64,000 nt of DNA, taken from positions 29,424 to 93,423 of the forward strand of contig JAWLCD010000001.1 of NCBI GenBank assembly GCA_041687355.1, read 5' to 3'. Of this stretch, positions 1 to 64,000 are shown piece after piece (the first letter of the stretch is position 1; each line of letters opens with the position of its first letter). The stretch comes from Clostridia bacterium (GTDB lineage: Bacteria; Bacillota; Clostridia; Acetivibrionales; UBA4821). The translations under genes and the position numbers were made by a program. The notes beneath the pieces were generated by a model. It was not told the DNA's origin and ran no database searches. It was given only the letters and a program-made list of their open reading frames with translations.

Positions 1-231
1 TGCATCTTTAACCTGTCCGACCTCCCTCTGAGCCAGGATGGCAGCCGCACCTCTATCCAGGGCATCATTAATAAAGTCATGTCCGTCGAGTTTATAGCCC
101 TTTATACAAACAAAGAGTCCGCCCGGACCTACCTCTCTTGAATCATAGGCTATATGGCTGATATCAATGTCAGTCGCGGGGCTATCTATTCTAATTTCAT
201 CCAGTCCATCCAAAAGCTTTTCCAAAAGCAT
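1..231 (-). CDS. murE: UDP-N-acetylmuramoyl-L-alanyl-D-glutamate--2,6-diaminopimelate ligase, N-terminal fragment running off the window
   Basis: Reverse-strand ATG at 231 is preceded by ggagg 6 nt upstream. Translation MLLEKLLDGLDEIRIDSPATDIDISHIAYDSREVGPGGLFVCIKGYKLDGHDF is a Mur-ligase N-terminus. It follows the PBP gene as in dcw clusters. Confidence 0.8.
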   Translation of the reverse strand, partial: MLLEKLLDGLDEIRIDSPATDIDISHIAYDSREVGPGGLFVCIKGYKLDGHDFINDALDRGAAAILAQREVGQVKDA

Positions 232-307
232 CTCAAACCTCCAGCTCGTATTATAGTTAATCATTAACCTAGCGTATCGTTATTAATCATCTTTATCCCA
301 AATAATT

Positions 308-2482
308 CTATTCAACTTCGGTCGGAGCAAACTCCACTTTGATTTCAGTGCCCATCTGGACTTCGGTACCTGCAGCAGGCTCCTGTCTAATTACTTCTCC
401 AGACCCCAGTATCCTGATATTCAGGCCAAGGTCTTTGAGAATCCTTGCAGCCTCCAGCGCCGTCTTCTTCCCCAAATCCGGGACTGTTACCCTTTCTGCC
501 TCTCCACCTTCATTAGTAAATAGAATGACCTGCGATTTTGCGGATATAACTACATCAGGCTTGGGACTTTGCTGATTAATAACCGCTTCGTCTCCCATAT
601 CCTGGCCGCTCACCCTGTATTCCAGTCCTGCCTCTTTAAGGATTGTCTTCGCATCCTTTAGGGTCTTACCCCTAACCTCAGGCACCCTTACTTCACTTAC
701 CGCCATCTCCTCAGGTGAATATCTGGGCTGAATTTTCAAATATGGCAGAATGTCTGCAAGAATCCTCCCTGCTACAGGTGCAGCGATAGCACCTCCCATA
801 TGGCTTTCACCTTTGGGGTCGTTCAACACAATCAGGACTGCCACTTCAGGATTGTCAGCCGGTGCAAGCGCAACAAATGATGCTACGTAAACGCCTGTAT
901 TGATACCCTGATCAGCCGTACCGGTCTTACCGGCTACTCTGTACCCACTTACTTTTGCCCCCGAACCTGTACCTTCAGACACCACACTTTCCATAATATC
1001 TCTCATAACAGCCGAGGTTTCGGAGGAAATAACCTGTCTTACCACCTGAGGTTCCAATCTCTGGATAATGTTCCCCTCTTGGTCTCTAAGCTCTTTAACC
1101 AATTGGGGCTTCATAAGCTTCCCTCCATTGGCAACAGCTGAAACTGCAGTTATTAGTCCGATAGGTGTTACCTTTATCCTCTGCCCGAATGAGATGGTAG
1201 CCAGCTCAACCGGTCCTATCCTAGCCATATCATGGAATATCCCTTGAGCCTCACCTGGAAGTTCTATACCAGTTTTGCTCTGCAGGCCAAAGGCATTAAT
1301 ATACTTGAAGAATTTCTCTTTGCCCAGTCTCTTTCCCACTTCAACAAATACTGGATTACAAGAGTTCTGTACCGCCTGCTTGAAGGTCTGAAGTCCATGT
1401 GTTCTTCCATAGGCGAGCCTCCAGCATTTTATTCTATGACCCTCGACCACTGTGTAGCCTGTACAGGTAAAATTCTCCTCAGATTTAACAATACCTTCTT
1501 CCAGGCCAGCCACTGACGTCATAATCTTGAATGTTGAGCCCGGTTCATATGTATCAGCAACAGCAGGGTTTCTCCACATCCTCTGCAAAGCAAGACTCCG
1601 TTCCTCTCTGGTCATATTGGTCCACTCTGCCTTCAGATCTTCAGTGTTAGGTTCAAAGGGGTTGTTAAGGTCAAAGTCCGGTTTAACCGACATAGCCAGT
1701 ATTTCTCCGGTTCCCGGCTTCATTACAATGGCAATTGCTCCCCCAAGACATTTGTTGTCCACAACTGCATTTTCTATGTGGCGGTCTGCAATATGTTGAA
1801 TTGTTTCATCAATTGTTAAAACAACGTTTGTTCCGTCTTTAGGGCTGATAAACCTTTCCTTTTTAAAAGGCATATCTTTTCCACTTGCGTCAGTTTCAGA
1901 CACTATTCTTCCGGGTAGTCCTTTCAGAACCTTCTCGTAGGTCAGCTCTATTCCATCCAGCCCCTGGTTGTCAGTTCCGGTGAAACCAATCACATAACTT
2001 GCAAGGCTGTTATAGGGATAATATCTCTTTGTATCTTCATTGATTTTTATTCCCAGGATATCATTATCTAAAATCCACTTTCTTATAAGCTCTGTTTTAT
2101 CCATTTCAACTCTACGTTTGACAACTTCAATTGAACTGGCCTTATTTGATGCCTTCTTAAATACCTCATCATAATCCATGTCAAGTATTTCACTAAGTTT
2201 TCTTGCTACCTCTTCTGCATTCTCTATCTGCTTGGGAATAACACTGACAGTGTCCACCGAGGCACTGATAGCAAGTTCCTTGAGATTCCTATCATAAATA
2301 GTACCCCTCTTGGGATTTATTATTCTATCTCTGGTCTGCTGCTCTATCGCCATGCGTTGAAGTTCAGCCCCATTAACAATCTGAATCCATCCTGTTCTAA
2401 ATATTAGCAAAGCTACTATTATTGAAAATAGTAGCAATAGCACGAACTCTCTTTTTCTGATTTTCAGGCCCGGTACAGCCAA
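308..2482 (-). CDS. Class B penicillin-binding protein (FtsI/PBP2B/SpoVD family) with two C-terminal PASTA repeats
   Basis: 724-aa ORF with a TTG start behind ggggagggg. It has an N-terminal TM helix, a dimerisation domain and transpeptidase motifs (STFK, KTGT). Two PASTA-like repeats sit at the C-terminus, and the gene is in dcw context. Confidence 0.9.
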   Translation of the reverse strand: MAVPGLKIRKREFVLLLLFSIIVALLIFRTGWIQIVNGAELQRMAIEQQTRDRIINPKRGTIYDRNLKELAISASVDTVSVIPKQIENAEEVARKLSEILDMDYDEVFKKASNKASSIEVVKRRVEMDKTELIRKWILDNDILGIKINEDTKRYYPYNSLASYVIGFTGTDNQGLDGIELTYEKVLKGLPGRIVSETDASGKDMPFKKERFISPKDGTNVVLTIDETIQHIADRHIENAVVDNKCLGGAIAIVMKPGTGEILAMSVKPDFDLNNPFEPNTEDLKAEWTNMTREERSLALQRMWRNPAVADTYEPGSTFKIMTSVAGLEEGIVKSEENFTCTGYTVVEGHRIKCWRLAYGRTHGLQTFKQAVQNSCNPVFVEVGKRLGKEKFFKYINAFGLQSKTGIELPGEAQGIFHDMARIGPVELATISFGQRIKVTPIGLITAVSAVANGGKLMKPQLVKELRDQEGNIIQRLEPQVVRQVISSETSAVMRDIMESVVSEGTGSGAKVSGYRVAGKTGTADQGINTGVYVASFVALAPADNPEVAVLIVLNDPKGESHMGGAIAAPVAGRILADILPYLKIQPRYSPEEMAVSEVRVPEVRGKTLKDAKTILKEAGLEYRVSGQDMGDEAVINQQSPKPDVVISAKSQVILFTNEGGEAERVTVPDLGKKTALEAARILKDLGLNIRILGSGEVIRQEPAAGTEVQMGTEIKVEFAPTEVE

Positions 2483-2601
2483 ATTCTACCCCTCCCCGGC
2501 TAAGTTGATGGTTCCTTGTAAGCGGTTCGCTGCCTATAGGTTGTGGTATGTATACGCCTGCCAGCCAATAAAGTCCAACTATTTCAGTAGTTTGTTGTAA
2601 C

Positions 2602-3087
2602 CTAGTATAAATACCTTACAAGTTCAGAAATCCCTTGGGTTAAAGTCCCAAAGACTCCTGTATCACGCAGCCTATCGGCGTCCGCATTTCCATGCACTTC
2701 GGTAAAGTCACTTTTCTGCAGCTGCAGGTACACCACTTGATTCTTATCCATATACTGCATACCCAGTCTTTCAATTGCTGCCTTTTCAATCTCTTTCAAA
2801 TCAATCTTTCTATCCATTTCAACCTTAAGCTGACTGTTGGCTTTCTGGAGTTGATTCACTTCTGTTTTAAGCTTTGCCAGCCTCTGGTTATACTCATTTA
2901 TTTGTGAGTATCTGAAGAGAATAAATAAACATAACAAAAAAGCAAATACTATTGCACATACAGCCTTAAACTTCCTTAAGGCATTTCTCCTTGTCACTAC
3001 AACCTCCCTGACCTTCTTACTGCGCGCCTGAACATTGTCGTACTCAGTCAGATAATTGCAGCTGCTTTTCTTTTGTGCTGGTAACAA
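2602..3087 (-). CDS. ftsL: Cell division protein FtsL-like (single TM helix plus coiled coil)
   Basis: 161-aa ORF with a TTG start 7 nt after gaaggggtg. It has a basic N-terminus, one TM helix (AVCAIVFAFLLCLFILF) and then a heptad-rich coiled coil. It lies between rsmH and the PBP gene. Confidence 0.7.
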   Translation of the reverse strand: MLPAQKKSSCNYLTEYDNVQARSKKVREVVVTRRNALRKFKAVCAIVFAFLLCLFILFRYSQINEYNQRLAKLKTEVNQLQKANSQLKVEMDRKIDLKEIEKAAIERLGMQYMDKNQVVYLQLQKSDFTEVHGNADADRLRDTGVFGTLTQGISELVRYLY

Positions 3088-3599
3088 TTCTATTCACCCC
3101 TTCAGATATATATTACTTGCGAAATGCTATATACAAGCCAATTAGTTTAATACAGTTTATTGTCTGGTAATGGATAACCTGTTAAAATTCCTTCCGCCTG
3201 TAGAGAAAAAAATAACCGAGTTCTATTAAGAACAATCGGAATATGTCTTCGACTTTTGCAGTCTTTAACTTTTTCTGCAGTTTTTCTCTCCTTATACTCA
3301 CATTCTTGGAGGTGAACCCGTTGAGTGAAAAGGGACACCTCCGCAACGCGAGTATACTACAGGTTTGTCTTTTGTTAATTTTCTCTTTCTTTTCTTTTGT
3401 AGTTTAACACTTCCTCTTTTGTTTGTTACACTTTTTTCTTTGGTTAATAATACTGTTTTCTTTTGTTTCTGATAATCTTTATCTTTGGTTTCTTGGTTCT
3501 TTTCTTTAGTATTTAAGCTTTTCTCTTTAGTTCCCCTGTTGTCTACAGCTTTATTATGTTAAGGTTTTGAGCGCAGAACGCTCTAAACTTTCGGTATCA

Positions 3600-4544
3600 T
3601 TATTCAAAACAGCTTTTTTCAAAAACTCTAAGCTTTGCACTTCTTGACCTTGGGTTATCGGCAACCTCACATTCGGTCGGTTCTATGGGCTTGTTATTTA
3701 CAATCCTGCCCCATCTTTTGCTTCCACATCTACATAACGGTAAATCTTTAGGACAAGTACATCTGCCTGTCAGAGAAACAAACACCTGCTTGACAATTCT
3801 GTCTTCAAGGGAGTGAAAGGTGATGACACATATTCTTCCTCCCTGCGCCAAGCACTCTACCGCAGTAATTATCGAGTTTTCAAGTATTCCAAGCTCATTG
3901 TTTACCTCTATCCTTATGGCCTGAAATGTTCTCTTTGCAGGGTGCGGTCCTTTACGTCTGGCTGCAGATGGTATTGCTTTTTTAATTATCTCAGACAGTT
4001 CACTCGTAGTCTTTATTCTGGTTATATTTCTATGCTTAACTATAAATTCAGCTATTCTCTTGGCCCATCTCTCTTCGCCATATGTAAATATTATTGATGC
4101 AAGTTTATCTCTATCATATTCATTTACTATATGCTCTGCAGTTAAATCCTGAGTCTTATCCATTCTCATATCGAGGATGGAGTCGGTCTGATAACTAAAT
4201 CCTCTCTGAGGATTATCCAACTGGTACGATGAGACACCCAGGTCCATTATTATCCCGTCCACTCCCTCATCTGCGTTTTCTTTCAGTATTCGCTTAATAT
4301 CAGAGTAATTTCCATGTACCAGCCTTACTTTTGTAGTTACCCCTCTTAATTTTGATTCTGTGGCCTTAATTGCTTCCTGGTCTCTATCTATAGCAATTAT
4401 CAAACCATTTTCATTCAGTCTTTTTGCTACCTCGTATGAATGACCCCCTCCCCCTGCAGTACAATCTACATATATACCATCTGGTTTAACCTGCAGGAAG
4501 TTTGTAGTCTCTTTCAACAAAACGGGTTTATGTATAAAATCCAT
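3600..4544 (-). CDS. rsmH: 16S rRNA (cytosine1402-N4)-methyltransferase
   Basis: 314 aa with the typical MraW/RsmH N-terminus HKPVLLKE and the SAM motif DCTAGGGGHS. It lies immediately downstream of mraZ. Confidence 0.95.
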   Translation of the reverse strand: MDFIHKPVLLKETTNFLQVKPDGIYVDCTAGGGGHSYEVAKRLNENGLIIAIDRDQEAIKATESKLRGVTTKVRLVHGNYSDIKRILKENADEGVDGIIMDLGVSSYQLDNPQRGFSYQTDSILDMRMDKTQDLTAEHIVNEYDRDKLASIIFTYGEERWAKRIAEFIVKHRNITRIKTTSELSEIIKKAIPSAARRKGPHPAKRTFQAIRIEVNNELGILENSIITAVECLAQGGRICVITFHSLEDRIVKQVFVSLTGRCTCPKDLPLCRCGSKRWGRIVNNKPIEPTECEVADNPRSRSAKLRVFEKSCFE

Positions 4545-4554
4545 AGTCCACCTG

Positions 4555-4986
4555 TCAAATCCCCAACGAAGACATCTTTTCAGCTATAGTGTCTGCGTCC
4601 ATTCCAGCATCACTGTTATAAGATTCCCATTTATCCTTACTCCAGATTTCTATCCTGGTAGAAACACCGGTGATAACAATCTCTTTGTCCAGTCTCGCAT
4701 ATTCTCTCAGGTTCGATGGAATCAGAATTCTTCCCTGCTTGTCTACCTCACATTCAGCAGCACCCGAGAAGAAAAACCTGATAAATGCTCTTGCATCCTT
4801 GTTTGCAAGTGGAAGAACTTTTAGTTTGTTCTCAAGATTGCTCCATTCTTCAGGTGAATATACAAATAGGCATTCATCCAACCCCTTGGTTACTACAAAC
4901 CTTTCACCAAGCCCCTCCCTGAATCTAGAGGGCATTATTATTCTTCCCTTGGCATCAATTGTGTGTTGGTATTCGCCTATAAACAT
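4555..4986 (-). CDS. mraZ: Transcriptional regulator MraZ
   Basis: The ORF-track frame is trimmed to the ATG at 4986 ([15 protein letters not shown]), which has gaagggtga upstream. The protein shows the duplicated SpoVT/AbrB-like MraZ halves. Confidence 0.95.
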
Positions 4987-5014
4987 TTCTTTCACCCTTC
5001 GAGTGGCACACCCA

Positions 5015-5041
5015 ACCACTTGCCACCACTTTCTACCACTT
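5015..5041 (-). promoter_or_regulatory. Putative MraZ operator: three direct AAGTGGT repeats phased exactly 10 bp apart
   Basis: The minus strand reads AAGTGGTAGA AAGTGGTGGC AAGTGGTTGG. The plus strand has accactt at 5015, 5025 and 5035. The site lies 30-55 nt upstream of the mraZ ATG. It resembles the 10-bp-phased direct-repeat MraZ boxes described in E. coli and Mollicutes. Confidence 0.65.
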
Positions 5042-5111
5042 TAATGCTATTTTATTATATTTCTTTTTTATTAGCAAGCCTAATTTTAATTTTTTTTAAA
5101 AAACTTAAATA

Positions 5112-5140
5112 AAAAAGACAAGATTTATTTCTTGTCTTTG
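5112..5140 (-). terminator. Rho-independent terminator after the Spo0E-like gene
   Basis: The minus strand reads agacaag-aaataaat-cttgtct followed by tttttt. Confidence 0.6.
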
Positions 5141-5182
5141 CTGCTTATTATATACTTAGACATATTTTAAACATGCTCTCTG

Positions 5183-5329
5183 TCACTTTTTTATTGAAGA
5201 CCTACTGTAGAATTCCACTATAAGCTTGTCCAGTATCAGACTTTTTATATACACTTCCTGGAACGTCGCTCCGCTGGCTATCAAGTCATCCAGTTCCCTT
5301 CTCAAATCATTTATTTTGTATTCAATCAT
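5183..5329 (-). CDS. Spo0E-family sporulation regulatory (aspartyl-phosphate phosphatase-like) small protein
   Basis: Start moved to the ATG at 5329, with gaggtga 5 nt upstream. The 48-aa product is MIEYKINDLRRELDDLIASGATFQEVYIKSLILDKLIVEFY. It is a two-helix protein with the Spo0E-like S-x-x-LD-x-LI-x-x-Y signature. Confidence 0.55.
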   Translation of the reverse strand: MIEYKINDLRRELDDLIASGATFQEVYIKSLILDKLIVEFYSRSSIKK

Positions 5330-5521
5330 ACAAATCACCTCATGTATTTTTGTTGATTGGTTGTACCTGATTTGATGGAGCAACTCAACAAAGGCGTATA
5401 AATATTAAGGATTCTAGGTCTCAATCAGGTTAGTTACTCAATTCTTGTGTATCATGTTATATCAATATACAGAAGTTGTCAATATATTACAGTAAATTTT
5501 TGTAAATTTGTTTTTTCTTAT

Positions 5522-6367
5522 CTATTTGTCTAGAGATGTAGGATTATCTGCCTTTCGGCCGTCAGTTTCAGATAAGACAGCCGCCCGCTTTCTTCTTATC
5601 AAAATAACAAGAGCCAGACTCACTGCAAAAACTCCAGCAAGCAGCTGGGATACCCTGAACCCTCCCAGCATAAGGCTGTCTATTCTCAAGCCTTCAATCC
5701 AGAATCGTCCGCAGCCGTAAAGAACCATATATAGGAAGAACACTTCCCCAGGTAATTTGTTTCTTTTTCTGTACCATATTAACAGTATAAAAACTCCCAG
5801 ATTCCATAGAGATTCATACAGGAAGGTGGGATGTACCGAAATGGTTGAAATCTCGTCAGGCGCAGTTATCTCCATTCTCCACGGCAGGTTGGTCTGCGTG
5901 CCGTAGGCCTCAGTATTCACAAAGTTACCCCACCGTCCAACAGCTTGGCCCAGGGCAAGGTATGGTACGGCAAAATCGAAGAACTTTAGGATACTTAACT
6001 TTCTTCTCTTAGCAAAAATATATGCAGTAATTATCGCGGCCAGTATTGCTCCATAGATACCCAGCCCACCGTTCCAGATTGCAAATATCTCAAGAGGGTT
6101 TTGTGCATATTCTTCCCACTTGAAAGCTACGTAATAAAGCCTTGCTCCTATTACAGCGGCAGGTATGACAAATAACGCAAAATCAATAATATCATCCTGT
6201 TTTATCCCAAACTTCTTTGCATCCCGCAGCGCCAGACCTATACAAATCAGAAATGCAAACGAAATTATAATTCCATACCAGTAAATTTCTCTGCCAAATA
6301 TGGTAAATGCAACCGGGTTAATACTGAATTCCCCAATACCCAACCCGGGAAAAGCAATCCTTGACAT
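5522..6367 (-). CDS. lgt: Prolipoprotein diacylglyceryl transferase
   Basis: 281-aa polytopic membrane protein with the typical Lgt N-terminus (IAFPGLGIGEFSINPVAF...YWYG) and the conserved GRxGN motif (GRWGNFVN). Confidence 0.95.
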   Translation of the reverse strand: MSRIAFPGLGIGEFSINPVAFTIFGREIYWYGIIISFAFLICIGLALRDAKKFGIKQDDIIDFALFVIPAAVIGARLYYVAFKWEEYAQNPLEIFAIWNGGLGIYGAILAAIITAYIFAKRRKLSILKFFDFAVPYLALGQAVGRWGNFVNTEAYGTQTNLPWRMEITAPDEISTISVHPTFLYESLWNLGVFILLIWYRKRNKLPGEVFFLYMVLYGCGRFWIEGLRIDSLMLGGFRVSQLLAGVFAVSLALVILIRRKRAAVLSETDGRKADNPTSLDK

Positions 6368-6370
6368 GCT

Positions 6371-7663
6371 TTAAACCTCCTGACCCGGAATTACTGTTGA
6401 CAAAGCCATCCTTTCAGCAACAAAGTGCTTGTCAAAGATATCACATATCTGGTCAAAGCTTATTGATTTATACATATCTATATAGTCAAACAATTCTATT
6501 CCCCTGAAATAATTGGCTGTAAACTCTCGTGCAGTTCTATCAACCGAATTAAACAGTTTTACATAACTACCCAGCTTCATTTTCCTTATTCTCTCGAAAT
6601 CTTCCTCACTCAAACCGCTTCGGGTAATTGATTTAACAGCCTCTGCAACCCTTTCATAAACTTCCTGGGGGGACTTTGACTCTCCGCTTACAGCAGAATA
6701 GCTGTACCCTCCTTCAAATGTATAGTCAGCGTCAAAATTGGAGGTGATTAATCCATTCTCATACAGCTGTTTGTAAAGGTCAGAGGCCTTTCCGAATATC
6801 ATTTCCATTAATATTTTCATTCCTGTATCATGCAAAACCGGGCGTTCCACTACCTCCCCAGTGTTTTCTTTGAAGCCCAATACAAATAAGGGGGTTGCAA
6901 CCTTCATTTTATTCTGTACAGACTGTCGGTTTATCTGGGCAGGCTCATCGGGAAATACACGTTTAATTTCAGGCATATCCTCTTTTATCTTCTGACTAGC
7001 CTGGACCGTTTCAAAAATCCGTGCCGGCTCTACATCTCCTACAACACACACAATCATATTGGACGGGTGGTAAAATGTGTTATAGCATCTGTATAGTACT
7101 TCCTTATTTATTTCAGATATGGACTCGACAGTTCCGGCAATATCAATTTTTACCGGATGGTTATGGTACAGGGCATCAAGGAAGCTAAAGAATACCCGCC
7201 AGCTTGGATTATCTTCATACATACGTATTTCCTGCTCAATAATTCCTTTTTCCTTTTCCACGCTTTGGTCAGTAAGGTAAGGGCTTTGCACAAAATCCAT
7301 CAGGAGTTTAAAACTCTCATCAAAGTTCTCGGTACACGAGAACAGATATGCAGTATGATCAAAGCTGGTATAGGCATTGGCTGATGCTCCCAGTGTGGAA
7401 AACTTCTCAAGAACAGGAAGGTCATCTTCTGTTTCAAATAGTTTATGCTCAAGAAAATGTGCTATTCCATCAGGAACTCTTGTAGGCTGTTTCTCTCCAG
7501 GAACTATAAAGGTATTGTCTATGGAACCATAGTGAGTGGCATAAGTAGCGTATTTCTTTGTATATCCACGCTTTGGCAGTACAAAAGCCTTTAGTCCATT
7601 ATTATACTCACACAAGTGTATGCTCTCTTTCAAAGTCTGGTTTTTAATAATCGATGTTTTCAT
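6371..7663 (-). CDS. M16 (pitrilysin/insulinase) family zinc peptidase, catalytic partner
   Basis: Contains the inverted zinc motif HxxEH (HFLEH). Start set at the ATG at 7663, 6 nt after gggagg. It is paired with a second M16 gene upstream. Confidence 0.85.
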   Translation of the reverse strand: MKTSIIKNQTLKESIHLCEYNNGLKAFVLPKRGYTKKYATYATHYGSIDNTFIVPGEKQPTRVPDGIAHFLEHKLFETEDDLPVLEKFSTLGASANAYTSFDHTAYLFSCTENFDESFKLLMDFVQSPYLTDQSVEKEKGIIEQEIRMYEDNPSWRVFFSFLDALYHNHPVKIDIAGTVESISEINKEVLYRCYNTFYHPSNMIVCVVGDVEPARIFETVQASQKIKEDMPEIKRVFPDEPAQINRQSVQNKMKVATPLFVLGFKENTGEVVERPVLHDTGMKILMEMIFGKASDLYKQLYENGLITSNFDADYTFEGGYSYSAVSGESKSPQEVYERVAEAVKSITRSGLSEEDFERIRKMKLGSYVKLFNSVDRTAREFTANYFRGIELFDYIDMYKSISFDQICDIFDKHFVAERMALSTVIPGQEV

Positions 7664-7708
7664 ATTCATCCTCCCATCCACAAAAAGCGTTTGACTCAGC
7701 ATACTGCT

Positions 7709-8995
7709 TCAGGAACGGTTTTTGGGCTTTAAAAAGTATACTGTATCCAGCTTAATCTTATGCGCAACCCTTACAATATCTTCACGTTTTACATCTTTAA
7801 TCCTGTTTATTATGGTTTGGAAATCATAGTTTTTATCCATTATGGATTGAACAAGAAAGAAATCAACCATCTGCAAAGGTTCATCGGTTATTGCTCGTAT
7901 GCTGTTTTCTAGAACCTTTTTCGAAGAGTCAAATTCAAAGTCTGAGATATTCCCTTCCTTCAATTCCTCCACCTGTCTAAGAATTATTTCTCGGGTCTTT
8001 TCATAATTCGCAGCCTCAATACCGCTGCCTACCATCATAAGTCCCTTTATCTTTTCAAGTCGTGCAAAGGCATAATACGCAAGGCTGGCCTTTTCTCTTA
8101 CATTCTGGTGCAGCTTGGAATGTGCCCCCCCTCCCAGAATACTGCTGTAGACCAACGACGCATAGTAATCCGGGTCATCAGCGGCAACGTTGGTTCTGAA
8201 GCCCATAGACAATTTTCCCTGAGTTACGTCCATTTCTTCAACAAAGGCATTAACTTCCCTTACATCCTTCACAGTGTCTTCGGGAGCAATGTTGTTATTA
8301 TTAGTTGTTTTTATGTCCAGTAAGTTCTCAAGCCTTGAAATCCAGCTGTCATCAATATTTCCAACAATGACTACATCAATTTTGGAGTTAGATACTGCAT
8401 CTGAATACCGCCCAGCCAGCGCTGCCGGTGATATGCCGTCCAGGTCATCAATACAACCCCATTCGTGTAAACCGTATCTTTCATCCTTACACATCAACTC
8501 GTAACACCTTTCAACGGCATACTGTGTCTTGTCATTTATTCTACTCCGGATCATTTTCCCCAAATTTTGCTTCTCTTGCATAACATACTCTTCCCTAAAT
8601 CTCCCGTCATTTATAAGTGGGTTGGATACTATGCTGTTTAGCATCAGGGCACAGGAATCAAAAACGTTGTCTCCTGACTCTAGAAATCTATCATTTACTC
8701 CATCTATGTAAAAATGTAGTATCTGACGTTCTCCCTTTTTAACAACTCCACAGTTGAATGTACTTCCATATAAACTTTCCAGCTTCCTGGAAATCTCCTG
8801 CATGGTTGGATAGTCTTTACTCCCCCGTCTGAGAACCATAGGTAGAAGAGCATTCTGGGTAACTGTGGTACGGTCAAGCTGATTATGAATAAACAGGTTA
8901 ATAGAAGTGGTTTTGAATTTATCGGTATAAACCGATATTATGTTTACCCCGCTGCCTGTTTTATGCTTACCTGATTTGATTTTGTTTTCGGTCAA
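7709..8995 (-). CDS. M16 family peptidase-like protein lacking the HxxEH motif (non-catalytic partner)
   Basis: 428 aa of M16-like length and composition, but I find no HxxEH. The active/inactive pair arrangement matches YmfF/YmfH-type pairs. The start is TTG. Confidence 0.75.
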   Translation of the reverse strand: MTENKIKSGKHKTGSGVNIISVYTDKFKTTSINLFIHNQLDRTTVTQNALLPMVLRRGSKDYPTMQEISRKLESLYGSTFNCGVVKKGERQILHFYIDGVNDRFLESGDNVFDSCALMLNSIVSNPLINDGRFREEYVMQEKQNLGKMIRSRINDKTQYAVERCYELMCKDERYGLHEWGCIDDLDGISPAALAGRYSDAVSNSKIDVVIVGNIDDSWISRLENLLDIKTTNNNNIAPEDTVKDVREVNAFVEEMDVTQGKLSMGFRTNVAADDPDYYASLVYSSILGGGAHSKLHQNVREKASLAYYAFARLEKIKGLMMVGSGIEAANYEKTREIILRQVEELKEGNISDFEFDSSKKVLENSIRAITDEPLQMVDFFLVQSIMDKNYDFQTIINRIKDVKREDIVRVAHKIKLDTVYFLKPKNRS

Positions 8996-9065
8996 AATTT
9001 CACGCCCTTTCCAGCCGTTTTCACAATAATAGTATAGTTATTTTACCATTAAATATGCGTCCGGG

Positions 9066-9100
9066 GCAAAAGCAAGGGGCAACTTATCAATTGCCCCTTG
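9066..9100 (-). terminator. Terminator hairpin after the yqeY-like gene
   Basis: A 10-bp stem caaggggcaa/ttgccccttg (9073-9082 and 9091-9100), followed on the minus strand by cttttg. Confidence 0.55.
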
Positions 9101-9113
9101 TTTACGATTGAAA

Positions 9114-9557
9114 TTATTGTAGAAATTTCCTTACTGCCTGATTAACCATTTTTCCATCGGCCCTGCCCTTAACTTTTGGTAGAACCGCTGACATAACTTT
9201 CCCTATGTCTCTTAAACTCTCGGCTCCGGTCTGGTCAATGGTTTCTTTTACTAACTTATCCAACTCCTGTTCTGTCATCTGTTCGGGGAGGTACTTCATC
9301 AGGATATCAATCTCTCTATGGAGAGCTTTTATCAAATCCTCCCGACCGCTTTTTTCATATTCAGGAAGCGAATCTTTCCTCTTCTTTACCTCTTTTGCAA
9401 TAATCTCAATAACACCATCTTCGTCCAGCGTAACCCTTTTGTCCTTCTCAGCCTGGAGGATGGCTGATCGGACCATTGTTATAGCATTTTTTCTAATCTC
9501 ATCCTTCTCTCTCATTGCGGTTTTTAATTCTTCAAGAAGCTTATCTCTAAGACTCAT
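9114..9557 (-). CDS. GatB/YqeY domain-containing protein
   Basis: 147 aa with the typical YqeY start MSLRDKLLEELKTAMREKD. It lies downstream of rpsU, as in many Firmicutes. Confidence 0.85.
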   Translation of the reverse strand: MSLRDKLLEELKTAMREKDEIRKNAITMVRSAILQAEKDKRVTLDEDGVIEIIAKEVKKRKDSLPEYEKSGREDLIKALHREIDILMKYLPEQMTEQELDKLVKETIDQTGAESLRDIGKVMSAVLPKVKGRADGKMVNQAVRKFLQ

Positions 9558-9576
9558 ATTAAAAACACCTTTCAGA

Positions 9577-9753
9577 TTATCTTGTTTTTCGTTTTCTTGC
9601 AGCCTCAGATTTCTTCTTTCTCTTTACGCTGGGCTTATCGTAATGTTCCCTTTTCCTGATTTCGGATAGAACCCCTGCTTTTGCGCACTGTTTTTTAAAT
9701 CTTTTTAGTGCACTATCTATGGATTCATTATCTTTTATTCTTATCTCTGACAT
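9577..9753 (-). CDS. rpsU: 30S ribosomal protein S21
   Basis: Not in the ORF track because it is 58 aa. The ATG at 9753 follows ggagggagggaagagac. The translation is [58 protein letters not shown]. Confidence 0.9.
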
Positions 9754-9848
9754 GTCTCTTCCCTCCCTCCGATGGCATTATTGTTTCTGGTCATTTCCTT
9801 GGTTTGTAAACGCTAAAATATTCAATTTTTGTGAAGATACACACGAAT

Positions 9849-9878
9849 ATTATAACTTACGCCTCAAAGGCATGTCAA
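9849..9878 (-). promoter_or_regulatory. SigA-type promoter for rpsU
   Basis: The minus strand has TTGACA (9878-9873), an 18-nt spacer and TATAAT (9854-9849). Confidence 0.6.
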
Positions 9879-9991
9879 TAAATAATTAGGGCTGAGGTAC
9901 AGCAACCGGTGAGCCCATATCAGGCAGCAGGCAAGGGTTATTCTCCTGCTGAACACACAGCCTCCGGCAGAAGTCCAATAATATGTTACAT

Positions 9992-10336
9992 CTATACTAT
10001 TTTGTCACCCAGCTTCTTGCCACCCAGTAAATGAAAGTGCAGATGATATACTACCTGGCCTCCATCATGTCCATTGTTAACTATTACTCTAAAACCGCTG
10101 TCTTTTATGCCAACCTTTTCAGCAACCTTATTCACTGCAAGAAATATACCGGTCAGTACATCGGCATTCTCCCTGTTAATGGATGATACGCAATCTATGT
10201 GCTTCTTGGGTACAATCAGTACATGAACCGGAGCAGCTGGATTAATGTCGTTAAATGCTACAACCACATCATCTTCATATACTATTTCAGCAGGTATTTC
10301 CTTATTAATAATCTTGCAGAATATGCAGTCTGCCAT
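9992..10336 (-). CDS. HIT-family (histidine triad) nucleotide-binding protein
   Basis: 114 aa with the histidine triad HLHFHLLGG near the C-terminus. Confidence 0.9.
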   Translation of the reverse strand: MADCIFCKIINKEIPAEIVYEDDVVVAFNDINPAAPVHVLIVPKKHIDCVSSINRENADVLTGIFLAVNKVAEKVGIKDSGFRVIVNNGHDGGQVVYHLHFHLLGGKKLGDKIV

Positions 10337-10351
10337 ACTTAGCTCACCCTC

Positions 10352-11515
10352 CTAGATTATGCTTTCAATAAACATCGTAGAATTCATCCTGTCTCCTAAA
10401 AAAATCTCTCTGCTGTACAGCATAGGATTTCCTTTTTCATCGAATATCAGCTTTACATACGGGCGTGTGGGAAAATTCATGTCAATCCCTGAAATTATTC
10501 CAACCTGCCCTGTATTAAGTTTTACCCATTGTCCCTTATAGTATATGCAAACTTTGCTCAGTAGAACTTTAACAATCTCGTAGCTGAAAATATAATTACC
10601 ACTTCCAAATAGGAACTCTATTCTCTCATGCGGGCTTATCTTGTTTCTATAACACCTGTCATGGGAGATTGCACTGTATACATCACAAGCCGATAATATT
10701 TTCGCCGAGTTGTTTATTATATTTTCAGTCAAACCTTTTGGATATCCTGTACCATTGGACCTTTCATGATGCTGATAGATTATTTCCCGGACTTCCCTGT
10801 CTATTCCGGGAATCTCGCTTAACATCAATACCGACTGTGCGGCATGCTCACGAAGCATATCCGACTCCTGATGTGACAGCGGCGTTGTCTTAAATAGTAC
10901 ACTATCGTCAATCCGGGTCATTCCTACATCATGAAGAATAGCTGCCAAAGCAAGGTTTTTTAGCCGGGTTTCATTCAATCCCATATGGGCTCCTACCAAT
11001 GTACTCAGCAGTGCTACCTCGACGCTGTGGTTCAATAGGTACTGGGCTTTAACCCTGAGATTAATTAATAAATTAATAATATCTTTTGAACAAACGGTTC
11101 TTAAAATAGTTCTCTTTATTTCTCCGGAGTCAATATCTGGCCTAACGGTTTCCCTTGCACAGCTGTTTATCAGGTTTCCCAGCTGCACAAAGAAGGCATT
11201 ATGGACACTGAAGCTGTCTTCCTTATCTGGATAGACAGACTTAAGTATCTTTACCTCAGCACCCTTAACTTGCGAAGAGACTGACCCAATAACAATTCTC
11301 CCCGAACGGTCCCCGGCCGGAAACAGGTCATAGCTTCTCAAATATATTGAAACCGACGGAACCTTGAACTTCTTAATCTTCTTTAGAATATTCCTGGTAA
11401 TCTTCTTATCAGCGCGAAGAAGGAGTCTTCCATTTCTATCTCTTACATCTTGAGATACTATCATCCCCGAAACCAGGTCTTCCACAGAAACTTCAATGCA
11501 GTTATCCATGTCCAT
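10352..11515 (-). CDS. HD-GYP domain protein (putative c-di-GMP phosphodiesterase)
   Basis: Carries HDVGM and HHERSNGTGYP motifs. Start trimmed to the ATG at 11515, 8 nt after gggagggg. Confidence 0.8.
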   Translation of the reverse strand: MDMDNCIEVSVEDLVSGMIVSQDVRDRNGRLLLRADKKITRNILKKIKKFKVPSVSIYLRSYDLFPAGDRSGRIVIGSVSSQVKGAEVKILKSVYPDKEDSFSVHNAFFVQLGNLINSCARETVRPDIDSGEIKRTILRTVCSKDIINLLINLRVKAQYLLNHSVEVALLSTLVGAHMGLNETRLKNLALAAILHDVGMTRIDDSVLFKTTPLSHQESDMLREHAAQSVLMLSEIPGIDREVREIIYQHHERSNGTGYPKGLTENIINNSAKILSACDVYSAISHDRCYRNKISPHERIEFLFGSGNYIFSYEIVKVLLSKVCIYYKGQWVKLNTGQVGIISGIDMNFPTRPYVKLIFDEKGNPMLYSREIFLGDRMNSTMFIESII

Positions 11516-11635
11516 TTTTACTACCCCTCCCAGAGCCACATCATGGTTAGGAAACCCGTATTATTTCGTATCAATATATCGGCATATTGTCAGAAATAAA
11601 TTATATATCATCTCCAGTGCTCTATATATCTTCCT

Positions 11636-14275
11636 TTATTTAAGCATCCTCTCTGCAGCGTCTTTTGCCTTGAAGAGGGCTTCATCAATTTTTGAGACAT
11701 CCTTTCCACCCGCTTGGGCAACATCCGGTCTTCCTCCCCCGCCGCCTCCAGTTACTATGGCGGCTTCTTTGACTAAACTTCCTGAATTTATCCCTTTTTC
11801 AACAGCACTCTTTGTAGCCATGGCTACGAGTGTAACCTTTTCATCCTTGCTGCTAGCGAGAATTACAACTCCATTCTGAATCTTTGACCTGATTCTGTCT
11901 CCAATATTTCTCAACCCTTCTGCATCCATCTGATCAAATCTTGTGGCAACCACTTTTATACCTCTGATTTCATCAGCCCCAGATATTATTTCATCAATGT
12001 TTTCTGAAGCCATTCTGCCTTTCAGCGCTTCATTTTCTTTGGCTAACCTCTTAATCTCCGATACCAGACTCTCTGCTTTTTTTACAAAGTCCTGCGGAGA
12101 TGTTTTCATGACTTCAGCTGCTGCCTTTATTCTTTCTTCCAGGCCCTTTAGGTACCAGGCTGTTTCCAACCCGGTTACAGCTTCTATTCTCCTGACACCT
12201 GCGGATATACCCGATTCTCCGGTAATTTTAAACAGGCCTACCTTGGAAGTGTTATTCACATGGCATCCTCCACACAGCTCCAGGCTGTAATTACCCATAC
12301 TAACCAATCTTACTCTGCTCCCATACTTCTCACCGAAGAGGGCCATAGCTCCTCTCTTCTTTGCTGAATCAATTGTGGTTTCTTCAGCACAGACTTCAAG
12401 TCCCTCAAGTATTTTCCTGTTTACCGACTCTTCAATCCTTTCCAACTGTTCAGGAGTTACAGGTTCAAAATGGGTAAAATCAAATCTGAGCCTTTCAGGT
12501 TCCACCAAAGACCCTGCCTGAGTTACATGCTCCCCAAGAACCTCTCTTAAAGCCTTATGAAGCAGGTGTGTAGCAGAGTGATTTCTTATTATAGATGCTC
12601 TCCTGCATGAATCAATCTCGGCATTTACCAGGTCACCAGTGTTCAGTACTCCCTCTTCAACCACAGCAATATGCAGTATTTTTCCATCTCCGGCTTTCAC
12701 AGTATTATTAACATTGAGCCTGGCATTCTGCGACCATATTGTTCCGGTATCACCAACCTGTCCGCCGCTCTCTGCATAAAAAGGGGTTATATCCAGGATA
12801 ACGGCTGCTTGCTCTCCCTTACTGCAGGCTTCCACCATACTATTTCCCTTAATTATGGCAGCAACCCTTGCATTCTCCTTTACACTGGTATATCCGGTGA
12901 AATTACATACTACATCGCATTCCAGCCCTTCCAGTTCTTTTTTGTCCCAACCTGCTTCTCCTCCGCCCTGCCAAGATGCCCTTCCCTGTTCCTTCTGCTC
13001 GCTCATCTTGTCGGAGAACCCTTTTTCATCAAACTCCATTCCATGCTCTGCAAGTATTTCTCTTGTCAGGTCGGGTGGGAATCCGTACGTATCATAAAGC
13101 CTGAAAGTATTTTCGCCCGACAGGACCTTTTGGGACTTTGACTTCAACTCCTTTATAAAGTCACTTAGAATTGTCATACCTTGTTCAACCGTTTCACCAA
13201 ACCTCTCCTCTTCGTTTCTGATTATTCTTTTAATATAATCTTTCTTTTCTGCAAGCTCCGGGTATGCTCCTTCCGATTGTTTGATGACGGTACCTGCAAC
13301 ATCATGGAGAAACGGTTCTTTTAATCCCATTAGCCTTCCCTGCCGTGCAGCTCTACGTATAAGCCTCCTCAGCACATAGCCTCTGCCTTCATTTGAAGGT
13401 ACTATACCGTCAGAAATCATAAATGTAGTTCCTCTGATATGGTCGGCTATAATCCTGAGCGATACATCAGTCTTGTAGTCCTCTCCATACTTTCTATTGA
13501 ATATGCCGGCAGCATGGTCCAGCACGCTTCTTATGGTATCTACTTCAAACAGTGAATCAACTCCCTGCATAACCATAGCCATTCTCTCGAGACCCATGCC
13601 CGTATCAATATTAGGGTTGGCCAGCTGGTTATAATTGCCCTTTTCATCCTTGTCAAACTGCGTAAACACCAGGTTCCAGAACTCAATAAACCTATCGCAG
13701 CCGCATTCAATCGAACAATCCGGCTTGCCGCAGCCTGCTTCAGGTCCCCTGTCAAAATATATTTCCGAACACGGCCCACACGGTCCAAGACCTATTTCCC
13801 AGAAATTATCCTCCTTACCCATCCTGACTATTCTATCGGCTGAAACTCCAACCTGCTTATTCCAGATCTCAAATGCTTCGTCATCCTCTAGGTAGATTGA
13901 TACCCAGAGTCTCTCTTCGGGCAGTTCCAATACTTTAGTTACAAATTCCCAGGCCCAAGCAGTAGCTTCTTTCTTAAAATAATCTCCAAAGGAGAAATTA
14001 CCCAGCATCTCAAAGAAGGTTCCATGCCGTGCAGTTTTACCCACATTTTCAATGTCCGGTGTTCTTATACACTTCTGGCATGTAGTCACTCTTTTCCGCG
14101 GCGGTACTTCCTTTCCAGTAAAATACGGTTTCAGCGGTGCCATACCTGAATTGATAAGAAGCAGACTTGCATCGTTCTGAGGAACCAGCGGAAAGCTGGG
14201 AAGTCTTAGATGTTGTTTGCTTTCAAAAAAGCTCAGATATTTTTCACGAATTTCATTCAGACCCAATGGTTTCAT
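11636..14275 (-). CDS. alaS: Alanine--tRNA ligase
   Basis: 879 aa with class II AlaRS core motifs, an editing domain (HSATHLLH, CGGCHV) and a C-terminal DHHA1-like domain. Confidence 0.97.
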   Translation of the reverse strand: MKPLGLNEIREKYLSFFESKQHLRLPSFPLVPQNDASLLLINSGMAPLKPYFTGKEVPPRKRVTTCQKCIRTPDIENVGKTARHGTFFEMLGNFSFGDYFKKEATAWAWEFVTKVLELPEERLWVSIYLEDDEAFEIWNKQVGVSADRIVRMGKEDNFWEIGLGPCGPCSEIYFDRGPEAGCGKPDCSIECGCDRFIEFWNLVFTQFDKDEKGNYNQLANPNIDTGMGLERMAMVMQGVDSLFEVDTIRSVLDHAAGIFNRKYGEDYKTDVSLRIIADHIRGTTFMISDGIVPSNEGRGYVLRRLIRRAARQGRLMGLKEPFLHDVAGTVIKQSEGAYPELAEKKDYIKRIIRNEEERFGETVEQGMTILSDFIKELKSKSQKVLSGENTFRLYDTYGFPPDLTREILAEHGMEFDEKGFSDKMSEQKEQGRASWQGGGEAGWDKKELEGLECDVVCNFTGYTSVKENARVAAIIKGNSMVEACSKGEQAAVILDITPFYAESGGQVGDTGTIWSQNARLNVNNTVKAGDGKILHIAVVEEGVLNTGDLVNAEIDSCRRASIIRNHSATHLLHKALREVLGEHVTQAGSLVEPERLRFDFTHFEPVTPEQLERIEESVNRKILEGLEVCAEETTIDSAKKRGAMALFGEKYGSRVRLVSMGNYSLELCGGCHVNNTSKVGLFKITGESGISAGVRRIEAVTGLETAWYLKGLEERIKAAAEVMKTSPQDFVKKAESLVSEIKRLAKENEALKGRMASENIDEIISGADEIRGIKVVATRFDQMDAEGLRNIGDRIRSKIQNGVVILASSKDEKVTLVAMATKSAVEKGINSGSLVKEAAIVTGGGGGGRPDVAQAGGKDVSKIDEALFKAKDAAERMLK

Positions 14276-14289
14276 TATGTTGCCTCCTT

Positions 14290-14552
14290 TAATTTTTAAA
14301 CATGTAATAACTAAAAACCCCCGTCCATTCTAAATGGACAGGGGCGAAAGCTTCTCTCGCGGTACCACCCTGATTACCGGACCCTCCGGTATCTCTTTAA
14401 CCTTAACGCGGCAAACGTCACCACCTACTTCAAGTTCGGCAGAGCTGCTCCCGGGCGGCTTTCGCACCGAATCTACCGGGCACCTCTCACCAGCGGTTCC
14501 CTCTCTTCAGGTTAGACTCTGTACTACTTTCCCGTTCAAAGCATTTGGCTTT
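14290..14552 (-). promoter_or_regulatory. T-box riboswitch leader of alaS
   Basis: The minus strand contains the T-box sequence AGGGTGGTACCGCG (14361-14348). It also has the stem I elements GGGAAAGTAGTACAGAG and CTGAAGAGAGGGAACCGCTGGTGAGAG. A terminator lies just before the alaS SD. Candidate Ala specifier codons (GCU/GCC) occur in gagcaGCUcuGCCgaa, but I cannot assign the specifier with certainty. Confidence 0.85.
14303..14334 (-). terminator. T-box terminator hairpin
   Basis: The minus strand reads cccctgtccat-ttaga-atggacggggg followed by ttttt. Its 5' half can alternatively pair with the T-box sequence. Confidence 0.8.
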
Positions 14553-14558
14553 TAATAA

Positions 14559-14587
14559 ATTATATTTAAACAATACAAGTATGTCAA
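14559..14587 (-). promoter_or_regulatory. Consensus SigA promoter driving the alaS T-box leader
   Basis: The minus strand has TTGACA (14587-14582), a 17-nt spacer and TATAAT (14564-14559). Confidence 0.75.
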
Positions 14588-14616
14588 CCGGTTACTTTAA
14601 TTATCTTTCATTCCCT

Positions 14617-15603
14617 CTATTTCTGTTCTCTTGGATTAAACCTGGAGACCATCTGCAGCTGCTCAAAAAGCCTTCTTTCCTCATTTGTCATATCCTTAGG
14701 TACTGCTAACATAACCTCTGCAAACAGGTCTCCCCTACCTCCTCCTCCACTCCTGTAGCCTTTACCAGCCAATCTTAATCTCTGACCCGACTGGATTCCA
14801 GGAGGAACTTTAATAGACAGGGTTCCATCAATGGAAGGAATCTTGACCTGGCATCCCAAGGCTGCCTCCCAAGGACTGAGGTTAAGTTCAAAAACCATAT
14901 CAGAACCCTCAAGCTTTAACACAGGGTGTTCCTTAAGTCTGACCTTGATAAACAAGTCCCCTACCCGTCCATTAGCACCCTGGCGTCCAAGGCCTGATAG
15001 CCTGATTTTCTCTCCATCCCTTATTCCCGAAGGTATCTTCACGAGATATGACTTAACCTTGCCATCATGCTGCCTGATTGAAACCTTCTTTTCCGCTCCA
15101 AAAAATCCTTCCTCCAATGTTACCGTCATCTCGGTCTCAACGTCCGCTCCATCATGGAATACAGATTTGCGTGTATCATACTGTCTTTCAGTATATACCT
15201 TATAGTTTGGACCACTGGAACCTCCGAACCCCAAACCACTAATCAGATCATCCAGGTTGATTGCATTCTTACCGAAAAACACATTAAAAAAGTCACTAAA
15301 CGGACCGGCGTCGGTTCTGTATTCATATTTCATACCGCCGAATCCATACTGGGAGGGGTCAAAATCAAAGCCATTCTTAAAGTTAATATTTTTCCCGAGC
15401 ATATCATATTTCTTTTTCTTCTCCTGGTCGCCTAAAACCTCATACGCCTCATTAATATCCTTAAACTTTTCTTCAGCCTTCTTATCACCCGGATTAGCAT
15501 CCGGATGATACTGCTTGGCAAGTTTTCTGAATGCTTTTTTTATTTCATCCTGAGCTGCATTCTTGTCTACACCTAAAATTTCATAGTAGTTCTTATACTT
15601 CAT
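14617..15603 (-). CDS. J-domain co-chaperone without zinc finger (CbpA/DnaJ class II-like)
   Basis: 328 aa. It has an N-terminal J domain (YYEILGV...HPD), a G/F-rich linker and DnaJ C-terminal beta-sandwich repeats. There is no CxxCxGxG region. Confidence 0.85.
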
Positions 15604-15763
15604 AACATCCTCCCCAGTAACATCTCTGACCAGAATTCTTCAGTTTTTGATGTGACTATACCTACAACTATTTTACTTCAATTACTGTCAAGTGTAAACA
15701 CTGTATAAATTCACCTCTGATTATATAGGAAACGGATTAGCTATCAAAATAAGTAATTGAGAA

Positions 15764-15808
15764 ATCTGATTTTGCAATCCTTATAATCTGTCTATTTGTT
15801 TTCTCTTA
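15764..15808. repeat. Direct repeat DR1 (partner at 16003-16048)
   Basis: atctgattttgcaatccttataatctgtctatttgttttctctta aligns with atctcgattttgcagtccttatgagcagttaatttattttccctta at roughly 80 percent identity in a by-eye alignment. Confidence 0.7.
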
Positions 15809-15836
15809 GCTTATCAACTTTCCTCTGGCTATAGGT

Positions 15837-15933
15837 AAAATGAATTAACTGGCGAATAAGTTTGCGGAGACATCTTAGATAAACTATGCGAGGCTATGCT
15901 AGAATTTCAGGAAGAATTGACAGGACGTCAATT
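15837..15933. repeat. Intergenic repeat family 1, copy 1 (partner at 42891-42987)
   Basis: About 97 nt, roughly 85-90 percent identical to 42891-42987 in the same orientation. The shared blocks are gaattaactggcgaataagtt, tagataaactatgcga and gaagaattgacaggacgtcaatt. It contains the perfect inverted repeat GAATTGAC-aggac-GTCAATTC. Confidence 0.8.
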
Positions 15934-16002
15934 CTAGGAATTACTGAGCCACGATGGCGAATTAATTCCGGTCTAAAACTTGGTATAACAAGCATTCAGT
16001 TT

Positions 16003-16048
16003 ATCTCGATTTTGCAGTCCTTATGAGCAGTTAATTTATTTTCCCTTA
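16003..16048. repeat. Direct repeat DR2 (partner at 15764-15808)
   Basis: See DR1. The two copies flank about 190 bp that includes family-1 copy 1. Confidence 0.7.
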
Positions 16049-16052
16049 TATA

Positions 16053-16083
16053 AGATAGAGGGCCTTAGTAAGGCCCTCTATCT
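16053..16083 (-). terminator. Hairpin immediately after the hsp20 stop codon
   Basis: A 12-bp GC-rich stem agatagagggcc/ggccctctatct with a 7-nt loop. No clear U tract follows on either strand. Confidence 0.5.
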
Positions 16084-16538
16084 TATTGAATATCAATCAG
16101 TTTTTCTTTTGGCTTGGCAGGCTTTTCTTTTGGCAGCGTTACCTTAAGTATACCGTTATCAAACCTGGCTCTAATATTATCTTCCTTTATGTTCTCAAGG
16201 TAGAAGCTTCTGCTGGAAGTCCCCGACCTTCTCTCCCTCCTGATATAATTTGCTCCTTTTTCATCTACTTCCTCGTTCTGGTTTACAGTGATAGTCAAAG
16301 TACTGTCGGCAATATTCAGTCTGACGTTTTCTTTTGACACTCCTGGCAGTTCAGCTTCGATAGTGTATTCATTCTCTGTTTCCTTAATATCCGCCCTGAT
16401 TGGGTGGTAGTTGGAAACCAGGGTACCAAATGAGTTGTCAAAGAAACCATCCATTAGACTCCACAGCCTGCCGAAGTCCTCAAATCCTTTTGTCTGTAGT
16501 TCTCCGTGTCTTCTCCTGAAAGGAACCAAATCAAACAT
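16083..16538 (-). CDS. Hsp20/alpha-crystallin family small heat-shock protein
   Basis: Start trimmed to the ATG at 16538 (MFDLVPFRRRHG), behind aggagggg. The alpha-crystallin domain includes EYTIEAELPGV and GILKVTLPK. Confidence 0.9.
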   Translation of the reverse strand: MFDLVPFRRRHGELQTKGFEDFGRLWSLMDGFFDNSFGTLVSNYHPIRADIKETENEYTIEAELPGVSKENVRLNIADSTLTITVNQNEEVDEKGANYIRRERRSGTSSRSFYLENIKEDNIRARFDNGILKVTLPKEKPAKPKEKLIDIQ

Positions 16539-16557
16539 ATATACCCCTCCTTTGTTA

Positions 16558-16574
16558 TTTGACTTTTTCTGACC
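16558..16574 (-). promoter_or_regulatory. CtsR operator-like heptad repeat (proximal)
   Basis: The minus strand reads GGTCAGA-AAA-AGTCAAA. This is one mismatch from (A/G)GTCAAA-NAN-(A/G)GTCAAA. It lies about 20-35 nt upstream of the hsp20 ATG. Confidence 0.55.
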
Positions 16575-16621
16575 TTCTAACTTATTTATATCATGATTCC
16601 CTTCTATCTTCAATTTTTGAT

Positions 16622-16638
16622 TTTGACTTTCTTTGACT
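16622..16638 (-). promoter_or_regulatory. CtsR operator (distal), exact match to consensus
   Basis: The minus strand reads AGTCAAA-GAA-AGTCAAA. This exactly fits the CtsR direct-repeat consensus. A TACAAT -10-like hexamer lies 9 nt upstream. Confidence 0.7.
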
Positions 16639-16751
16639 TTCATGGTCTATTGTACTTAATTTTTTTTTACTCCCTATACATTTCTCTAAAATTCTAAATA
16701 TTACTCCATATTTTATACGGTAAATGTACTTTCAATACATTAGATTTCTAT

Positions 16752-16799
16752 AAAAAAACCAGGGTATGACTTAACCGGCATCCAGCCTGTTACCCCTGG
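16752..16799 (-). terminator. Rho-independent terminator after the fumarate hydratase genes
   Basis: The minus strand has the stem ccaggggta...taccctgg followed by ttttttt. Confidence 0.7.
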
Positions 16800-16822
16800 T
16801 TCTCTTCCTATCACTTTGATAT

Positions 16823-17371
16823 TTAATCAATCTTGTACATACTCTTGCCTGTTTCGTAAAGGTTGCTGCCCTCGGAGTCAATAATAACTGTTGCCGGGAA
16901 ATCAACCACTTCAAGCCTTCTTAACGCCTCGGGTCCGAGCTCGGGGTAAGCAATAACCTCCTGAGCCGAAACACACCGTGCGATTAATGCCCCTGCACCA
17001 CCTGTAGCGCCAAAATAAACAGCCCTATTTGACACCATTGCATCAATTACTTCCTTGCTTCTTGCGCCCTTACCAATCATGCCGCCCAACCCTAATTGTA
17101 TAAGTCTGGGCGCATAAGCATCCATTCTACCGCTTGTAGTTGGTCCTGCAGGTCCAATTACCTTGCCCGGTTTTGCAGGACAAGGCCCCACATAGTAAAT
17201 GATTTGGTCTCTGATATCTACCGGAAGCTCAGTTCCTTCATTCAATGCCTCAATCATTTTCTTGTGGGCCGCGTCCCTCGCAGCGTAAACAGTTCCATTA
17301 ATCAGCACCTCATCTCCGGCTTTCAGAGACAATATCATATCCTTAGTAAGCGGAGTAGTAATCCTTCGCAT
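16823..17371 (-). CDS. Fe-S type (class I) fumarate/tartrate hydro-lyase, beta subunit
   Basis: 182 aa with the typical beta-subunit sequence (GTVYAARDAAHKK, GPTTSGRMD). It overlaps the alpha-subunit stop by 1 nt. Confidence 0.9.
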   Translation of the reverse strand: MRRITTPLTKDMILSLKAGDEVLINGTVYAARDAAHKKMIEALNEGTELPVDIRDQIIYYVGPCPAKPGKVIGPAGPTTSGRMDAYAPRLIQLGLGGMIGKGARSKEVIDAMVSNRAVYFGATGGAGALIARCVSAQEVIAYPELGPEALRRLEVVDFPATVIIDSEGSNLYETGKSMYKID

Positions 17372-18213
17372 TACAGCACCCCCTCTGCATGCCTGGTCAC
17401 ATGGCAGTTAATATTTACTGCAGCCGGTAAGCCGGCTATGTGAGTAGCATAAGTTGCAATATTAACTTTCAATGCCGTTATTCTTCCTCCCAGCCCCATA
17501 GGACCGATACCCAATTTATTTATGCCTTTAAGCAGTTGTTCCTCAAGCTTCCTTAAATCCTCACGTGGATTTTCAGAATCCACTGGCCTGAGCAGTGCCC
17601 TCTTTGCCATGATGGCAGCTTTCTCCATGGTTCCCCCTATGCCTACCCCAACCACTATGGGTGGACAGGGGTTCGGGCCTGCCTTCTCTACAGTCTCAAG
17701 CACAAAATTAATTATTCCATCAACGCCGTCTGAGGGTTTGAGCATCTTAAGTGCACTCATATTTTCACTTCCGAACCCTTTTGGCGCAATCAGGATTTTA
17801 ACCTTATCTCCGGGTACAATGGAGTAATGCACCACAGCCGGCGTATTATCCCCAGTGTTTTTACGGTTTAACGGGTCACCAACAACTGAATTTCTAAAAT
17901 ACCCTTCCTTGTAGCCCTGCCTTACACCTTCATTTACAGCTTCCTCCAAAATTCCACCTATAAAGTGGACATCCTGACCTATTTCCATGAAAATAACTGT
18001 CATACCCGTATCCTGGCATATTGCTATGTTCTCTTGGTCCGCAATTTCGAAGTTTTCAATTATCTGGTCTAGTGTACTTTCCCCGGTTTGTGACTCTTCC
18101 TCAAGACTTGCGGTTTTGAGAGCCTTCTTCATGTCGTCACTCAAATGGCAGTTGGCTCTGATACACAGCTCCTTCACTGTTCTTGTAACTTCTGCAACAT
18201 TAATATCCCTCAT
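17371..18213 (-). CDS. Fe-S type (class I) fumarate/tartrate hydro-lyase, alpha subunit
   Basis: 280 aa with conserved Cys ligand regions (ICQDTG, GVGIGG). It is paired with the beta subunit. Confidence 0.9.
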   Translation of the reverse strand: MRDINVAEVTRTVKELCIRANCHLSDDMKKALKTASLEEESQTGESTLDQIIENFEIADQENIAICQDTGMTVIFMEIGQDVHFIGGILEEAVNEGVRQGYKEGYFRNSVVGDPLNRKNTGDNTPAVVHYSIVPGDKVKILIAPKGFGSENMSALKMLKPSDGVDGIINFVLETVEKAGPNPCPPIVVGVGIGGTMEKAAIMAKRALLRPVDSENPREDLRKLEEQLLKGINKLGIGPMGLGGRITALKVNIATYATHIAGLPAAVNINCHVTRHAEGVL

Positions 18214-18301
18214 TGTTCACCCCTCAAACTTTATGTTTTTCCCTATGATATTTTACCATATTGGTGCAGGGAAAAGAATAATATTATCACGAAAGGACTG
18301 T

Positions 18302-18353
18302 CAGAAGAACCGTCCCCGTGACAGGAGAGGCTGTCAGAGGGACGGTTCTTTTG
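18302..18353. other. Long nested GC-rich hairpin between the tuf terminator and the fumarate hydratase promoter
   Basis: The outer arms are agaaccgtccc and gggacggttct, and the inner arms are tgacag and ctgtca. The U-rich tail (ttttg) lies on the plus strand, not on the gene strand. Confidence 0.5.
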
Positions 18354-18442
18354 ACATGATTCTGGTTCTTGAAGTCAGCCATCAGCCACTTCATTAGCGG
18401 CGCGAAAAACTTTTTTCCCCGAGAAAAAAACTAACTAGACAC

Positions 18443-18478
18443 AAAAAAACTCCTACAGTTTCCTGTAGGAGTTTTTGC
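18443..18478 (-). terminator. Rho-independent terminator of tuf (symmetrical, potentially bidirectional)
   Basis: The stem is aaactcctacag-tttc-ctgtaggagttt, flanked by A and T runs. Confidence 0.85.
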
Positions 18479-18486
18479 TTTTCTGA

Positions 18487-19689
18487 TTACTCAACAATCC
18501 CTGTTACTACTCCGGCTCCAACTGTTCTTCCGCCTTCACGGATAGCGAACCTGAGTCCTTCTTCAATTGCGATAGGTGTAATCAGCTTAATTGTCATTGT
18601 GATGTTATCACCAGGCATAACCATCTCTGTTCCCTGGGGCAGATCAACTACTCCGGTAACGTCGGTTGTCCTGAAATAGAACTGAGGTCTGTAACCGTTA
18701 AAGAACGGTGTATGCCTTCCACCCTCTTCCTTGGTCAGGATGTAAACCTGGCCCTTGAAATGTGTGTGAGGCTTAATTGAACCCGGTTTAGCAAGAACCT
18801 GACCTCTTTCAATGTCAGTCCTTTGGATACCTCTCAAGAGAGCTCCGATATTGTCTCCTGCTATTGCCTGGTCAAGAAGTTTTCTGAACATCTCAACTCC
18901 GGTGACAACGGTCTTTCTGGGTTGATCCATAAGTCCAACTATCTCAACTTCTTCCGACACCTTTATAGCTCCTCTTTCAACCCTACCTGTTGCAACTGTT
19001 CCACGACCAGTAATTGTGAATACGTCTTCAACCGGCATCAGGAACGGCTTGTCAGTATCTCTTTCAGGTGTTGGAACATATCTGTCAACTGCTTCCATAA
19101 GTTCAAGAATAGGTTTGTATTCAGCAGCATCCTGTTCTGTTGCTGTAGACTCGAGAGCCTTCAGAGCCGAACCCCTGATTATGGGTATATCGTCTCCAGG
19201 GAATTCGTATTTGTTTAGCAGGTCTCTCAGTTCCATTTCAACAAGCTCAATCAATTCCTCGTCATCAACCATATCAACCTTGTTGAGGAACACAACAATA
19301 TACTTTACTCCAACCTGACTTGCAAGAAGTATGTGCTCCCTAGTCTGAGGCATAGGGCCGTCTGCTGCCGAAACAACAAGTATTGCACCGTCCATCTGAG
19401 CTGCTCCGGTAATCATATTTTTAACATAGTCAGCATGACCCGGACAGTCTACATGTGCATAATGTCTGTTGTCGGTTTCATACTCAACATGTGCAGTTGA
19501 AATGGTGATTCCTCTTTCCCTTTCTTCCGGAGCCTTATCAATTTGGTCATAGGCTGTAAACTGAGCCCTGCCTTGGAAGCCAAGCACCTTTGTAATAGCA
19601 GCAGTTAAAGTAGTTTTACCATGGTCAACATGGCCAATTGTCCCAATATTAGCGTGGGGTTTAGTTCTTTCAAATTTAGCTTTTGCCAT
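18487..19689 (-). CDS. tuf: Elongation factor Tu
   Basis: 400 aa starting [28 protein letters not shown]. Confidence 0.98.
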
Positions 19690-19775
19690 CTTTATGATTC
19701 CTCCTTTTTATATGTTTAAGGTCTTTATCCTTACACATTTTTGGTTTTTATAGAATAGAATTCATTTTAACCATA

Positions 19776-19804
19776 ATTTTATACTGAGTCTTGTTTAATT
19801 GCAA
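19776..19804 (-). promoter_or_regulatory. Internal SigA-type promoter for tuf
   Basis: The minus strand has TTGCAA (19804-19799), a 17-nt spacer and TAAAAT (19781-19776). Confidence 0.5.
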
Positions 19805-19810
19805 CAGTTT

Positions 19811-19858
19811 AATTTAATGGAATATATTAAATAAGATATTAATACATTCCATTAAATT
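19811..19858 (-). other. 13-bp AU-rich hairpin 3 nt after the fusA stop (attenuator or processing site candidate)
   Basis: The arms are aatttaatggaat (19811-19823) and attccattaaatt (19846-19858), with a 22-nt loop. No U tract follows. Confidence 0.4.
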
Positions 19859-19861
19859 TTC

Positions 19862-21946
19862 TTAAGCCTTAGAAGCACTCCTGTCAGTTATTATTGTCTC
19901 CCTAACCGACTTGGGAACCTCTTCGTAATGGCTAAACTGCATGGTATAAATTCCTCTGCCCTGGGTTTTTGAGCGAAGGTCAGTTGCATATCCGAACATC
20001 TCGGACATGGGCACAAATCCTTTAACAACTTGAGCCCCGGACCTGGATTCCATACCTTCAATTCTTCCTCTTCTGGAGTTTATATCACCAATTACGTCAC
20101 CCATATACTCTTCTGGAACCACAACATCAACTCTCATTATTGGCTCAAGAAGTACTGGGTCGGCTTTCCTAGCGCCTTCCTTGAATGCCATGGAACCTGC
20201 TATCTTGAATGCCATTTCCGACGAGTCAACTTCGTGGAATGAGCCATCATAAAGTGTTGCCTTAATATCAACCACCGGGTATCCAGCCAGCACGCCGCTT
20301 CCAAGTGCATCCCTTATTCCCTCATCTACTGCAGGTATATACTCTTTTGGGATTACTCCTCCAACTATCTTGTTTGCAAACTCATACCCTGCACCGGGTT
20401 CCTGTGGTTCTAGTTCAACCCACACATGACCATACTGGCCACGGCCGCCTGACTGACGAACAAACTTTCCTTCGGCCTTAATGGTTTTCTTAATGGTTTC
20501 TTTGTAAGCAACCTGGGGTTTACCCACATTGGCCTCAACCTTGAATTCTCTCATCATCCTGTCAACGATTATCTCAAGGTGAAGCTCTCCCATACCTTGT
20601 ATGATGGTTTGACCGGTCTCATGGTCGGTATAAGCCCTGAATGTGGGATCTTCTTCGGATAATTTCTGCAGTGCAATGCTCATCTTTTCCTGTCCAGCCT
20701 TTGTCTTAGGCTCTATAGCAACCGATATTACCGGTTCAGGGAAATCCATTGACTCCAGGATAATAGGACTATCCATAGCACAGAGTGTGTCTCCAGTACT
20801 AACTTCTTTCATGCCCACTGCAGCTGCAATATCACCGGAATAAACCATGTCTACATCTTCCCTGTGATTTGCATGCATCTGGAGCAGTCTGCCTATTCTT
20901 TCCTTGCTGCCTTTAGTAGAGTTCAATACATAGGAACCTGATTTAATCGTACCCGAGTATACCCTGAAGAAACAGAGTTTTCCTACAAACGGGTCAGCCA
21001 TTATCTTAAATGCAAGCGCTGCCAGCGGCTCACTATCGCCGGGCTTCCTTTTGTACTCCTCTTCCCCATCTACCGATACTCCGCTCACTGGCGGAACATC
21101 CAAAGGTGACGGCATATAATCAACAATTGCATCAAGCAGAAATTGTACTCCCTTATTCCTGTATGATGAACCACAGGTTACAGGAATAATCTTAACGTTT
21201 ATTGTTGCATTCCTTATAGCCCTTCTGATTTCATCCTCGGAGATTTCTTCTCCTTCAAGATACTTCATCATGAGTTCTTCATCCTGATCAGCTACAGCTT
21301 CCAGCAAAAGATTTCTGTATTCCTCTACTTGATCGGCCATTTCATCAGGGATAGGACCATCCTCATAATTCTTTCCCAGCTCATCAAGGTAGTACCTGGC
21401 TTTCAGTTCAACCAGATCAATAATACCCTTAAACTGATCTTCTCTTCCGATTGGCAGCTGGATGGGTACGGCATTTGCACCAAGTCTGTCCTTCATCATC
21501 TGTAAAACATTAAAAAAGTCTGCACCCATGATGTCCATCTTGTTTACATATGCCAATCTTGGAACATGATACTTATCAGCCTGTCTCCATACAGTTTCAG
21601 ATTGAGGTTCAACTCCTCCTTTTGCACAAAAGAGTGCTACCGAGCCGTCAAGTACCCTTAATGACCTCTCTACCTCAACTGTAAAATCCACGTGGCCTGG
21701 CGTATCGATAATATTAATTCTGGTGTCTTTCCACTGGGTTGTAGTAGCAGCAGAAGTGATGGTAATACCCCTTTCCTGCTCCTGCTCCATCCAATCCATG
21801 GTTGCCGCACCTTCATGGACTTCTCCCATTTTATGAAGCCTGCCTGTATAAAACAGTATTCTTTCTGTGGTAGTAGTCTTTCCTGCATCTATATGTGCCA
21901 TTATACCTATATTTCTTGTTTTTTCCAATGGGAACTGTCTTGGCAT
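19862..21946 (-). CDS. fusA: Elongation factor G
   Basis: 694 aa with the GTPase motifs AHIDAGKTT and DTPGH, plus domains II-V. Confidence 0.98.
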
Positions 21947-22010
21947 GACTCTCCTCCTTTCCTTAACGAGGTGCCAACATGAAGTTTTATCTTATCGTGT
22001 ACAGACTGCA

Positions 22011-22481
22011 TTACCATCTATAATGGGCGAATGCCCTGTTTGCTTCTGCCATCTTGTGAGTATCTTCCCTTTTCTTCACTGAACTGCCTGCATTATTTGA
22101 AGCATCCAGTATCTCTCCAGCAAGTCTCTCTCTCATTGTCTTCTCGTTTCTTTTTCTGGCAAAATCAACAAGCCATCTCAGACCCAGGGTCTGTCTCCTA
22201 TCGGGTCTAACCTCTATGGGAACCTGATAGGTTGCTCCACCTACACGCCTTGCCTTGACCTCAAGAACAGGCATAATATTATTCATAGCCAGTTCAAAAA
22301 CTTCAAGCGGGTCCTTGCCGGTTTTCTGCTTAACAATATCAAATGCTTCATAGCAAATTTTCTGGGCTGCTCCCTTTTTGCCACTCAACATTAATTTATT
22401 AATCAGCTTAGTTACCACCTTGTCATTGTAAATCGGGTCAGGCAGCACATCCCTTTTGGGTATAAATCCTTTTCTTGGCAC
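22011..22481 (-). CDS. rpsG: 30S ribosomal protein S7
   Basis: 156 aa with a GTG start 8 nt after aggaggg. It begins [16 protein letters not shown]. Confidence 0.98.
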
Positions 22482-22502
22482 TATTCTTCCCTCCTTTTTT
22501 TG

Positions 22503-22557
22503 CTCTAGAAAAATCTGAAATCTCTACATCAGTTTTTGAAGTTTCAGTTTCTAGAAG
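22503..22557 (-). promoter_or_regulatory. Extended hairpin just upstream of the rpsG SD (candidate S7 translational operator)
   Basis: In minus-strand RNA, ucuagaaacugaaa pairs with uuucagauuuuucuaga. The structure ends about 10 nt before the SD. Confidence 0.35.
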
Positions 22558-22620
22558 GTACTCGAGAATTAACCCGTCAGTGCTTGTTCTTAACACATAT
22601 CTATGTTAACCCTTGCACTT

Positions 22621-22690
22621 AATTGGCTAATGGCTTTTGGCCTTTGGCTTTTGGCTTTTTACCAATAGCTAACAGCCAACAGCTAATAGC
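22621..22690. repeat. Ten tandem heptanucleotide units (NNNNRGC) abutting the rpsL stop codon
   Basis: The plus strand reads aattggc taatggc ttttggc ctttggc ttttggc tttttac caatagc taacagc caacagc taatagc. The two halves are imperfectly complementary. Confidence 0.8.
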
Positions 22691-23103
22691 TATTTCTTGG
22701 GTCTCTTTGCTCCGTATTTTGACCTTCCCTGCATCCTGTTTGCAACTCCTGCTGTATCAAGGGTACCCCTAACTATATGGTACCTTACTCCAGGAAGATC
22801 CTTAACTCTTCCACCTCTTATCAGGACAACACTATGTTCCTGTAAGTTGTGCCCAATACCGGGAATATACGAGGTAACCTCTATACCGTTAGTTAACCTA
22901 ACCCTTGCAACCTTTCTCAAAGCTGAATTAGGTTTTTTAGGTGTCGTTGTTTTAACCACGGTACATACCCCTCTCTTCTGAGGACAGTCAAGGTCTGTAT
23001 GCTTCTTTTTCAGAGAATTAAAACCCTTTAAAAGTGCAGGAGCAGTCGATTTTTTCTTAATAACCTCTCTACCTTTCCTGGTCAACTGGTTAAACGTTGG
23101 CAT
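22690..23103 (-). CDS. rpsL: 30S ribosomal protein S12
   Basis: 137 aa starting [13 protein letters not shown], with [10 protein letters not shown]. The length is Firmicute-type. Confidence 0.98.
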
Positions 23104-23167
23104 TCATTCACCTCCTTCCAATGATAGTTTATTCGTAAAGCCGTTAGCAAATCGCTTTAGGCAATTA

Positions 23168-23413
23168 CTATTCCTTAATCACAACCACAGTTGATGCCCC
23201 TACATCTATCCCACATGCTTTGCCTAAGTTTCTCATTGTATCTATATATACTATTTCAACAGATTTACTCATGCAAAGATTAATAAAACTCTGTAGAAGG
23301 TCCTGGTCTGCATCATTTGCAATAAACGCTTTCACAGCCATATCGGTTTCTACGGCTCTTTGGCATTCCTTTAACCCAACTTTTTTCTTGCATTTCTTCA
23401 GAGTATCTGTCAT
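23168..23413 (-). CDS. L7Ae/L30e-family ribosome-associated protein (YbxF-like)
   Basis: 81 aa lying between rpoC and rpsL, as with B. subtilis ybxF. The sequence is L7Ae-fold-like (AFIANDAD...VEIVYIDTMRNLGKACGI). Confidence 0.85.
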   Translation of the reverse strand: MTDTLKKCKKKVGLKECQRAVETDMAVKAFIANDADQDLLQSFINLCMSKSVEIVYIDTMRNLGKACGIDVGASTVVVIKE

Positions 23414-23503
23414 CCGTTATCCCCCTTACCGGCAATCAGTAACTGGATTAGACAACTAAATCTAATTCACCTCTAACTATTGGTTAGAGAGCGAACAGAA
23501 AAT

Positions 23504-23532
23504 ATTTTACCACTTGACTCTATATATGTCAA
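23504..23532 (-). promoter_or_regulatory. SigA-type promoter for the L7Ae-rpsL-rpsG-fusA operon
   Basis: The minus strand has TTGACA (23532-23527), a 17-nt spacer and TAAAAT (23509-23504). Confidence 0.65.
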
Positions 23533-23562
23533 GATAATAAGATTAGGGTTTAATTTCTTGTT

Positions 23563-23597
23563 AAAAGTCAGCGCCCAGGTTGCAGGGCGCTGACTTC
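23563..23597 (-). terminator. Terminator hairpin after rpoC
   Basis: The minus strand reads gaagtcagcgccc-tgcaacc-tgggcgctgactt followed by tt. Confidence 0.7.
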
Positions 23598-23601
23598 AGG
23601 T

Positions 23602-26600
23602 CTATTCTGTAACCGTACTGATGCTTATATCTTTATATCTGCTCATTCCCGTACCTGCAGGAATCAGTTTTCCTATGATTACATTTTCTTTAAGGCCAAC
23701 CAGCGGGTCTATCTTTCCCTTTATTGCAGCTTCGGTCAGAACCCTGGTGGTCTCCTGGAATGATGCTGCCGACAGGAATGATTCGGTTGCCAGTGACGCT
23801 TTTGTTATTCCCAGGAGTGTTCTTTTTCCTGATGCAGGCTCTTTCCCTTCGGCAGTAGCTTTTGCATTCTCTTCTTCAAAATCGAATATATCGACAGTTG
23901 CTCCGGGAAGCAAGTTTGTATCTCCAGGATCATCAACCTTAACCTTCCTTAACATCTGTCTAACTATAACCTCTATATGCTTATCGTTGATATCAACACC
24001 CTGCATTCTATAAACCTTCTGTACTTCCTGAAGCAGGTAGGCCTGAACACCGTTGACACCTTTAATCTTTAATATATCGTGCGGATTAACCGAACCCTCA
24101 GTCAATTCATCTCCGGCTTCGATGGTTTCCCCGTCTTCAACCTTAACCCTTGAGCCATACGGTATAAGGTATGTTCTGGAATCACCATCTTCAGAGGTAA
24201 CGACTATCTCTCTCTTTTTCTTGGTGTCGTTAATCTTAACCTTTCCGCTAATTTCAGATATTATGGCCAGACCCTTCGGCTTCCTGGCCTCAAAAAGCTC
24301 TTCCACCCTGGGCAGACCGTGTGTTATATCTTCTCCGGCTACACCACCTGTATGGAAGGTTCTCATCGTCAGCTGGGTTCCTGGTTCTCCTATTGACTGT
24401 GCGGCTATAATTCCTACTGCCTCACCAACATTAACAAGTTCTCCGGTCGCCAGGTTTGAACCATAGCACTTGGAGCAGACGCCATATTCGGACTTGCATG
24501 TAAGCACAGATCTTATTGCTATCTTTCTTATACCTGAATTTACAATTCTGCCGGCAATTGCATCGTCTATCATGATATCAGAATCTACCAGTACTTCGCC
24601 CGTTTCCGGGTGTAGAATCTTCTCAATGGTATACCTTCCAACCAATCTTTCTTTAAGCTCTTCGATTACGTCACTCCCGTCCTTCACATCAGATACAACA
24701 ATTCCCTTCTTAGTTCTGCAGTCTACCTCTCTGACTATAACATCCTGGCTTACATCTACAAGCCTTCTGGTCAGGTAACCTGAGTCTGCAGTCCTGAGGG
24801 CTGTATCTGCCAAACCCTTTCTTGAACCGTGGGTTGAAGTAAAGTACTCCAGAACATTCAGTCCTTCTCTGAGGTTGGATCTGATAGGGATTTCTATAGT
24901 CCTACCAGAGGTATTAGCCATAAGGCCCCTCATTCCGGCAAGCTGTCTTATCTGATTGATATTTCCCCTTGCTCCCGAATGCGCCATCATAAACAGAGGA
25001 TTAAATTTATCAAGACTCTGCATCAGGTCACCGGTCACATTTTCAACTGCCTCGGTCCATGTATTTATTACAGAGTTATATCTTTCATCGTTAGATATTA
25101 ACCCCTTCTTATACTGCTTCACAATCCTGTCTATTCTGTCGTCAGCTTCTTCAAGTATTTTTGCTTTGGACCCCGGAATTACCATATCTGAAACGCTTAT
25201 GGTAATTGCACCTTTGGTAGAGAACTTGAAACCAAGCGACTTAACCTTATCCAGCGCAATTGCTGTTTGTGTGGTGCCATGAATCTTAATACACCTATTA
25301 ACAATTTCTCCCAAGGCCTTTCTATCCACAATAAAATCCACTTCCAGGTCAAAGAACCTTCCAGGCTCACTTCTATCGATATAGCCAAGGTCCTGAGGAA
25401 CAGCTTCATTGAACAGAAGCTTTCCTGTCGTTGCTTTTATAACCTTATATTGTTTCACCCCGTCTACCATTTTAGAAACCCTTACATTGATAACAGCATG
25501 CAAATCAATATACCCATTATCATATGCCATATAAGCTTCTTCAGGGCAGCTGAAATATAAGCCTTCTCCCTTAGCGTTCTCCCTTTCTATGGTAAGGTAG
25601 TAACTCCCAAGCACCATATCCTGGGTGGGAACCACTACGGGTCTTCCATCCTGAGGTTTTAAGAGGTTATTAGCTGACAGCATTAGGAACCTTGCTTCGG
25701 CTTGTGCTTCTGCGGACAGAGGCACGTGTACAGCCATCTGGTCGCCGTCAAAGTCAGCATTGTATGCCGTACACACCAATGGGTGGAGCTTCAGTGCCCT
25801 ACCTTCAACCAATACAGGTTCAAATGCCTGAATTCCAAGCCTATGGAGAGTAGGTGCACGGTTGAGCAGTACAGGGTGCTCTTTAATAACTTCCTCCAGT
25901 ACATCCCATACTTCATTTCTTACCCTTTCAACCATTCTCTTGGCGCTCTTTATATTATGTGCCAGCCCATCATTGACCAGCTTCTTCATTACAAATGGCT
26001 TAAACAGTTCAAGTGCCATTTCCTTTGGCAAACCGCACTGGTATATTTTCAGTTCAGGGCCAACAACTATAACCGAACGACCTGAGTAGTCAACCCTCTT
26101 ACCAAGCAGATTCTGTCTGAATCTTCCCTGTTTACCCTTGAGCATATCGGATAAGGACTTCAGCGGTCTGTTTCCAGGTCCGGTAACAGGTCTCCCTCTT
26201 CTGCCGTTATCTATAAGTGAATCCACAGCCTCCTGGAGCATCCTCTTTTCATTTCTGACAATAATATCCGGTGCTCCAAGGTCAAGCAGTCTTTTCAGCC
26301 TGTTATTTCTATTAATAACCCTCCTGTAGAGGTCATTCAAGTCGGAAGTTGCAAACCTGCCTCCATCCAACTGCACCATTGGCCTGATTTCAGGTGGAAT
26401 TACAGGTATAACATCAAGTATCATCCAATCCGGCCTATTATTTGACATCTTGAATGCCTCGACCACTTCAAGTCTCTTTATTGTCCTGATTTTCTTCTGG
26501 CCGGTTGAAGTCTTCAATTCACTCCTAAGCTCAGCCGACATTTGATCAAGGTTTATTTCTGCCAGAAGTTCTTTTATCGCTTCTGCGCCCATACCTGCCC

Positions 26601-27099
26601 TGAATCTGTGTCCGAACTTCTCTATGCTGTCACGGTACTCCTTCTCCGAAAGCAGCTGTTTCTTGGACAGGGGCGTCTGTCCAGGGTCAATCACAATATA
26701 TGATGCAAAATACAGCACCTTTTCAAGTGCACGAGGTGAAATATCAAGCATGAGACCCATCCTGCTCGGTATGCCCTTGAAATACCATATATGGGACACC
26801 GGTGCAGCCAGTTCAATATGGCCCATACGCTCTCTTCTAACCTTGGAACGCGTAACCTCAACCCCGCACCTGTCACACACTATACCCTTATATCTTACTC
26901 TTTTGAATTTTCCGCAGTGACATTCCCAATCCTTCTGCGGACCAAATATTCTTTCACAGAACAGACCATCTCTTTCAGGCTTCAGAGTTCTATAGTTTAT
27001 GGTCTCCGGCTTCTTGACCTCGCCCTTCGACCACTCCCTTATCTTCTCAGGAGAAGCCAAGCCTATTTGTAAACTATCAAAGTTATTTAATTCAAACAT
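23602..27099 (-). CDS. rpoC: DNA-directed RNA polymerase subunit beta'
   Basis: 1165 aa with the NADFDGD catalytic motif and zinc-binding Cys clusters. Confidence 0.98.
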
Positions 27100-27117
27100 G
27101 GCATCGTCTCCTCAATT

Positions 27118-30100
27118 CTAATATTCTTTATCAACTTTTAGTTCATCTTTTATATCATCCAGTTCTTTATCAGTAAACAAGTCGTCTTCATCAGAGTCCT
27201 GTTCCAGCACAACCGGCTCTGCGATGTCTTCAAGTTCAAAGTCGTCTGCCTCGCTATCTTCTTCCTCTGCAATTTCCTCTTCCTCATAGTCGTTGTAATC
27301 ACCCAGAGGTATTTCATCTTCACGTCCCTCAAGGTTCACTGTTAGCTCTTCAGTCTCATCATCTACAGACTCTTTGATAGCTATTTCTTCGCGTTCTTCG
27401 GACAGAACCTTGACGTCCAGCGCCAGACTCTGGAGTTCCTTTATCAACACCTTAAATGATTCAGGTACCCCTGGTTCCGGTACATTCTCACCCTTTACGA
27501 TAGACTCATAGGTTTTTACCCTTCCAACGATGTCGTCAGACTTTACTGTCAGAATCTCCTGCAGGGTATATGAGGCTCCATAAGCTTCAAGTGCCCAAAC
27601 CTCCATCTCTCCAAATCTCTGTCCACCAAACTGAGCTTTACCTCCCAAAGGCTGCTGTGTAACCAGCGAATAAGGACCTGTGGACCGGGCATGAATCTTG
27701 TCATCTACCAGATGAGCAAGCTTAAGGATATACATGTAACCTACTGTTACAGGACTGTCGAAAGGTTCTCCAGTCCTTCCGTCAAACAGTATGCTTTTTC
27801 CGTTTCTCATTAATCCTGCTTTCTCCAGGGTGTCTTCAATGTTCTCCTCGGTTGCTCCGTCAAATACAGGAGTCGCAACCTTCCAGCCCAGTGCTTTTGC
27901 CGCATAACCCAGATGTGTCTCCAAAACCTGACCAATATTCATACGCGAAGGCACTCCAAGTGGATTCAGCACTATTTCCAATGGCGTTCCGTCGGGTAGG
28001 AACGGCATATCCTCCTCGGGGAGAATTCTTGATATTACACCCTTATTACCATGACGTCCTGCCATTTTGTCACCAACAGATATTTTTCTTTTCTGTGCTA
28101 CATAAACCCTCACCAACTGGTTAACACCTGGTGAAAGATCGTCTCCATTTTCTCTGGTAAATACCTTCACATCAACAACAATACCAGATTCACCATGAGG
28201 AATCCTAAGGGATGTATCTCTAACCTCTCTTGCTTTTTCACCGAATATGGCTCTTAGCAGCCTTTCTTCAGCTGTGAGTTCAGTCTCCCCTTTAGGTGTA
28301 ACCTTACCAACCAGAATATCTCCTGCAATGACCTCAGCGCCAATTCTTATTATTCCCCTCTCATCAAGGTCTTTCAGAGCCTCTTCCCCGACATTTGGAA
28401 TGTCTCTTGTAATCTCTTCAGGACCAAGCTTTGTATCTCTGGCTTCGGCTTCATATTCTTCAATATGAATGGAAGTAAAGGTATCATTTTTGACCAATTT
28501 CTCACTTATCAGTATAGCATCTTCATAGTTGTAGCCCTCCCAGGTCATGAATCCGACAAGTACATTTCTTCCCAACGCAAGTTCACCGTTGTCAGTTGAC
28601 GGACCATCACCAATAACATCGCCTTTCTTTACCTTTTCTCCTCTTCTGACAATAGCCCTTTGATTTATGCAAGTACCTTGGTTGGACCTCTTAAACTTCA
28701 AGAGCTTATAAGAATCCTTCTGTCCATCCTTGGTTTTTATAACTATCTCATCAGCAGTAACTTTCTCAATTACACCATCATTTTTAGCTAGTATTACAAC
28801 GCCAGAATCTTTGGCTGACTTGTACTCCATACCGGTACCTACGATTGGAGCCTCTGTTTTAATCAGAGGAACTGCCTGTCTCTGCATGTTTGAACCCATA
28901 AGCGCCCTGTTGGCGTCATCGTTCTCAAGGAACGGTATCATAGCAGTTGCAACCGAAACAATCTGCTTGGGAGATACATCCATAAAGTCTACATCCTTAT
29001 CTTCAACCTCAAGTATCTCTTCCTTGAACCTTACTGTAACCTTTTTAGCCAGGAACTTACCATTATCATCCAACGGTTCATTAGCCTGCGCAATTACATA
29101 TTCGTCTTCTTCATCGGCCGTAAGATATATAATTTCATCGGTAACCGTACTTTTTTCTCTGTCAACCCTACGGTATGGTGTCTCTATAAACCCGTACTCA
29201 TTAATTCGCGCATAGGTACTCAGTGAACCAATCAATCCGATATTGGGACCTTCAGGAGTTTCTATAGGACACATTCTCCCATAGTGAGAGTGATGAACGT
29301 CTCTCACTTCAAACCCAGCTCTTTCTCTGCTAAGACCACCCGGACCGAGGGCACTCAACCTCCTTTTATGGGTAAGTTCAGCAAGCGGGTTGGTCTGGTC
29401 CATAAATTGTGACAGCTGACTGCTTCCAAAGAACTCTTTTATGGATGCAGATACCGGTCTTATATTTATAAGGGTCTGCGGTGTAACTATGTCAAGGTCT
29501 TGGATGGTCATCCTTTCCTTAACCACTCTCTCCATCCTTGCAAGCCCTATTCTGAATTGATTCTGGAGAAGTTCCCCAACCGAACGGAGCCTTCTATTGC
29601 CTAAATGGTCAATATCGTCAATCGAGCCAACTCCGTATGCAAGATTATTCACATAGTTGATTGAGCTTACTATATCATCAATAGTAATATGCTTGGGTAC
29701 CAACTCATCAATTCTATCATTCAAAGCAGCTTTTATCTTCTCTTTTGATTTATTGTTCTCAAGTATGTCTGCCAGCACATCAAATTTGACTTTCCTGTTG
29801 GCAACTTCCAGTCCACTTATATCAAAGTCAAGATAGCGGCTGATATCGACTGTCTTATTTCCAATTACTTTTATCTTTCTTCCTTCTACTTCTATATAAA
29901 CCTCGTTTATTCCTGAATCCTGTATCTTTTCGGCAAGGCTTCTGTCTATCCTGCTTCCAACCTCGACAAGAATCTCACCTGTCCTGGGATCAGTAACCGA
30001 CTCGGCCGCAATATTACCGTTAATTCTTGCTGCAAGAGAAAGCTTTTTATCAAACTTGAACCTTCCCACCTTGGCAAGGTCATATCTCTTTGGATCAAAG

Positions 30101-30873
30101 AATAGCAGGTTAATCAGGGATTTGGCACTTTCAACGGTTGGTGGCTCACCCGGCCTTAACCTCTTGTAAATCTCAAGCAATCCTTCTTCTTCGTTCTTTG
30201 TATTATCCTTTTGTATGGTGGCAAGTGCTCTTTCATCCTCGCCAAGAATATCGATAATCTGGGCATCCGATTCATAACCCAGTGCCCTCAGCAGAACAGT
30301 TACAGGCAGTTTTCTGGTTCTGTCCACTCTCACAGAAAAGATATCATTTGAGTCGGTTTCATATTCCAGCCAAGCTCCTCTGTTCGGTATAACAGTTGCA
30401 CTGAAAAGTCGCTTCCCTGTCTTATCAAACTCTGCGGAATAATAGATACCGGGAGAACGAACCAACTGGCTTACAATAACCCTCTCAGCACCATTGATTA
30501 TAAAGGTACCTTGCTCGGTCATGAGGGGAAAGTCACCCATGAATATTTCCTGTTCCTTGACTTCACCCGTTTCCTTATTAATAAGCCGAACTTTAACCTT
30601 TAGTGGAGCCGCATAGGTAGCATCCCTTTCCTTGCACTCCTCTACCGAGTACTTGGGGTTTTCATCTAGAGAATAATTTACAAACTCAAGTATGAGATTA
30701 CCGGTATAATCAGTAATCGGGGATACATCTCTGAAAACTTCCCTCAGCCCTTCTTCTAGAAACCATAGATAAGAATTCTTCTGGACTTCAATCAGATTGG
30801 GTATGTCCAGCACCTCATCGATCTTGGAATAACTCATTCTCTTAACCCTGCCCAGCTTGACCTCATGAACCAT
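27118..30873 (-). CDS. rpoB: DNA-directed RNA polymerase subunit beta, with a long acidic C-terminal tail
   Basis: Start chosen at the ATG at 30873 ([22 protein letters not shown]), 6 nt after gaggtg. The last ~90 aa are strongly D/E-rich ([20 protein letters not shown]...). Confidence 0.97.
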
Positions 30874-31267
30874 TAACATCACCTCAATAAAATTTAGCTT
30901 GCTTAGTCTGTACTATTTCAGGAAAAGCGCTCTCACAAAAGGAACATATGTCTGTATAAATACACAAAGGCTTATAAAAAGGCGGTGAGAAAGCCTTTAT
31001 TTAAAGCCTTGCAAATAGATTTTATGTTCCCTGTTCTTAAACCTCTTCATATATAATCTCGAGAATAATATTGTATAATTTTTGAAGTATAAAACTTAAA
31101 ATATTACATAAATTAAAATAGAAATCTTCTGTACCAATGTATTATTAGCATATATTGCATTGTTTATTCGGTTATGCTATAATCATGTTAAATCACACAA
31201 ACATTGTTAAACTGCCTTTTACCATTCAATAGGCACAAGTATCCCACTGACTATAATGCAGTATTAA

Positions 31268-31296
31268 ATTCTAACATAGCTTTTATAACCTGTCAA
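31268..31296 (-). promoter_or_regulatory. SigA-type promoter about 390 nt upstream of rpoB
   Basis: The minus strand has TTGACA (31296-31291), a 17-nt spacer and TAGAAT (31273-31268). It lies directly after the ftsH terminator. Confidence 0.6.
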
Positions 31297-31332
31297 TAAA
31301 AAAAATAGATGCAAGTTGCATCTATTTTTTTT
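31297..31332 (-). terminator. Rho-independent terminator of ftsH (symmetrical A/T flanks)
   Basis: The stem atagatgca-agt-tgcatctat is flanked by aaaaaaaa and tttttttt. Confidence 0.85.
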
Positions 31333-31347
31333 GTATTTTCATCAGTT

Positions 31348-33198
31348 TTATGCATTTGCAAACAGCTCATCAAATTCCGGCCCCTCAATCTTCTCTCTTT
31401 CAATCAGTGCTTCTGCTACCGAATGAAGCTTGGATATATTCTCTCTTAGCAGGGACTCTGCCCTTTCATAAGCCTTATCAATTATGCCCTTAACTTCTTT
31501 ATCGATTTCAGCCGCAACCTGTTCACTGTAATTTCTTGTTTGAGCAAAATCCTTTCCCAGGAAGACTTCATCCTGAGCCGTACCGAAAGTCATTGGTCCG
31601 AGTTTTTCACTCATGCCATACTTGGTTACCATATTACGGGCAATCTTCGTAGCCCTCTCTATATCATTCTGGGCGCCTGTGCTTACATCATCGAGTACAA
31701 TTTTTTCGGCTACCCTTCCACCTAACATGACAACAATCCTTTCCAGCATCTCAGACTTCGAAATATACTGCTTATCTTCATTGGGTTTATACATTGTATA
31801 TCCGCCTGCCTGCCCCCTGGGTATTATAGATACCTGGTGAATCGGGTCCTGTGTGGGCAGGAATTTGGATACAACCGCATGCCCAGCTTCATGGTACGCC
31901 ACAAGCTTCTTCTCCTTGTCGGTTATTACTCGGCTCTTCTTTTCAGGTCCCATAATAACCTTAACCATAGCATCTTCCATGTCATCCATATTTATCTGCT
32001 TTTTATCTTTTCTTGCTGCCAGCAAGGCTGCTTCATTAAGCATATTTTCAAGGTCTGCTCCCGTAAAACCGGCAGAGTTTTTGGCAAGGGTAGATACCTC
32101 CACATCTTCACCCAAAGGTTTACCCCTTGCATGAACCTTTAGTATCTCTTCCCTTCCCTTAACATCAGGAAGGCCAACTACAACCTGCCTGTCAAATCTT
32201 CCCGGTCTCAGCAGTGCCGGGTCAAGAATATCAGGCCTATTGGTGGCGGCAAGTATTATGACTCCTTCATTGATGCCGAATCCGTCCATTTCAACAAGCA
32301 GCTGGTTAAGTGTTTGTTCCCTTTCGTCATGGCCTCCACCCAATCCAGCTCCCCTATGTCTGCCAACAGCATCTATCTCATCGATAAACACTATGCAGGG
32401 AGAGTTTTTCTTGGCCTGGTCAAACAGGTCTCTAACTCTTGAAGCACCTACTCCAACAAACATTTCAACAAAGTCCGACCCACTGATACTGAAGAACGGA
32501 ACCCCAGCTTCACCGGATACGGCTTTTGCAAGCAGAGTCTTACCTGTACCGGGAGGTCCAACAAGCAGAACACCTTTGGGTATCCTTGCACCCATCTCAA
32601 CAAACTTTTTAGGTTGTTTAAGAAATTCAACAATTTCTCTTAATTCCTCTTTTTCCTCCTGCACACCAGCTACATCATCAAAGGTTATTTTCTTTTTGTC
32701 GTCTGTATTCATTTTAGCCCTGCTTTTACCAAACGACATCACCCTGCTGCCTCCGCCTTGTGACTGCTGCAGGAAAAGTGCCCAGAATACTACAAACAAC
32801 AGCACCAGAACAAGTGTAGGCAAAAAGGTTATCCACCATGGCGGCTGGGGCGGCGGGGAATACGTAAATGCAAATTTCGCATTATTCTCTATCCGCTCAT
32901 TGATTACTGCCATAAATGATGTTACATCAGGAATATCCACAGGATGTCTTATTTCTCTCTCTTCCCCTTTGATCTGCGGATTATCACCTATCTCACCCTG
33001 AGGTTCATTATTAAGAATAACCTCTGCTCTTTCACCATTGAATTCTATTTTCTTTACATTGTTCTCCTTGAGATGGTTCAGGAGGTCAGAATATGACATA
33101 CTCTCCACATCTGTCTGTGAAGAAACCATCAGAATTACAGCCAGTACTATTACTGATAAAAGTAGATAAAAACTTATACCTTTAAAGTATTTTCTCAA
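31348..33198 (-). CDS. ftsH: ATP-dependent zinc metalloprotease FtsH
   Basis: 616 aa with a TTG start after ggaggg. It has two TM helices, the Walker A motif GPPGTGKT, an SRH region and the HEAGH zinc motif. Confidence 0.97.
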
Positions 33199-33363
33199 CC
33201 ATTTCCCTCCATTCTATAGGCTGGAAACTGGAAATCAGAAAACGCAACCTCACTTCCCGTTCCATATTTCCTCGTATATACGGTTATTAGTATATTTATC
33301 ATCTACCTAATACAACACAGTATATTAACATAACAGGTTTGAAAAGACAAGAAATTTCAAATA

Positions 33364-33936
33364 TCAATTTTTTCCGTATACCTCAGGGCTTAATACACAT
33401 ACATCTTCCAGATTACGGTATTTTTCTGCGTAATCCAGCCCATAACCAACTACAAATTCATCCGGTATCTGGAATCCCGTGTATTGTACTGTTATACCGA
33501 TATCCTTGTCTCTCCTTGATGGCTTGTCAAGTGCTGAGCAGATTGCTACACTTCTGGCGTTTCTCTCTAGAAGCAAATCCTTAATATATTTAAGAGTAAG
33601 GCCCGTATCTATGATATCCTCCACCACCAACACATCTTTGCCCCTAATGTCAATTTCTATATCTTTTTTCAGTCTTACATTACCTGAGGAATTGGCAGAA
33701 TCCCCGTAACTGGACACAGAAATAAAATCTGTGGTCACCGGAAGTGATATCCTTCGAATCAGGTCCGAGAAAAAAACTACTGCACCCTTGAGGACTCCAA
33801 TTACAACAAGCTCCTTACCTGTATAATCCTCAGAAATCTTCCTGCCCAGTTCCTTTACCTTTTTTTCCATTTGATCACGGGTTACAATTACCTCTTTGAT
33901 TCCATTAATAAGGTTATTCCCTACTTTCGTATTCAA
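33364..33936 (-). CDS. hpt: Hypoxanthine phosphoribosyltransferase
   Basis: Carries the PRTase motif VLVVEDIIDTG. I place the start at the TTG at 33936, 9 nt after aggagg, rather than at the ORF-track start 33999. This start is nested in the 3' end of tilS and remains uncertain. Confidence 0.88.
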   Translation of the reverse strand: MNTKVGNNLINGIKEVIVTRDQMEKKVKELGRKISEDYTGKELVVIGVLKGAVVFFSDLIRRISLPVTTDFISVSSYGDSANSSGNVRLKKDIEIDIRGKDVLVVEDIIDTGLTLKYIKDLLLERNARSVAICSALDKPSRRDKDIGITVQYTGFQIPDEFVVGYGLDYAEKYRNLEDVCVLSPEVYGKN

Positions 33937-35356
33937 GAACAAGAACCTCCTTTGTTTGATTATTAACTCTATATCTTTCAGAGTACCTTCTTCCAACAAC
34001 CCATATTACTTCATTTCCAACTGCAATGAGAGGTATTACTGACCTTTGTTCCCTGGGAATCTTTTCATCAATAAAGTAATCCTTTAATTTCTTTGTCCCC
34101 TTCATTCCCGAAGGCTTTATTACATCACCATTTCTTCTGTTCCTGACAACCATCTGAGGTTCTCCGGAATCCTCTGTCCTGGGGATTACCTTATTGGCAC
34201 TTAGCATCTGATAATCCAGAAGGCATATATCATGGCTCTTTCCAATTTGTCCAGCCTCTTTCGAATTTACTATCCTGACAGTCAACCGGGCTCCTGTTTC
34301 AGATATTTCAATTTCCCCGGGAATAGGAACAAGATATGAATAATTACTTGTTTCTTTGGCTTGAACATGCGCAGCAATCAATCGGCCGTAACTTATCTTC
34401 ACAATTACATTTCCAGGTATTCTTATCCATCTTCCGGTTTTTTCACATTCAGCAATTCTTAGGGCCTGTTCGATATGGTTCATTTCTACCTCTTTCAGGC
34501 TGCCCTTTACTTTTTCCAATGCAATTCTGAGAACTCTTCGCTTTAGGGCAATATGGAGTGTATTGAGTTTATCAAGTTTCAGTTGAATTGAATCTGAATC
34601 CGAGTATTCAACACATTCCTCATATGACTGTTCTGCAAGTACGCGAAGCAGTTCATTCTCATCATAAATCAGCTGGGATGTCCTGCACAAAGAGTAAAGA
34701 ATTCCTGGGTTGAAATTCTCCTTCAAATACGGTATTAATTGCAGTCTTACCTTGTTTCTGGTAAAGATAGGTTCAGCATTGGTGCTGTCAAATCTCACCT
34801 GAAGAGCGTTTTCCCTGCAGTAAGCTTCAATATTCTCTCTGACTGATTCAATTAGAGGCCTGACTATACTGCCCCTGACCGGTTCTATTCCTTTTAAGCC
34901 TTCAGGTCCACTTCCCCGTATGAGGTTAATCAGCATGGTTTCGACACTATCATTCAGATTGTGACCAACAGCAATTTTATTGGCTCCGGTTTGAGCCAGA
35001 AGTTCATGAAAAAACGCATATCTTGCCTGCCTTCCTGCTTCTTCCACCGTGATTCTTTCTTTTTGCGCAAGTTCTTTAACATCAATAAACCTTGTAAATA
35101 CATGCAGGCCTAAGCTAAAGGCAAAGTCTTCTACGAACCTTTGGTCTTCCTCTGCTTCATCTCCTCTAATCCCGTGATTCAGATGGGCTGCAAACAGCTC
35201 TATCTCAAGTTTATCCTTTAAACTGTTAAGCACATGGAGCATACAAACAGAATCAGGTCCTCCCGACACACCTGCTATCAACTTGTCTCCTGGCTGAAGC
35301 ATGTTGTATTTTTTAATGGTAGCGTAGACGGCATCATCGACACTCAAGTAATCCAC
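33914..35356 (-). CDS. tilS: tRNA(Ile)-lysidine synthase
   Basis: 480 aa with the PP-loop SGGPDS and a TilS C-terminal domain. It sits in the canonical tilS-hpt-ftsH order. Confidence 0.92.
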   Translation of the reverse strand: MDYLSVDDAVYATIKKYNMLQPGDKLIAGVSGGPDSVCMLHVLNSLKDKLEIELFAAHLNHGIRGDEAEEDQRFVEDFAFSLGLHVFTRFIDVKELAQKERITVEEAGRQARYAFFHELLAQTGANKIAVGHNLNDSVETMLINLIRGSGPEGLKGIEPVRGSIVRPLIESVRENIEAYCRENALQVRFDSTNAEPIFTRNKVRLQLIPYLKENFNPGILYSLCRTSQLIYDENELLRVLAEQSYEECVEYSDSDSIQLKLDKLNTLHIALKRRVLRIALEKVKGSLKEVEMNHIEQALRIAECEKTGRWIRIPGNVIVKISYGRLIAAHVQAKETSNYSYLVPIPGEIEISETGARLTVRIVNSKEAGQIGKSHDICLLDYQMLSANKVIPRTEDSGEPQMVVRNRRNGDVIKPSGMKGTKKLKDYFIDEKIPREQRSVIPLIAVGNEVIWVVGRRYSERYRVNNQTKEVLVLEYESRE

Positions 35357-35394
35357 TGGTAATCCTCACTCTGTTTACTTCTTTCAAATCTATA

Positions 35395-36726
35395 TTAATG
35401 AAACTTGTCCAGATTTGCAAACTTTGTATATTGTCCAAGCCACGCCAACTCCACTACCCCTGTAGCTCCGTTTCTATGCTTGGCAAGTATAACCTCAGCA
35501 ATATTTTTCTTTTCAGACTCAGGGTTATAATAATCATCCCTGTAAAGAAACATTACAATATCTGCATCCTGTTCTATTGCACCTGACTCCCTAAGGTCAC
35601 TGAGAATAGGCCTGTGGTCTGAACGGGTTTCAGGAGCTCTGCTTAGCTGTGAAAGCGTAATCACAGGAACATTTATCTCCTTTGCAAGGATTTTTAATGA
35701 CCTGGAAATCTCGGAAATTTCCTGCTGGCGGTTTTCGGTTCTGCCCCTACCCTGCATAAGCTGCAGGTAGTCAATAACAACCAGTCCCAGATTCTTCTCT
35801 AACTTGAGTCTCCTGCACTTAGCCCTGATTTCCATAATTGAAATTCCAGGGGTGTCATCTATGTAGATTGGGGCTTCAGACAGCGGTCCCAACACTCTGG
35901 CAAGCTTGGGCCAATCATCCTCCTCGAGTTTACCTGTTCTAATTCTCTGGCTGTCAACCATGGCTTCGCTGCATAGCACTCTGTTAACCAACTGCTCCCT
36001 CGACATCTCAAGACTAAAAATAGCTACTGGTATACGTGAATGTATTGCCGCATTCTGGGCAATATTCAGAGCAAATGAGGTTTTCCCCATAGATGGCCTT
36101 GCAGCAAGAAGTATCAGGTCTGACGCATGCAAGCCTGAAGTCTTGCTGTCAATATCGGTAAACCCCGTTGGAACACCGGTGATATACCCTTTTGAATTAT
36201 ACAGCTCCTCTAGTTTATCGAATGTCTCTATAAGTACATCCTTTATAGGAAAAAAACCTTGATTCGAACGCCTTTGAATAACGTCAAAGATTTTTTTCTG
36301 GGCCTGGTCAATTATTATTGAAACTTCTTCAGAAGCCTCAAATCCTGCATTAATAATCTCGCTTGAAGCCTTGATAATCCTTCTCAGTATGGATTTCTCT
36401 TCAATTATTCTGGCATAATGCTTTACGTTAGCAGTTGTAGGCACCATATCTACAACATTAGACAGATATTCAATGCCTCCAACGCTATCCAACGTACCTC
36501 TGATTCCCAACTGCTCCTTAACACTTATTATATCTACAGGTTTATCCCTTTCAAACAGGTCAAGAACTGCTTCAAATATTTCCCTGTGGTCCTGCCTGTA
36601 GAAATCGTCAGGTTTAAGCAGCTCGGTTACTACAGGTATTGATTCTCCATCGATAAGTATGGCACCAAGCACCGATTGTTCTGCTTCAATATTGTGCGGC
36701 GGAACTCTTCCTAATAAATCTTCCAT
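35395..36726 (-). CDS. dnaB: Replicative DNA helicase
   Basis: 443 aa starting PPHNIEAEQSVLG, with the Walker A motif ARPSMGKT. Confidence 0.95.
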   Translation of the reverse strand: MEDLLGRVPPHNIEAEQSVLGAILIDGESIPVVTELLKPDDFYRQDHREIFEAVLDLFERDKPVDIISVKEQLGIRGTLDSVGGIEYLSNVVDMVPTTANVKHYARIIEEKSILRRIIKASSEIINAGFEASEEVSIIIDQAQKKIFDVIQRRSNQGFFPIKDVLIETFDKLEELYNSKGYITGVPTGFTDIDSKTSGLHASDLILLAARPSMGKTSFALNIAQNAAIHSRIPVAIFSLEMSREQLVNRVLCSEAMVDSQRIRTGKLEEDDWPKLARVLGPLSEAPIYIDDTPGISIMEIRAKCRRLKLEKNLGLVVIDYLQLMQGRGRTENRQQEISEISRSLKILAKEINVPVITLSQLSRAPETRSDHRPILSDLRESGAIEQDADIVMFLYRDDYYNPESEKKNIAEVILAKHRNGATGVVELAWLGQYTKFANLDKFH

Positions 36727-36798
36727 AACAACTCCTCAATTCTCTATGCACTCAAACCTTCAAATTTAATGCCGGAACCTGGATATATTTAATTGAAC

Positions 36799-37245
36799 CT
36801 ATTCCAATTCAACGTTCACCTTAAATTTTGATGTGACTCCCTCATAAAGCTTTACTTCAACCTCTTCTGTTCCCAGGCTTTTCAAAGAATCATTCAAAAG
36901 AATTTTTCTTTTGTCGAGATTTATTCCGTGTTTAGTTTTAAGATTGTCGGCTATATCCTTGGACGTAATTGAACCAAAAAGTTTTCCGTTATCTCCGGCT
37001 TTCGCCTTTATAGTTACGGTAATCCGGCTAATCTTCTCAGCAAGTTCCTTTGCGGATGCAATCTCTTTATCCTTTCTTGCCTTTTCGGCAGCTTTCCTCT
37101 GGTTAAGTGTATTCACGTTGGATTGGCTGGCTTCAACCGCAAGCTGCCTGGGCAGGAGGAAGTTTCTTGCATACCCGTCACTTACATTTATCAGGTCTCC
37201 CTTCTTCCCTTTCCCTTTTACATCTTCCTGCAGAATCACTTTCAT
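36799..37245 (-). CDS. rplI: 50S ribosomal protein L9
   Basis: 148 aa starting [17 protein letters not shown]. Confidence 0.95.
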
Positions 37246-37309
37246 ATCCTAACCTCCTTCTATTAACTAAAAAACCCTTATTATTCTCAAATACCCTTTA
37301 TGGCGGCAA

Positions 37310-39313
37310 TCAATTTTCAACCGTCTTCTGTTCATCAATATACTCAGATATTTTCTCTTTCAGTATTTCCTTGGCCTCTTCTATATCTACATCGGTCAAC
37401 TGAGCTCCTGCAAGTGTAATATGCCCTCCACCGCCCAACTTTTCAAGGATTACCTGTACGTTAATGTCTCCAAGGGACCTCCCACTAATGGACACAGAAC
37501 CATTAGTGCGGCACAATACAAACGAAGCGGTAATACCACTTATGCCGAGCAGCTCATCCGCTGCCTGTGCGGTGATAAGAGGGGCATTCTTGGTGTGGTC
37601 GGGGCACACTGATATCGCTATGTCACTCACTATTTCTGCACTTTTAACCACTTCCGCCCTTGCTATATAAGTATTAAGGTCATTCTGAAACAGCTGTTTG
37701 ACAGCAATGGTATCAACGCCAAATCTTTTGAGAAATGTTGCTGCTTCAAATGTCCTTATTCCCGTCTTGAACGTAAAATTCTTGGTATCTATAACCATAC
37801 CAGCATACAAAGCCTCAGCTTCGAGCAGGCGAAGCTCAATTTTTCCCTCATGGTATTGAACTATTTCGGCAACAAGCTCACAAGCAGATGAAGCATAGGT
37901 CTCGTGAAATGATAAGACTGGATCGCTTATAAAGTCGGTTCCCCTTCTATGATGGTCTATAACCACCACCTTATCGGTAAACTTTAATAATTCCGGGCAC
38001 TCTGTCAGGGATGGTCTGTGCGTATCAACAACAATAAGAAGTGTGTTCTTTCCTACCCTGTCAATTGCCTCATTCTTATTTATGATAACTCCTTCATATT
38101 CCTTGTCTTTATTCATCTTTTCAATTACGCTGTCAATCATTACATTTGAACTGTTCAATACAATGTACGCCTTTTTGCCGTTGCTCCTTGCAAGCCTTAA
38201 CAACCCCAAGGCTGCACCTATTGAATCCACATCGGTATTCACATGTCCCATTATCATAACCTGTTCAGACTGATTAACCAATTCTCTGAGGGCATGTGCA
38301 ATAACCCTTGCTTTAACCCTGGTTCTTTTCTCTACTTCCTTGGTTCTTCCACCATAGAAGCTAAACTTGTCCCGGTTCTTAACCACCACCTGGTCTCCAC
38401 CCCTTCCAAGAGCAATATCCAAGGATGCAAGGGCAAAACTCAGGTTCTCTGAAAAACTTTCAGCATTCATCCCTATCCCTATACTTAACGTAACCGGTAT
38501 CTTATTTCCTATATCAATTTCCTTTATGGTATCAATTATCTCAAATTTCTTTTCCTCAAACTTTGCAAGAAACCTGGTCTCAAAGAAAAAGAGGTACTTA
38601 TCCCGCTCGAACTTCTTTAGTATACCTCCTGAGGGAGAAGTCCAGGAACTTACTTTCCTATCAATTTCGGCCAGTATCTGAGGTTTAACTGCATCATCAG
38701 TATTCTGCATAAGTTCTTCATAATTGTCCACAGTTATTATCGCTGTAACCGGTCTGGTATGCTCAAACTTTTGCTGGATATTTTTCTGTTCGGTCTGGTC
38801 AAGTAGATAGAGCATAGCAATGTATCTGGGCTTACCTCCTGCCTTCTCAAGATTTACGTAGTTCCCCACAACCCAGTAGTGCCGGTCTCCTATGGTCAGT
38901 GCTGCAGATACATTTTTTTCAGGCAGTATCTCTTCATCATCAAACAGGCCTTGAAGCATTTCTTTCACTGGTTTAGCATCATCATCTTCTTCAATAACCT
39001 TGGAAAATAGAGAATTATACCAGATTATTTCTCCCGTTGGCTCTGCAACCAGAAGAGGAAGTGGAAACCTTAATAAAGTATCCTTTGTAACCGAGTCAAT
39101 ATCAAATTTCAGGTTTTCAAGATACCTGACTATCTGTTTCTTCCTTAAATTATTATCACTTAAAGAATATAAGAGGACTACCCCAAAGATAACAAATCCC
39201 GGGATTATCATTACAGGTTTCAGGAAACCAATTACCAGGACAAGGCAAAAAATGCATGCCAGGTATATGGTTACTTTTGGGAGAAAAAGTCTCGAAAATC
39301 TAAGGTTGTTCAT
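37310..39313 (-). CDS. gdpP: Membrane-anchored DHH/DHHA1 phosphodiesterase of the GdpP (YybT) type, putative c-di-AMP phosphodiesterase
   Basis: 667 aa. It has two N-terminal TM helices, a PAS-like region, a degenerate GGDEF-like region, the DHH motif (VVIDHHRR) and the GGGGH motif. The gene is adjacent to rplI-dnaB. Confidence 0.85.
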   Translation of the reverse strand: MNNLRFSRLFLPKVTIYLACIFCLVLVIGFLKPVMIIPGFVIFGVVLLYSLSDNNLRKKQIVRYLENLKFDIDSVTKDTLLRFPLPLLVAEPTGEIIWYNSLFSKVIEEDDDAKPVKEMLQGLFDDEEILPEKNVSAALTIGDRHYWVVGNYVNLEKAGGKPRYIAMLYLLDQTEQKNIQQKFEHTRPVTAIITVDNYEELMQNTDDAVKPQILAEIDRKVSSWTSPSGGILKKFERDKYLFFFETRFLAKFEEKKFEIIDTIKEIDIGNKIPVTLSIGIGMNAESFSENLSFALASLDIALGRGGDQVVVKNRDKFSFYGGRTKEVEKRTRVKARVIAHALRELVNQSEQVMIMGHVNTDVDSIGAALGLLRLARSNGKKAYIVLNSSNVMIDSVIEKMNKDKEYEGVIINKNEAIDRVGKNTLLIVVDTHRPSLTECPELLKFTDKVVVIDHHRRGTDFISDPVLSFHETYASSACELVAEIVQYHEGKIELRLLEAEALYAGMVIDTKNFTFKTGIRTFEAATFLKRFGVDTIAVKQLFQNDLNTYIARAEVVKSAEIVSDIAISVCPDHTKNAPLITAQAADELLGISGITASFVLCRTNGSVSISGRSLGDINVQVILEKLGGGGHITLAGAQLTDVDIEEAKEILKEKISEYIDEQKTVEN

Positions 39314-39357
39314 ATCCTATTATCCACCTTTGCAGGGTAGTGTTTCTTTCGCTATAC

Positions 39358-39708
39358 TTAACCTTTCTCTTCAGAAGCTCGATTATAACTCAGGTGATGA
39401 GAAAGCTCAGATAAGTCGCCATAGTACTTCTCAACATCATGTTCCTCTATGATGCCCAGTCTGATTTTTTTCTGAATTTTTAGCTCAAGTGCATTATATG
39501 CAATTCCCAATCTTCTGGCCAATAAATATGTAACTATAATAATGTTGGACACTGCATCGGCGGCTGCGTCCCTGACTTCCTCTTTTGCACCATTCACCAT
39601 ACTTTTAAACAGCAGTGCAACATCAGCCAGAAGCTGGCTCTTAAGCCAATCCAGTATCTTTATATTCCTGGTGATATCAATATCGGACTCTTTTCTATTG
39701 CCTGTCAA
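39358..39708 (-). CDS. Small helical hypothetical protein (possibly MazG-like fold)
   Basis: 116-aa ORF with coding-like composition, tightly packed between pheA and gdpP. The family assignment is from memory only. Confidence 0.4.
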   Translation of the reverse strand: MTGNRKESDIDITRNIKILDWLKSQLLADVALLFKSMVNGAKEEVRDAAADAVSNIIIVTYLLARRLGIAYNALELKIQKKIRLGIIEEHDVEKYYGDLSELSHHLSYNRASEEKG

Positions 39709-39742
39709 ACCTTATCCATCCTTCCCATTTAATTTGGATAGT

Positions 39743-40570
39743 CTAATTCAAGCGCGGGTATGAACCCAACAATCTGAAAAAGGAAGTCTTCCTATCCACC
39801 ATTGTCAATGCATCCCTGATGTCCGGTTCGTCTTTATAACCCTCTATATCTACAAAGAATATATATCTCCCTAACTGGTTCTTTGCCGGCCTGGATTCAA
39901 TCCTGGTAAGGTTTATATCCCAGAGATTAAAAATGTCCAGAACTCTGTAAAGACTGCCGGGCTTATCCTCAGTTGAAAATACAATAGATGTTTTATTATA
40001 GGCACAAGTTCTCTCTGAATCCTCTAGTGCCACAACCACAAATCTGGTCGCATTATTTATATCGTCCTGTATACCTGTATAAACCTGAACCAGGTCATAA
40101 ACTTCTCCAGCTTTAGGATTTGCTATAGCCGCCCACTTTTCCTGTGACTGGGCAACCTGTTTTGCTCCTTCTGCCGTGCTCAGCGTATACCTGGTTTCCA
40201 CACCGGGAAATTCTGCCTGCAAGAATTTACTGCACTGAGCCAGGGCCTGCGGATGTGACAGTATTAACTTTATCTCCTGTTTCAAGGTCTCTTTCCTTGA
40301 CAACAGGCAGTGTCTTACCGGAAGGATAATTTCACCCTTTATTTTTAATTCAGTATTCTCTGCTAGTATATCAAGAGTGACATTTACCGAACCTTCTATG
40401 GAGTTTTCTATGGGAACCACAGCACAGTCAACTTCTTTGGAATGGACATGGCTGAGAACATCATAAATGGTAGGACACTCAACCTGCATACACTCCCCCA
40501 TATTTTCAACCAATATCTCTACTGCTTCCTGACAGTAAGTGCCTGACGGCCCCAGATAACCTACTTTCAT
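39743..40570 (-). CDS. pheA: Prephenate dehydratase with C-terminal ACT domain
   Basis: 275 aa. It begins with a PDT-type N-terminus (KVGYLGPSGTYCQEA) and contains the TRF and ESRP motifs (TRIESRPAKN). Confidence 0.9.
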   Translation of the reverse strand: MKVGYLGPSGTYCQEAVEILVENMGECMQVECPTIYDVLSHVHSKEVDCAVVPIENSIEGSVNVTLDILAENTELKIKGEIILPVRHCLLSRKETLKQEIKLILSHPQALAQCSKFLQAEFPGVETRYTLSTAEGAKQVAQSQEKWAAIANPKAGEVYDLVQVYTGIQDDINNATRFVVVALEDSERTCAYNKTSIVFSTEDKPGSLYRVLDIFNLWDINLTRIESRPAKNQLGRYIFFVDIEGYKDEPDIRDALTMVDRKTSFFRLLGSYPRLN

Positions 40571-40662
40571 ATTTACCTCTTTCCGAAGAATGGTTACTTA
40601 TAGTATTGGGTGTTAAGGGAACACACCAGTTGTTCCCGCAATATGTCCTCTTTACAATGGAA

Positions 40663-40691
40663 ATTGTATAACCGCTAAAAATTATTGTCAA
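40663..40691 (-). promoter_or_regulatory. SigA-type promoter upstream of pheA
   Basis: The minus strand has TTGACA (40691-40686), a 17-nt spacer and TACAAT (40668-40663). A 7-bp hairpin gggaaca/tgttccc follows in the leader. Confidence 0.55.
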
Positions 40692-40733
40692 CCTTTATTC
40701 GGTCCACTGCCTGAACGGTACTGCTAGTTGTAT

Positions 40734-41375
40734 CTACTTCATTGATTCAATCAACTGCCGCGCTTTTTGAGCCGCAGAACCGGCATCCTTTGCATAGACA
40801 TCTGCACCAATTTGTTTCGCAAAGCTTTCGGTTACGGGAGCACCTCCCACCATTACTTTTACATTTTCTCTTATTCCGGCTTTCCTAAGTTCTTCAATAA
40901 CTACACGCTGTTGGAGCATAGTTGTTGTCAGTAGAGCAGACAGAGCTAAAACCTGAGCTTTACTTTGCCTTACTGCTTCCACGAATTTATCTGCTGGAAC
41001 ATCCACTCCCAGGTCAATTACTTCAATACCCGCACCGACCATCATCATACTTACCAGGTTTTTACCTATATCATGCTGGTCCCCCTTCACTGTACCGATA
41101 ACTGCTTTTCCCACAGGCTTCACTCCTGTTTTTTCAAGGACTGGTCTCAGACAATCCAGAGCAGACTGCATAGCCTTTGCAGCCATAATTACCTCGGGTA
41201 AGAAAATATCCCCTTCTTTGAACTTTTGTCCGACTTCCTCCATTGCAGCAATCAGGCCTCTGTTGAGGATATCTTCAGGTGGTATTTGTTTTTCAAGTGC
41301 TTCTACTGTCTTTGATTGAACCAGCTTCGCATTTCCAGCCTGTAAAGCCGTCAGAATTTCATTTAATATTATCAT
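40734..41375 (-). CDS. Cobalamin (corrinoid)-binding protein, MtaC/MtbC-like, with no adjacent methyltransferase
   Basis: 213 aa. It has an N-terminal helical cap domain and a Rossmann B12-binding domain. The motifs are DxHxxG (DQHDIG), SxL (SALL) and GG (VGGAP). Confidence 0.8.
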   Translation of the reverse strand: MIILNEILTALQAGNAKLVQSKTVEALEKQIPPEDILNRGLIAAMEEVGQKFKEGDIFLPEVIMAAKAMQSALDCLRPVLEKTGVKPVGKAVIGTVKGDQHDIGKNLVSMMMVGAGIEVIDLGVDVPADKFVEAVRQSKAQVLALSALLTTTMLQQRVVIEELRKAGIRENVKVMVGGAPVTESFAKQIGADVYAKDAGSAAQKARQLIESMK

Positions 41376-41478
41376 ATTACCTCCGGATACACATAAGGGC
41401 GACCCGTCCGGCCACCCCTATTACTGCTGCATGTAAAACTATCCTGATGTATATCGGCACTATGCACCATCAGCCTGC

Positions 41479-41739
41479 TTATTCTGCTGTGTATGGCAGA
41501 AGTGCAATATGTCTCGCTCTTTTGATTGCTATGGTCAACTGACGCTGGTGCTTTGCACAATTACCGCTTATTCTTCTCGGAAGAATCTTACCCCTTTCGG
41601 ATATAAACTTTCTCAGTCTTCCTACATCCTTATAATCAATACTTTCAACCTTATCTATGCAAAAGGAACAAACCTTTTTCTTTACCCTTCTCATTCTCGG
41701 GTTTCCAGAACCTCTATCCGAGGAATTTCTTTTTGGCAT
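41479..41739 (-). CDS. rpsR: 30S ribosomal protein S18
   Basis: 86 aa containing [33 protein letters not shown]. Confidence 0.95.
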
Positions 41740-41765
41740 AAACTCTCTCCTTTCAAGTTACACTG

Positions 41766-42194
41766 CTAAAACGGCAAATCATCATCGTTTACAACTGTAA
41801 ACAAATCATCATTCTGGCCTGAGCCATCATTATCCTGGGATTTACTTCTGTCTTCATCCTTTCTCTTGGAGTCGGCAAAGTATGCTTCGTCGGCAATTAC
41901 CTCAGTGATATAGTGCCTTTTATTTTCATTATCATCCCATGTTCTGGTCTGAAGCCTGCCGCACACTACTACCTGTCCACCCTTTGTAAAGTACTTGCTG
42001 CAGAACTCTCCAAGTTTACTCCATGCAACAATAGGAAAGAAATCAGTCTGCCTTTCTTCTCCCTGTCTTGCAAATCTCCTGTCAACAGCAAGAGTAAAGG
42101 AGCAAACAAGCGTATTGTTTGTATTCGTATACCTGACTTCAGGGTCTTTTGTTAACCTGCCCATTAGCATTACTTTGTTTAACACAGAATTCAC
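41766..42194 (-). CDS. ssb: Single-stranded DNA-binding protein
   Basis: 142 aa with an OB fold (GRLTKDPEVRYT) and the acidic tail DDDLPF. Confidence 0.95.
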   Translation of the reverse strand: MNSVLNKVMLMGRLTKDPEVRYTNTNNTLVCSFTLAVDRRFARQGEERQTDFFPIVAWSKLGEFCSKYFTKGGQVVVCGRLQTRTWDDNENKRHYITEVIADEAYFADSKRKDEDRSKSQDNDGSGQNDDLFTVVNDDDLPF

Positions 42195-42255
42195 ATCCCC
42201 TAATTACAAAATGTATTCTTTGAGCTTCGAATAAGAACTATAAAAGGGTATTCCC

Positions 42256-42543
42256 CTACTTATCCTTATTGATAACGATATATTTGACTACACCATCTGT
42301 AATCTTATATACCCTCTCCAGCTCATGGATAAATGTAGAATCCGCACTGAAGTTGGCCATTACATAATAACCTTCATTAACCTTCTCAATCGGGTAGGCC
42401 AGCTTTCTTTTTCCCCACTCTTCAATACTCTCCAGGGCAGCAGAAGACTCAATAAGGCCTTTGAACTTCTCAATAATGCCTTTGGTTGCTTCTTCATCCA
42501 AACCGGAGTCGATAATAAAGATGGATTCATATTTATTTGCCAT
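42256..42543 (-). CDS. rpsF: 30S ribosomal protein S6
   Basis: Start trimmed to the ATG at 42543 (MANKYESIFIIDSGLDEE), after ggaggtgaag. The longer ORF-track frame has no support. Confidence 0.95.
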   Translation of the reverse strand: MANKYESIFIIDSGLDEEATKGIIEKFKGLIESSAALESIEEWGKRKLAYPIEKVNEGYYVMANFSADSTFIHELERVYKITDGVVKYIVINKDK

Positions 42544-42613
42544 GCGCTCTTCACCTCCTCCCGGACATAAGGCCCCACATCTTGGTATGGAGCAAGGAAT
42601 ATTTTGTGAAGGT

Positions 42614-42642
42614 ATTTTATCACACACCTTTATATAAAGCAA
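42614..42642 (-). promoter_or_regulatory. SigA-type promoter of rpsF-ssb-rpsR
   Basis: The minus strand has TTGCTT (42642-42637), a 17-nt spacer and TAAAAT (42619-42614). Confidence 0.55.
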
Positions 42643-42890
42643 ACATTTTCCTGGATAATGACAATTTACTTTGATTAATCTCTTTACTTGCCTAATGGAT
42701 AAATTCTTAAAAATCTTTTGCATCTTGAAATATGATTTATTGGTTTGTTTCTCTCATGATTATATAATATATTCTATTCTTGCGGTTATTCCTTGGTAAA
42801 GATTTACCTATTGTATACGTTGTCGACAACCCCCGTCCCCTTGTCACCTAGTATAGTTTTACCTGCACACTAAGCAGCAAAGTATGAAGG

Positions 42891-42987
42891 AAAACGAATT
42901 AACTGGCGAATAAGTTATGAAGAAATCCTAGATAAACTATGCGAAGTTATGCTAAAATTTCAAGAAGAATTGACAGGACGTCAATTT
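42891..42987. repeat. Intergenic repeat family 1, copy 2 (partner at 15837-15933)
   Basis: Same orientation and blocks as copy 1. It ends 8 nt from the yabG stop codon. Its inverted repeat is GAATTGAC-aggac-GTCAATTt. Confidence 0.8.
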
Positions 42988-42994
42988 ATAGATA

Positions 42995-43873
42995 TCAGTG
43001 TGAAACCCGCGGCCCCCCTATGCGTGCTTTTCCTCTGGTCTGCACTCCACCAATTCCGTCAAATCCTGTATTTGTGTTCTCAACAACTTCATTAATGGAT
43101 AAAATTCTATCTATCCCTGTACTTGCAACCCTTTCAGCTACAATCACCGGATCCAGGGCATTAATAAGAATCCGTTTAGGTGAACTGGAAAAATTGGCTC
43201 CTGCATCAAGTATTGCTTCGTAGTTTGACTGACACGCTCCGGCAAATATAACAAGATTATCAAGAGATTTTTCATATTTTCTGGCCTGTCTGACTGCTTC
43301 AACAAAGTGCTTTGAGTTTCTGTAGTTGTCAAGCAGGGTGTAATCCTGACTTCCCTTAACCATACCGTCATGCCCTGTAAGCACAAGTATATCCGGGTTA
43401 TGCTCCTTGAGCAGTTCCATAACTCTCAGCGGCTGCTCTTCTTCGGGAACTTCAACAACTTCTGCATTCAGTCCCAGATTATTATAATAGTCCCTGCATT
43501 TTTCCACAAATTCTTCTGCTCCATCCATATGCAGTATCTTCCCTGCTCTTTCAAACATATCCATAGTTCTGTAAAACGGGACCTTTGTCTGACTTAAAAA
43601 CTCTTTATCCCTCTTTGTTTTTATGTTCTGAATACTTTTTCTCACCCAAGTATCTATTTGCCTGGAGCTTTTATCAGCTTCATCATCTGAAACCATTTTC
43701 AGGTCCTCCTCAGGGGAGTCAGCCTCTATCCTGTAATCTACCCCCCTGAGAATCACGTTTTTATCTCCTGTTTTATCCCTGCTGATTTTGGTAACCCTGA
43801 ACATCAGGTCACCTCCGTAAGACTTTCTTACCACTAAATCTCCAACCTTGATACCTGACATATTCTTCTCCAC
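42995..43873 (-). CDS. yabG: Sporulation-specific peptidase YabG
   Basis: 292 aa with YabG-like sequence throughout (GDLVVRKSYGGDLMFRV, VLTGHDG, FAGACQS). Confidence 0.85.
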   Translation of the reverse strand: MEKNMSGIKVGDLVVRKSYGGDLMFRVTKISRDKTGDKNVILRGVDYRIEADSPEEDLKMVSDDEADKSSRQIDTWVRKSIQNIKTKRDKEFLSQTKVPFYRTMDMFERAGKILHMDGAEEFVEKCRDYYNNLGLNAEVVEVPEEEQPLRVMELLKEHNPDILVLTGHDGMVKGSQDYTLLDNYRNSKHFVEAVRQARKYEKSLDNLVIFAGACQSNYEAILDAGANFSSSPKRILINALDPVIVAERVASTGIDRILSINEVVENTNTGFDGIGGVQTRGKARIGGPRVSH

Positions 43874-44079
43874 CTGTAATCTGTGTTTGATATATATTAT
43901 GTTAACCCGTGTCCGGGTGGTTCCTTTTATTATCTTCTATGTTAAAAACCGAAATTTAAACCGCCTGCCTTAAAATTTGAAAACATCAGAAATAATGACT
44001 TCCATACGAATTAAAGATTTTTTTTTGTTTAAACTATTATAGGAAAATCAAACAACAACTTAACAAGGGAGGTTGGATA

Positions 44080-44250
44080 ATGCGGATAGACAGAACCAAT
44101 GATCCTATTAACAGAGTTAAATGTGTCGTAAATACCTGCGAATACTATCAGTCCGGAGACTTCTGTGTCGCTCAGAAAATTGAAGTTCAGCCAAGAAATG
44201 CGCGCGACACACAGGATACCGACTGTGCTACATTCAGACCAAAAGGATAA
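44080..44250 (+). CDS. DUF1540-type small cysteine-rich protein
   Basis: Not in the ORF track because it is 56 aa. The SD is gggagg, 7 nt before the ATG. The translation is MRIDRTNDPINRVKCVVNTCEYYQSGDFCVAQKIEVQPRNARDTQDTDCATFRPKG, and a strong terminator follows. Confidence 0.7.
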   Translation: MRIDRTNDPINRVKCVVNTCEYYQSGDFCVAQKIEVQPRNARDTQDTDCATFRPKG

Positions 44251-44276
44251 GAGGGATTATCCCTCTTATCCTTTTG
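44244..44276 (+). terminator. Rho-independent terminator of the DUF1540 gene
   Basis: The stem is aggataagaggga-tta-tccctcttatcct, followed by tttt. Confidence 0.8.
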
Positions 44277-44377
44277 GCTTCTCCATCTACCTGCCGCATT
44301 TCAGAGTCCAGGCCTTTATTTCTGTTTTTGTTCTGTTATAATATATAATGATTTTACTGAATATCAGGAGGACTGCT

Positions 44378-45328
44378 TTGGACCTTTACAATAAGTATTC
44401 CGATTACTTAAAAAGAAGGTACGGAACAAAGGTATATAAACTCCCCATTAACATACCTGCCACCTGTCCCAACCGAGACGGGAGCATAAGCAGAAATGGC
44501 TGTATTTTCTGTGGTGATGAAGGTGCAGGGTTTGAGAATCTCTCAAATACAATAGGTGTAAGAGAACAGCTTGAAACAAACATGAAATACATAAAACAAA
44601 AATACAAGGCGGCTCAGTTCATTGCATACTTTCAGAACTTTTCCAACACCTATCTCACCCCCAAACAGTTCACAGAATATATCCTTCAAGCAGTAACAGG
44701 TGATATTGCTGCGATATATATTTCTACCCGGCCCGACTGTATCACTGACACCCAGTTGGACTTCCTAGAGAGCCTTAAAACCCAGAGAAAACTAGATATT
44801 GTCCTGGAAATAGGTCTGCAGACAGTAAACCACCATACCCTGAAAATTCTTAACCGCGGGCACACACTGGCGGAATTTATTGATGCCATATCCAGAACAA
44901 AATCCCGGGGACTGGAAACATGTGCCCACTATATCACTGATCTGCCCTGGGATACACAGGATGATGTTATTGAAGGTTCAAAAATACTGTCGGCTCTGGG
45001 GGTTAATCAGGTAAAACTTCACTCCCTTTATATACTAAGAGATACTAAGCTTGGAGAAATGTATGAGGACAATATTGTCAGCCCCGTCTGCATTGAGGAA
45101 TATATCGAAAGAACTATCGCCTTCCTGGAATACCTATCCCCTGAGATTGTTGTACAAAGATTGATAGGCAGGGCTCCGAAAGATAGAACCTTGTTCTGCA
45201 ATTGGGGTATGAGCTGGTGGAAAATAAGGGACATGGTAGAAGAAAAAATGCACCGCGATGGGGCATATCAGGGAAAGCGGTTTAACTATCTGTCACCCGA
45301 AACTACTCAGCATGCTGCAGAAGACTAG
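44378..45328 (+). CDS. Radical SAM protein, TIGR01212 (YhcC-like) family
   Basis: Has a CxxxCxxC-type cluster (CPNRDGSISRNGCIFC) and a TIM-barrel-like remainder. Start placed at the TTG at 44378, 6 nt after aggagg. The ORF-track ATG at 44348 has no SD. Confidence 0.8.
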   Translation: MDLYNKYSDYLKRRYGTKVYKLPINIPATCPNRDGSISRNGCIFCGDEGAGFENLSNTIGVREQLETNMKYIKQKYKAAQFIAYFQNFSNTYLTPKQFTEYILQAVTGDIAAIYISTRPDCITDTQLDFLESLKTQRKLDIVLEIGLQTVNHHTLKILNRGHTLAEFIDAISRTKSRGLETCAHYITDLPWDTQDDVIEGSKILSALGVNQVKLHSLYILRDTKLGEMYEDNIVSPVCIEEYIERTIAFLEYLSPEIVVQRLIGRAPKDRTLFCNWGMSWWKIRDMVEEKMHRDGAYQGKRFNYLSPETTQHAAED

Positions 45329-45350
45329 AAAATGAATAACCCTTTGATAA

Positions 45351-45381
45351 TTAAAAGCCGCAGTTCTTGTGCGGCTTTTAA
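45351..45381. terminator. Bidirectional terminator between convergent genes
   Basis: The stem is ttaaaagccgca-gttcttg-tgcggcttttaa. Confidence 0.8.
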
Positions 45382-45403
45382 TTATCAGGTTCCCGAATCT
45401 TTT

Positions 45404-46099
45404 TTAATTAACACCTCTCACTTCACAGTGTGCAAACAGCTCCTTCAGGTTATCCACTACATTCAGAATATATTGGGTATCTCTCGGACTCTTATTCAGG
45501 TATTCCTGGTCCAGAGTAATATTGTTCCTGAACTGCTGTATCACATACCGTCTGCTGCCTGCTATGGACTGAGCTATCTTTTCTATATCTTTTTCATCCA
45601 GGTCAGGCAAAAAAGTAGTGCGAAATTCATAATCAATACTGCTGCTTAACACCAACTGTATAGTTTGCCTAATCTTATCAACATCGACCGGGCATCCTGC
45701 TACATCATGGTACTTCTCAGCGGGGGCCTTGACATCAACAGCTATATAATCTATCAACCCTTTTTCAATAAGGCTCCTTACCGCTTCAGGATTTGTGCCG
45801 TTTGTATCCAGCTTGACCTTATACCCTATGTCCCTGATTGAACAGATAAGGTCCTCAAGTCCCTCCTGCAGGGTAGGCTCTCCTCCGCTTATACATACTC
45901 TATCAAGCATGCCATACCTCTTGTTCAGGAAGTCCATAACTTCTTCAAATGTAACTTCTTCGGTTTCAGCATGCCTGTCAACCAGACCCGGGTTGTGACA
46001 GAATCTGCACCTCATATTGCATCCCTTTAAGAATATGGTACAACATAAGTGCCCAGGATAGTCAACTGTTGATAGTTTCTGGAAGCCACCTATTTTCAT
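45404..46099 (-). CDS. nrdG: Anaerobic ribonucleoside-triphosphate reductase activating protein
   Basis: 231 aa with the radical SAM cluster CNMRCRFCHN. It overlaps the nrdD stop by 4 nt. Confidence 0.9.
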   Translation of the reverse strand: MKIGGFQKLSTVDYPGHLCCTIFLKGCNMRCRFCHNPGLVDRHAETEEVTFEEVMDFLNKRYGMLDRVCISGGEPTLQEGLEDLICSIRDIGYKVKLDTNGTNPEAVRSLIEKGLIDYIAVDVKAPAEKYHDVAGCPVDVDKIRQTIQLVLSSSIDYEFRTTFLPDLDEKDIEKIAQSIAGSRRYVIQQFRNNITLDQEYLNKSPRDTQYILNVVDNLKELFAHCEVRGVN

Positions 46100-48186
46100 A
46101 TGGCTTCCTCCTTCAATACATATTTCCTCCGGTTTATATATTCTTCTCTCTTGCCTTCATTGTAATTATTAATAGGCCTGAGGTATCCTACTACTCTTGA
46201 CCATACCTCGGTCTTCTCTCCACATTCGCTGCAGACATATTGCTCTCCCTTCAAGTATCCGTGATTCTGGCAAATACTGAAGGTTGGAGTCAATGAAACA
46301 TACGGAAGCTTGTAGTTTTCAAATACCTTCTTTATCAGATTGGCAGCAATCTTTGGTTCAGGTATGTTTTCACCCAGGTACAGGTGCAGAACCGTACCTC
46401 CTGTATATAGGGACTGCAGTTCGTCCTGCAAATCCAGAGTCTCAAAAATATCATCAGTATGTTCAACAGGAAGGTGGGTAGAGTTATTATAGTATGGAAC
46501 CTCCTTGCCGGCAGTAATAATATCGGGATATTTCTGTTTATCTAACCTGGCAAGCCTGTATGCCGTACCTTCTGCAGGCGTTGCTTCAAGGTTATAGAAA
46601 TGTCCTGTCTCTTTCTGGAACCCGGTAAGAAGTTCTCTCAGGTAATTCATTATTTCAACGGCTGTTCTCTGCCCTTCCGGTGTTGCAATATCTTTTCCTA
46701 TAAGGTTCAGTAGAGCTTCATTCATTCCAATTACTCCAATGGTGCTGAAATGATTAATCCAATACTGCCCGAACCTTTCCTTTATACCCTTGAGATATCT
46801 GGATGAGTATGGATAAAGTCCGTTCACAGTCTCTCTCTCTATTATTTTTCTCTTTATCTCCAGCGAAGCTTTGCCCTTCTCTGCAACTTCCTTAAGCCTT
46901 TCCTTAAATTCATCCATTGTACTTGATAAATACCCAATACGAGGCAGGTTAATGGTAAATACCCCTATTGACCCGGTAAGAGGATTGCTTCCGAATAGTC
47001 CTCCTCCCCTTTTACGCAGCTCGGTGGTATCCAGTCTCAGCCTGCAGCACATTGAAAGCGCATCTTCGGGAGACAGGGTGGAATTTACGTAGTTTGCAAA
47101 ATACGGAATTCCGTACTTGCTTGTAATTTTCATAAATGACTCAACTACCGGTGACTCCCAATCAAAATCTCTGGTAACATTTATGGTCGGTATGGGGAAA
47201 GTAAACACTCTGCCCTTGGCGTCTCCTTCAAGCATAACTTCGCAGAAGGCCATGTTTATCATATCCATTTGCTCCTGGAACTCCCCATACGTTTTATCCA
47301 TCTGCTTGCCACCCACTATAACCGGCTGGTCTTTTAAGGACGCAGGTACCTTAATATCAAACGTCAGATTTGAAAACGGACACTGGAATCCAACCCTTGT
47401 AGGAACATTAATATTAAATATAAATTCCTGCATAGCCTGTTTGACCTGGGCATATGAAAGATTATCATAATAGATGAACGGCGCAGAATATGTATCAAAC
47501 CCTGACCAGGCCTGAGCCCCGGCTGTTTCTCCCTGAGTCGTAAAAGTGGAGTTGATAATCTGGCCCCAGAACGCACGCAGATGTTTTGCAGGTTTGCTTT
47601 CAACCTTGCCCTCTACTCCTCCGAAGCCTTCTATGAGAAGCTGCTTCAAATCCCATCCGGCACAGTATGGTCCGAAGAAACCAAGGTCATGAATATGACA
47701 GTCGCCGCTTTCATGAGCCTGACGTATGTCTTCCGGATATATCTCATGCAGCCAGTAATTCTTGGTGAATATTTCTCTGACATAGTTATTTAAACCATTT
47801 ATACTCTTGTGTGTATTTGCATTCTCCTTAATAAGCCAATCCTTGTCCCCAAGATAGTTGGAGAACATATTTATTGTTGCACCTATGAGTGCATTCATCT
47901 CCCTCGAAGCTCTACGCTTTTCCCTGTAAAGTATGTAGGCTTTTGCCGTCTTTGCATGACCATTTTCTATAAGCACCTTTTCGACTACGTCTTGTACTTC
48001 TTCTACGTGGGGGATTTTTTCAGAAAACTTCCTCTCCAGAATTTTTTCTACTTCTGCGCACAGATATTCTGCCCTAGAATAATCTTCTCCTCCGCATGAA
48101 CGCGCTGCTTTAAAGATTGCCCTCATAATCTTTTCGGGTACGAAATCTTCCACTGTCCCATTTCTTTTCCTTATACTGCGTATCAT
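46096..48186 (-). CDS. nrdD: Anaerobic ribonucleoside-triphosphate reductase
   Basis: Start trimmed to the ATG at 48186 (MIRSIRKRNGTVEDF, an ATP-cone), after ttggggg. It has a C-terminal Zn ribbon CQNHG...CSECG, and the glycyl-radical region lies near the C-terminus. Confidence 0.95.
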   Translation of the reverse strand: MIRSIRKRNGTVEDFVPEKIMRAIFKAARSCGGEDYSRAEYLCAEVEKILERKFSEKIPHVEEVQDVVEKVLIENGHAKTAKAYILYREKRRASREMNALIGATINMFSNYLGDKDWLIKENANTHKSINGLNNYVREIFTKNYWLHEIYPEDIRQAHESGDCHIHDLGFFGPYCAGWDLKQLLIEGFGGVEGKVESKPAKHLRAFWGQIINSTFTTQGETAGAQAWSGFDTYSAPFIYYDNLSYAQVKQAMQEFIFNINVPTRVGFQCPFSNLTFDIKVPASLKDQPVIVGGKQMDKTYGEFQEQMDMINMAFCEVMLEGDAKGRVFTFPIPTINVTRDFDWESPVVESFMKITSKYGIPYFANYVNSTLSPEDALSMCCRLRLDTTELRKRGGGLFGSNPLTGSIGVFTINLPRIGYLSSTMDEFKERLKEVAEKGKASLEIKRKIIERETVNGLYPYSSRYLKGIKERFGQYWINHFSTIGVIGMNEALLNLIGKDIATPEGQRTAVEIMNYLRELLTGFQKETGHFYNLEATPAEGTAYRLARLDKQKYPDIITAGKEVPYYNNSTHLPVEHTDDIFETLDLQDELQSLYTGGTVLHLYLGENIPEPKIAANLIKKVFENYKLPYVSLTPTFSICQNHGYLKGEQYVCSECGEKTEVWSRVVGYLRPINNYNEGKREEYINRRKYVLKEEAI

Positions 48187-48377
48187 GATTAGTCCCCCAA
48201 TCTGTTTAGTGTGATTTGTAAACATGTAGGAAGTTATGCACTGCTGCGAATACAGATTTAACTGTAAACATAACTTCAATGTGTCGATAAATGTTTTTTA
48301 GAGAATTTAAACTTCTAATCAGTAGTAGAAGCTTTAGCTGCCGTAAATTGAAAATATTGCTGTGCTGGATCCTAACA

Positions 48378-48393
48378 CAACAATATTTAGTTG
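48378..48393. promoter_or_regulatory. NrdR box (promoter-proximal)
   Basis: caacaatatttagttg has the palindromic core CAAC...GTTG around an AT-rich centre. By my count it matches the 16-bp NrdR-box consensus acaCwAtATaTwGtgt at 11 of 16 positions. Confidence 0.6.
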
Positions 48394-48408
48394 TCTATAT
48401 TATATTAT

Positions 48409-48424
48409 AAACTAAATGTTGTGT
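48409..48424. promoter_or_regulatory. NrdR box (distal)
   Basis: The minus strand reads acacaacatttagttt, a 13 of 16 match to the NrdR-box consensus. Its centre is 31 bp from the other box, and TATAAT-like hexamers lie between the two. Confidence 0.6.
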
Positions 48425-48785
48425 CTATACATAATTTTTATCCTTTTGTACGATTTTATAAAACCCCTTTCTCAATTGCAAATTTCAAAAGAAATGAAAA
48501 ATCTGAGAATACATCTATATATTGTCCATTCTTTATAAAATACTAGCTAAATTGTATGTATAAAATTTATTACCAGGTCTTATAACCCGCTGTAACACAA
48601 TGACTTGCGCGGCATTTCCTTCCCGAGGGTTTTCTATATTATTGCATAAAAGCTTGCAGTCAATAAAATTGGTCTATCGCCGGTTAGGTAGGAGTAAAAT
48701 TATTAAGTAACCATTTATGAAACCCGCCTCACAAAGATAGAAGTGAAAACCTGAGCAATGTTAATCCTTAGGAGGAATCAAATAT

Positions 48786-49439
48786 ATGGGTAAAGTCTGC
48801 AAAATATGCGGAATAACCTCGTCCGGGCAAAGGACTTGTAATTGTACATACAGCAAAAGCCCCTGCCTACCGATTAGGAAATACTGGAGAGGTTTACTGC
48901 TTACAGGGGTTCAGGCAGCCTCAGCCGGAATATTTTTTGTTGTGCTTGTATATCGCATTGCATTCTGCTGTCCCGAATGGCTCCCATTTATAAACAGAAT
49001 ACTTGGTATGGGCAGCTATCTGAATACCTATACCCATGCACCCCAGATACCTTTTACAGAAATTTTCACTAAGACTTTTATTTTTATATTTATCCAATTC
49101 TTTTTACTTGCAGGTCTTTTTTACATATCGGGCAAAATACTTGGAACAAAAGAAGGTTCTTTTAGTCTTTTGCTTTCAGCGATGAGCGAGGGATGCACAA
49201 TACATGCTACTCTCTTGATTTTATCAGCTTTAACTCTGACCTTCTCGCCATTATTAACTATGGTAGTTCTGGTGTTTGGATTCTTCTTCACACTGCTGGT
49301 AAACCATACCTCAGCATGCGGGGTATTTAGAATCAAAAAACACAGAGCCCAATACTCCACTTCGGCCGTCTATATTTTTTACTTTCTTCTCCTTAGCCTG
49401 TTAGTCGCTGAAACGTTAAATATTCCTATCAAATGGTAA
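48786..49439 (+). CDS. Hypothetical polytopic membrane protein with an N-terminal CxxC...CxC zinc-ribbon-like motif
   Basis: 217 aa with the SD aggagg 9 nt upstream. It has about 5 predicted TM helices, and I recognise no family. Confidence 0.5.
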   Translation: MGKVCKICGITSSGQRTCNCTYSKSPCLPIRKYWRGLLLTGVQAASAGIFFVVLVYRIAFCCPEWLPFINRILGMGSYLNTYTHAPQIPFTEIFTKTFIFIFIQFFLLAGLFYISGKILGTKEGSFSLLLSAMSEGCTIHATLLILSALTLTFSPLLTMVVLVFGFFFTLLVNHTSACGVFRIKKHRAQYSTSAVYIFYFLLLSLLVAETLNIPIKW

Positions 49440-50220
49440 TCCTGTCTTTAATCTTCTCATACTTCGAATCGCCAATCCCATTCACCTTCATAATATCCTG
49501 TGGGGCTTTGAACAAACCATTCTTGCTTCTATAGTCAATGATTTTCTGAGCCGTCGAAGGACCAATGCCTGGAAGCCTGTCAAGCTGCTCAAGGCCTGCC
49601 GTATTTATATTTACTAGTGTATTCTCCTCTCCTCCGGCTTCAGCCTGACCATGGTTTTCTCCAATTACTCCAGAAGAATCAGCTGGTGCTTTTCGGGGAG
49701 GCAGCACATCAGGCTGAACCCCTGGTTGGGGTTTTCTGGTTAATGTCTCTGATGCACTTCCACTGTCTTTTGCAGGTGAAGCTCCGGCAGGCCTGCTTTT
49801 AACATCCTCTCCACTTATATCGGGAGGCCTTTCGTCCTTCGAAGGTATATATACCTGCTTTCCATCCTGCAGCTTGTATGCCAGATTAATAACTTCAAGG
49901 TCTGCATCCTCCAGAGCTCCTCCTGCTACCTCTACGGCATCTGATATTCTGCTCCCTTCAGGTATTCTGACCAGACCGGGTTTTCTAACCTGTCCAATCA
50001 CATGCACCAGAATCTCTTTCGATTTGCTTGTCTTGCCATCCTCTTCAGGTTTGTTCACTTCTCCGTCATTACCCTGGGGATATTTATTTACATTGCTCTC
50101 ACTGTCAAACACAACCTGACCAGCCATACTTTTCTTAACAATGCTGTACCCACATGATGCAATAACCAGAGCAAGAATACATCCAATAATTATCAGGCTC
50201 TTTCGGTTCACATTGGGCAT
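49429..50220 (-). CDS. comEA: ComEA-like DNA receptor (SLBB domain plus C-terminal helix-hairpin-helix pair)
   Basis: 263 aa. It has an N-terminal TM helix, a Pro-rich linker and the C-terminal sequence INTAGLEQLDRLPGIGPSTAQKIIDYR. Confidence 0.8.
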   Translation of the reverse strand: MPNVNRKSLIIIGCILALVIASCGYSIVKKSMAGQVVFDSESNVNKYPQGNDGEVNKPEEDGKTSKSKEILVHVIGQVRKPGLVRIPEGSRISDAVEVAGGALEDADLEVINLAYKLQDGKQVYIPSKDERPPDISGEDVKSRPAGASPAKDSGSASETLTRKPQPGVQPDVLPPRKAPADSSGVIGENHGQAEAGGEENTLVNINTAGLEQLDRLPGIGPSTAQKIIDYRSKNGLFKAPQDIMKVNGIGDSKYEKIKDRITI

Positions 50221-50412
50221 CTTGGTACCTCCGTTGTTACTATTTTGAAAGCGTACTGCTTGTATACTTAATTTTACTATTTAAAAAAACCAAAAACACA
50301 AAAAAAAAGCAAAAAGCATAATTTCTACCCTGAACGACAGATTGATGCTTTTCAGGAGTAAAATTATGCACTTTGCAATAGTTTTCTTAAAATAGCCAGA
50401 GCTTCTTTTCTT

Positions 50413-50763
50413 CTACTTGTTTTTGCCCAAAACCTTTTTTATTGTACTATTAGTAAACGGTATGGAAACATAGCCGTGAACACCTAAATCAGAGTCTTTC
50501 AATGGTGTATTGGAAATACTGTTGGAAGACATAATAACAATTTTTGTCTCAAAGTTCTTTAAAATATGTTTAGATGCCTCATATCCATCCATTTCCGGCA
50601 TTATAAGATTCATAAATATAAGGTCGGGTTGAAGGATATGTGCCTTTCTTACAGCTTCCAGGCCGTTTGCCGCCTCATATGTTTCGGTGAACCCCATACT
50701 GGTCAGCATGTTTTTTAGGATGGTACGCAGAAACCTTGAATCATCAACAATTAGTATGTTCAT
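50413..50763 (-). CDS. Stand-alone receiver (CheY-like) domain with substituted phospho-acceptor site
   Basis: 116 aa with a receiver fold. The DD pair is present (IVDDS), but the acceptor position reads N (FMNLIMPEMDG) and the conserved Lys position reads I (YVSIPF). Confidence 0.8.
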   Translation of the reverse strand: MNILIVDDSRFLRTILKNMLTSMGFTETYEAANGLEAVRKAHILQPDLIFMNLIMPEMDGYEASKHILKNFETKIVIMSSNSISNTPLKDSDLGVHGYVSIPFTNSTIKKVLGKNK

Positions 50764-51020
50764 AGCTCTCTCCCCGAATCACTTTTAATTTATCCAAGGT
50801 AGGATTTTCTCAAGCAGGTGTTTAAGGCAAAAACCTTATCACGATATTATTTCTTCAAGCCGCATTAAACATTTAAATTTTTTCTTGATTCCTATTTTAA
50901 TATAATGTGTATATTTTCAGCCGAATTTTTGTTATACTTTTATTATATCATTAATTGAAATTTTTTAAAATAAGTTCTTGTTTGCCACATATATTCTTCA
51001 CCAATGCTCGGAGGCTTACA

Positions 51021-52343
51021 ATGCAAAAAGTTTTTACATCAGTTGTATTCATATTGTTGGTTCTATGTTTAAATAACCAAACATATGCCCAGGAAGACTT
51101 CCCCAAAACCGATTCTCCATCGGTAATTCTTATAGATTCAAAGACCGGACAGATTTTATATGAAAAAAACAGCAAGGACAAATTATTCCCTGCCAGTATA
51201 ACCAAGGTTATGACTGCCCTTCTTGTACTGGAAAACTGCAGACTGGATGAGGAAGTTGAAGCCAGTAAAAGGGCGGTATTCGAAATTGAGTATGGGAGCA
51301 ATAATATAGGTATACAACCCGGAGAAATACTCACAGTAGAGCAGCTTCTGTATGCTCTTATGCTGAGCTCGGCTAATGAAGCGGCTAATGTTTTAGCCGA
51401 ACATGTTGGGGGATCAATCGAAGGATTTGCAGACATGATGAATACACGGGCTAAAGAGCTGGGTACCATTAATACTCATTTTGTAACTCCCAATGGTCTC
51501 CACAAAAATAACCACTATACCACTGCATTTGACATGTCTCTTATAGCAAAACAGGCAATGACAATCCCAAAATTCCGGGAAATAGTATCTACCACCTTGC
51601 ATAAGATTCCGGACACAAACAAATATACCAAGGGTGATAGATACTGTCTCAACAGTAACAGGCTTATTAGAGAAACTCATTTGCCGGGAACAAAGGGCTA
51701 TTACTACCCTTACGCAATAGGTATAAAAACAGGCTATACTACAAAAGCCAATCACACCCTCATTGCAGGAGCACTAAAAGATGGAATGGAACTGATTGCC
51801 GTATGCATGAATGCTCAGAACCAAAACGGCACAATGCAGACCTACAGCGACTCAACCAGACTCTTCGAGCATGTATTCAATAATTATCATATAGAATGCC
51901 CTGTCAAGGCGGGTCAGGAAATAGAAGAGATACCTGTTGCAAACTCGCCCAAGAACACTACTCTTAAGATTCTAGCAAAGGATGATGTACAATTTATTCT
52001 TTCGAACAATCCATCTGAAACATACACCACAAATAAGGTAATAAACGCTCCCTTGGAAGCACCTATCCATCAGGATAAGGTAGTAGGGTATATGGAGTTC
52101 CTTGTAGATGGAGTGGTAGTGGGGAAAACCAATCTGACTGCCGCGTCAGGAATAGAGGCAATACCCCTGACATCCACAACAATAAAAGAGGCTGCATGGT
52201 TCACGCTTATAGTTTTGCGTAACATTGCTTTAGTTCTTGTGGTATTATTTTCATTGCTGGTTCTTTATGCAAAAACTAAACGCCGCAGAAAAAAACGCAA
52301 ATCAAATCTAACGAAAATTGAAAGACTCTTAAAAGAAGACTAA
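51021..52343 (+). CDS. D-alanyl-D-alanine carboxypeptidase (S11 family, PBP5/DacB-like)
   Basis: Start trimmed to the ATG at 51021, after ggagg. It has a signal peptide, the SxxK (SITK), SxN (SAN) and KTG motifs, and a C-terminal TM anchor plus basic tail. Confidence 0.85.
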   Translation: MQKVFTSVVFILLVLCLNNQTYAQEDFPKTDSPSVILIDSKTGQILYEKNSKDKLFPASITKVMTALLVLENCRLDEEVEASKRAVFEIEYGSNNIGIQPGEILTVEQLLYALMLSSANEAANVLAEHVGGSIEGFADMMNTRAKELGTINTHFVTPNGLHKNNHYTTAFDMSLIAKQAMTIPKFREIVSTTLHKIPDTNKYTKGDRYCLNSNRLIRETHLPGTKGYYYPYAIGIKTGYTTKANHTLIAGALKDGMELIAVCMNAQNQNGTMQTYSDSTRLFEHVFNNYHIECPVKAGQEIEEIPVANSPKNTTLKILAKDDVQFILSNNPSETYTTNKVINAPLEAPIHQDKVVGYMEFLVDGVVVGKTNLTAASGIEAIPLTSTTIKEAAWFTLIVLRNIALVLVVLFSLLVLYAKTKRRRKKRKSNLTKIERLLKED

Positions 52344-52359
52344 AAGCGCTTCCGCGCTC

Positions 52360-52761
52360 TTAGTCATGCATAATTGCTATGGCTTCTATTTCTACCTCGA
52401 CATCTTTGGGAAGGCGGGATACTTCTACACATGAGCGTGCAGGAGGTTGGTCTTTGAAGTACCTCCCATACACCTCATTCACTTCTGAAAACCGGTTCAT
52501 ATCCTTTATAAACACCGTTGTCTTAATTACATTATCAAGACTGCTTCCAGCCTCTTCAAGGAGACCAGCCAGATTATCCAAAACCCTTTCGGTCTGAACC
52601 CTGATATCTCCGGCTACTACCTGCCCTGTTACAGGATCTAGAGGAATCTGACCCGATGTATAAACCATACCCCCAACCCTTACTGCCTGTGAGTAAGGCC
52701 CGATAGCTGCAGGAGCCTTTCCGGTTGAAACAGTTTCCTTATGCACGCCGTGCTGACACAT
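52360..52761 (-). CDS. ridA: RidA/YjgF-family reactive intermediate deaminase
   Basis: Start trimmed to the ATG at 52761, after ggggtgag. It contains [14 protein letters not shown]. The upstream extension in the ORF track is encoded by repeat family 2 and is interrupted by stop codons in the other copy. Confidence 0.9.
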
Positions 52762-52784
52762 ATTCTCACCCCGTTCTTCATTTA

Positions 52785-53025
52785 TCCGATGACTACCGCC
52801 GCTAAGACTCCCCTCTTCTTCAAGTGGGAGCATCAAAGATGGACACTATCGCTAAGATTTCTCTGAAATCAAGCGACTAGTAGTCTACGGCGGCACTACG
52901 TCCCTGGATAACGGCTTCTAAGATTCAGATGAAGCACACAAGGTGGACAATGATTTCTAAGTTATCAAAGATAACAAGAAATTATTAGCCAAAAAACTCC
53001 ACCTGAATCCAAGAATCCTGTTTAT
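52785..53025. repeat. Intergenic repeat family 2, copy A (expanded form; partner at 57232-57361)
   Basis: It shares three blocks with copy B in the same orientation: tccgatgactaccgNcgctaagactcc...agtgggag, ctacgtccctggataacggcttctaagattcag, and aaaaaactccNcctgaatccaagaatcctgtttat. It also has two extra self-complementary insertions. Confidence 0.85.
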
Positions 53026-53047
53026 CCTGTTCGGGTTCAGCCATCGC

Positions 53048-55525
53048 TTACTGCACTACGATGTTTACCAGCTTCTTGGGTACAATAATAATATTGGCAA
53101 CTGACTTTCCTTCTATCAAGCTGCGGACTTTTGGACTCTCCATAGCAGCTTTTTCAGTCTGTTCCCTGTCCAAGCCGGCAGCAATACTAATCCGGTCTTT
53201 TACCCTTCCATTTATCTGTATTACAATTTCAATCTCTTCTCTCACCAGTACACGTTCATCATACTTCGGCCAGTTCTGATTGTGAACGCTCCCTTTACCC
53301 CCTATTAATTCCCATAATTCTTCGGTAATATGCGGGACAAACGGAGCAAGTATGGTTATCAGGTTTTCCAGCGCCTCTTTGACAGCCAGTGGATTCCTTT
53401 CTTCTGCAGTCACTTTCTCTCTATAGTAATACAAGGAGTTTACCAGTTCCATTACTGCACTTATTGCGGTATTGAAGTTAAACCGTTCTGAGATATAATC
53501 AGTAACCTTTTTAACAGCTGAATGCACGGCGTACCTCAACTCCTTGTCAGCCTGCGGTAGGTTATCGGGAATTTCACCATGGACATTTATTATAAGCGGT
53601 TGAAACTCCTCGACTATTCTCCAAACCCTGTTCAAGAACCTGTAGCAGCCTTCCACCCCTTGATCACTCCATTCAAGGTCCTTTTCGGGAGGCGATGCAA
53701 ACAGTATGAAAAGTCTTGCCGTATCAGCGCCATATTTATCTATAATTTCCTCAGGACTTACAACATTGCCTAAGGATTTGGACATTTTTGCCCCATCCTT
53801 TAAGACCATTCCCTGCGTAAGCAGGTTGGTAAAAGGTTCCTCTACCGGCACGAAGCCCATATCATGCAGTGCCTTTGTAAAAAACCGGGAGTATAAAAGA
53901 TGAAGTATTGCATGTTCAACTCCCCCGATATATTGGTCTACAGGCATCCAGTAACCTACATTTTCACTACTGAAGGGTTCATCCGGGTTTGTCGGGTCAC
54001 AGTACCTGAGGTAATACCACGACGAGCATACGAATGTATCCATCGTGTCGGTCTCTCTTGTGGCCTTCCCTCCGCACGTAGGACACTCTGTGTGGATAAA
54101 CTCCTCACTTGCAGCCAGAGGTGACTGGCCTCTCCCGGTAAATTTAACATCTGTGGGCAGCACTACAGGAAGCTGGTCTTGAGGTACCGGAACAATGCCG
54201 CATTTCTGACAGTAAACAATAGGTATAGGGGCTCCCCAGTACCTCTGCCTCGATATCAGCCAGTCCCGAAGCTTGAAGTTAACCTTTCTCTTCCCGAGCT
54301 TGTTCTCTTCAATATAATCTACTATCTTACTTATCATTTCACTACTGCTAATACCGTTAAACGGCGGGGAATTTACCATTACCCCTTCCCCATCATATGC
54401 CTCAGTCATGGAATCTCCATCCATCTGGCTTCCTTCAGGCTGTATTACAACTCTGACAGGGAGATTATACTTGCGGGCAAATTCAAAATCCCTTTGGTCA
54501 TGTGCAGGCACACCCATAACTATTCCGGTACCATATTCGAGTAGGACATAGTTTGCAATAAACAGCGGTATCTTCTCTCCATTGAGGGGGTTTACTGCAT
54601 ATCTACCTGTAAATACACCTTCCTTCTCGGTTTCATTGGAAGTCCTGGTTATTTCATTCACGTGTTTTATCCTGTTTATCAGGTCTCTGCATGCTTCCTC
54701 ATATGGTGTACCGCCAATCAGTTCTTCAACCATAGGATGCTCAGGTGCAATAACCATATAGGTTACCCCAAAGATTGTATCAGGCCTGGTTGTATAGACT
54801 ACCATGCATTTTCCTGAGCCCTCAATCTTAAACTCTATTTCTGCTCCTTCACTTCTGCCTATCCAGTTCTCCTGCATAATCTTGACCTTTTCCGGCCAGC
54901 CTTTAAGTTTATCGATGTCATCAAGCAGTCTCTGTGCATACTCGGTTATTCTGAAGAACCACTGTTCCAAATCTTTCTTCCCCACCTCGGATTTACACCT
55001 TTCACACTTTCCATTTACCACCTGCTCATTGGCCAGTACTGTTTCACATGATGGGCACCAGTTGACATTAGACTTCTTCTTATAGGCAAGCCCCTGGTTA
55101 TATAACTGGAGGAACATCCACTGTGTCCACTTGTAATAATCCGGCTTGCACGTAGCAACCTCCCTGTCCCAGTCATAGCTCAGTCCGAGACTCTTCAGCT
55201 GATTCCTCATATTATCGATGCACGAACAGGTCCATTTATCAGGATGAATTCCGTTTTTAATGGCGGCATTTTCGGCTGGAAGCCCGAATGCATCCCACCC
55301 CATGGGATTGAGAACACTATGTCCCTGCATCCTCTTGAATCTTGCCACAACATCTCCGATAGAATAGTTTCTTACGTGTCCCATATGAAGATTCCCCGAC
55401 GGGTAGGGAAACATAACAAGAGAATAGTATTTCTTCTTACTCTCGTCACGTTCAACCCTGAAAGCTTTTTCATCTTCCCATGATTCCTGGCGCTTTTTCT
55501 CTATAGCTTTGAAATTATATGCCAT
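53048..55525 (-). CDS. leuS: Leucine--tRNA ligase
   Basis: Start trimmed to the ATG at 55525 ([11 protein letters not shown]), after gggaggg. It has the HMGH and KMSKS motifs. The start lies 1 nt after the rsfS stop. Confidence 0.97.
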
Positions 55526-55526
55526 C

Positions 55527-55889
55527 TTATGCCCTCCCATTTTCATCCTGCAGAACTTCTTCTGCGTCTGCCCATATTCTTTCCAGATTATAAAACAGCC
55601 TGTCATCCCTGTGGAATATATGCACAATAATGTTGTTGTAATCCATCAGAATCCACCTTGCACTGCTGTAGCCTTCAGCATGATGCAGCTTTACATCTCT
55701 CTCCTTCAGCCTTTGCTCAACTTCATCGGCAAGGGCCTTTATATGAGTTGTAGATGTACCGCTGCATATGACAAAATAATCAGCTATCAGGGTAATATCC
55801 TTTACGTTCAGTACCTTTATATCTTTAGCCTTTTTATCTTCGAGAACTTCCACAACAAAATCCAAAACCCTAGTCTCAACCTTATTCAA
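55527..55889 (-). CDS. rsfS: Ribosome silencing factor RsfS (Iojap-like)
   Basis: 120 aa containing [20 protein letters not shown]. Confidence 0.9.
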
Positions 55890-55905
55890 ACACTAACCTC
55901 CATTC

Positions 55906-56496
55906 TTAAAATAGCTTGGTATAATCCAGCCCGGGATTCTTCTGAATCATACTATTCCGTGCACTTATGGTATCAGGGTGGATTAAACCTCCTTTAGAAA
56001 TTACATGCCTTATACTCAAGTCCATTCCCATTATAACTGCTGCATCAAGATTAACTGAAGAAACCTTTCTCAAGCTTTCAACCTCGGGAAAGGCCCTGTC
56101 TTCAGAGATATAGTCGGCAACATAAAGAAGTCTTGACAAAAGCCCCATTCCTTCACAGCCGGTAGTGTGGCATCTTATTGCATTTAGTATCTCGCTGTCA
56201 ATGATGCCAAACTCTATTCTCGCCAGTTCGGCTCCAACCGGGGCATGCAGTATGGCCGGCTCCCTTTCCTGAATACTGTCTACTAATATACCAAATTCCC
56301 CTGCAAGTTTCAATAACTCTTCATTATCTAAGCTCTTTGCGCAGTCATGGACCAGCCCCGCAGCAGCTGCTTTCTCCGGACTGCCTCCGTACACTTGTGA
56401 AAGCCTGACTATGGCATCCTTCACTGCAAGTGAGTGTACAAGTTTTTCAGGTGTTACCATGCATTTTAATTTTTCAGTCATCTGTTCGATAGTCAT
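55906..56496 (-). CDS. yqeK: HD-domain protein YqeK (bis(5'-nucleosyl)-tetraphosphatase-like)
   Basis: 196 aa with HD motifs (HSLAV, HDCAK). It lies in the nadD-yqeK-rsfS order. Confidence 0.85.
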   Translation of the reverse strand: MTIEQMTEKLKCMVTPEKLVHSLAVKDAIVRLSQVYGGSPEKAAAAGLVHDCAKSLDNEELLKLAGEFGILVDSIQEREPAILHAPVGAELARIEFGIIDSEILNAIRCHTTGCEGMGLLSRLLYVADYISEDRAFPEVESLRKVSSVNLDAAVIMGMDLSIRHVISKGGLIHPDTISARNSMIQKNPGLDYTKLF

Positions 56497-56517
56497 CCAA
56501 TCATCTCCTACCTTTAA

Positions 56518-57135
56518 TCAGGTATACAGGTTGTTCTCATAAATATACTGCTCCACACATTCAGGAACCATATATTTTATGCTCCTTCTGTTTTTTACTC
56601 TATCCCTTATTTCGGTTGACGTAATGGGTATCATAGGTATTTCGACTACATCTATACTACAGCCAGCATTCCTCAGCATGTCCACCTTGTCCTTCAGGCC
56701 GCTTTCCCACCCTCCCGGACGCGTCACAACCAGAAAGTCCACTTTCTTAATCAATTCCTGAGCATCCTTCCACTTCATAATCTCCCCTGCATTATCGGCT
56801 CCCACCACAAAATATGCCTTACATCCTGCAGGAAGAATACCACTTAGCTGTCTTACAGTATCAATAGTATACGAATATCCTTTCCTCTTAATCTCGATAT
56901 CTGATATTTTAAAAGACGGATTGGTCCTGACTGCACAATCAACCATATTATATCTGTGAATGGAGGATGCCATACCCTCATAGCTTTTATGGGGAGGACT
57001 TCCTGCAGGGATGAAAAAAATACAATCCAGGTTCATTCTCTCTTTAACGCTTTCTGCAGCAATCAGGTGCCCGTAATGTACCGGGTCAAAGGTTCCTCCC
57101 ATTATGGCAGCTCTTGAGAAATTATAAATATCCAT
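56518..57135 (-). CDS. nadD: Nicotinate-nucleotide adenylyltransferase
   Basis: Has the GGTFDPVHYGH motif. The start is tentatively the ATG at 57135; the SD is distant, and the ORF-track TTG at 57159 is possible. Confidence 0.88.
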   Translation of the reverse strand: MDIYNFSRAAIMGGTFDPVHYGHLIAAESVKERMNLDCIFFIPAGSPPHKSYEGMASSIHRYNMVDCAVRTNPSFKISDIEIKRKGYSYTIDTVRQLSGILPAGCKAYFVVGADNAGEIMKWKDAQELIKKVDFLVVTRPGGWESGLKDKVDMLRNAGCSIDVVEIPMIPITSTEIRDRVKNRRSIKYMVPECVEQYIYENNLYT

Positions 57136-57231
57136 AGTATATTTAGGCCTTCTCCTCAATAATTACTTCTAAAAAAGTATAACACTACCGTACTCAATTT
57201 TCAATTTCCTGAAACTTGTACTTCAGGGTTT

Positions 57232-57361
57232 GTCCGATGACTACCGACGCTAAGACTCCTCTCCTCTTCTAGTGGGAGACAAGCGGCGCTACGTCCCTGG
57301 ATAACGGCTTCTAAGATTCAGTTGGACAAAAAACTCCTCCTGAATCCAAGAATCCTGTTTA
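57232..57361. repeat. Intergenic repeat family 2, copy B (compact ~130-nt form)
   Basis: See copy A. It lies in the divergent spacer between nadD and the glycosyltransferase gene. Confidence 0.85.
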
Positions 57362-57422
57362 TTATTTACAGGTATAGGTGATTGCTATATAATTTACCTA
57401 CACTGGTAGTGGAGGTAAATCA

Positions 57423-58541
57423 ATGGACATATTGTTTCTGTCTATCTCAGCAGGCGGCGGGCACATGAAGGCTGCCGAGGCGCTAAAATCCCATATAGAA
57501 GAGAAGTACCCCGGTTCTCGTACAATGATAGTGGACTCACTGAGGTATATAAATCCTATAGTAGATAAACTGATTATTGGAAGTTACATCAATACACTTA
57601 AAAATACTCCGAAAATATATGGTAAGCTCTATGAGATAGCCGAGTCGGATGAGAACCTATCCGATGTCAGTACAACTGTAAACAGAATCATATCCTATAA
57701 AATCCGCAGGCTTGTTCGAGAGTTTGTTCCTGATCTGGTTGTCTGCACTCACCCGTTTCCTCTTCAAATGGCAACCAATCTGAAGAGGCAGTCACTGGTA
57801 AGGAGCAAAATTGTAACTATTCTTACTGATTATACTGCTCATCCTTTCTGGCTTCGCAGCGAGGTAGATGCTTACATAGTAGCTCACCCCGGTATGAAGT
57901 TTGAAATGATAAAAAGAGGAATAACCGAAGATATTATTCATCCCGTAGGTATACCTATATCCAAAGGCTTTTTAAAAGACTATAATAAAAGTGATATAAG
58001 AAAAGAGCTTGAGCTTGAGGATATTACAACAGTTCTCATTATGGGTGGAAGTTTGGGCTTTGGTGAAATAAAGGAAACCTTTCAGGCTCTTCTTAACAGT
58101 CGCAAAGAGCTTCAACTCATTGTTGTGGCAGGTAAAAACCAAAAAATTATAAAGCAGTCAAAAAAATATTTGCCAAACACACAAAAACCTGTGAAGCTTT
58201 TTAGTTATACGGATAAGATTCCTGAACTGATGTCTGCTTCAGATTTGATTATAACCAAGCCTGGGGGACTCACAGTATCTGAGGCTCTGGTAAAAAACCT
58301 TCCTATGATACTGATATCACCCATACCGGGACAGGAAGAAAAGAATGCGAGATTCCTCCAAAATAGTGGGGTGGCAGCAAGGATATATCCCAAACAGAAT
58401 GTAGAGGAAGTATTATTTCAGGTATTGGATAGCCCTCTCAGAATACGCCAAATGAAAGAAATGGCGCAGCACCTTGCCCGCCCCGATGCAGCTGAAGATA
58501 TAGGGAAAATATTTCAGGACCTGATACGGAATCGTGCCTGA
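57423..58541 (+). CDS. MGDG-synthase-family (GT28) diacylglycerol glycosyltransferase
   Basis: 372 aa starting MDILFLSISAGGGHMKAAEAL, with a GT-B C-terminal half (KPGGLTVSEAL). Confidence 0.8.
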   Translation: MDILFLSISAGGGHMKAAEALKSHIEEKYPGSRTMIVDSLRYINPIVDKLIIGSYINTLKNTPKIYGKLYEIAESDENLSDVSTTVNRIISYKIRRLVREFVPDLVVCTHPFPLQMATNLKRQSLVRSKIVTILTDYTAHPFWLRSEVDAYIVAHPGMKFEMIKRGITEDIIHPVGIPISKGFLKDYNKSDIRKELELEDITTVLIMGGSLGFGEIKETFQALLNSRKELQLIVVAGKNQKIIKQSKKYLPNTQKPVKLFSYTDKIPELMSASDLIITKPGGLTVSEALVKNLPMILISPIPGQEEKNARFLQNSGVAARIYPKQNVEEVLFQVLDSPLRIRQMKEMAQHLARPDAAEDIGKIFQDLIRNRA

Positions 58542-58558
58542 TATCAAGCAAGCCAGGT

Positions 58559-59158
58559 TTATATTTCCCTTCTCCCTTCCAGAGCCTTAAGAAGAGTAAC
58601 CTCATCAGTATATTCGAGGTTGCCACCTATTGGCACGCCGTGTGCAATTCTTGTTGCTTTAATTCCCAATGGCTTTAATAGCTTCGATATATACATGGCT
58701 GTAGCTTCACCCTCAACATTTGGGTTTGTAGCCAGTATTACCTCCTGAACACCTTCATCCTTGGTTCTATCCAGAAGCTCTTTAATCTTTATGTCATTGG
58801 GTCCAATACCATCCATAGGGGAAATAACTCCATGCAGCACATGGTAAAGGCCCTTATATTCCCTTGTTCGCTCCATAGCCGCTACATCCTTCGGGTCTTC
58901 CACAACGCAAATAACACTTGCATCCCTTCTTGTATTACTACAAACCGGACATAGTTCGGTATCACTTATATTATAACAATTGGCACATTGTCTTACCTTC
59001 AGGCGGGCATCTATCAATGCATTTGCAAAGTTTTCCACACTATCCTGCGGAGAATTCAATATATGGAAAGCCAGTCTTTGTGCCGTCTTGTGTCCTACTC
59101 CCGGCAGTTTCTCAAATTCTTCTATAAGCTTTGCTATAGGTGCAGCATAGAAATCCAT
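58559..59158 (-). CDS. recR: Recombination protein RecR
   Basis: 199 aa with HhH ([14 protein letters not shown]), the C4 zinc finger [16 protein letters not shown] and a Toprim domain. Confidence 0.97.
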
Positions 59159-59245
59159 AGCCTTCTACTCTCTTTCATCTCATTATACATAAGAAAATAT
59201 GCAGGATTATTGTAAGTAACAAATAGCCTGCACATTCATTATCTC

Positions 59246-59581
59246 CTAGAACAGCCCCGGCATACCTCCCGTAACCTTCTTCATCTCGGAAGCTACCATT
59301 TCATCAGCCTTTCTAAGTCCTTCATTTACAGCTGCAAGTACAAGGTCCTGAAGCATTTCAACATCTTCGGGGTCGACCACCTCGGGCTTAATCTTTATTT
59401 CTTTGACATCTTTCTTGCCACTGACTATAACAGATACAGCTCCACCCCCGGCACTCGCTTCTACCTCTTTTTCTTCAAGCTCTGACTGTACCTTTTGGAT
59501 CTCCTTCTGCATCTTTTCAGCCTGTTTCATAAGATTACCAATGTTTCCTCCAAAACCCGGAAAACCCTTACCCATAACCAC
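59246..59581 (-). CDS. ybaB: Nucleoid-associated protein YbaB/EbfC
   Basis: 111 aa containing [22 protein letters not shown]. The GTG start lies 5 nt after aggagg. Confidence 0.9.
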
Positions 59582-59639
59582 TCTCTCCTCCTATAACTTT
59601 ATTTTTTAACTATATCCGGCAGCAGCCGGAACCAAAACC

Positions 59640-61268
59640 TTATTCGTCAATAATGTTTATTGGAATATCAAGCTTCTCTGCAATCCTTGTAACCTTCTCG
59701 GACTTTTCATCTACACTTGGGCTGGTAGATAACCTGTTAACTTCTCCTTCGGATATGCACTTTATATTCATATCTTCTCCGGTTACCTTTTTGACTGCAT
59801 TTTTCAATATTGCAAGGTTTTCATTTTTGAAAACCACTGTTTTCCCAAAATCCCCGGCAGTTTCCCCAAAAATCAAGCCTATGGTACCTTTATCCAACCT
59901 TACAGCCCTGCTGCCAATCAGGTTTGCATATAGAACCACTTTCCCGCTTTTCTTCAATCCGGATACGACTTCGCCCCATTCCGGCAGGTCTCCCTCAGTA
60001 TTCATAACCCTTTTCCCAGGTACTGCTTCCTGCTCATCAGTTGTTTTGACTGGTCGCTTTTTGGTTGTATCTTCTTTAACTACAGCTTTTCTATTAATTT
60101 CAGCTTTAGGTTCAACCGGCCCCTTGGCCAGAAGCTGCTCAATGCGGGAAATTCTGTCCTCAACCGCTGCAAACTCCATGCGGACAGAACGTTTACACAG
60201 CTTAACCATCTCAACCTCTACCGCCACCCTTGGCTGGGACGCCCACTTCATATTAGACACCAGCTCGGACAGCGACATTATTATCCCAATCAGTTCAGCT
60301 TGCTCAAACTTGGCTGACAAAAGCTTCAGGGTCTTCACTTCAACCGTGGCAAGATAAAAATCACCGTCGGACGTGGTTGATCTATAGACCAGTATATCCC
60401 TGAAAAGCCTGATAAGGTTGGAGACCGATTGCCCTAAATCTTTTCCGTCCTTACAAAGCCGGTCTGTCAACTCCACGCATTTAAGAATATTATGGTCGGA
60501 GATGGCCTCAGCCAGTTCAATCATAGTTTCTTCACCAGGTATACCCACAGTATCTATAACTGTCTGTTTTGTTATTGTGCCGTTGGCGCTTCCAATACAC
60601 TGATCAAGTATGCTTATTGCATCCCTCAGAGCGCCATCTGCCATTCTGGCTATGAGTTCCAGTGCTTCCTGCTGCACCTCAACTTCCGTACTCGCGGCAA
60701 TGGTCTTCAGCCTTTCTACAATATGTTTTTCACCCACCTGTCTGAACTCAAACCTCTGGCACCTCGAGAGAATTGTAGCCGGAAGCTTATGTGGTTCAGT
60801 TGTGGCAAGTATGAAAATAACATGCTTCGGGGGTTCTTCTAGTATTTTAAGCAGTGCATTAAATGCCCCTGTAGAGAGCATATGCACTTCATCAATAATA
60901 TAAACCCTGAATCTTGCGGCAGAAGGCGCATAGAAAACCTCATCCCTCATGGTCCTGATATCATCGACACTATTATTTGAAGCCGCATCAATTTCTATAA
61001 CATCCATTATATTTCCAGCCAGAATCCCCCTGCATACCTCACATTGGTTGCACGGGTTACCCTGATTGGTCTGAAGGCAGTTTACCGCTCTCGCCAGTAT
61101 CTTGGCTGTGGATGTTTTACCCGTACCCCTTCCTCCGGAAAACAGGTACGCATGAGCAATTCTCCGATTGGAAACCTGGTTCCTGAGAATGGTTATTATA
61201 TTCTCCTGCCCCACAACATGGTCAAATACCGCAGGTCTCCATTTTCTATACAGCGCAATGTAGGACAT
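59640..61268 (-). CDS. dnaX: DNA polymerase III subunit gamma/tau
   Basis: Start trimmed to the ATG at 61268 (MSYIALYRKWRP), after gaagggtgaag. It has the Walker A motif GGRGTGKTS and a Zn module CNQCEVC. Confidence 0.95.
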   Translation of the reverse strand: MSYIALYRKWRPAVFDHVVGQENIITILRNQVSNRRIAHAYLFSGGRGTGKTSTAKILARAVNCLQTNQGNPCNQCEVCRGILAGNIMDVIEIDAASNNSVDDIRTMRDEVFYAPSAARFRVYIIDEVHMLSTGAFNALLKILEEPPKHVIFILATTEPHKLPATILSRCQRFEFRQVGEKHIVERLKTIAASTEVEVQQEALELIARMADGALRDAISILDQCIGSANGTITKQTVIDTVGIPGEETMIELAEAISDHNILKCVELTDRLCKDGKDLGQSVSNLIRLFRDILVYRSTTSDGDFYLATVEVKTLKLLSAKFEQAELIGIIMSLSELVSNMKWASQPRVAVEVEMVKLCKRSVRMEFAAVEDRISRIEQLLAKGPVEPKAEINRKAVVKEDTTKKRPVKTTDEQEAVPGKRVMNTEGDLPEWGEVVSGLKKSGKVVLYANLIGSRAVRLDKGTIGLIFGETAGDFGKTVVFKNENLAILKNAVKKVTGEDMNIKCISEGEVNRLSTSPSVDEKSEKVTRIAEKLDIPINIIDE

Positions 61269-61297
61269 ATCTTCACCCTTCACAATGAAATTGAAAT

Positions 61298-61348
61298 GGT
61301 ATGATATAATTACACGCCAGATTAACTACCGTGTAATTATACCATACC
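61298..61348. other. 19-bp inverted repeat (one mismatch) between the HD-GYP sensor gene and dnaX
   Basis: The arms are ggtatgatataattacacg (61298-61316) and cgtgtaattataccatacc (61330-61348), with a 13-nt loop. On the minus strand the right arm reads TGGTATAAT, an extended -10. Confidence 0.75.
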
Positions 61349-61366
61349 ATTGGTATTAGTTATAGC

Positions 61367-63319
61367 CTATTGATCAAAATTCCCCTTGAGTATTCCTATT
61401 CCCCTGCTCTTGACAAGGTCGGTCAATGCATCAACAACACTGGGACTAAACTGTGAACTTTTGCATCTTATGATTTCTATTACTGCCTCTTCCTCGGTCA
61501 GTGCCTTCCTATATGCCCTGTTTGAAGTCATGGCATCCAATGCGTCCGCAACTGAAATAATCTGAGCTTCAATTGATAACTGGTCATTGGTTATGCCAAA
61601 CGGATATCCTTTGCCGTCCCATCTTTCATGATGGTAAGCTATTGCCCTCATAGTTCCTTCTGATAGTCCTACAGGGCTCAGAATTCTCCCACTTATTGTC
61701 GGATGCGTCTTAATCTGTTCAAATTCCTGATCGGTGAGCCTTGAAGGTTTACTCAGTATTGCATCGGGTATCCCTATCTTTCCTATATCGTGCAGTATTC
61801 CTGCTATTCTAATCTCATCAATCTGTTCCTTAGGCAGTCCCATCTTTTCAGCCAGAATCACAGCATACTTCGATACCCTGTATGAATGACCTTCGGTATA
61901 CTTATCCTTGGCTTCGATTGCAGCTATCAGAGCATTAACGGTTTTCACGAAATTCTTTTTTGACAAATCGAACAGCCTGGCATTATCTATTGCAATGGCA
62001 GCATTGTTTGCAATAGAACAAAGGAGGTTCTTCTTCCTTGAATTGAATCTCCCGGTAGTTCCAACCGTAAGCACACCTATACGCTTGTCCTTTGTTGCAA
62101 TGGGCGCCATTAACAATTCATTTATTCTTTCATTCTCTTTTTTTGTGGCATTGATTCTGGTAATAAGTTGACTGTCACTCGCATCATGTTTGATTACTGC
62201 ATCTGATGCATGAGTCACTTCACAGAACAGGGCATCGTCTATATCATATATGCCAAAATCGCTTATATCCTTAACCTCACCATTGAAAAAGTCTCCTGCA
62301 AATGCTTTGGGAATAAGCTTGGTTCCGGTTTCATCATATATTCTCAGCGTGCAGAGCGAATTTTTTAAGACCCTGCAGATTTCCTGAACGACCAGGTTTA
62401 AAACATTTTCAATTTCGAGTGATGCATTCAGCTTCCTGCTCAGGTTGTTTATAGTGGCCAGTTCTTTATAGGAAGAGATTATTTCCTGCTCCATCATTTT
62501 CTTCTGGGTAATGTCCCTCAGGATAGCCTGTATACCTATAATTTCACCATCGTAGATAAAGTTGGTAAGCGTAGCTTCAACCAGAACAATAGCACGGTTT
62601 TTTGCCATTAGCTCCAACTCAAGTGCCAGAGAATTTTTAGTCTTCAGTTCGTTACTGACCCTTTCAAAAAAGTTCTGAGAAATGTCAGGTTTAATTAGCT
62701 GTTTTATGCTTCTTCCTTCTACCTCTTGTTTGCTGTACCCAAGAATATCCTTGATCATTTCGTTAATAAAGTATATGGTGCCGTCCAATCTGATTACACA
62801 GACTATATCGGTGATATTCTTGACCAGGGAGTAATACTTCTGTTCTGAATCGTTAAGCTGATTTATGGTTGCCTGCAGCTGACCATATGATGCCTCAAGC
62901 TCGGTATTTGCCTGCTGTATCTCCAGGTTCTTTGCATATATTTCAAGAGCCTGAAGCTCAATTTCTCTTTTATCTTCCTTCAGTTTTTCAGTCATTGCCC
63001 TGTAGTCGCCCTCCAAATCATTGAATTCTTCAACGTCTGGAAGCTGTATCTTCTGATTGAAATCTCCAGTCTGTATGGCAATAATTGCCTTCTTGATTTC
63101 GCTAAGAAAACCGGTCCATATTTCATCTATGTACCGGTAGCACAGGTAAACCAGAAAAAGACTGACCGCAAGCACAAGAAACACGCCAAGCTTAAAACCT
63201 TCAAGTGTGTCCTGGGTAAATTCAAGGATATGGGCCAAAGCTGCAACAGCTATTACTGGTAATACGACGGCTATTGCAAGCAGTAAACAAATTTTTTGCT
63301 TAAAGCTCCTAATCTTCAT
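61367..63319 (-). CDS. Membrane sensor with HAMP, coiled-coil, PAS, GAF and HD-GYP domains (putative c-di-GMP phosphodiesterase)
   Basis: Start trimmed to the ATG at 63319 (MKIRSFKQK), after aggggaaag. It has two TM helices, a HAMP domain, a PAS domain (ITDIVCVIRLDGTIYFINE), a GAF-like block, and the motifs HDIGK and HHERWDGKGYP. Confidence 0.85.
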   Translation of the reverse strand: MKIRSFKQKICLLLAIAVVLPVIAVAALAHILEFTQDTLEGFKLGVFLVLAVSLFLVYLCYRYIDEIWTGFLSEIKKAIIAIQTGDFNQKIQLPDVEEFNDLEGDYRAMTEKLKEDKREIELQALEIYAKNLEIQQANTELEASYGQLQATINQLNDSEQKYYSLVKNITDIVCVIRLDGTIYFINEMIKDILGYSKQEVEGRSIKQLIKPDISQNFFERVSNELKTKNSLALELELMAKNRAIVLVEATLTNFIYDGEIIGIQAILRDITQKKMMEQEIISSYKELATINNLSRKLNASLEIENVLNLVVQEICRVLKNSLCTLRIYDETGTKLIPKAFAGDFFNGEVKDISDFGIYDIDDALFCEVTHASDAVIKHDASDSQLITRINATKKENERINELLMAPIATKDKRIGVLTVGTTGRFNSRKKNLLCSIANNAAIAIDNARLFDLSKKNFVKTVNALIAAIEAKDKYTEGHSYRVSKYAVILAEKMGLPKEQIDEIRIAGILHDIGKIGIPDAILSKPSRLTDQEFEQIKTHPTISGRILSPVGLSEGTMRAIAYHHERWDGKGYPFGITNDQLSIEAQIISVADALDAMTSNRAYRKALTEEEAVIEIIRCKSSQFSPSVVDALTDLVKSRGIGILKGNFDQ

Positions 63320-63544
63320 CTTTCCCCTACTTCCACTGATTATGTCACTACTCAGAGAAATAAAAACCTGCAAGGGTTAACCAAATAAAGAAGAATATCG
63401 ATATGTTTCAAAAGTTACTTGTCAGCCCGCTTTTTACAGGCCGGTCAGACTAAAAATCAAAAGGCAATATTTTCATATATGCATATTATACCACACAATG
63501 ACATGAGTTTGAAGATTTGAATTATTTTTTGTATCCTGATTTTT

Positions 63545-63578
63545 AATAAAAGTATTTTAGGGCAGCCAAAGCCGCCCC
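63545..63578 (-). terminator. Terminator-like hairpin after the SRP RNA
   Basis: The minus strand reads gggcggc-uuug-gcugccc (one G-U pair), followed by uaaaauacuuuuauu. Confidence 0.5.
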
Positions 63579-63593
63579 ATAGAATATTTAAAT

Positions 63594-63865
63594 GGCTGTG
63601 CACCTTTTCTTTGACACACTGCCTATAAGCGCTACATATGCAGACAGCTCAAATCAGGTTGCCTCACGGCACACAAGAGTGACTACTTACCGCTGCTTCC
63701 TTCCGGACCTGACGGGGTTCATAGCTTCCTGTTGCGCAAGACCTGATTCTCATAACCACCCAACACATGTCAGACCTTACAGAAAGCGGCCTATGAAAAG
63801 GAATTAAGCCCTGCTGCAGCGGATTGCAGGTACAGGGCACCGCTACCTCCCCGCCTAGCACAGCC
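63594..63865 (-). ncRNA. ffs: Signal recognition particle RNA, long (Bacillus-type, Alu-domain-containing) form
   Basis: The minus strand begins GGCTGTGCTAGGCGGGGAGGTAGCGGTGCCCTGTACCTGCAATCCGCTGCAGCAGGGC. It contains the domain IV core GTCAGGTCCGGAAGGAAGCAGCGGTAAG and ends AAAGGTGCACAGCC. It is collinear with the B. subtilis scRNA as I remember it. Confidence 0.9.
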
Positions 63866-63924
63866 AAAACATAACATATTCTTTCCTAATCCAATAACCG
63901 TTTCATTTTTCAAACAGCTACTCC

Positions 63925-63953
63925 ATTATAGGTTAAATAAACATTTTTTTCAA
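63925..63953 (-). promoter_or_regulatory. SigA-type promoter upstream of the SRP RNA
   Basis: The minus strand has TTGAAA (63953-63948), a 17-nt spacer and TATAAT (63930-63925). This is about 55 nt upstream of the inferred mature 5' end. Confidence 0.55.
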
Positions 63954-64000
63954 TGATTAATTAATGTAAATACTCATTTTCTATACGCTTACATACTCTC

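Follow-up and report, generated by a model that had tools for sequence, protein, structure and literature searches.

On the minus strand of the 64-kb window (the whole stretch of DNA analysed) the leuS reading frame ends at position 53048 and the ridA ATG is located at 52761-52759, which leaves a leuS-ridA spacer of 286 bp. Nearly all of it is taken up by one element, designated copy A (Table 1), which measures 245 nt with its nested modules and whose 3' end lies 20 nt before the ridA ATG. These 20 nt include GGGGUGAG, the ridA ribosome-binding site, which is intact 3' of the element, and a terminator scan placed a terminator-like hairpin at 52365-52338, after ridA. An earlier note, made from the sequence of this region, had described an element of this extent with several helices, two insertions and a core recurring elsewhere in the window; the coordinates of the helices, of both insertions and of the second copy (copy B) were borne out to the base.

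Table 1. Genes and repeat features in the window
Feature	Position	Strand	Support or remark
leuS	53048..55627	-	upstream of copy A; Pfam leucyl-tRNA synthetase domains
ridA (RidA/L-PSP family)	52360..52761	-	Pfam PF01042 (Ribonuc_L-PSP), E 4.5e-47
Copy A: one full repeat unit (5'-ATAAAC...CATCGGATAAA-3') with two nested half-units	52781..53025	-	fills the leuS-ridA spacer
P1 5' arm GGAUUCUUGGAUUCAG, with conserved CUUG motif	53003..53018	-	P1 pairs covary across the family
Nested, diverged P1-like putative half-unit in P1 loop	52935..52990	-	alignment to copy B, fold
P1 3' arm CUGAAUCUUAGAAGCC, with conserved CUUAG motif	52913..52928	-	
Central junction GCCGUUAUCCAGGGACGUAG	52896..52915	-	invariant alignment columns; scan pattern for copies
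P2 outer stem 5' arm CCGCCG	52888..52893	-	
Nested, diverged P2-like half-unit	52834..52888	-	alignment to copy B, fold
P2 inner purine-rich hairpin CUCCCAC...GGGGAG	52808..52831	-	
P2 outer stem 3' arm CGGCGG, preceded by conserved GUCUUAG	52796..52801	-	
Conserved 3' tail UAGUCAUCGG and terminal pentamer AUAAA	52781..52795	-	end logo, invariant columns
Copy B: canonical 134-nt unit without nested modules	57229..57362	-	R1 138 bits, E 4.6e-27

Parts and fold of copies A and B

Covariance model R1 recognised copy A over its full length (96.8 bits, E 1.8e-18), and copies A and B were the only two that it found in the window. Both share three conserved stretches, 21-33 nt long, and every one of these has exactly two exact matches in the window, where 0 are expected from shuffles. 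On folding, the minus strand of copy A reached -93 kcal/mol (z = -6.5, with none of 200 shuffles as good) and the plus strand -76 kcal/mol. Copy B is flanked by two divergent promoter-like sites, at 57365-57393 on the plus strand (11/12 matches) and at 57204-57176 on the minus strand (10/12, with TG).

The long hairpin P1 has the form described earlier, with arms of 16 positions that contain two mismatches (A.G and U.U) and one G.U pair. The module in its loop consists of a hairpin (52948-52987) followed by AUUGUCCACC, which resembles GUUAUCCAGG, and its motif order suggests a half-unit of the repeat. The same insertion, different by 1 nt, is present in a related MAG at L016:188-377 and in L017/L015; the repeat also accounts for the contig breaks of L017 and L015, both of which end inside one copy. 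The P2-like half-unit is built of a hairpin at 52845-52881 (UCGCUUGAUUUC-AGA-GAAAUCUUAGCGA) followed by UAGUGUCCAUC, and it is also carried by the MAG copies L006 and L016:5670-5853. Neither module is found in copy B.

The central junction, where conservation within the family is highest, pairs through its GUU with the 5' AAC and through its UCC with the 3' GGA (pairs 4-6:61-63 and 65-67:137-139). The CCGCCG/CGGCGG helix of P2 surrounds the CUCCC...GGGAG hairpin as previously noted. Four pairs of this outer stem covary, with 9-20 double compensatory changes each, and its variants include CGCCGC/GCGGCG, CGCCAC/GUGGCG and CAGUGC/GCACUG; the family consensus of the inner hairpin is CUCCCAC-UUAUAGAA-GUGGGAG. 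Conservation within the family ends exactly at the terminal pentamer of the 3' tail.

Anatomy, covariation and ends of the repeat unit

The canonical unit, of ~126-134 nt, is composed of 5'-AT(N)AAC, P1, the GUUAUCC junction, P2 and CAUCGG-AYAAA-3', with the pentamer AYNAA/AYAAA at each end. On the folding strand, which is the minus strand in the window, it forms two adjacent imperfect hairpins: P1, with the conserved CUUG and CUUAG in its arms, and P2, made up of an outer stem, the sequences UUAUCU and GUCUUAG, and a hairpin inside. GUUAUCC between the hairpins is invariant and paired with AAC of the left end and GGA of the right end, so that both element boundaries come to lie at the hairpin foot. 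An AAA located 3' of the junction is also strongly kept. One subfamily has GUAG next to a GC-rich hairpin, and others have UCUA, AUAG or UUAG.

The earlier note had taken the element for a structured, modular, RNA-like one, and this was confirmed, as the helices covary in an alignment of 45 diverse copies and the variable insertions sit in hairpin loops. In this alignment 96.4% of cells were paired and double changes were seen in 13 pairs and 100 cells, a level reached by none of 500 shuffles, while slid controls were 26-48% paired. G.U/U.G pairs were found 93 times and A.C/C.A 18 times, an excess which indicates that one strand is the folding strand. Junctions and ends are nearly invariant across copies: in the end logo, conservation extends from A-T-N-A-A-C to CATCGG-A-Y-A-A-A, the flanks are random, and the unit includes neither a conserved promoter nor a conserved terminator.

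The unit ends are direct pentamer repeats. Terminal inverted repeats are absent, as the left end ATAAACAGGATTC and the right end, TTTATCCGATGAC in reverse complement, have nothing in common. End pentamers are identical in 28 of 83 units and different in the remaining 55; of the 30 units with C or T at position 3 of the left pentamer, 27 have A at position 3 of the right one. A simple target-duplication model was rejected, since the pentamers differ in two-thirds of units, and the nested sites permit a duplication of AT at most.

Copies, gene context and insertion sites

The central 20-mer of the repeat gave 27 exact matches, distributed over 18 contigs of a single related Clostridia MAG, in which copies are single or arranged in head-to-tail arrays, and one diverged copy was found in another MAG. 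A gapped-pattern scan of metagenome contigs yielded 59 real loci, and model R1 applied to the metagenome loci gave ~90 full or partial matches. One copy is carried by a Clostridium tetani plasmid (R1 99.7 bits); it was the only match of a blastn search of 72,556 plasmids, although bcr1-bearing Bacillus plasmids were among them. The hosts of the repeat are thus Clostridia MAGs and C. tetani. No match to it was present in a phage collection and viral contigs.

The copies are intergenic and lie next to housekeeping genes unrelated to one another. Both orientations occur: relative to both neighbours the direction was the same for 21, opposite for 28, divergent for 10 and convergent for 3-5 arrays. 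With gene orientation as a proxy, no replication-strand bias was seen. Clustering of 543 flanking ORFs gave housekeeping families only (Mur ligase, ABC transporter, Ddl, FlgE and others); no protein family, including RAYT- or TnpA-like genes, was recurrent beside the copies, and no gene of a mobilising enzyme occurred in any locus examined. Scans for an autonomous parent, in which an ORF would stand between the left and the right end, gave nothing convincing. A look-up of strains with or without the element returned no record of the exact RidA and MGDG synthase proteins.

In line with the earlier impression that no known riboswitch or leader family is involved, Rfam 15 at the gathering threshold detected in the whole window only SRP RNA, a T-box and TwoAYGGAY, all of them elsewhere, and a permissive E-value search of 52500-53300 gave chance-level matches of at most 18 bits. 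A literature search by sequence string brought nothing relevant, and the published stem-loop families Clot-1 (C. tetani) and Clop-1 (C. perfringens) were rejected because their sequences differ. The reverse strand reads CCGAUGA, as in a hammerhead, but that candidate was dismissed for lack of a GAAA core and of an Rfam ribozyme match.

Filled and empty sites together with nested ones place the insertion at AT^A(A/G)A; the ATAAA target is TTTAT on the other strand. In head-to-tail arrays the common junction is GGAYAAAC|AGG. The ssb-rpsR spacer contains a copy in locus L061; in the window the same spacer is empty and ~25 nt long. Where one unit is nested in the P2 loop of a second (L021, L022), the sequence reads CCCAC(T/A)TAT^[NAAC...CATCGGAT]AG(A/T)AGTGGGAG. 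The TwoAYGGAY RNA, intact in the window (CTTAGATAAACTATGCG), is filled in MAG copies, CTTAGACAAAC[AGGATTC...CATCGGATAAAC]TATGC. All four TwoAYGGAY insertions carry one subfamily variant. Independent targeting of this RNA was downgraded on that account, and the four may descend from a single insertion spread as a composite.

Relatives and origin of the repeat

Group A of the bcr repeats comprises bcr1-bcr3 of the B. cereus group. bcr1 has been described as restricted to this group and is not known to have a mobilising enzyme, its mechanism having stayed unsolved for about 20 years. The bcr1 copies (ATAAAG...GGGATAAA) fold into two adjacent hairpins. Like bcr1, the Clostridial repeat is non-coding and interspersed, measures ~130-155 nt and occurs many times over in intergenic or operon spacers; both have ATAAA (read as TTTAT from the opposite strand) at either end, lack terminal inverted repeats and form two long, imperfect hairpins next to each other. 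Common to both is the motif order ATAAA-P1-UUAG-AUC..GGAC-stem-UU(G/A)AUC-CCCAC...GUGGG-GUCUUA-stem-..GGAUAAA, with UUAG in the P1 3' arm. They differ in hosts (Bacilli versus Clostridia), in the P1 internal loop and in the central junction sequences; the Clostridial repeat has in addition an extra P2 GAC/GUC helix and a NUAG/NUA loop, and tandem arrays, nested units and half-units are prominent in it.

MAFFT mis-registers the 5' half when it aligns bcr1 and the Clostridial units, and covariance models were used instead. Model R2, built from bcr1 only, gave as its top seven matches in 36.6 kb Clostridial units, which it matched on the correct strand and over their full length (29.3-16.3 bits, E 3.6e-5 to 0.058). 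For copy B of the window it scored only 11.6 bits (E 0.73). In the opposite direction, the best match of R1 in one bcr1 locus was bcr1 itself (14.4 bits, E 0.028), and another comparison of R1 with bcr1 scored 9.6 bits. The nhmmer similarity was not significant (E 0.1-0.4), and no blastn-level similarity to bcr1 was found in the search of 72,556 plasmids. Because the copy B and nhmmer scores are weak, the claim of homology rests on other members of the family and on the shared architecture; given the Clostridial hosts, the repeat would be a relative in a wider superfamily and not bcr1 itself. For bcr1 a TTTAT-linked 'site-specific recombination-like' mobility has been described, with TTTAT (ATAAA) at the element ends (PMC6542083, PMC6199540), and about half of the bcr copies are transcribed within UTRs or operon spacers (PMC3446304).

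Other families are less close. BOX of Streptococcus pneumoniae is likewise modular, highly structured and intergenic, with variable internal modules, frequent co-transcription with neighbours and no known dedicated transposase; it differs in its unrelated sequence, in the lack of ATAAA ends and in the arrangement of boxA-boxBn-boxC in series, where the Clostridial modules are nested in hairpin loops (PMC3049150). With REP/BIME (RAYT) and the PATEs of IS200/IS605 the repeat has in common hairpin dependence, covarying stems, lack of terminal inverted repeats, short specific target or cleavage motifs beside hairpins and tandem arrangements. REPs are single hairpins of 20-40 nt with a fixed GTAG or CGTC tag, usually in inverted pairs (PMC3733652), whereas the Clostridial unit has 130 nt and two different hairpins, is always head-to-tail and does not conserve GUAG. 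Its subterminal hairpins, absence of inverted repeats and duplication, and insertion 3' of a short motif are compatible with PATEs. Classical MITEs (RUP, Correia) are also short, non-coding, multicopy, intergenic and foldable, but they are bounded by terminal inverted repeats and duplicate a target of fixed length, neither of which is seen here, and a classical MITE was ruled out on the missing inverted repeats and the differing pentamers. The alternative of the earlier note, a nested miniature mobile element, proved the better reading: many copies at unrelated sites were indeed found, though not the inverted repeats and target-site duplications named there.

That the two window copies arose by local duplication, or are a chance pair of stable hairpins, has a negligible probability: their number in 64 kb might suggest it, but the exact 21-33-nt blocks and ~90 homologues elsewhere with compensatory changes already refute it. 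A functional structured RNA, with the copies themselves functional, we regard as unlikely, whether it acts in cis on ridA translation or on what becomes of the leuS-ridA mRNA, or serves as an sRNA or protein sponge. The strong covariation with a one-strand excess of G.U over A.C would agree with such a role, as would the invariant unpaired motifs (CCGUUAUCCAGGGAC, UAGUCAUCGG, CUUAG), the location of copy A and of the C. tetani copy, each of which stops ~20 nt before a start codon, and the many copies that take up a short spacer within an operon, where they would be transcribed, as bcr repeats often are (PMC3446304). The orientation of copies is, however, random (28 antisense versus 21 sense to flanking genes), no gene family accompanies them, the unit brings no conserved promoter or terminator of its own, its flanks are random, copy B sits between divergent promoter-like sites, and Rfam has no match; tandem and nested copies and presence or absence at orthologous sites are the behaviour of a repeat element. 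The reading preferred in the earlier note, a cis-regulatory RNA or sRNA of the leuS-ridA locus, was not upheld in view of the dispersed copies with neither gene-family link nor orientation preference.

A remnant of a single-stranded DNA transposon of the IS200/IS605 (PATE) or REP/RAYT type, in which an HUH/Y1 transposase would act on the hairpins and GUUAUCC would guide it to (GG)AUAAAC cleavage sites at both ends, is doubtful. No Y1 transposase or RAYT gene was met in 0.56 Mb of flanks (a non-exhaustive search), there is no lagging-strand-type orientation bias with gene direction as proxy, the AAA so strongly kept 3' of the junction is not needed for IS200/IS605 targeting, and the GUAG that one subfamily has beside a GC-rich hairpin, an arrangement seen in REPs of the GTAG type (PMC3733652), gives way to UCUA, AUAG or UUAG in the others. 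The missing inverted repeats and strict duplication (pentamers different in 55/83), the subterminal imperfect hairpins with conserved irregularities, the one internal heptamer complementary to both ends and the end that recreates a target, giving tandem arrays, would fit this type. An integron-like attC site, solo or clustered and without integrase, is very improbable and already largely refuted. The P1 imperfect hairpin, bounded by AAC/GUU and with unpaired or mismatched bases, is reminiscent of R''/R' (RYYYAAC/GTTRRRY), and the folding is single-strand specific. ATAAAC and GTTATCC, however, fit these boxes only at AAC/GTT, nothing in attC corresponds to the obligatory P2, tandem units have no cassette ORFs between them, there is no integrase nearby, and copies are scattered among housekeeping genes.

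We consider it probable that the element is a copy of a non-coding, non-autonomous Clostridial interspersed repeat, a distant relative of bcr1. Its distribution and the filled and empty sites suggest that the repeat is mobile, presumably via a single-stranded intermediate and an enzyme acting in trans. The folded single strand would be the substrate of a putative recombinase or transposase supplied in trans, and units would insert at AT^A(A/G)A with neither terminal inverted repeats nor strict target duplication. The 3' end of the unit would itself recreate a target, which would account for head-to-tail arrays, for units in the loops of other units and for the half-units of copy A. At leuS-ridA, copy A appears to be a passenger inserted into a short operon spacer. 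It is probably read through within the leuS-ridA transcript, its co-transcription being passive, and ridA most likely owes its expression to read-through of the 245-nt hairpin-rich spacer. Such read-through could influence mRNA processing or stability, and any influence of copy A on ridA by way of mRNA structure or stability would be secondary.

The covarying family is new to Rfam 15, and from structure alone it would pass for a riboswitch or an sRNA; recognised as a repeat, it should no longer give rise to mistaken regulatory annotations in genomes and MAGs of Clostridia. With it the known range of bcr1-type repeats widens beyond the B. cereus group to Clostridia, C. tetani among them, and the base-level junctions with an internal heptamer complementary to both ends offer testable predictions on movement. 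Tentatively, and with less than even chances, we suggest that bcr1 in Bacilli and the Clostridial repeat are two branches of an ancient Firmicutes-wide superfamily of two-hairpin elements, in which the folded single strand, its internal guide heptamer paired to both ATAAA-type ends, would direct its own site-specific insertion at AT^AAA by an undescribed mechanism or enzyme. Candidate activities would be a host-encoded one, an HUH-like one or a step at the RNA level. If this is true, the covarying stems, nested units and tandem junctions of the Clostridial repeat would be comparative data for the mechanism.

The unpaired junctions are deeply conserved across divergent hosts, beyond what is seen in many selfish repeats, and this would also fit a function at the level of the host or of the RNA.

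Copy A, copy B and the structure of the unit

The 286-bp leuS-ridA spacer holds copy A of a repeat whose shorter copy B lies in the same window (see the table). The sequence description of this element in the earlier note matched exactly: the helices it named and the two extra insertions fell at the coordinates it gave, both by folding and by alignment to copy B, and the core recurred as claimed. Three conserved blocks are each present at exactly two places in the window, against a chance expectation of none. A search of Rfam 15 was negative under both gathering and permissive thresholds; that note had recognised no known riboswitch or leader family. The folding energy of copy A is -93 kcal/mol on the minus strand (z = -6.5) versus -76 kcal/mol on the plus strand.

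Features in the window and in fetched loci (L-numbers) carrying or compared for the repeat; MAG, the related genome Clostridia bacterium 30dZY2.bin.108
Feature	Position	Strand	Remark
leuS	53048-55627	minus	Pfam
ridA	52360-52761	minus	Pfam
Copy A	53025-52781	minus	5'-ATAAACAGGATTCTTGGATTCAGG...GGTAGTCATCGGATAAA-3', inside leuS-ridA spacer
Copy B	57229-57362		shorter copy
T-box leader	14337-14548	minus	Rfam, 125 bits; unrelated to repeat
Large SRP RNA	63596-63863	minus	Rfam, 204 bits; unrelated to repeat
TwoAYGGAY, window	15837-16020	plus	RF01731, 15862-16020
TwoAYGGAY, window	about 42891-43075	plus	
TwoAYGGAY, MAG	L002:2590-2747		intact
TwoAYGGAY, MAG	L013:3879-4037		intact
TwoAYGGAY, MAG	L004:3550-3686		with unit
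TwoAYGGAY, MAG	L010:550-706		with unit
TwoAYGGAY, MAG	L014:5082-5238		with unit
Nested units	L021:2975-3190		
Nested units	L022:2097-2325		
G/C-rich repeat	L008:~660-760		after array
G/C-rich repeat	L018, downstream of 5243	minus	after array
Split unit	L062:7540-7985		DUF1659 gene inside
C. tetani plasmid region	L082:2276-3138		repeat near gene trio

The canonical unit is 126-134 nt long; conservation begins exactly at ATNAAC and ends exactly after CATCGGAYAAA, and the flanks are random. It consists of two adjacent hairpins, P1 and P2, separated by one A. P1 follows the plan AAC-AGGRUUCUUGG...CUUAGAARCC-GUU, with an invariant basal helix, a conserved U.U/G.U irregularity in CUUG/CUUAG and a covarying distal helix, while P2 reads UCC-AGG-GAC-NNNN-[6-bp stem]-UUAUCU-CCCAC...GUGGG-AGUCUUAG-[stem]-NUA-GUC-AUC-GGA. 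As a result of this layout around the single-A junction, the central GUUAUCC is complementary to both unit ends, AUAAAC on the left and GGAUAAA on the right. The two hairpins share the plan stem-CUUG-stem-loop-stem-CUUAG-stem-GU..UC(C/A) and probably go back to a duplication followed by divergence. The same plan recurs in the two extra modules of copy A: the P1 loop contains a half-unit resembling P1, and P2 contains one resembling P2. Since each is found independently, nearly unchanged, at other MAG loci (L016, L006, L017/L015), they are propagating subfamily variants and not local accidents.

In the covariation test standard pairs were formed in 96.4% of cells (26-48% in slid controls), double-sided changes affected 13 of 32 pairs (100 cells), and 0 of 500 shuffles equalled the observed covariation values. 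The outer stem of P2 occurs as CGCCGC/GCGGCG, CGCCAC/GUGGCG, CAGUGC/GCACUG, CACCGC/GCGGUG and CUCCGC/GCGGAG. G.U/U.G pairs greatly outnumber A.C/C.A (93 versus 18); therefore one strand, in the window the minus strand, is the one that folds.

Distribution and genomic setting

Covariance model R1, built from 45 diverse units, detected no window copy other than A and B (96.8 and 138 bits, respectively); in the fetched loci its true hits numbered about 90. In a scan of species-representative genomes the central 20-mer GCCGTTATCCAGGGACGTAG had 27 exact matches in 19 stretches, 18 of them from the MAG and one from another Clostridia MAG. The former is a congener of the window organism, of another species; window 61967-64000, which includes the SRP RNA, has a syntenic counterpart on its contig L013 (85-89% identity). 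The gapped pattern CCGTTATCCAGG-N28-58-TAGTCATCGG was present on 62 metagenomic contigs from many projects, three being chance matches within genes. Among 72,556 plasmids blastn detected the repeat once, in a plasmid of Clostridium tetani (71.9% identity; R1 score 99.7 bits); like copy A, this copy ends ~20 nt ahead of a start codon. Phage and viral collections yielded no copy. MAG contigs L017 (3' end) and L015 (5' end) terminate within one repeat copy, their terminal sequences overlapping, so the repeat breaks short-read assemblies.

The earlier note favoured a cis-regulatory RNA or sRNA, with a nested miniature mobile element as the alternative. Some units stand alone and others form head-to-tail arrays, which share GGAYAAAC followed directly by AGG. 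Almost all are intergenic; many fill a short spacer inside an operon, as copy A does, and their ATAAAC often takes in the TAA of an upstream gene. Arrays are co-directional with both neighbouring genes in 21 cases, opposite to both in 28, between divergent genes in 10 and between convergent genes in 3-5. Clustering and Pfam analysis of 543 flanking ORFs revealed no recurrent neighbour and no transposase. Copy B sits precisely between its region's two best promoter-like sites, both directed outward, and need not be transcribed. Taken together, these data argue against a cis-regulatory RNA or sRNA gene and for an interspersed repeat. No promoter-like or terminator-like site was found inside the leuS-ridA spacer, and therefore translation of ridA most likely uses a transcript that reads through from leuS and carries the folded element; the 20 nt between copy A and the ridA ATG hold the ribosome-binding site GGGGTGAG. 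A putative regulatory effect of copy A on ridA would be secondary, if any. The mobile-element alternative stands in modified form, as a dispersed repeat: unit ends bear no terminal inverted repeats, and a simple target duplication is excluded because the terminal pentamers are identical in just 28 of 83 units (one subfamily has ATCAA or ATTAA on the left and ATAAA or ACAAA on the right).

Insertion sites

The intact TwoAYGGAY RNA of the window reads ...CTTAGATAAACTATGCG..., and MAG copies in L002 and L013 are likewise intact. Those in L004, L009, L010 and L014 are interrupted by a unit at precisely that position, CTTAGACAAAC[AGGATTC...CATCGGATAAAC]TATGC; one variant is common to all four units, which may go back to one insertion event that afterwards spread as a composite. 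In L021 and L022 a complete unit occupies the P2 apical loop of another, with base-precise junctions CCCAC(T/A)TAT^[NAAC...CATCGGAT]AG(A/T)AGTGGGAG, the host loop continuing exactly at the interruption point. The ssb-rpsR spacer holds a copy antisense to the operon in L061 and is empty in the window (about 25 nt). Together, these sites give AT^NAAC as the left junction and CATCGGAY^A(A/G)A as the right one, with an ATAAA-like target (TTTAT on the other strand).

Upstream of every TwoAYGGAY copy lies a conserved 26-nt box, AAAAYGAATTAACTGGCGAATAAGTT (repeat families D2 and D13), and the first window copy alone reaches the Rfam gathering score. In several MAG copies the repeat is embedded in the 5' stem and its 3' end restores the stem strand (GGAUAAACUAUGC). 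In L008 and L018 the position expected for the TwoAYGGAY body, after the arrays, is taken by a separate G/C-rich repeat, cccctccctgatgagaggggag...cccctcccttgatgggaggggattaaggggagggtg; it contains CUGAUGAG, and no Rfam ribozyme reached gathering score in these loci.

Probable relation to bcr1 and proposed mode of spread

The bcr1 repeats of the Bacillus cereus group (sequences from the supplement of PMC2267715 and Bacillus plasmids) read ATAAAG-TGAAACTTTAATCAG...CTGATTATTAGTTGAACC-AATCGGAC-...-GGGCAG-TTGATC-CCCCACC...GGTGGGG-GTCTTA-CTGCCC-...-GGGATAAA and fold into two adjacent hairpins, with ends, hairpins and motifs in the same order as in the Clostridial unit. With copy B as query, blastn against plasmids returned the C. 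tetani copy only and no Bacillus (bcr1) match; nhmmer with the Clostridial profile met bcr1 in register at E 0.1-0.4. Of two bcr1 loci searched with R1, bcr1 was the best match in one (14.4 bits, E 0.028) and scored 9.6 bits in the other. Model R2, built from 11 bcr1 copies alone, had Clostridial units as its top seven matches in 36.6 kb of Clostridial loci, full length and on the correct strand (29.3-16.3 bits, E from 3.6e-5 to 0.058), and gave copy B 11.6 bits (E 0.73) in window 34000-64000. The Clostridial family is probably a distant bcr1 relative in a wider superfamily, not bcr1 itself, and the element would add a new Clostridial member to the structured interspersed repeats of bcr1 type. 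For about half of bcr copies, transcription occurs as part of a UTR or operon spacer (PMC3446304). The stem-loop families Clot-1 and Clop-1, published for C. tetani and C. perfringens, differ from it in sequence and are unrelated, and an attC-like reading fails on consensus boxes and context.

The element is ordinary as a locus feature, but its probable cross-class link and its precise junctions bear on how bcr1-type repeats move. The fold is strand-specific, covarying and two-hairpin, and its hairpin bases coincide with the element boundaries. A trans-acting enzyme would recognise the folded single strand and join it at AT^AAA; the 3' end of the element would recreate the target, giving arrays, and the internal GUUAUCC may guide both of them into place. 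Although attractive, an IS200/IS605- or RAYT-like HUH mechanism finds no support: no such gene was seen among the flanking ORFs, orientation bias is absent and GUAG is not conserved.

In L062 a split unit encloses a 75-aa DUF1659 gene (Pfam E 2e-25); the 5' arm of P1 is ~110 nt upstream of the gene's start, and the TAG of the unit's CUUAG forms its stop codon. The repeat of the C. tetani plasmid lies downstream of a YvrJ/DUF1659/DUF2922 gene trio, ~260 nt away. This proximity may be coincidence or a cargo-like association.
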